Virus record (IMG/VR): IMGVR_UViG_3300028992_000014
Source of the DNA: a virus
Taxonomy: Duplodnaviria; Heunggongvirae; Uroviricota; Caudoviricetes
Length of the DNA: 14,495 nt
Direction: 5' to 3' (one strand)
Shown here: one piece after another, positions 1 to 14,495 of the stretch
Position numbering within the stretch: position 1 is the stretch's first letter
How the letters are laid out: every line of letters starts with the position of its first letter
Made by a program: the position numbers and the translations under genes
Notes under the pieces: generated by a model
Seen by the model: the letters and a program-made list of their open reading frames with translations, nothing else
What the model was told of the DNA's origin: nothing
The model's database searches: none

Positions 1-1
1 T

Positions 2-169
2 CAGTCAGTGCGTGAAGCCACCACCGCCTCCGGCGTGGATAATGCAGCCTCCCCCCGACTGGCAGACACCGCTGAACGGGATTATTTCACCCTCCGGGAA
101 CGACTGGTAATGATGCAGGCCCAACTTGAAGGTGCTCAGCAATACATAACCGAGCAGTGTTTAAAGTAA
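2..169 (+). CDS. Rz: Rz-like i-spanin, 3' fragment (5' end lies outside the window)
   Basis: Frame 2 translates to ...ASPRLADTAERDYFTLRERLVMMQAQLEGAQQYITEQCLK*, closely resembling the C-terminus of lambda Rz; stop TAA at 167-169. Confidence 0.8.
   Translation, partial: QSVREATTASGVDNAASPRLADTAERDYFTLRERLVMMQAQLEGAQQYITEQCLK
3..110 (+). CDS. Rz1: Rz1-like o-spanin lipoprotein, 3' fragment, embedded in the +1 frame of Rz
   Basis: Frame 3 translates to SQCVKPPPPPAWIMQPPPDWQTPLNGIISPSGNDW*, the proline-rich signature of lambda Rz1, wholly inside the Rz reading frame; stop TAA at 108-110. Confidence 0.75.
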   Translation, partial: SQCVKPPPPPAWIMQPPPDWQTPLNGIISPSGNDW

Positions 170-306
170 AATCTTAACTACAATATGATTCATTTTGATG
201 ATTGTTTCATAAGGAACAGTGAAGTAAGATCTAAGAGGAGTTAAATTTTATACAGTATAATCATAATATTGCAGCAAGGTGGTTATAATTGAAAGAATAT
301 TTAGAT

Positions 307-1764
307 ATGAATACATCTCATGTAAGAGTTGTTACTCATATGTGTGGGTTCTTGGTTTGGCTCTATAGTCTTTCAATGTTGCCACCAATGGTTGTAGCAT
401 TGTTTTATAAAGAAAAAAGCCTGTTCGTTTTCTTTATAACTTTCGTTATATTTTTTTGCATTGGTGGCGGAGCGTGGTATACAACTAAGAAATCTGGCAT
501 TCAATTACGTACCCGTGATGGGTTTATTATAATTGTAATGTTTTGGATTTTGTTTTCTGTTATTAGTGCATTCCCTTTATGGATTGACTCAGAACTTAAT
601 TTAACGTTCATTGATGCTCTGTTTGAAGGGGTTTCTGGAATAACAACAACAGGAGCAACTGTAATTGATGATGTTAGTTCATTACCTCGGGCATATTTGT
701 ACTATCGGTCACAGTTAAATTTTATAGGTGGTTTAGGAGTTATTGTTCTGGCGGTTGCTGTATTGCCATTATTGGGTATTGGTGGTGCAAAGCTTTATCA
801 GTCAGAAATGCCGGGGCCATTTAAGGATGACAAACTCACTCCCCGCCTGGCCGATACGTCACGGACACTGTGGATAACTTATTCTTTATTAGGTATTGCT
901 TGTATTGTCTGTTATAGACTTGCAGGAATGCCTTTGTTTGATGCTATTTGTCACGGGATTTCCACAGTTTCGCTTGGTGGTTTCTCAACTCATAGCGAGA
1001 GTATCGGATATTTTAATAACTATTTGGTTGAGCTGGTGGCTGGTTCTTTTTCCCTGCTATCGGCTTTCAACTTCACTCTTTGGTATATTGTTATTAGCAG
1101 GAAAACGATAAAACCTTTAATCAGAGATATTGAACTTCGTTTCTTTCTGTTAATAGCCTTAGGGGTGATCATTGTTACCTCTTTCCAGGTCTGGCATATA
1201 GGTATGTATGACTTGCATGGAAGTTTTATTCATTCGTTTTTTCTTGCCAGCTCCATGCTCACTGATAATGGTTTAGCTACGCAGGATTATGCAAGTTGGC
1301 CCACGCACACGATAGTGTTTTTGCTGTTGTCAAGTTTCTTTGGGGGATGTATAGGTTCAACTTGTGGTGGAATTAAGTCACTTCGATTTCTTATACTTTT
1401 CAAACAAAGCAAACACGAGATAAATCAGCTTTCTCATCCCAGAGCGTTGTTGAGTGTAAATGTAGGAGGGAAGATAGTTACAGATCGTGTAATGAGGTCT
1501 GTATGGAGTTTCTTTTTTCTTTATACTCTCTTCACGGTGTTTTTTATACTGGTGTTAAATGGTATGGGATATGATTTTCTTACATCATTTGCAACAGTGG
1601 CTGCATGTATTAATAATATGGGATTAGGTTTTGGGGCTACTGCATCGTCATTCGGAGTGCTTAATGACATTGCAAAATGTTTAATGTGCATAGCTATGAT
1701 TCTTGGTCGCCTTGAAATTTATCCTGTTATTATATTGTTTTCAGGTTTTTTTTGGCGCTCCTAA
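307..1764 (+). CDS. trkG: Trk-system K+ uptake membrane protein TrkG (TrkH/TrkG family), carried as a prophage moron
   Basis: 485 aa from ATG 307 (MNTSHVRVVTHMCGF...), matching E. coli TrkG as I recall it; highly hydrophobic multi-helix protein with GxGG-type selectivity-filter-like segments (e.g. LGIGG). In-frame TTG at 289 preceded by AAGGTGG is an alternative start. Markedly AT-rich relative to the rest of the window. Confidence 0.9.
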   Translation: MNTSHVRVVTHMCGFLVWLYSLSMLPPMVVALFYKEKSLFVFFITFVIFFCIGGGAWYTTKKSGIQLRTRDGFIIIVMFWILFSVISAFPLWIDSELNLTFIDALFEGVSGITTTGATVIDDVSSLPRAYLYYRSQLNFIGGLGVIVLAVAVLPLLGIGGAKLYQSEMPGPFKDDKLTPRLADTSRTLWITYSLLGIACIVCYRLAGMPLFDAICHGISTVSLGGFSTHSESIGYFNNYLVELVAGSFSLLSAFNFTLWYIVISRKTIKPLIRDIELRFFLLIALGVIIVTSFQVWHIGMYDLHGSFIHSFFLASSMLTDNGLATQDYASWPTHTIVFLLLSSFFGGCIGSTCGGIKSLRFLILFKQSKHEINQLSHPRALLSVNVGGKIVTDRVMRSVWSFFFLYTLFTVFFILVLNGMGYDFLTSFATVAACINNMGLGFGATASSFGVLNDIAKCLMCIAMILGRLEIYPVIILFSGFFWRS

Positions 1765-1850
1765 TATATGGCTGATTTATAATTGTGAGTTTAATATTAT
1801 GTTGACTCACTCATTGATCCAATACCTAACTTTACCAGCAACACCTCCGT

Positions 1851-1886
1851 CCCCAGTAGCACTGGCTGCTGGGGTGCGTTTTATTC
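1851..1886 (+). terminator. Candidate rho-independent terminator downstream of trkG
   Basis: 10-bp stem ccccagtagc / gctgctgggg (one G.U wobble) with 4-nt loop actg, followed by tgcgTTTTaTT. Confidence 0.5.
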
Positions 1887-1901
1887 ATAAAGCAAGGCTG
1901 T

Positions 1902-2693
1902 ATGAGCGAGAAATTAAAGATAGTCTATCGCCCATTACAAGAATTGTCACCGTATGCGCACAACGCCAGGACGCACAGTACTGAGCAGGTGGCACAACTG
2001 GTAGAAAGTATTAAGCAATTCGGCTGGACTAATCCGGTGCTGATTGACGAAAAGGGCGAAATTATTGCGGGTCACGGTCGTGTTATGGCGGCTGAAATGC
2101 TCAAAATGGATTCTGTTCCGGTCATTGTTCTGTCTGGCCTGACGGATGAGCAGAAAAAGGCGTACCGCCTGGCAGATAATCGCCTGCCGATGAATGCTGG
2201 CTGGGATGAAGATCTGTTGCGGATGGAGCTGTCGGACCTAATCAATGCTGATTTTGATGTCTCCCTGACAGGCTTCATCCCGACAGAAATTGATGAACTG
2301 TTGACGGATGTTTTGCCCGGTACAGGAAATGAGGAGGAGCCGTATACGACGAAAATTGATACGCCTGTTTATGAGCCGTCGGGCGGTAAACCGGATATCA
2401 GTGAACTGTACGACGATACGAAAACTCAGGAGCTGATCAGCCGGATACGTTCGGCGTCCCTTGAGCCTGATATTGAGAAATTCCTCCTGTGTGCGGCAGA
2501 ACGTCACACGGTGTTTAATTTCAGCAGAATTGCGGACTATTACGCTCACGCCCCCTCTGAAATTCAGTGTTTTTTCGAGGAGTCGGCGCTGGTGATCATT
2601 GATTATCAGCAGGCTATTGAAAATGGATTTGTCCGGATGACGCAGCGCATGGTGGAGATCATGCATGGTGGTGAGGAGGAGGAATATGCGTGA
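1902..2693 (+). CDS. ParB/Srx-like N-terminal domain protein (ParB-like nuclease domain protein), acidic C-terminus
   Basis: N-terminal IVYRPLQELSPYAHNARTH...NPVLIDEKGEIIAGHGRVMAA has the ParB N-domain pattern, including a GxGR arginine motif equivalent to ParB box II; AAGG lies 4 nt upstream of ATG 1902; C-terminal half is acidic and ends GGEEEEYA. Confidence 0.8.
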   Translation: MSEKLKIVYRPLQELSPYAHNARTHSTEQVAQLVESIKQFGWTNPVLIDEKGEIIAGHGRVMAAEMLKMDSVPVIVLSGLTDEQKKAYRLADNRLPMNAGWDEDLLRMELSDLINADFDVSLTGFIPTEIDELLTDVLPGTGNEEEPYTTKIDTPVYEPSGGKPDISELYDDTKTQELISRIRSASLEPDIEKFLLCAAERHTVFNFSRIADYYAHAPSEIQCFFEESALVIIDYQQAIENGFVRMTQRMVEIMHGGEEEEYA

Positions 2694-3618
2694 TGATTTT
2701 TGCGCCTTTATTCTGACTCACGGGCGACCGGACAAAGTTCTGACTTACCGGACGTTGCGTCGTGCTGGCTATACCGGGAAAATTTTTATCGTTGTTGATG
2801 ATGAAGATAAGACACGGCATCAGTACATGGCTGAATTTGGTGAACAGGTGCTGGTGTTTTCCAAAGCCGATATCGCCAGTCGTTTTGACGAAGCCGATAA
2901 TTTCTGTGACCGCCGCTCAATTTTTTACGCCCGTAATGCCTGTTTCGACCTGGCAAAACTGGTCGGGTGTAAATACTTCATTCAGCTCGATGATGATTAT
3001 CACGAGTTCCAGTTTCGGGTGGATCGCAACTATGACCAGGCCTATTTTCCGATAAGGAAACTGGATGCGATCCTTTCTGAAATGCTGGCGTACTACGAAT
3101 CAATACCTGCTCTTTCCATCGCTATGTCGCAGGGCGGGGATTTTCTTGGTGACAATGGCGGCCATGCTTCGTGGGTGAAACGCAAGGCAATGAACAGCTT
3201 TATCTGTTCGGTTGATCGACCGTTCTCATTCATGGGGCGCATTAACGAGGATGTGAATACGTACACGAATCTCGGTCGCTGTGGTGAATTGTTTATGACG
3301 ATCGGTGCTGTCCAGTTAGGGCAGAAACAGACGCAGAAAAACAGCGGCGGAATGACCGAGCTGTATCTGGATTCCGGAACCTACGTTAAAAGTTTTTACT
3401 CCGTCATGTATGCGCCGTCGTGCGTAAAAATCTCACTGATGGGTGCCAGCCATAAACGCATTCACCATCAGGTCACCTGGAACAACGCTGCAGTAAAAAT
3501 CCTTCACGAAAAATACAGGAAGAAGACACCCTGCATATCAATGGGGGTGACAAATGATTCCGTATTCGAAAGTCGAGTCTCTGGCAGCGTGCCGGATGAC
3601 TGCACAACAAATCGCTGA
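2686..3618 (+). CDS. Uncharacterised protein, translationally coupled to the ParB-like gene; motif-level resemblance to DxD-type (GT-A-like) nucleotide-sugar transferases
   Basis: ATG 2686 is preceded by GAGGAGGAGG and overlaps the upstream stop (ATGCGTGA); in-frame ATG 2665 is an alternative start. N-terminal alternation FILTHGRPDK ... KIFIVVDDEDK ... YFIQLDDDYHE resembles the strand / DD / DxD layout of GT-A folds. Functional call is inference only. Confidence 0.6.
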   Translation: MRDDFCAFILTHGRPDKVLTYRTLRRAGYTGKIFIVVDDEDKTRHQYMAEFGEQVLVFSKADIASRFDEADNFCDRRSIFYARNACFDLAKLVGCKYFIQLDDDYHEFQFRVDRNYDQAYFPIRKLDAILSEMLAYYESIPALSIAMSQGGDFLGDNGGHASWVKRKAMNSFICSVDRPFSFMGRINEDVNTYTNLGRCGELFMTIGAVQLGQKQTQKNSGGMTELYLDSGTYVKSFYSVMYAPSCVKISLMGASHKRIHHQVTWNNAAVKILHEKYRKKTPCISMGVTNDSVFESRVSGSVPDDCTTNR

Positions 3619-3805
3619 CGTTCTGGATGTTGATCTGAACCGACTGAAAGAAAATCGGGAAGCAATGACAGATTTTTATGCGGCCATCCGTAAGGGCAGA
3701 GCGAAAGGTGAAGCCGAGTTACGAGCGGCATTGTTTAAGCTTGCCAGAAAAGGGGATGCCTTTGCTCTGCGCGAACTACTCAGGGTGGATAAAAATCAGG
3801 ACTAA
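3554..3805 (+). CDS. Small helix-turn-helix DNA-binding protein, possibly packaging-associated
   Basis: 83-aa ORF; GGGGTGA 5 nt upstream of ATG 3554; segment MTAQQIADVLDVDLNRLKENRE looks HTH-like; overlaps the 3' end of the upstream gene by 65 nt; sits immediately 5' of TerS. Alternative start ATG 3596. Confidence 0.5.
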   Translation: MIPYSKVESLAACRMTAQQIADVLDVDLNRLKENREAMTDFYAAIRKGRAKGEAELRAALFKLARKGDAFALRELLRVDKNQD

Positions 3806-3808
3806 CTG

Positions 3809-4903
3809 ATGAGCAGACCGGACTGGGGGGCGTTGCAGCAGGAGTATATTGCTGAATACACCCGCTCCGGTATATCTCCGGTGGCATGGTGTGAAGCAAG
3901 GGGACTGAATTACGCAACAGCCCGTCGTTACATCAAAAAAACTCCGAAAAATGCGCAGACAGAAATGTGCAAAACTGCGCAAAAAAGTGCGCAGAAAAAA
4001 TCTGCGCAGACTGCACAAAAGCGGAACGAAAAATCTCAGGAAAAAAAGCCAGTATTCGATGCGGGCCTGAATGAGGGCGACGCGGAGGAATTTTCGTTCT
4101 GTCCCGATGAATTCGGCATTTCTGACCAGCAGGCTAAGTTTGCGATGCTTGTTGCTCAGGGTAAAAAGCCGACAGAGGCGTACCGACTAGCCGGTTATGA
4201 GGGGCAAGGTGCGACAGCTAACAGCAACGCCAGTCGTATGCTTAGAAATGCCAGGGTTTTTCGCGCTATCAGCTACTTCCGCAATCAGTACCAGAAACGC
4301 TATACCGCAGACCTGGATTTACTAGTGAGTCAGTTGATGGCTATTGTCCTGGCCGACCCCAATCAGCTTGCACAATTTCGCCGTGTTAACTGCCGTTATT
4401 GCTGGGGCGAGAATCATCTCTACCAGTGGCGCGATATAGCAGAATTCGACAAGGCAGCGGCGCAGGCTTCCAGAGATGGCAAACCCGAACCGGAATATGG
4501 AGGCCTCGGCTTTGTTGATAACGCCATACCCAATCCGGACTGCCCGAAGTGCTGCGGTGAGGGAACGGGACAGCTTTATATGGCTGATACCACTCTGCTT
4601 GATGGGGATGCGCGGCAATTATATGCAGGGGCAAAATTCGGAAAATTCGGCGTTGAGATCCTGCTGGAGGATAAGGCTGCCGCCCGGCGTGAATTGTTGC
4701 GTTTGTTTTCTGCTGGCGGGGCTTTATGTGCAGATAAGCGGCTACAGGAACTGGAAATTGAACGGCGCAGAATGGAAAACCAGAAGCTGCGCAAAGAGAT
4801 CGAAACGGTGGAAGATAATGAACATCCCCAGCCTGTGGCGATCAATATTAATGTGGTTGATGCCAGAGTAAGGAGTGATGAAGATGATCTCTCCGACGCT
4901 TAA
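3809..4903 (+). CDS. Terminase small subunit (Terminase_2 / P27-family-like core) with N-terminal HTH, low-complexity linker and C-terminal Cys cluster
   Basis: Core ISDQQAKFAMLVAQGKKPTEAYRLAGYEGQGATANSNASRMLRNARV fits the conserved TerS pattern (KQxxF...AGY...A..R.L.N..V) as I recall it; lies directly upstream of TerL; C-terminus has CRYC ... CPKCC. Confidence 0.85.
   Translation: MSRPDWGALQQEYIAEYTRSGISPVAWCEARGLNYATARRYIKKTPKNAQTEMCKTAQKSAQKKSAQTAQKRNEKSQEKKPVFDAGLNEGDAEEFSFCPDEFGISDQQAKFAMLVAQGKKPTEAYRLAGYEGQGATANSNASRMLRNARVFRAISYFRNQYQKRYTADLDLLVSQLMAIVLADPNQLAQFRRVNCRYCWGENHLYQWRDIAEFDKAAAQASRDGKPEPEYGGLGFVDNAIPNPDCPKCCGEGTGQLYMADTTLLDGDARQLYAGAKFGKFGVEILLEDKAAARRELLRLFSAGGALCADKRLQELEIERRRMENQKLRKEIETVEDNEHPQPVAININVVDARVRSDEDDLSDA
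3952..4020 (+). repeat. Cluster of palindromic TGCGCA hexamers (4 exact, 2 variant) at roughly 12-bp spacing inside the TerS gene; candidate pac / terminase recognition site
   Basis: TGCGCA at 3952, 3976, 3988 and 4003; TGTGCA at 3966; TGCACA at 4012. The same DNA encodes the low-complexity peptide KNAQTEMCKTAQKSAQKKSAQTAQK. Confidence 0.5.
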
Positions 4904-6185
4904 TGTGCCTCAGGCGCGATTTCTTTCAATGCCCCATAAATTTAAAGCCTATATTGCTGGTTTTGGCTCGGGCAAAACATGGGTTGGGTGTGGCGGCATA
5001 TGCAAGGGGATTTGGGAGCATCCAGGTATAAATCAGGGATATTTTGCGCCAACGTATCCCCAAATTCGCGATATTTTTTACCCTACAGTGGAAGAAGTTG
5101 CTGCTGACTGGGGATTGAACGTAAAAATTAATGAGGGAAATAAAGAGGTTCACTTTTATTACGGACGCCAGTATCGGGGAACCACTATCTGCAGATCGAT
5201 GGAGAAGCCACAAACGATCGTCGGTTTCAAAATTGGTAATGCGTTGGTGGATGAACTGGACATTTTGCCGAAGGAAAAAGCCAGAACGGCGTGGCGCAAG
5301 ATAATTGCACGTATGCGTTATAAGATTGATGGACTTCGCAACGGTATTGACGTTACAACCACGCCGGAAGGATTCAAATTTGTCTACGAGCAGTTTGTTA
5401 AAGCCGTGCGTGAAAAAACAGAGCTGGCCTCACTGTATGGTCTGGTGCAGGCATCTACTTTCGATAATGAAAAGAACCTGCCAGCAGATTACATTCCTTC
5501 GCTTCTTGAATCATACCCTCCAGAGCTGATTAAAGCCTATCTTCGAGGACAGTTTACTAACCTGACAAGTGGTACTGTTTACCATCAGTTTGACCGGAAA
5601 CTGAATAATTGCGAAGAAGTGGAGCAGCCAGGGGAGCCGATTTATATTGGGATGGATTTTAACGTTGGAAAGATGGCGGGAATCGTCCATGTGCTGCGTT
5701 TGGGGCTTCCATGTGCGGTAACTGAAATCATCAATGCCTACGATACGCCGGATATGATCCGCATCATTAAAGAACGCTTCTGGCTGTATGATGGGAATGA
5801 TTACCGGAAAGTGAGGGAAATTTATATTTATCCAGATGCTTCCGGGGATTCCAGAAAATCAAGTAACGCAAGTACGACGGATATAGCCCAGCTTAAGCAG
5901 GCTGGTTTTAACGTTGTGGTGAACAGCTCGAACCCGCCAGTAAAAGATCGCGTTAACTCAATGAATGCAATGTTCTGCAATGCCAATGGTGAGCGTCGCT
6001 ATAAAGTTAATGTGAAGCGTTGCCCGTTATATGCCGAATCTCTGGAGCAACAGGTCTGGGATGAGAAGGGGGAGCCTGATAAAAAATCTGGCAATGATCA
6101 CCCGAATGATGCCGGAGGTTATTTCATCGTTAAGCAATTCCCTATTGTCAAACCGACCGGAAGAGTCACATCACTTCGGATTTAA
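4884..6185 (+). CDS. Terminase large subunit (ATPase/nuclease)
   Basis: Walker A-like AGFGSGKT near the N-terminus; ~430 aa; acidic nuclease-like C-terminal half; AGGAG 8 nt upstream of ATG 4884 (in-frame GTG 4875 and ATG 4878 also possible); directly follows TerS. Confidence 0.9.
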   Translation: MISPTLNVPQARFLSMPHKFKAYIAGFGSGKTWVGCGGICKGIWEHPGINQGYFAPTYPQIRDIFYPTVEEVAADWGLNVKINEGNKEVHFYYGRQYRGTTICRSMEKPQTIVGFKIGNALVDELDILPKEKARTAWRKIIARMRYKIDGLRNGIDVTTTPEGFKFVYEQFVKAVREKTELASLYGLVQASTFDNEKNLPADYIPSLLESYPPELIKAYLRGQFTNLTSGTVYHQFDRKLNNCEEVEQPGEPIYIGMDFNVGKMAGIVHVLRLGLPCAVTEIINAYDTPDMIRIIKERFWLYDGNDYRKVREIYIYPDASGDSRKSSNASTTDIAQLKQAGFNVVVNSSNPPVKDRVNSMNAMFCNANGERRYKVNVKRCPLYAESLEQQVWDEKGEPDKKSGNDHPNDAGGYFIVKQFPIVKPTGRVTSLRI

Positions 6186-6187
6186 TT

Positions 6188-7594
6188 ATGGCTGATATAT
6201 CAACACCCAACCTCGACTATAACGATATGCTGGAGGCGTGGGATATTAACGACGCACTGATGGGCGGTACGCTTGAAATGCGCAGGCAGGGGGAAAATTA
6301 TCTCCCAAAATGGCCTAACGAAGATGAAGACGCTTATAAAAAACGCCTGTCTGTGGCTACGCTACTTCCTGTGTATGAAGAAAGCATCAAGCAAAATATT
6401 GGGCGCATATTTGCAGAGCCGACAGTATTGAGTGAGGAAACGCCGGCAAAAATCAGGGAATATGCAGAAAATATCGACATGGAGGGGAGCCGACTGGATG
6501 TGTGGGCGCAGCAATTTTTCAGCCTCGCATTTCAGTATGGTGTGGCACATGCGCTGGTGGACTATCCACGAACGGATATGAAAGAGATTCGGACAAAAGC
6601 CGATGAAAACGCGACCGGTGGTCGTCCGTACGTTACGATGCTGAATCCACGCCAGGTTATTGGATGGAAATCGAAAGTTGAAAAAGGGAAAGTTGTTCTC
6701 ACTGATTTGCGTATAAAAGAGGTCATCATTATTGATGGTGATGATTTCGGGCAGAAGAAGGTGGAGCAGATCCGCCATATTATGCCCCGTCGAGTTGAAA
6801 TTTATCGACGTAGCGAAGGCACTAATGGCGAATCTGTCTGGACGCTTCATGAGTCATGGAATACCAGCCGTGATGATATTCCTCTGGTAACACTGTACAC
6901 GAAGAAAACAGGATTTATGCGTGGTACACCGCCATTGCTTAATCTTGGCTTGCTGAATATCAAGCACTGGCAAAGCCAGAGCGAGCAGGACAATATTCTT
7001 CATGTTGCCCGCGTTCCATTGCTGGTGGCCTACGGGCTGGACAGGAATGAAGAACTGACGGTTGGTGCATCCACCGCTACGATTTTTGAGGACAGAACAA
7101 AAAATGGCCTCGAATATGTTGAACATAGTGGCGCAGCGATAGAATCTGGCGAAACATCACTTGAGAAGCTGGAAAATCAGATGCGTCATGCCGGCGCTAA
7201 ACTTCTGCGTGCTGAAAATACATCCACCAAATCTGTTGATCAGACTAATGAAGAGCGAATGCAGGAAAACTCGCCGCTTTATACAATGGCGAACTCCCTC
7301 GAAGATGCCCTCGATAATATTCTCCAGATAATGGCGGAATGGATCGGAGAGAGTTGCGGTGGCAATGTGGATGTGCGCACTGAACTGGATGTATCTGCCC
7401 AGGTGTTTGACTCATCCTCCGCGCTGGCTGTTCAGTCATTGCGTCAGGGCGGTGATATACGTCAGATTGATGCGGTTCGGGTGTTGCAGGCGTTGAAATT
7501 TATCGATCAGGATTCCCGTCCAGAGGAAGTGATCGATGAATTAAAAAATCAGAGTGTAATGCTGATGGAAATCAATGATGCAAACCGTGAATGA
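6188..7594 (+). CDS. Portal protein
   Basis: 468-aa ORF starting 3 nt after the TerL stop; size and position (terminase then portal then head morphogenesis) are canonical; call rests on synteny rather than a specific motif. Confidence 0.75.
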   Translation: MADISTPNLDYNDMLEAWDINDALMGGTLEMRRQGENYLPKWPNEDEDAYKKRLSVATLLPVYEESIKQNIGRIFAEPTVLSEETPAKIREYAENIDMEGSRLDVWAQQFFSLAFQYGVAHALVDYPRTDMKEIRTKADENATGGRPYVTMLNPRQVIGWKSKVEKGKVVLTDLRIKEVIIIDGDDFGQKKVEQIRHIMPRRVEIYRRSEGTNGESVWTLHESWNTSRDDIPLVTLYTKKTGFMRGTPPLLNLGLLNIKHWQSQSEQDNILHVARVPLLVAYGLDRNEELTVGASTATIFEDRTKNGLEYVEHSGAAIESGETSLEKLENQMRHAGAKLLRAENTSTKSVDQTNEERMQENSPLYTMANSLEDALDNILQIMAEWIGESCGGNVDVRTELDVSAQVFDSSSALAVQSLRQGGDIRQIDAVRVLQALKFIDQDSRPEEVIDELKNQSVMLMEINDANRE

Positions 7595-8690
7595 ACGGCT
7601 GCGTGATGAATCAATTGCTCATGCAGTCTGGATATCCCGCTATAGCACTGGCGTGGCTGCCAGAATGGTGAAAATACTGAATGACAGCGATGCGGAACTT
7701 ACTGCTCGCCTGCTGATAGCACTGGACAGCCTCGATCCAGGTAATTTTACCGTTAAGCGCCTGGAGTCACTTCTGGCGAGCGTCAGAGAGGTTAACCGCA
7801 CTGCTATTAACAGCATGTTTACCAGTCTCTCCGGAGAGCTGAACGAGCTGGCAATTTATGAGGCTGGTTATCAGTTAAGTCTGTTTGATTCTATGCTACC
7901 TGATTTTGTTGCTGATGTTCACCCTCTGGTTGGTATCTCTCCTGATGCACTTTATGCCGCTGCAATGGCGCGACCATTCCAGGGACGACTGCTCAGTGAG
8001 TGGGCCTCAGATCTTGAGGCGGATCGGCTCAGACGCATAACAAATACAGTGCGTCAGGGTTTTTTGCTGGGGGATACCAATGAGCAGATCGCAAGAAAAA
8101 TTCGGGGACATGTCAGTAAGGGATTTCAGGATGGTGCATTGCAGATGAGCCGGGCTAATGCGGCCAGCATTGCAAAAACAGCGGTTGGACATCTTGCTGC
8201 TACTGCCCGTGAGAGTTTTGCCAGCGCGAATAATGATTTGATTAAGGGTAAGCAATGGTTATCAACGCTTGATAATCGTACTACGCCACAATGTCGAATC
8301 AGGGATCGCCTCAAATATACGCTGAATAATAAACCTGTAGGTCACAGCGTGCCTTATTTGCAGGGGCCGGGAAAAATTCATTTCTGCTGCCGCTCAACGG
8401 AAACGTTCATTCTGAAATCAGCGAAGGAACTGGGTATTGATGTTCGCGATATTTCCCCGGCTGAGCGGGCCAGCATGGATGGCGTGGTGGCCGGAGATAC
8501 AACCTACAGGGAATGGTTTTTGCGTCAGCCTTACACCAGACAAAAACAGATTGTGGGGGAAACCCGAGCAAAGCTGATTCGGGATGGTGGTATGTCGCCA
8601 GATGAATTTTACACCGATAAAGGCGAATGGCTGACGCTGAAGCAGCTCCGTGAGCGTGATGCACAGGTATTCAGAAAAGCAGGGATTTAA
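7575..8690 (+). CDS. Head morphogenesis protein (SPP1 gp7 / Mu F-like minor capsid protein)
   Basis: 371-aa ORF overlapping the portal stop by 20 nt; position after portal and before scaffold/capsid; sequence character consistent with gp7/Mu F-like proteins by recollection. Confidence 0.7.
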   Translation: MMQTVNERLRDESIAHAVWISRYSTGVAARMVKILNDSDAELTARLLIALDSLDPGNFTVKRLESLLASVREVNRTAINSMFTSLSGELNELAIYEAGYQLSLFDSMLPDFVADVHPLVGISPDALYAAAMARPFQGRLLSEWASDLEADRLRRITNTVRQGFLLGDTNEQIARKIRGHVSKGFQDGALQMSRANAASIAKTAVGHLAATARESFASANNDLIKGKQWLSTLDNRTTPQCRIRDRLKYTLNNKPVGHSVPYLQGPGKIHFCCRSTETFILKSAKELGIDVRDISPAERASMDGVVAGDTTYREWFLRQPYTRQKQIVGETRAKLIRDGGMSPDEFYTDKGEWLTLKQLRERDAQVFRKAGI

Positions 8691-8710
8691 ATAAATCATT
8701 TATTACAACA

Positions 8711-8735
8711 GGCTACCTTCGGGTGGCCTTTTTTA
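8711..8735 (+). terminator. Rho-independent terminator after the head morphogenesis gene
   Basis: Stem ggctacc / ggtggcc (one G.U wobble), TTCG tetraloop, then TTTTTTATT. Confidence 0.6.
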
Positions 8736-8794
8736 TTGCTGCGATCCGGATGGTGAGCAGCGTAACTGTCGGAAGACTTAAACCAGGTACTAAT

Positions 8795-9559
8795 ATGAAA
8801 CTGAAAACGGTCGAGATTAACGGAAAACAATACGCAGAAATTGATACTGCTGGCCTGCCAGTTTATGTGCACGACGATGGTAAAGAAATTGGCTTCGATG
8901 CACCGCTGGCGACAAAAAAAATTACAGAGCTTAATGGCGAGGCAAAAAATCATCGCCTGGCTAAAGAAGCTGCAGAGGAAAAACTGGCTAAGTTTGCCGC
9001 TATCGAAGACCCGAAGAAGGCGATCGAGGCACTGGAAATGCTGTCAAAAATCGACCAGAAAAAGCTGCTCGATGCGGGACAGGTTGACCAGGTTAAGGCA
9101 GAAATTACGAAAAATTTTCAGCAGCAATTAGATGAAGAAAAGCAACGCTCTCAGATGCTGGAGAAGCAGCTTTACGATTCTATGATTGGCGGTAGTTTTG
9201 CGGGTTCAAAATATATTGCCGATAAAATTGCGATCCCGGCAGATTTATTACAAGCCCGCTTCGGGCAGGCATTCAAAGTGGAAGAAGGGAGGATCGTTGC
9301 TTATGACGCTTCCGGCAACAAAATTTATTCCCGCGCGAAGCCTGGCGAACTGGCGCAGTTTGATGAGGCGCTGGAGTTCCTTGTCGAAAATTACCCTCAG
9401 AAAGACTACATCCTGAAAGCCAGTGGCAACAATGGCGGCGGCTCCCGTCCGACACAGCATGATATTGGTCAGAAAACGATGAAACGCTCTGCTTTTGATG
9501 CACTGGATGTTGCAGGTAAGCAAAACGCATTGAAAGACGGTATCACAATCGTTGATTAA
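8795..9559 (+). CDS. Putative capsid scaffolding protein
   Basis: Charged, coiled-coil-like sequence rich in K/E/A/Q (EAAEEKLAKFAAIEDPKKAIEALEMLSKIDQKKLLD...) directly upstream of the major capsid gene; AGGT 6 nt upstream of ATG 8795; the longer track ORF from 8723 would run through the terminator and is rejected. Confidence 0.6.
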   Translation: MKLKTVEINGKQYAEIDTAGLPVYVHDDGKEIGFDAPLATKKITELNGEAKNHRLAKEAAEEKLAKFAAIEDPKKAIEALEMLSKIDQKKLLDAGQVDQVKAEITKNFQQQLDEEKQRSQMLEKQLYDSMIGGSFAGSKYIADKIAIPADLLQARFGQAFKVEEGRIVAYDASGNKIYSRAKPGELAQFDEALEFLVENYPQKDYILKASGNNGGGSRPTQHDIGQKTMKRSAFDALDVAGKQNALKDGITIVD

Positions 9560-9657
9560 CACATTTGTCAGCTTCCGGATGGGAGCTGGTGTCAGGGCTG
9601 GATAGCTCATTACTCCATCTATTCACAATTACGCAAATTTTTAAGGAATATTTAATT

Positions 9658-10797
9658 ATGGCTGGAAATACCCTGACCGGGTTGATCCCGACTATTTATA
9701 CCGCCCTGGATGTTGTATCCCGTGAGCAGGTAGGTTTTATCCCTGCGGTAGCAAAAAACGCAAAAGCTGACGCCGCAGCAAAAGATCAGACGGTAACCGC
9801 GCCAGTTGCGCCTGAGGCGAAAACCGAAGATATCGTACCGGGGCCGTCAGCTCCGAATACCGGTGATCAAAATATTGGCACTGTTGATGTAAAAATTACT
9901 AAATCCAAAATGGCACCGGTTAAATGGAATGGTGAAGAACAACTGGCTCTTGGCCCTTCAGGGACTTACAACACCATTCTGGCTGATCAGTTCAAGCAGG
10001 CTTTTCGCGCCCTTGCAAACGAGGTTGAGGCTGATCTTGGTGCGTTGTATTTCGGTGCTTCCCGCGCCGTGGGAACCGCAGGGACAACGCCGTTTGGTGT
10101 TAAAGATGATCTTTCTGATGCTGCTCTGGCTCGTCAGGTTCTGGAGGATAACGGCGCACCGACAACCGATCTGCAGATGGTGCTTGGCTCCACTGCCATT
10201 GCTAATTTGCGCGGAAAACAGTCTGTATTGTTTAAAGTGAATGAATCCGGCACTGAACAGCTACTGCGTGAGGGCGTGTTGGGGCGTCTGGAGGGATTCA
10301 ATATTCACAGTTCGGCAGGTGTGAAACGAGCGCCAAAGGTTGCTGCAACTGATTATCTCGTGAATGGAGAGAAAAAAGAAGGCGATGTTCTTATTTCCAT
10401 TGATACTGGTTCGGGGAGTATTTCTGCAGGTCAGATTGTTACGTTCGCTGGTGATCCGAATCAGTATGTTGTGGCAGCAGCGACCAGCAATCTGATTACT
10501 CTTGCAGCGCCCGGACTGCGTCAGGATCTGGCCGATGATACTGCCATCACAGTTGTTGGGGCCTTTACTGCAAATATGGCGTTTGATCGCAACGCGTTTC
10601 TGCTGGCATCCCGTACTCCGGCAATGCCGGAAGGTGGCGATAATGCTGATGATGTAATGAATGTTACGGACCCGATTTCAGGGATTACGTTCCAGATTGC
10701 ACTGTATCGTCAGTATCGCCAGGTGCGCTATGAAGTTGGACTGGCATGGGGTGTTTCATCAGTGAAGCCGGCACATGGTTGTCTGATTCTTGGTTAA
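9658..10797 (+). CDS. Major capsid protein
   Basis: 379 aa from ATG 9658 with AAGGA about 10 nt upstream; position after scaffold; followed by a strong terminator, typical of a highly expressed capsid gene; the track's 5' extension from 9565 lacks an RBS. Confidence 0.8.
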   Translation: MAGNTLTGLIPTIYTALDVVSREQVGFIPAVAKNAKADAAAKDQTVTAPVAPEAKTEDIVPGPSAPNTGDQNIGTVDVKITKSKMAPVKWNGEEQLALGPSGTYNTILADQFKQAFRALANEVEADLGALYFGASRAVGTAGTTPFGVKDDLSDAALARQVLEDNGAPTTDLQMVLGSTAIANLRGKQSVLFKVNESGTEQLLREGVLGRLEGFNIHSSAGVKRAPKVAATDYLVNGEKKEGDVLISIDTGSGSISAGQIVTFAGDPNQYVVAAATSNLITLAAPGLRQDLADDTAITVVGAFTANMAFDRNAFLLASRTPAMPEGGDNADDVMNVTDPISGITFQIALYRQYRQVRYEVGLAWGVSSVKPAHGCLILG

Positions 10798-10807
10798 ACA
10801 TTCAAAC

Positions 10808-10827
10808 GGGGCTTCGGCCCCATTTTT
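10808..10827 (+). terminator. Rho-independent terminator after the major capsid gene
   Basis: Perfect GGGGC stem, TTCG tetraloop, GCCCC, then aTTTTT. Confidence 0.65.
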
Positions 10828-10839
10828 AATGGGGGGCAT

Positions 10840-11016
10840 ATGGCCGGATTAACTAAAGAGCAAAGAGCACAGCGTGAAGCCGCACAAAAAACGCAAATTG
10901 AGTTAGTGGTTATGGTGACCGATTATCAGATGTTTCCCGGCGCACCAACTATCGCTAATGTTCATCCTGATGAAGTTGACAACTGGAAGGCTATGGGCTG
11001 GAAAACTCAGGAGTAA
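10840..11016 (+). CDS. Small hypothetical protein (58 aa), not in the supplied ORF track
   Basis: ATG 10840 preceded by GGGGGG 3 nt upstream; translates to MAGLTKEQRAQREAAQKTQIELVVMVTDYQMFPGAPTIANVHPDEVDNWKAMGWKTQE*; fills the gap between the capsid terminator and the next gene exactly, with stop TAA 3 nt before ATG 11020. Confidence 0.35.
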   Translation: MAGLTKEQRAQREAAQKTQIELVVMVTDYQMFPGAPTIANVHPDEVDNWKAMGWKTQE

Positions 11017-11019
11017 CAC

Positions 11020-11415
11020 ATGATCACTTACGTGACCTGTGATGACGTTGATAATGCGTTTGGGAACGCCTGGACGAGTGAGAACGCTAAAAATAAAGCT
11101 GTTTTAATGGCTAATGCCTGGCTTAATGGCTTCAACCTGAAAATTAACCCATCCCGTATTCCGGAAGAGGTAAAACTTGCGGGAGCATATGCAGCCAGAA
11201 TTGCCTCATTCGGTAAGTTGTTTCAGCAGAAAAATGATTCTGGCGTTGTTATCAGTAAAGCCGTGTCGGCTGACGGGGTCAGTGTATCGAAATCATTTTC
11301 TGAGTTGCCAGCAAACAGCACTGCATTGCTTGAACCCGATTTACAGCTTGCGATAGCACTGCTGAAACCGTACGGACTTAGTCGCTCACAAGTCAGGGTT
11401 GTGAGGGGGGGATAA
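11020..11415 (+). CDS. Putative head-tail connector / head completion (adaptor) protein
   Basis: 131-aa ORF with AGGAG 8 nt upstream; first of four tightly coupled ~130-aa genes between capsid and major tail protein; assigned by position and size. Confidence 0.5.
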   Translation: MITYVTCDDVDNAFGNAWTSENAKNKAVLMANAWLNGFNLKINPSRIPEEVKLAGAYAARIASFGKLFQQKNDSGVVISKAVSADGVSVSKSFSELPANSTALLEPDLQLAIALLKPYGLSRSQVRVVRGG

Positions 11416-11798
11416 TGGGGCTTCGTGAAGAGATTCAGTCAGAGGTTGCCGCTGCTTTTGATGAGGATTTAGCGGACGCCGTGAGTGATTTTTCTGGTTC
11501 TTACGTTACGCACCGGCACTGGGATCCTGTGACGGAAACTGGCGGCGAATCCACCGCAATCTATACCGGGCGAGGCGTGTTGACACGTTATAAGCTGGGC
11601 AGAATTGATGGGATTAATATTTTGCATGGTGACCTTAAATTAACCGCTCTGGTATGCGAGGTTACGGATAAACCAGCTGTCGACCATATTATTGAGATTT
11701 ATGATCCTGTATCAAGGCAGTTACAACGATACGAGGTAATTACAGCAAGTGTAGATCCTTCCGCATCAGTTTACTCTATCCAGTTAAGGAGAGCGTAA
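11415..11798 (+). CDS. Putative head closure / head-tail joining protein
   Basis: 127-aa ORF whose start overlaps the upstream stop (TAATG); assigned by position in the neck gene block. Confidence 0.45.
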   Translation: MGLREEIQSEVAAAFDEDLADAVSDFSGSYVTHRHWDPVTETGGESTAIYTGRGVLTRYKLGRIDGINILHGDLKLTALVCEVTDKPAVDHIIEIYDPVSRQLQRYEVITASVDPSASVYSIQLRRA

Positions 11799-12179
11799 AT
11801 GGCAAAGGCATGGGATATAGAACCGTCAATATTTGCCGGGATGATTGAGGAAGATGTAGGGCTGAAGATTCGCTACATCGCTATGCAGATTCTTACTGCT
11901 ATTGATATTGCTGCTCCGGTTGATACCGGACGTTTCAGAAATAACAACCTGGTGTCGTTACAGCATCCCGATTTTGGTATATCTGATAACGTGGATCCGA
12001 ACGGTACGATTGCTGTTCAGCGTGGGATCGGGGTTATTTCGAAAGCTGCAAATTACGGGGTTATTTATATCCAGAATAACCTTCCTTATGCAGAGGCTCT
12101 TGAAAACGGTCATTCACAACAAGCGCCAACTGGCGTGTATGCCAACGCTTTTCATGGTGTTTTACAGGCTTACAAATGA
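11799..12179 (+). CDS. HK97 gp10-family protein (neck / tail completion component)
   Basis: Contains PVDTGRFRNN, which resembles the VDTGxLR signature I associate with the HK97 gp10 family; start abuts the upstream stop. Confidence 0.65.
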   Translation: MAKAWDIEPSIFAGMIEEDVGLKIRYIAMQILTAIDIAAPVDTGRFRNNNLVSLQHPDFGISDNVDPNGTIAVQRGIGVISKAANYGVIYIQNNLPYAEALENGHSQQAPTGVYANAFHGVLQAYK

Positions 12180-12568
12180 AGTTTACTGAAATCAGAAATA
12201 CGGTTATTTCCAGAATGACGGCACAGACGATTATTGATGGAAAAGACGTATTATATCCGAACGGGCCAACGTTCGATCCTTCCGGTAAGTTAATCTGGGC
12301 GCGGTTAAGTAATATTCCCGGGCAGGCTGGAGTTAATGAAATTGGCGCGGGGCCGGTTGTTTATCGCACGGGGATAATCATTATTCAGTTATTTGTCCCC
12401 GCAGGTTCTGGTTCAAAACTCATTACTGAGACAGCCGATAAATTGCGGGAACTGTTTGAGTTTCAGGATGACGATCGTCTCAGTTACCAGGCTGTTTCCT
12501 CAATAGCCGTCGGCGAAAAGAATGGCTGGTTCCAGCTTAATCTTCAAATTCCATATCGCGCGCTCTAG
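12176..12568 (+). CDS. Putative tail terminator protein (lambda gpU-like position)
   Basis: 130-aa ORF with ATGA start/stop overlap to the upstream gene; immediately precedes the major tail protein gene; assigned by position and size. Confidence 0.45.
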   Translation: MKFTEIRNTVISRMTAQTIIDGKDVLYPNGPTFDPSGKLIWARLSNIPGQAGVNEIGAGPVVYRTGIIIIQLFVPAGSGSKLITETADKLRELFEFQDDDRLSYQAVSSIAVGEKNGWFQLNLQIPYRAL

Positions 12569-12594
12569 CGCAATTAATGACATAGGAGGCTCCT

Positions 12595-13557
12595 GTGAGT
12601 TCAGGTGCAAAGGTTATCTCGGCATTTATCCGGGAGACAGTTGCAGGCACTACGCCAGCAAGTGGTGACTGGAGTTTATTAAAACGCACAAGCTGGGGAG
12701 TAAAACCCACCCAGAATAAAGGCGAAAATAATGAGATTGGTGGCTCCCGGATGGCTCAGGGGGCGACGCCTGGCACTGTGGATGTCGGCGGTGATGTTGG
12801 TACCAAATTTCGCTGGGGTCAACATGATGATTTTCTTGCATCCTGTTTCGGCGCGGAATGGTCAGGCGATTCTCTGACAATGGGGAATGAGCGAATAACA
12901 TTTTCTCTGGCGACCTATGCGTCCGATGTCGGAATTGCCTCTGTCGTCAGAGGAGCGCAGGTTGGCTCATGGAAAATGCAGATCCCTAACGACGGCGATA
13001 TTACAGCGACCGTAACCTTTGCCGGGCTGGGCTGGGAATCAAAGGCCGATGATACGAATTTTATCAAAGGCGAACCTGTGGATAGTGCAGGAAAGTTACG
13101 CTATTCGTTTAAGGAGGTTTCAGCAGTAAGCCTGAATGGTGTTGCCGGAGGTAACGGTTTTTGTATCGACAGTTTTGATATTCAGTTCGATAACAAACTC
13201 CAGACACAGCGTTGTATCGGGACTGGCTCGCCTTATGCAGGAGCAAATATTCCGACTACTTTTACACCGTCCGGTACGGTGACGCTTTCATGGTCTAAAG
13301 CCGCGTGGGAAATCTGGAGTAAAACACTGACTGGAGAAACAGTTCCGTTCAGCTTCACGCTTTCGAATGGAGAGGGGGCATACACTTTCAGTTTCCCGAA
13401 GGTTCAGGTGTCAGGTGAATGGCCTGATGGGGGTAATACTGACATTATCCAGGTTCAATTGAGCATTACCGCAGCAGATGAAGCACCTACGATAACCAGA
13501 AAAAAATGCTCCCCGACTGCCGTGATCGCAAAAGCCAGTGCTGATGCGATTAGTTGA
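12595..13557 (+). CDS. Major tail (tail tube) protein
   Basis: GTG 12595 preceded by AGGAGG at 5-nt spacing; 320-aa Gly/Ser/Thr-rich protein directly upstream of the G/GT chaperone pair. Confidence 0.7.
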   Translation: MSSGAKVISAFIRETVAGTTPASGDWSLLKRTSWGVKPTQNKGENNEIGGSRMAQGATPGTVDVGGDVGTKFRWGQHDDFLASCFGAEWSGDSLTMGNERITFSLATYASDVGIASVVRGAQVGSWKMQIPNDGDITATVTFAGLGWESKADDTNFIKGEPVDSAGKLRYSFKEVSAVSLNGVAGGNGFCIDSFDIQFDNKLQTQRCIGTGSPYAGANIPTTFTPSGTVTLSWSKAAWEIWSKTLTGETVPFSFTLSNGEGAYTFSFPKVQVSGEWPDGGNTDIIQVQLSITAADEAPTITRKKCSPTAVIAKASADAIS

Positions 13558-13569
13558 TTTTCCGTTATT

Positions 13570-13596
13570 CCCCCTGTGGTACTGCACTACAGGGGG
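13570..13596 (+). promoter_or_regulatory. GC-rich hairpin whose 3' arm contains the Shine-Dalgarno of the chaperone gene
   Basis: Perfect 8-bp inverted repeat ccccctgt (13570-13577) / acaggggg (13589-13596) with an 11-nt loop; no T-tract follows; the 3' arm AGGGGG is the only SD-like element before ATG 13606. Confidence 0.4.
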
Positions 13597-13605
13597 ACGC
13601 ATTGA

Positions 13606-14067
13606 ATGAGGTTATGGATGTTTATTCTTAATCAGAAAATTATCATCGGTGGAGAACGCTGGTTTACGCCAATGAAGGACTTAAAACCTGTAGACGGGTT
13701 AAAACTGTTGGTGGCAAGCAGCGATAACGATCAGTATCGCTCCCGTAATGCATTAATCCGTCGTCACATTGAGAAAATGGATGCCAGTTTGCACGTCGGA
13801 ACGAAGGAGTTTGATATTTCAAAGGTTTCCGAGGTAGATTCTGTTGATGATTTACTCATTGATAATGCTGCTCGTTATCTGCTGAAAGACTGGAAAGGGG
13901 TTGGTGAACTGGTTAATGGTGCTGAGGTTGCACTGGAATATACGCCAGAACGAGGGATCGCGCTGCTTAAGCAGAATCCAGAGTTGTACTGGCAGATCCT
14001 TGCAGAAGCAGCCAGCATCGCCCAGGGTAAAGAGCAGCAGAAGCAGGATACGATAAAAAAGCCATAG
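13606..14067 (+). CDS. Tail assembly chaperone G (lambda gpG analogue)
   Basis: 153-aa ORF directly after the major tail protein gene; ends ...QDTIKKP* with the slippery heptamer A_AAA_AAG over its last codons. Confidence 0.8.
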   Translation: MRLWMFILNQKIIIGGERWFTPMKDLKPVDGLKLLVASSDNDQYRSRNALIRRHIEKMDASLHVGTKEFDISKVSEVDSVDDLLIDNAARYLLKDWKGVGELVNGAEVALEYTPERGIALLKQNPELYWQILAEAASIAQGKEQQKQDTIKKP

Positions 14068-14375
14068 CCGCCCAGCGGTGGTTATCGGAGTTCGGGGGAG
14101 AAAGGGGGGAAAAGGCAAGATGGAAGCGAGAAAAACTCAGGTTGCCACCGATACCGGAACCAGAAATAGACCCGGTGCTTAAGGAATTGTTGTACGCCTA
14201 TTCGGTAATATCCCGTGCCCGACGTTATGCTGGAATGACCGGGGTGCCTTTGCCTTTATCTCTGACAGAGATAAATGAATATTTAGCCACTCATCCGGTA
14301 TTGATTGAGCGCGATGAGTTTGAAGCAGTGATCTTTGCACTGGATGACCAGTATTTTCAGGAGCAGTGTGTGTAG
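13606..14375 (+). CDS. Tail assembly chaperone GT fusion, made by -1 frameshift at 14055-14061 (the T segment is track ORF 14142..14375)
   Basis: After the slip the reading continues ...KKAIAAQRWLSEFGGERGEKARWKREKLRLPPIPEPEIDPVLKELL...FQEQCV* with no stop; the T segment has no independent ATG or RBS (the track ORF begins at TTG), consistent with expression only as a fusion. Confidence 0.7.
14055..14061 (+). other. -1 programmed ribosomal frameshift slippery heptamer A_AAA_AAG (G to GT)
   Basis: Heptamer aaaaaag at 14055-14061 is in X_XXY_YYZ register with the G frame; the -1 frame is open from here to the stop at 14373-14375. Confidence 0.75.
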
Positions 14376-14495
14376 TTGTTAATTACGTACACTCTGTTAC
14401 AGAGATGTGATGGTTGAAGTGGTCAACAAAAACTGGCCACCGAGTTAGAGTTTTTTCCAGTATCGATTTTCCGATTCGTTTGGTGGTAACCCACC

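What the first reader, a model, noticed from the sequence alone, without database searches (positions are those of the whole stretch)
1902..3618. Translationally coupled ParB/Srx-like protein plus uncharacterised DxD-motif protein between the trkG moron and the packaging genes
The ParB-like gene (1902-2693) and the ~310-aa gene (2686-3618) share an ATGCGTGA start/stop overlap, and the second start is preceded by GAGGAGGAGG, so they are very likely made together and act together. ParB/Srx-fold proteins are NTP-binding DNA clamps or nucleases that recur in DNA-modification and defence systems (DndB, DpdB). The partner carries hydrophobic strands ending in acidic clusters (KIFIVVDDEDK, YFIQLDDDYHE) spaced like the DD and DxD motifs of GT-A nucleotide-sugar transferases. 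Possible roles are DNA or virion modification, anti-restriction, superinfection exclusion, or an accessory packaging nuclease. The ParB-like protein also ends in an acidic GGEEEEYA tail. I do not recognise a characterised function for this pairing.
Basis: partly seen in the sequence, partly recalled or inferred. Interest (0 to 1): 0.7.

Follow-up and report, generated by a model that had tools for sequence, protein, structure and literature searches.

The report
Phage sugar-transferase with ParB-like partner
A common E. coli prophage makes, just before DNA packaging, a sugar-adding enzyme of the phage DNA-glycosylation family together with a dedicated ParB-like helper protein. The pairing is conserved in viruses of bacteria and archaea, but its target is unknown because these phages have no known way to make the modified bases such enzymes normally use.

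Summary
ORF 1902-2693 is a ParB/Srx N-domain protein, the full-length form of Rac ynaK. ORF 2686-3618 belongs to Pfam TAGT (TET-associated glycosyltransferase, GT-A fold, invariant DDD). They overlap by ATGCGTGA behind a GAGGAGGAGG Shine-Dalgarno.

New here: TAGT's constant partner is not the ParB domain but the C-terminal ~120 aa of the ParB-like protein. This domain has no Pfam family and no PDB fold match. It lay next to TAGT in 79/79 TAGT-anchored and 78/78 domain-anchored loci. Stop and start overlapped in 49/51 loci.

In small phages the domain carries a ParB N-domain and sits before the terminase. In large phages it stands alone, carries a Q-x-x-L-F peptide resembling a beta-clamp-binding motif, and sits among replisome genes.

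No hydroxymethyl-pyrimidine source (TS-like, TET/JBP, C5-MTase) was found.

Best reading (about 0.5): a two-subunit, DNA-tethered glycosyltransferase that modifies phage DNA before packaging. It parallels the ParB-dependent phage thymine dioxygenases described in 2026. The acceptor is unknown, and protein glycosylation is the main rival.

Verdict: new variant of a known kind, untested experimentally, moderately high interest.

The parts
1851..1874 (+). Intrinsic terminator after the trkG moron. The pair has no promoter-like site of its own, so it is read by late (Q-antiterminated) transcription.
   Evidence: 10-bp stem with 7 G-C pairs plus a T-run, and no + strand promoter-like site between 1618 and 2873; antiterminator Q and the lysis genes lie upstream in the phage record.
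1902..2693 (+). ParB-like partner protein (263 aa), the full-length ynaK of Rac-type prophages. It is strongly acidic (pI 4.5, net charge about -25).
1902..2321 (+). ParB/Srx N-terminal NTP-binding-type domain plus an acidic helical segment (aa 1-140). GHGR (aa 57-60) aligns to GERR of Spo0J, and D92-N93 aligns to E-N. The nearest phage relatives are the N-termini of adenine DNA methyltransferases. There is no HTH domain.
   Evidence: PF02195, aa 23-90. (alignment to Spo0J 1vz0, 4umk, 6sdk). (tblastn hits under DNA methylase genes, 40-55% identity). (PADLOC MTase_II, E 1.5e-38). (phrog_498).
2322..2690 (+). TAGT-partner domain (aa 141-263), a helical bundle with no Pfam family and no PDB fold match. 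It was found with TAGT in every locus sampled.
2343..2396 (+). Conserved extended peptide YTTKIDTPVYEPSGGKPD (aa 148-165; family motif KY[ST]xKIxxPxYEPxxxKP; invariant Y157). It is either a docking peptide for TAGT or a candidate acceptor.
   Evidence: invariant Y, P columns. (no secondary structure and low-to-moderate confidence in the single-chain model).
2673..2693 (+). Translational-coupling junction: Shine-Dalgarno GAGGAGGAGG (2673-2682) and the ATGCGTGA start/stop overlap (2686-2693).
   Evidence: Overlap is conserved in 49/51 non-redundant loci.
2686..3618 (+). TAGT-family GT-A glycosyltransferase (310 aa). Motifs: R14, DDD 102-104 (nt 2989-2997), N187-E-D189 (nt 3244-3252), and the conserved C-terminal motifs QxxTQxxxGGMT and RIHH. 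The last ~25 aa are a lineage-specific extension.
   Evidence: PF20691, E 3.4e-35. (phrog_842). (invariant columns). (GT-A fold; matches to glycogenin, SpsA, ColGalT1, ThuS). (phage TAGT models, E down to 1e-20).
3596..6185 (+). Packaging genes immediately downstream (context): a small TerS-like ORF, TerS 3809-4903 and TerL 4875-6185.
   Evidence: TerL or portal lies downstream in at least 46 of 65 non-redundant loci.

Best explanation
The two genes encode the two subunits of a DNA-directed glycosyltransferase made late in the lytic cycle.

Shown:
- The catalytic subunit is a TAGT-family GT-A enzyme with an intact R...DDD...ED site.
- Its gene start is overlapped by the stop of a partner gene, and this arrangement is conserved from E. 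coli to haloarchaeal viruses.
- The partner's C-terminal ~120-aa domain accompanied TAGT in every locus sampled.
- The partner's N-terminus is modular. In small phages that depend on the host replisome it is a ParB/Srx domain of the type fused to phage DNA methylases, and the pair sits just before the terminase. In large phages with their own PolA, clamp and clamp loader it is a Q-x-x-L-F peptide resembling a beta-clamp-binding motif, and the pair sits inside the replication module.

Inferred:
- The C-terminal domain and its extended KY[ST]xKIxxPxYEP peptide bind TAGT.
- The N-terminal module holds the enzyme on duplex DNA. ParB would do this by NTP-gated dimerisation or clamping, as proposed for the ParB activator of phage 5mYOX176. 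The peptide would do it by riding the sliding clamp, as T4 alpha-GT does on gp45.
- TAGT transfers a sugar from a nucleotide-sugar to replicated phage DNA before the terminase packages it. The modification would protect the DNA from restriction or other nucleases in the next host.

The acceptor atom is not known. These phages lack any detectable route to 5hmC or 5hmU.
For: Family and fold.

Coupling: (49/51 overlaps).

Obligate partnership: the C-domain is adjacent to TAGT in 73 of 79 non-redundant TAGT-anchored loci and within 4 kb in the other 6. TAGT is present in 78/78 C-domain-anchored loci. Among phage records the C-domain was detected only in records that also carry this TAGT clade.

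Modular N-terminus:
- 60/73 partners are ParB-fused and 11 stand alone.
- 100/105 distinct stand-alone N-peptides contain [LMIF]F, against 28.7 in shuffles. Qxx[LMIF]F occurs in 43, against 1.2 in shuffles.
- A beta-clamp gene is in the fetched locus in 8/19 stand-alone cases and 0/64 ParB-fused cases.
- Stand-alone loci carry PolA, DnaB, primase and clamp-loader genes.

DNA link of the ParB_N domain: its nearest relatives are the N-termini of DNA adenine methylases.

Timing: the pair follows a terminator, has no promoter of its own, and precedes TerS and TerL. The synteny ParB-like, TAGT, terminase holds in Lactobacillus, Nocardia and Porphyromonas phages and in metagenomic loci; in the haloarchaeal virus the pair lies about 3.7 kb upstream of TerL with several small ORFs between.

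Precedents:
- A ParB-like protein without a DNA-binding domain is required by a phage thymine dioxygenase acting on dsDNA (PMC13229309).
- T4 alpha-GT binds the gp45 clamp (PMC13216743).
- TAGT-family GT-A enzymes glycosylate 5hmC in DNA (bioRxiv 10.1101/2023.12.21.572611).
- ParB was earlier proposed to direct DNA-modification enzymes during packaging (cited in PMC8256090).

Selection: dN/dS is at most about 0.12.
Against: - No hydroxymethyl-pyrimidine source was detected. None was found in the Rac-like phage, in the complete 31.8-kb phage c5, or within 8-10 kb in ten Pfam-annotated loci. The only acceptors known for this enzyme family are therefore missing.
- No DNA glycosylation has been reported for lambdoid or Rac-like phages.
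- A TAGT-family domain (GREB1) glycosylates a protein (PMC7968844).
- The partner is strongly acidic and has no recognisable DNA-binding domain.
- The GxxR arginine is not conserved in all partners.
- No complex, fusion protein or co-fold supports a physical interaction.
- The clamp-binding reading of the QxxLF peptide rests on its resemblance to the consensus. It was not tested.
Confidence: 0.5

Rival explanations
1. Protein glycosylation. TAGT glycosylates a protein rather than DNA. The most likely target is its own partner, on the invariant Tyr157 or the near-invariant Ser/Thr149 of the extended peptide, in the manner of glycogenin. Another replication or packaging protein reached through the ParB or clamp tether is also possible.
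For: - No hydroxymethyl-pyrimidine acceptor source was found.
- The partner carries an invariant, probably unstructured Tyr/Pro-rich peptide just before the helical domain.
- The best PDB fold matches include the protein- and peptide-modifying GT-A enzymes glycogenin, LH3/ColGalT1 and ThuS/SunS.
- GREB1, a TAGT-family domain, O-GlcNAcylates ER-alpha (PMC7968844).
- Tandem TAGT paralogues could build a glycan on a protein.
Against: - Every context and every N-terminal module points to DNA: the methylase-type ParB domain, the clamp-motif-like peptide, and the replisome or terminase neighbourhood.
- The fold matches are weak (E about 1e-4, TM 0.3-0.4) and generic for GT-A.
- Position 149 is Ala in one homologue.
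- A mere substrate would not need 1:1 translational coupling.
Confidence: 0.2
2. Conventional TAGT role. The enzyme glycosylates 5hmC, 5hmU or an already glucosylated base, and the precursor is made by an undetected, highly divergent enzyme or comes from elsewhere. In Rac-type prophages the pair may be a drifting remnant.
For: - All characterised family members use such acceptors (PMC13216743; bioRxiv 10.1101/2023.12.21.572611).
- PMC13229309 reports thousands of 5mYOX-like sequences that Pfam TET_JBP misses.
- Many small ORFs in these phages remain unannotated.
Against: - The complete 50-gene phage c5 has no unassigned ORF of 5mYOX or TS size with any oxygenase or TS signal.
- The Rac-like phage and HHTV-2 replicate with host enzymes (PMC7911831).
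- Strong purifying selection and invariant catalytic residues argue against a remnant.
- The intact pair is present in 889 of 5,426 complete E. coli genomes.
Confidence: 0.1
3. Unlinked functions. The ParB-like protein is a packaging accessory or nuclease (pac or cos recognition), and the glycosyltransferase modifies the cell envelope or virion, or a small molecule such as a nucleotide or an immune signal.
For: - The position next to the terminase. Related stand-alone ParB-like genes are the first gene of several phage genomes.
- Databases annotate such proteins as 'ParB-like nuclease'.
- Some related phages carry separate GT2 clusters near capsid genes.
Against: - Two-way co-occurrence in every sampled locus and conserved stop/start overlap argue for one joint function.
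- The TAGT-linked element is the C-domain, not the ParB domain.
- Stand-alone versions lie in replication modules, not packaging modules.
- No parS- or pac-like repeats flank the pair.
- In this prophage the pair is late-expressed behind a terminator, which does not suit lysogenic conversion.
Confidence: 0.08

Closest known systems
T2/T6 beta-glucosyl-HMC-alpha-glucosyltransferase and the 5mYOX-associated phage GT-A DNA glycosyltransferases (Pfam TAGT, PF20691; PHROG 842)
   Same: Same Pfam and PHROG family, GT-A fold and conserved R...DDD...ED motifs. Phage-encoded. Expected to use a nucleotide-sugar donor.
   Different: - Those enzymes act on 5hmC or glucosyl-5hmC made by dCMP hydroxymethylase or by C5-MTase plus TET. 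No such source is present here.
- They are not reported to need a partner. This clade was found with the C-domain protein in every locus sampled.
- No T-even phage appears in tblastn at E <= 1e-5, so the relationship is distant.
ParB-dependent phage thymine dioxygenases (5mYOX176 with ParB176; PNAS 2026, PMC13229309)
   Same: A phage ParB-like protein with an N-terminal NTP-binding domain, a linker and a C-terminal domain but no DNA-binding domain. It is encoded next to a DNA-modifying enzyme, is needed for that enzyme's action on dsDNA, and is specific to its cognate enzyme. Terminases are often nearby.
   Different: - The client enzyme here is a glycosyltransferase, not a dioxygenase.
- I could not test whether the C-terminal domains are homologous, because the sequences are not held. 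The C-domain model matches no solved structure, including canonical ParB C-terminal dimerisation domains.
- Dependence of TAGT on the partner is inferred, not shown.
ParB_N-DNA methyltransferase fusions of phages and plasmids
   Same: The ParB_N domain here is 40-55% identical to the N-termini of many phage adenine methylases. Such methylase genes are often found just upstream of the terminase (my own knowledge, not checked here), the position the pair occupies in this window.
   Different: Here the catalytic domain is a separate polypeptide of a different enzyme class, joined through an adaptor domain rather than fused.
T4 alpha-glucosyltransferase bound to the gp45 sliding clamp
   Same: A DNA glycosyltransferase tethered to a sliding clamp (PMC13216743). 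This is analogous to the clamp-motif-like variants of the partner, which are encoded beside beta-clamp genes.
   Different: T4 alpha-GT has a GT-B fold and binds the clamp directly. The window's version uses a ParB domain, not a clamp motif.
Chromosome or plasmid partition ParB (Spo0J, KorB, Noc)
   Same: The ParB_N fold, with box II and box III-like motifs.
   Different: There is no HTH domain, no parS, no ParA and a different C-terminal domain. The database label 'chromosome partitioning protein' is misleading.

Membership tests
TAGT (TET-associated glycosyltransferase, PF20691) | Match to the family profile above the curated threshold | tested here: met
   122.3 bits against a cut-off of 27.5, covering aa 8-222. 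PHROG 842 full length, E 6e-104.
TAGT (TET-associated glycosyltransferase, PF20691) | GT-A fold with a DxD metal and nucleotide-sugar site, and the R...DDD...ED triad of phage DNA GT-A enzymes | tested here: met
   R14, D102-D104 and N187/D189 are invariant. AF2 models the N-terminal half with confidence. Foldseek hits GT-A enzymes in the PDB and TAGT models in BFVD.
TAGT (TET-associated glycosyltransferase, PF20691) | Genomic association with a source of hydroxymethyl-pyrimidine (TET/JBP plus C5-MTase, or a TS-like hydroxymethylase) or with alpha/beta-GT | tested here: not met
   None in the window, in the Rac-like phage record, in the complete phage c5, or in ten annotated metagenomic loci.
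TAGT (TET-associated glycosyltransferase, PF20691) | Glycosyl transfer to 5hmC, 5hmU or glucosyl-5hmC in DNA | not testable with these tools
   Needs biochemistry or nucleoside mass spectrometry.
Partition-type ParB (ParABS) | ParB N-terminal (CTP-binding) domain | tested here: met
   PF02195, 29.3 bits against a cut-off of 26.3. GHGR aligns to GERR and DN to EN of Spo0J. The GxxR arginine is absent in 2 of 9 family members.
Partition-type ParB (ParABS) | HTH DNA-binding domain, parS sites and a ParA partner | tested here: not met
   No HTH or ParB-C Pfam hit. No flanking parS-like repeats. No ParA among the window ORFs. TIGR00180 scores 38 against a cut-off of 58.
ParB-like activators of phage DNA-modifying enzymes (5mYOX-associated ParB, PMC13229309) | NTP-binding domain, linker and C-terminal domain, no DNA-binding domain, encoded beside the client enzyme | tested here: met
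   Architecture. Adjacency and overlap. The client enzyme differs (TAGT rather than 5mYOX).
ParB-like activators of phage DNA-modifying enzymes (5mYOX-associated ParB, PMC13229309) | The client enzyme needs the ParB-like protein for activity on dsDNA; the C-terminal domain is homologous to that of ParB176 | not testable with these tools
   No assay was possible, and the ParB176 sequence is not held. The C-domain has no PDB fold match.
Beta-clamp-binding proteins (QL[SD]LF-type motif) | Clamp-binding pentapeptide at a terminus | tested here: not met
   The window protein starts MSEKLKIVY and carries a ParB domain instead. A motif resembling the clamp-binding consensus is present only in stand-alone relatives.

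The most novel reading that the evidence does not exclude
TAGT, delivered to duplex DNA by its ParB-type or clamp-motif-bearing partner, glycosylates DNA that contains only canonical bases. The target could be an exocyclic amine or another site not previously known to be glycosylated. That would be a new chemical class of DNA modification, present in roughly one in six complete E. coli genomes and in viruses of many bacterial phyla and of haloarchaea. The constant C-terminal domain would be a new kind of adaptor that plugs a DNA-modifying enzyme onto alternative DNA-sliding platforms.
Probability: 0.27. Interest if true: 0.9.

Novelty: new variant of a known kind. Interest (0 to 1): 0.62.

Why it matters
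Phage DNA glycosylation is a classic counter-defence, but it is known only on bases that were first hydroxymethylated.

This TAGT clade is widespread. The intact pair is in 889 of 5,426 complete E. coli genomes. It also occurs in prophages and phages of Firmicutes, Bacteroidota, Actinobacteria and Proteobacteria and in a haloarchaeal virus. Yet it has no precursor pathway and was found with a dedicated partner in every locus sampled.

If the target is DNA, this is a new route, and possibly a new chemistry, of genome protection in ordinary temperate phages. It would affect restriction, sequencing and phage therapy work.

If the target is a protein, it would be a new self-priming glycoprotein system acting on DNA machinery.

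Either way the partner's modularity (ParB domain or clamp-motif-like peptide) extends the 2026 finding that ParB-like proteins activate DNA-modifying enzymes.

The system can be tested directly in E. coli. K-12 lacks it, because its Rac prophage keeps only the first 254 nt of ynaK.

Tried and rejected
- Partition function. Rejected: no HTH, parS or ParA.
- Defence-system membership. PADLOC hits only MTase_II, through the shared ParB_N domain, and nothing for TAGT.
- NCBIfam. No model matches TAGT.
- Natural partner-TAGT fusions. None in 166 loci or in the best 150 of 1,397 C-domain clusters.
- A third N-terminal module. Proteins of intermediate length turned out to be truncated ParB_N.
- Hidden hydroxymethylase or dioxygenase in the Rac-like phage and in c5. 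None found.
- Literature. Iyer et al. 2013 (NAR 41:7635), which defined TAGT and may mention the ParB linkage, is not held. No functional paper on ynaK was found. Nothing was found on HHTV-2 or Lactobacillus phage DNA modification. Supplements with the ParB176 sequence are not held.
- Co-folding of the two proteins.
Full report
**Observation**

The window is the late region of a Rac-type lambdoid prophage. It runs trkG (289-1764, TrkH family), an intrinsic terminator (1851-1874), the gene pair, a small TerS-like ORF, TerS, TerL, portal and a MuF-like gene.

ORF 1902-2693 (263 aa) and ORF 2686-3618 (310 aa) overlap by ATGCGTGA. GAGGAGGAGG lies at 2673-2682.

Ten phage records and many E. coli genomes carry the same DNA at 99% identity or more. 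The first gene is the full-length form of ynaK. K-12 Rac retains only its first 254 nt. The intact pair is in 889 of 5,426 complete E. coli genomes. Databases label the first gene 'chromosome partitioning protein' or 'ParB/Srx N-terminal domain-containing protein'. They label the second 'hypothetical' or 'GREB1-related'.

**What the proteins are**

Protein 1:
- It has a ParB_N domain (PF02195, just above threshold) and matches PHROG 620 over its full length.
- Its N-domain aligns to Spo0J, with GHGR on GERR and D92-N93 on E-N.
- It has no HTH domain, and the locus has no ParA and no parS-like repeats.
- The closest phage relatives of the N-domain (40-55% identity) are the N-termini of adenine DNA methyltransferases.

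Protein 2:
- It is a clear member of Pfam TAGT (E 3.4e-35) and PHROG 842 'beta-glucosyl-HMC-alpha-glucosyltransferase' (E 6e-104).
- R14, D102-D104 and N187/D189 are invariant across homologues. These correspond to the R...DDD...ED triad described for phage GT-A DNA glycosyltransferases (bioRxiv 10.1101/2023.12.21.572611).
- The AF2 model is confident for the N-terminal Rossmann-like half. It matches GT-A enzymes in the PDB and TAGT models among viral proteins.

**The pairing is ancient and obligatory, but the constant partner is not the ParB domain**

tblastn first showed the same overlapping pair in several unrelated viruses:
- Lactobacillus phages phi jlb1 and c5
- Nocardia phage NTR1
- Porphyromonas phages
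- the haloarchaeal virus HHTV-2

In the bacterial phages the pair lies directly before the terminase genes. In HHTV-2 it lies about 3.7 kb upstream of TerL, with several small ORFs between.

I then fetched 160 TAGT-anchored loci from IMG/VR and from GTDB genomes. I reduced them to 84 loci with less than 75% TAGT identity and scanned them with HMMs for the ParB N-part and the C-terminal part (aa 141-263). The results:

| Measure | Count |
|---|---|
| Loci with enough upstream DNA | 79 |
| C-terminal domain directly upstream, same strand | 73 |
| C-terminal domain within 4 kb | 6 |
| C-terminal domain absent | 0 |
| ParB N-domain on the same ORF | 60 of 73 evaluable |
| Partner is a stand-alone 125-145 aa C-domain protein | 11 |

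The reverse test used 78 loci anchored on the C-domain. TAGT was found in all of them.

Further properties of the C-domain:
- Among phage records the C-domain was detected only in records that also carry this TAGT clade, and no T-even phage has it.
- The partner's stop overlaps the TAGT start in 49 of 51 loci where both ends can be placed.
- It has no Pfam family.
- It forms 1,397 clusters at 50% identity and is always C-terminal.
- It folds as a helical bundle preceded by an extended, invariant Tyr/Pro-rich peptide, KY[ST]xKIxxPxYEP.

**Two alternative N-terminal modules and two genomic homes**

ParB-fused partners sit upstream of the packaging genes. TerL or portal lies downstream in at least 46 of 65 loci.

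Stand-alone partners sit inside replication modules of large phages, next to PolA, DnaB, primase, clamp loader and, often directly, a DnaN-type beta-clamp. A clamp gene was in the fetched locus in 8 of 19 stand-alone loci and 0 of 64 ParB-fused loci.

The short N-terminal peptides of stand-alone partners carry a conserved K-Q-x-x-L-F-[GDE] motif:

| Pattern | Observed (of 105 distinct peptides) | Mean in shuffles |
|---|---|---|
| [LMIF]F | 100 | 28.7 |
| Qxx[LMIF]F | 43 | 1.2 |

The motif resembles the bacterial beta-clamp-binding consensus QL[SD]LF. That consensus comes from my own knowledge, and binding was not tested.

I read the ParB domain and the clamp-motif-like peptide as interchangeable ways of keeping the same adaptor, and hence TAGT, on DNA.

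**Missing acceptor**

All characterised relatives glycosylate a hydroxyl on 5hmC, 5hmU or glucosyl-5hmC (PMC13216743; PMC13390438; bioRxiv 10.1101/2023.12.21.572611). I found no TS-like hydroxymethylase, TET/JBP dioxygenase or C5-methylase in any of these:
- the Rac-like phage record
- the complete 31.8-kb phage c5
- ten Pfam-annotated metagenomic loci, within 8-10 kb of the pair

These small phages replicate with host enzymes. Both genes are nevertheless under strong purifying selection. The literature notes 'solitary' TAGTs as unexplained (PMC13216743). It lists ParB-like genes among GT neighbours without analysing them (bioRxiv 10.1101/2023.12.21.572611).

**Mechanism proposed**

The closest experimental precedent is the 2026 report that a subclass of phage thymine dioxygenases needs a cognate ParB-like protein to act on dsDNA (PMC13229309). 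That protein has an NTP-binding domain, a linker and a C-terminal domain but no DNA-binding domain. Models place the enzyme between its two domains.

Other precedents point the same way. An earlier proposal held that ParB directs DNA-modification enzymes during packaging (cited in PMC8256090). T4 alpha-GT binds the gp45 clamp (PMC13216743).

On this basis I propose a two-subunit, DNA-tethered glycosyltransferase that modifies concatemeric phage DNA just before packaging. In large phages the modification would happen at the replisome. The likely purpose is protection against host nucleases.

- Shown: family membership, the conserved coupling, the co-occurrence, the modular architecture and the genomic contexts.
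- Inferred: the physical complex, DNA as substrate and the biological role.
- Confidence: about 0.5.

**Rivals**

- Protein glycosylation (0.2). The partner's invariant Tyr157 or Thr149 peptide could be a glycogenin-like acceptor. A TAGT-family domain, GREB1, glycosylates a protein (PMC7968844). The best PDB fold matches include protein-modifying GT-As, but those matches are weak and generic.
- Conventional hydroxymethyl-pyrimidine acceptor from an undetected source, or a decaying remnant (0.1).
- Unlinked packaging or nuclease and envelope or small-molecule functions (0.08). The two-way co-occurrence in every sampled locus and the replication-module variants argue against this.

**Variants seen elsewhere**

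Some loci carry two tandem TAGT paralogues. One has a TAGT fused to a SAM methyltransferase. Several have a histidine-phosphatase plus cytidylyltransferase-like gene inserted between partner and TAGT. These suggest glycan elaboration and dedicated donor synthesis. That fits a hypermodification pathway but does not identify the acceptor.

**Verdict**

The module is a new variant of a known kind: phage TAGT glycosyltransferases, and ParB-like activators of DNA-modifying enzymes. It has not been characterised experimentally.

The most novel reading not excluded is glycosylation of DNA made only of canonical bases. I give it about 0.27.

Limits of this analysis:
- No co-fold could be run.
- Iyer et al. 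2013 could not be read.
- The clamp-binding role of the motif is inferred from its resemblance to the consensus and from gene neighbourhood only.
- The locus samples are biased toward sequences retrievable with patterns derived from this family.

Noticed in passing
window 3947-4011: Three direct copies of AAAA(A/G)TGCGCAGA(C/A) lie inside the TerS gene, overlapping terminator-like inverted repeats on the minus strand. They may be a pac or TerS-binding site.
   Followed up: no
window 3596-3805 and 3809-4903: A small ORF matches only a segment (145-218 of 319) of a PHROG TerS family. It precedes an unusually long TerS (364 aa) whose Terminase_2 domain covers only aa 122-321. This could be a split or composite small terminase.
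   Followed up: no
window 3535-3618: The E. coli-lineage TAGT has a C-terminal extension of about 25 aa (310 aa against 283-290 aa in other lineages). The extension overlaps the next ORF.
   Followed up: partly
window 289-1874: The trkG potassium-transporter moron has its own strong intrinsic terminator (1851-1874), inserted between the lysis genes and the late packaging region.
   Followed up: partly
L228 4326-5321 (and L226, L229, L235, L241, L249): A gene encoding a histidine phosphatase plus a cytidylyltransferase-like nucleotidyltransferase is inserted between the partner gene and TAGT in L228. Five further loci have a gap of similar size at the same place, which I did not scan. The L228 gene may make a special nucleotide-activated donor.
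   Followed up: partly
L144 3581-5275; L142 5160-6011; L169, L174, L175: L144 has a TAGT fused to a class-I SAM methyltransferase. Several loci have two TAGT paralogues in tandem or flanking the partner gene. This suggests stepwise glycan building.
   Followed up: partly
L176 9429-12002: A PLP-dependent enzyme (PALP) lies between two N6_N4 methyltransferase genes immediately after TAGT in a phage replication module. This may be a further DNA-modification pathway.
   Followed up: no
L255 17837-20316: Four consecutive GT2-family glycosyltransferase genes lie just after the capsid gene of a phage that also has the ParB-like/TAGT pair. This resembles a virion-glycosylation cluster.
   Followed up: no
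P0369, P0366 (stand-alone partner homologues): These stand-alone C-domain proteins have an MKQLF-type N-terminus and also a lysine-rich basic C-terminal tail, which may be an additional DNA-binding element.
   Followed up: no
E. coli K-12 Rac prophage (H69, NZ_AKBV01000001.1 1195548-1195801): K-12 ynaK corresponds only to nt 1-254 of the gene in this window and is joined to ydaY. Laboratory K-12 strains therefore lack the module.
   Followed up: partly

What the first reader, a model, noticed from the sequence alone, without database searches (positions are those of the whole stretch)
13606..14375. Conserved G/GT tail-chaperone -1 frameshift at A_AAA_AAG
The heptamer A_AAA_AAG (14055-14061) sits two codons before the G stop, and the -1 frame is open from there to 14375. 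The downstream T segment has no ATG or SD of its own. This matches the programmed frameshift conserved across long-tailed phages; the identical heptamer is used by E. coli dnaX. A G-rich run (GGGGGAGAAAGGGGGGAAAAGG, about 14094-14115) lies about 33 nt downstream and might form part of a stimulatory structure.
Basis: partly seen in the sequence, partly recalled or inferred. Interest (0 to 1): 0.45.

Follow-up and report, generated by a model that had tools for sequence, protein, structure and literature searches.

The report
Rac-type prophage tail-chaperone G/GT frameshift
This is a real but ordinary example of the programmed backward ribosome slip that long-tailed phages use to make a minor, extended tail-assembly chaperone; here it lies in the Rac-type prophage gene that E. 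coli databases call ydaY, where the slip is not annotated.

Summary
A_AAA_AAG at 14055-14061 is in phase with the 149-codon ORF 13618-14067. The -1 frame is open for 104 codons, to the TAG at 14373-14375.

The ORF lies directly after the tail-tube gene. In uninterrupted relatives it lies before the tape-measure gene.

It matches PHROG 313 (tail assembly chaperone, E = 8e-47) and is the full-length form of E. coli 'YdaY' from the Rac prophage.

Comparison of about 200 related loci, from Escherichia to Pseudomonas phages, gave four results:
- The shift site keeps the same aligned position, while the 0-frame stop moves (+1, +7, +25 or +35 codons).
- The site is A_AAA_AAG in most loci and G_GGA_AAG, G_GAA_AAG or C_GCA_AAG in others.
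- The wobble-position periodicity switches from frame 0 to frame -1 exactly at the heptamer.
- The T peptide is conserved from its first codon.

The G-rich run lies at 14084-14105, not 14094-14115. It encodes a conserved FGGExGEK motif and shows no conserved or significant RNA structure.

An 11-bp hairpin right after the heptamer exists only in the E. coli clade.

An IS3-family element begins at 14415, between T and the tape-measure gene.

Verdict: a new, unannotated member of a well-known kind. Interest is low to moderate.

The parts
12595..13557 (+). Major tail (tube) protein gene, directly upstream of G. Context part.
   Evidence: Pfam Phage_tube_2, E = 1.5e-31. PHROG 290, E = 1e-111.
13570..13597 (+). 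GC-rich hairpin in the tube-G spacer (CCCCCTGTGG...CTACAGGGGG). It has no U-run.
   Evidence: Folding of the 68 nt upstream of the G start gives -24.2 kcal/mol, z = -2.9. Relatives carry an unrelated hairpin followed by a U-run at the same place. No terminator was called here.
13618..14067 (+). Gene G (ydaY family), the tail assembly chaperone: 149 aa, 16.9 kDa. An alternative upstream ATG lies at 13606.
   Evidence: PHROG 313 'tail assembly chaperone', E = 8e-47. There are 175 homologues, all carrying PF27119. The start is conserved in 18 aligned homologues. Relatives are annotated 'YdaY'.
14055..14061 (+). Slippery heptamer A_AAA_AAG in phase with G, followed by CC.
   Evidence: It keeps the same aligned position in about 200 loci. 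Variants G_GGA_AAG, G_GAA_AAG and C_GCA_AAG occur there.
14061..14375 (+). T segment: 104 codons in the -1 frame plus TAG, reached only by the slip. GT is 252 aa, 28.8 kDa, with junction ...DTIKK|AIAAQR...
   Evidence: PHROG 1189, E = 1.7e-36, and a weak Phage_TAC_18 match. Wobble periodicity is in frame -1 from the first 30 nt after the heptamer. The peptide is conserved from codon 1 out to Pseudomonas phages.
14062..14088 (+). Local 11-bp hairpin starting right after the heptamer. Seen only in the E. coli clade. A possible weak stimulator.
   Evidence: One search gives the structure. Only 59% of cells pair across 16 diverse relatives, and the core pairs are broken in 10-12 of 16. The z-score is not significant.
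14084..14105 (+). G-rich run, which encodes FGGERGEK of T in the -1 frame.
   Evidence: One search gives the coordinates. The peptide motif is conserved while the third codon positions vary.
14415..14495 (+). End of an IS3-family insertion sequence, inserted 39 nt after the T stop in the spacer before the tape-measure gene.
   Evidence: The element is 100% identical to ISEc52 ends and 97.5% to IS911. Homology to uninterrupted relatives breaks at 14414/14415.

Best explanation
Genes 13618-14067 (G) and 14061-14375 (T) form the tail-assembly-chaperone pair of a Rac-type lambdoid siphovirus or prophage.

Proposed mechanism:
- Most ribosomes read G to the TAG at 14065 and make a 149-aa chaperone.
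- A minority slip back one base when AAA and AAG of A_AAA_AAG occupy the P and A sites. Both tRNA-Lys(mnm5s2UUU) re-pair to AAA AAA.
- These ribosomes continue in the -1 frame and make a 252-aa GT fusion.

By analogy with lambda gpG/gpGT, the shared G part would coat the tape-measure protein, the T part would recruit the tube protein, and the fixed low GT:G ratio would be set by the slip.

What is shown here: the sequence anatomy, the gene order, and the conservation of the site and of the -1 coding frame. What is inferred: that slippage actually occurs, its efficiency, and the binding partners.

No conserved RNA stimulator was found. The efficiency is therefore probably low, from a few tenths of a percent to a few percent.
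For: Anatomy:
- The heptamer is in phase, and a 104-codon -1 ORF follows it with no way in from upstream.
- The 104-codon -1 ORF is exceptional among the 22 in-phase heptamers of the window.

Context:
- The window holds terS, terL, portal, scaffold, major capsid, adaptor and tube genes, then G and T.
- The tape-measure gene follows in relatives.
- G matches PHROG 313, tail assembly chaperone, E = 8e-47.

Comparative evidence:
- In 98 loci the aligned site is slippery in 97. The 0-frame stop lies +1, +7, +25 or +35 codons away.
- With the Klebsiella-type and Pseudomonas-type loci added (202 sequences), the site is A_AAA_AAG in about 173, G_GAA_AAG in 23, G_GGA_AAG in 3 and C_GCA_AAG followed by a stop in 1.
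- The change from GT-A_AAA_AAG to GT-G_GGA_AAG alters three bases together and replaces Lys by Gly, yet keeps the X_XXY pattern.
- Variability peaks at codon position 3 of frame 0 upstream (0.34-0.44). It peaks at position 3 of frame -1 from the first 30 nt downstream (0.32-0.50).
- The T peptide aligns from its first residue, with 38-93% identity.
- T is intact in 95 of 98 loci.

Literature:
- The lambda G/GT paradigm, the use of A_AAA_AAG by dnaX, and a 3' CC as the most shift-prone neighbouring dinucleotide are all in PMC5009743.
- A_AAA_AAG gave 0.29% frameshifting alone and 4.3% with the IS911 stimulators (PMC4066793 supplement).
- A_AAA_AAG is used by another E. coli prophage chaperone, ECs1801.
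Against: - No protein data: the GT product has not been seen for this family.
- No conserved downstream structure and no clearly conserved upstream SD. Without a stimulator the heptamer gave only about 0.3% in a reporter.
- One relative (L013, Pectobacterium) has G_GGG_AAG, which cannot re-pair canonically in the A site.
- G shows no detectable sequence similarity to lambda gpG or to the Sp9 chaperone.
- The Pfam chaperone match for T is below threshold.
- The AlphaFold model of G was too poor to test the fold (pLDDT 48).
- In this window an IS separates GT from the tape-measure gene, so this copy may be part of a defective prophage.
Confidence: 0.9

Rival explanations
1. T is a separate small protein translated from its own start codon (TTG 14142 or TTG 14190), as GenBank records of relatives annotate it. 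No frameshift occurs.
For: Relatives are annotated with a 62-aa 'hypothetical protein' that corresponds to 14190-14375. The ORF listing gives a 77-aa TTG ORF at 14142-14375.
Against: - The 27-43 codons upstream of these TTGs are conserved as protein in the -1 frame. Wobble periodicity is in that frame from the first 30 nt after the heptamer.
- There is no convincing SD before either TTG.
- The -1 frame is closed 8 codons upstream of the heptamer, with no start codon in between.
- Independent initiation does not explain why a slippery site is kept at one aligned position while the G stop moves.
Confidence: 0.03
2. The GT product arises from RNA polymerase slippage on the A6 run, which would delete one A in a fraction of transcripts. 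It would not arise from ribosomal slippage.
For: The site contains six consecutive A residues. Transcriptional slippage is a known alternative route to the same kind of product (PMC5009743).
Against: - Relatives make the same frame change at G_GGA_AAG, G_GAA_AAG and C_GCA_AAG. Their A-runs are only 3-4 long, too short for efficient polymerase slippage by established knowledge. All of them keep A_AAG in phase with the 0 frame.
- Polymerase slippage has no need for codon phase, yet the phase is invariant.
Confidence: 0.04
3. The two ORFs are a decayed single gene, broken by a frameshift mutation in a defective prophage. The heptamer would then be coincidental.
For: The window copy sits next to an IS insertion. 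The E. coli K-12 copy is a truncated remnant. Homopolymer-length variants exist among database proteins (P0001 and P0028).
Against: - The same two-frame layout occurs in about 200 loci from Escherichia, Salmonella, Citrobacter, Klebsiella, Raoultella, Serratia, Pantoea and Erwinia, and in Pseudomonas phages. These include isolated phages.
- Both frames carry a purifying-selection signature.
- A single-ORF fusion is the rare exception (P0011).
Confidence: 0.01

Closest known systems
Phage lambda gpG/gpGT programmed -1 frameshift (Levin, Hendrix and Casjens 1993; Xu, Hendrix and Duda 2004, 2013, 2014, as cited in PMC5009743)
   Same: - Two overlapping ORFs lie between the major tail gene and the tape-measure gene.
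- The slippery heptamer, with AAG in the A site, lies a few codons before the G stop.
- The -1 extension is of similar size (104 codons here, 144 in lambda).
- Three relatives use lambda's exact heptamer, G_GGA_AAG.
- My script recovered the lambda site as a positive control.
   Different: - No detectable sequence similarity between this G and lambda gpG (hhalign probability 0.1%).
- The heptamer here is A_AAA_AAG.
- The tube gene is of the Phage_tube_2 type.
- A hairpin lies between the tube gene and G, and in relatives a 163-nt spacer with a terminator-like hairpin lies between T and the tape-measure gene. In lambda T overlaps H.
E. coli O157 Sakai prophage Sp9 tail assembly chaperone ECs1801 (cluster A_AAA_AAG_25 of Sharma et al. 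2014, PMC4066793)
   Same: It is an E. coli prophage tail chaperone that uses A_AAA_AAG at the very end of G, with a -1 extension of about 102 codons.
   Different: It is an unrelated protein family (hhalign probability 0.2%). Its stop codon follows the heptamer directly. ydaY is not mentioned in that paper or in its supplements.
E. coli dnaX gamma/tau -1 frameshift
   Same: The heptamer A_AAA_AAG is identical and the mechanism is the same: tandem slippage of the single tRNA-Lys (PMC5009743).
   Different: From established knowledge, dnaX has a strong upstream SD-like element and a downstream stem-loop, shifts at about 50%, and gives a shorter product. Here no conserved stimulator was found. 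There is only an AGGA 6 nt upstream, and it coincides with conserved Gln-Asp/Glu codons. The shifted product here is longer.

Membership tests
G/GT tail-assembly-chaperone programmed -1 frameshift of long-tailed phages | Two overlapping ORFs located between the major tail (tube) gene and the tape-measure gene | tested here: met
   The tube gene is at 12595-13557, followed by G and then T. The tape-measure gene follows T in uninterrupted relatives L001, L101 and L102. In the window itself an IS intervenes from 14415.
G/GT tail-assembly-chaperone programmed -1 frameshift of long-tailed phages | [quoted passage not shown] | tested here: met
   A_AAA_AAG lies at 14055-14061, and the stop comes one sense codon later.
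G/GT tail-assembly-chaperone programmed -1 frameshift of long-tailed phages | Downstream ORF in the -1 frame that lacks its own initiation signals and is under coding selection from the shift site onward | tested here: met
   Wobble periodicity flips at the heptamer. The T peptide is conserved from its first residue. There is no start codon between the upstream -1 stop and the site.
G/GT tail-assembly-chaperone programmed -1 frameshift of long-tailed phages | Shift site conserved among homologues although other features, such as the stop position, drift | tested here: met
   Of 202 sequences, all but one keep A_AAG in phase at the aligned site, as part of four different heptamers. The 0-frame stop lies +0 to +35 codons away. 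The exception is L013, with G_GGG_AAG.
G/GT tail-assembly-chaperone programmed -1 frameshift of long-tailed phages | G and T recognisable as tail-assembly-chaperone proteins | tested here: inconclusive
   - G matches PHROG 313 'tail assembly chaperone' at 8e-47.
- G has no match in this Pfam-A copy or in NCBIfam.
- T matches Phage_TAC_18 at only 17.6 bits against a cut-off of 27.
- The C-terminal part of T matches annotated chaperones of Acinetobacter phages.
- There is no PDB relative by sequence.
- The AlphaFold model (pLDDT 48) is too poor for a fold test.
G/GT tail-assembly-chaperone programmed -1 frameshift of long-tailed phages | A minor GT fusion protein is made at a fixed low ratio and is needed for tail assembly | not testable with these tools
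   This needs a western blot, mass spectrometry, a reporter assay and genetics.
dnaX-type stimulated -1 frameshift cassette | Conserved downstream stem-loop, upstream SD-like stimulator, or both | tested here: not met
   The hairpin at 14062-14088 is confined to the E. coli clade. Only 59% of cells pair across 16 relatives. The consensus fold is -3.8 kcal/mol. The z-scores run from -1.4 to +1.1.

The most novel reading that the evidence does not exclude
Across this chaperone family only the tetramer A_AAG, in phase, is invariant. The P-site half varies:
- canonical in most loci (A_AA or G_GG);
- G_GAA_AAG in all 23 Pseudomonas-phage loci;
- C_GCA_AAG followed directly by TAA in Erwinia phage Gungnir39.

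If those phages make GT, then A-site slippage of a single tRNA-Lys is enough for a functional G/GT ratio, helped in one case by an adjacent stop codon. Annotation rules that require X_XXY_YYZ would then miss such sites.

A side consequence concerns E. coli K-12. Its ydaY remnant keeps the heptamer and an intact 104-codon T ORF, so K-12 may still make an unannotated trans-frame YdaY-T product.
Probability: 0.4. Interest if true: 0.35.

Novelty: new member of a known kind. Interest (0 to 1): 0.25.

Why it matters
- The practical value is annotation. This chaperone family occurs in at least 708 of 5,426 complete E. coli genomes at near full length, and as a truncated remnant in K-12. RefSeq and GenBank label it 'protein YdaY' plus a 'hypothetical protein', with no ribosomal slippage.
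- Recognising it as G/GT gives ydaY a function. It also adds a recoding site to Rac-type prophages.
- The family offers a natural series of shift-site variants for studying how much slipperiness a G/GT system needs.
- It does not change what is understood about phage tail assembly or about frameshifting.

Tried and rejected
1. A stimulatory RNA structure involving the G-rich run or the hairpin at 14062-14088:
   - single-sequence folds were not significant;
   - pair counting on 16 diverse relatives gave 59% paired, with the core pairs broken;
   - RNAalifold gave only 6 weak pairs.
   Rejected as a conserved element. The hairpin may still act locally in the E. coli clade.
2. An upstream SD-like stimulator. 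AGGA lies 6 nt upstream in 13 of 16 relatives, but it coincides with conserved Gln/Lys-Glu/Asp codons. This cannot be separated from coding constraint.
3. A fold-level test of G against known chaperone structures. The AlphaFold2 model from the 18-sequence alignment had pLDDT 48, so no fold search was run. A profile search of PDB sequences found nothing.
4. Homology to lambda gpG and to the Sp9 ECs1801 chaperone: none.
5. Literature on ydaY or Rac and frameshifting: no relevant paper in the searchable library. Xu et al. 2004 itself could not be read, so I cannot exclude that a Rac-type prophage was listed there.
6. NCBIfam gave no family for G or T.

Full report
**1. The observation**

Reading 13400-14495 and translating both frames confirms the anatomy.
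- The ORF that ends at TAG 14065-14067 reads ...GAT ACG ATA AAA AAG CCA TAG. A_AAA_AAG at 14055-14061 is therefore in the X_XXY_YYZ phase.
- After a -1 slip the next codon is GCC (14061-14063). The -1 frame stays open for 104 codons, to TAG 14373-14375.
- Upstream, the -1 frame is closed by TAA at 14028-14030, with no start codon before the heptamer.

Three details need correction.
- The likely start of G is ATG 13618, with GAGG 6 nt upstream, rather than 13606. All 18 aligned homologues begin there, and GenBank records of relatives use it.
- The G-rich run is at 14084-14105, 22 nt after the heptamer. It is not at 14094-14115.
- The -1 ORF does contain in-frame TTG codons, at 14142 and 14190.

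The 7-mer by itself is not rare: 7 copies in the window against 4.6 expected. As an internal control I listed all 22 in-phase X_XXY_YYZ heptamers in the 16 large + strand ORFs. The -1 ORF after them has a median of about 6 codons. Only this site (104 codons) and one that simply runs into the next gene's own ATG exceed 33 codons.

**2. Where the window comes from**

The window is the morphogenesis module of a siphovirus-type prophage. It encodes small and large terminase, portal, head-morphogenesis protein, scaffold, major capsid protein and head-tail adaptor. A tube protein of the Phage_tube_2 type lies at 12595-13557.

The region is 99.9% identical to partial Escherichia phage genomes (the vB_EcoS-...R series). 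It also matches hundreds of E. coli chromosomes, where the upstream ORF is called 'protein YdaY'. In E. coli K-12 the Rac prophage keeps a 5'-truncated ydaY followed by the tape-measure remnant ynaA. In an uninterrupted relative the order is tube, YdaY, 'hypothetical protein', tape measure. None of these records annotates ribosomal slippage.

In the window, homology to relatives stops at 14414. An IS3-family end begins at 14415, 100% identical to ISEc52 and 97.5% to IS911. That is 39 nt after the T stop, in the spacer before the tape-measure gene.

**3. What the proteins are**

- G matches PHROG 313, 'tail assembly chaperone', at 8e-47.
- T matches PHROG 1189 (no assigned function) at 1.7e-36. 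It matches chaperone families weakly, with Phage_TAC_18 at 17.6 bits, below the cut-off.
- The C-terminal part of T also matches annotated chaperones of Acinetobacter phages.
- G has no hit in this Pfam-A copy, in NCBIfam or in PDB sequences.
- G shows no similarity to lambda gpG or to the Sp9 chaperone ECs1801. That is usual for this functionally defined class (PMC5009743).
- An AlphaFold2 model of G was too poor to test the fold (pLDDT 48).

**4. Comparative test**

I collected 97 related loci from genomes and viral contigs. I then added 101 loci of the Klebsiella and Pseudomonas types, plus three isolated phages.
- In the first set the aligned site is slippery in all loci but one. It is A_AAA_AAG in most and G_GGA_AAG in Raoultella, Serratia and Pantoea prophages. 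The 0-frame stop lies +1, +7, +25 or +35 codons downstream.
- In the full set of 202 sequences the site is A_AAA_AAG in about 173 and G_GAA_AAG in all 23 Pseudomonas-phage loci. It is G_GGA_AAG in 3, C_GCA_AAG followed directly by TAA in Erwinia phage Gungnir39, and G_GGG_AAG in one Pectobacterium prophage.
- The change from GT-A_AAA_AAG to GT-G_GGA_AAG alters three bases together and replaces Lys by Gly, yet keeps the slippery pattern. That points to selection on slipperiness rather than on the protein.
- The script recovered the known lambda site as a positive control.

On an ungapped alignment of 16 diverse sequences, variability is highest at codon position 3 of frame 0 up to the heptamer (0.34-0.44, against 0.07-0.15 at positions 1 and 2). 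It is highest at position 3 of frame -1 from the first 30 nt after the heptamer (0.32-0.50).

The T peptide aligns from its first residue (AIAAQRWLSEFGGE.GEK...), with 38-93% identity out to Pseudomonas phages. T is intact in 95 of 98 loci, including K-12. These results cannot be explained by independent initiation at the TTG codons, or by a chance ORF.

**5. Stimulators**

RNAfold predicts an 11-bp hairpin at 14062-14088, directly after the heptamer.
- It is present only in the E. coli clade.
- Across 16 relatives only 59% of cells pair, and the core pairs are broken in 10-12 of 16.
- RNAalifold finds 6 weak pairs.
- Folding energies of the 50 or 70 nt downstream do not differ from shuffled sequence in any lineage (z from -1.4 to +1.1).

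The G-rich run encodes the conserved motif FGGExGEK, and its wobble positions vary. Coding therefore explains it. An AGGA lies 6 nt upstream and coincides with conserved Gln-Asp/Glu codons.

The heptamer is followed by CC, which is reported as the most shift-prone 3' dinucleotide in E. coli (PMC5009743). In a reporter, A_AAA_AAG gave 0.29% frameshifting alone and 4.3% with the IS911 stimulators (PMC4066793 supplement). I therefore expect a low efficiency here, comparable to or below the roughly 1:30 ratio of lambda. This expectation is inference.

**6. Mechanism and rivals**

The best explanation is tandem -1 slippage of tRNA-Lys on A_AAA_AAG. This gives a 16.9-kDa G protein and a minor 28.8-kDa GT protein. 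By analogy with lambda, G would act on the tape-measure protein and T on the tube protein.

Three rivals were considered.
- Transcriptional slippage is unlikely. Relatives with only 3-4 consecutive A residues make the same frame change, and the codon phase is invariant.
- A decayed single gene is excluded by the two-frame layout in about 200 loci from many genera.
- Independent initiation of T is excluded by the conservation of its first 27-43 codons.

**7. Novelty**

The G/GT frameshift is textbook. A_AAA_AAG is already documented for another E. coli prophage chaperone (ECs1801). What seems to be new is the assignment to the YdaY family of Rac-type prophages, which is unannotated in GenBank and RefSeq and absent from the searchable literature. 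The spectrum of shift-site variants in the family also appears to be new.

I could not read Xu et al. 2004, so prior listing of a Rac-type prophage there cannot be excluded. Verdict: a new member of a known kind, of low to moderate interest.

Noticed in passing
window 4042-4048: A second in-phase A_AAA_AAG, also followed by CC, lies at codon 79 of 364 of the small-terminase ORF 3809-4903. A -1 slip there would end after 8 codons and give an N-terminal fragment of about 88 aa. I did not check whether it is conserved or merely tolerated.
   Followed up: no
window 13570-13597: A GC-rich hairpin lies in the spacer between the tube gene and G (z = -2.9 for the 68 nt upstream of the G start). Citrobacter, Klebsiella and Serratia relatives carry an unrelated hairpin followed by a U-run, which looks like a terminator, at the same place. 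This is a positionally conserved element whose sequence has been replaced. It may lower G, GT and tape-measure expression relative to the tube protein.
   Followed up: partly
window 14415-14495: The end of an IS3-family element (100% identical to ISEc52 ends, 97.5% to IS911) is inserted 39 nt after the T stop. No complete E. coli genome in the collection has this junction. It separates GT from the tape-measure gene, so this prophage copy may be tail-defective.
   Followed up: partly
L001 7016-7139 (uninterrupted relative): Intact relatives have a 163-nt spacer between the T stop and the tape-measure ATG. It contains a terminator-like hairpin, AAACCCACTTCGGTGGGCTTTTTGTT. In lambda, by contrast, T overlaps H.
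   Followed up: no
protein P0011 (E. coli NB16F79); corresponds to window 14002-14046: This is a natural single-ORF G-T fusion of 240 aa. Its sequence fits a 35-nt deletion between two copies of GCAGAAGCAG (14002-14011 and 14037-14046), which puts T in frame. The deletion is inferred from the protein sequence; I did not inspect its DNA. Such a variant would make only a GT-like protein.
   Followed up: partly
L002 2993-3352 and downstream (E. coli K-12 MG1655 Rac prophage): K-12 ydaY is a 5'-truncated copy of G, joined to ynaK by the Rac deletion. It keeps the A_AAA_AAG site and an intact 104-codon T ORF. A trans-frame YdaY-T product in K-12 is therefore possible, and it is not annotated.
   Followed up: partly
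L013 3420-3426; L100/L101 (Pseudomonas phages); L102 (Erwinia phage Gungnir39): Non-canonical sequences occupy the aligned shift site. They are G_GGG_AAG in a Pectobacterium prophage, G_GAA_AAG in 23 Pseudomonas-phage loci, and C_GCA_AAG followed directly by TAA in Gungnir39. Only A_AAG is common to nearly all of them.
   Followed up: partly
window 14120-14182: An ATG lies in the third frame, directly after the purine-rich run, which resembles an SD. It opens only a 20-codon ORF. The ATG/GTG arises from the invariant Trp codon of T (xxR TGG), so it is probably meaningless.
   Followed up: partly
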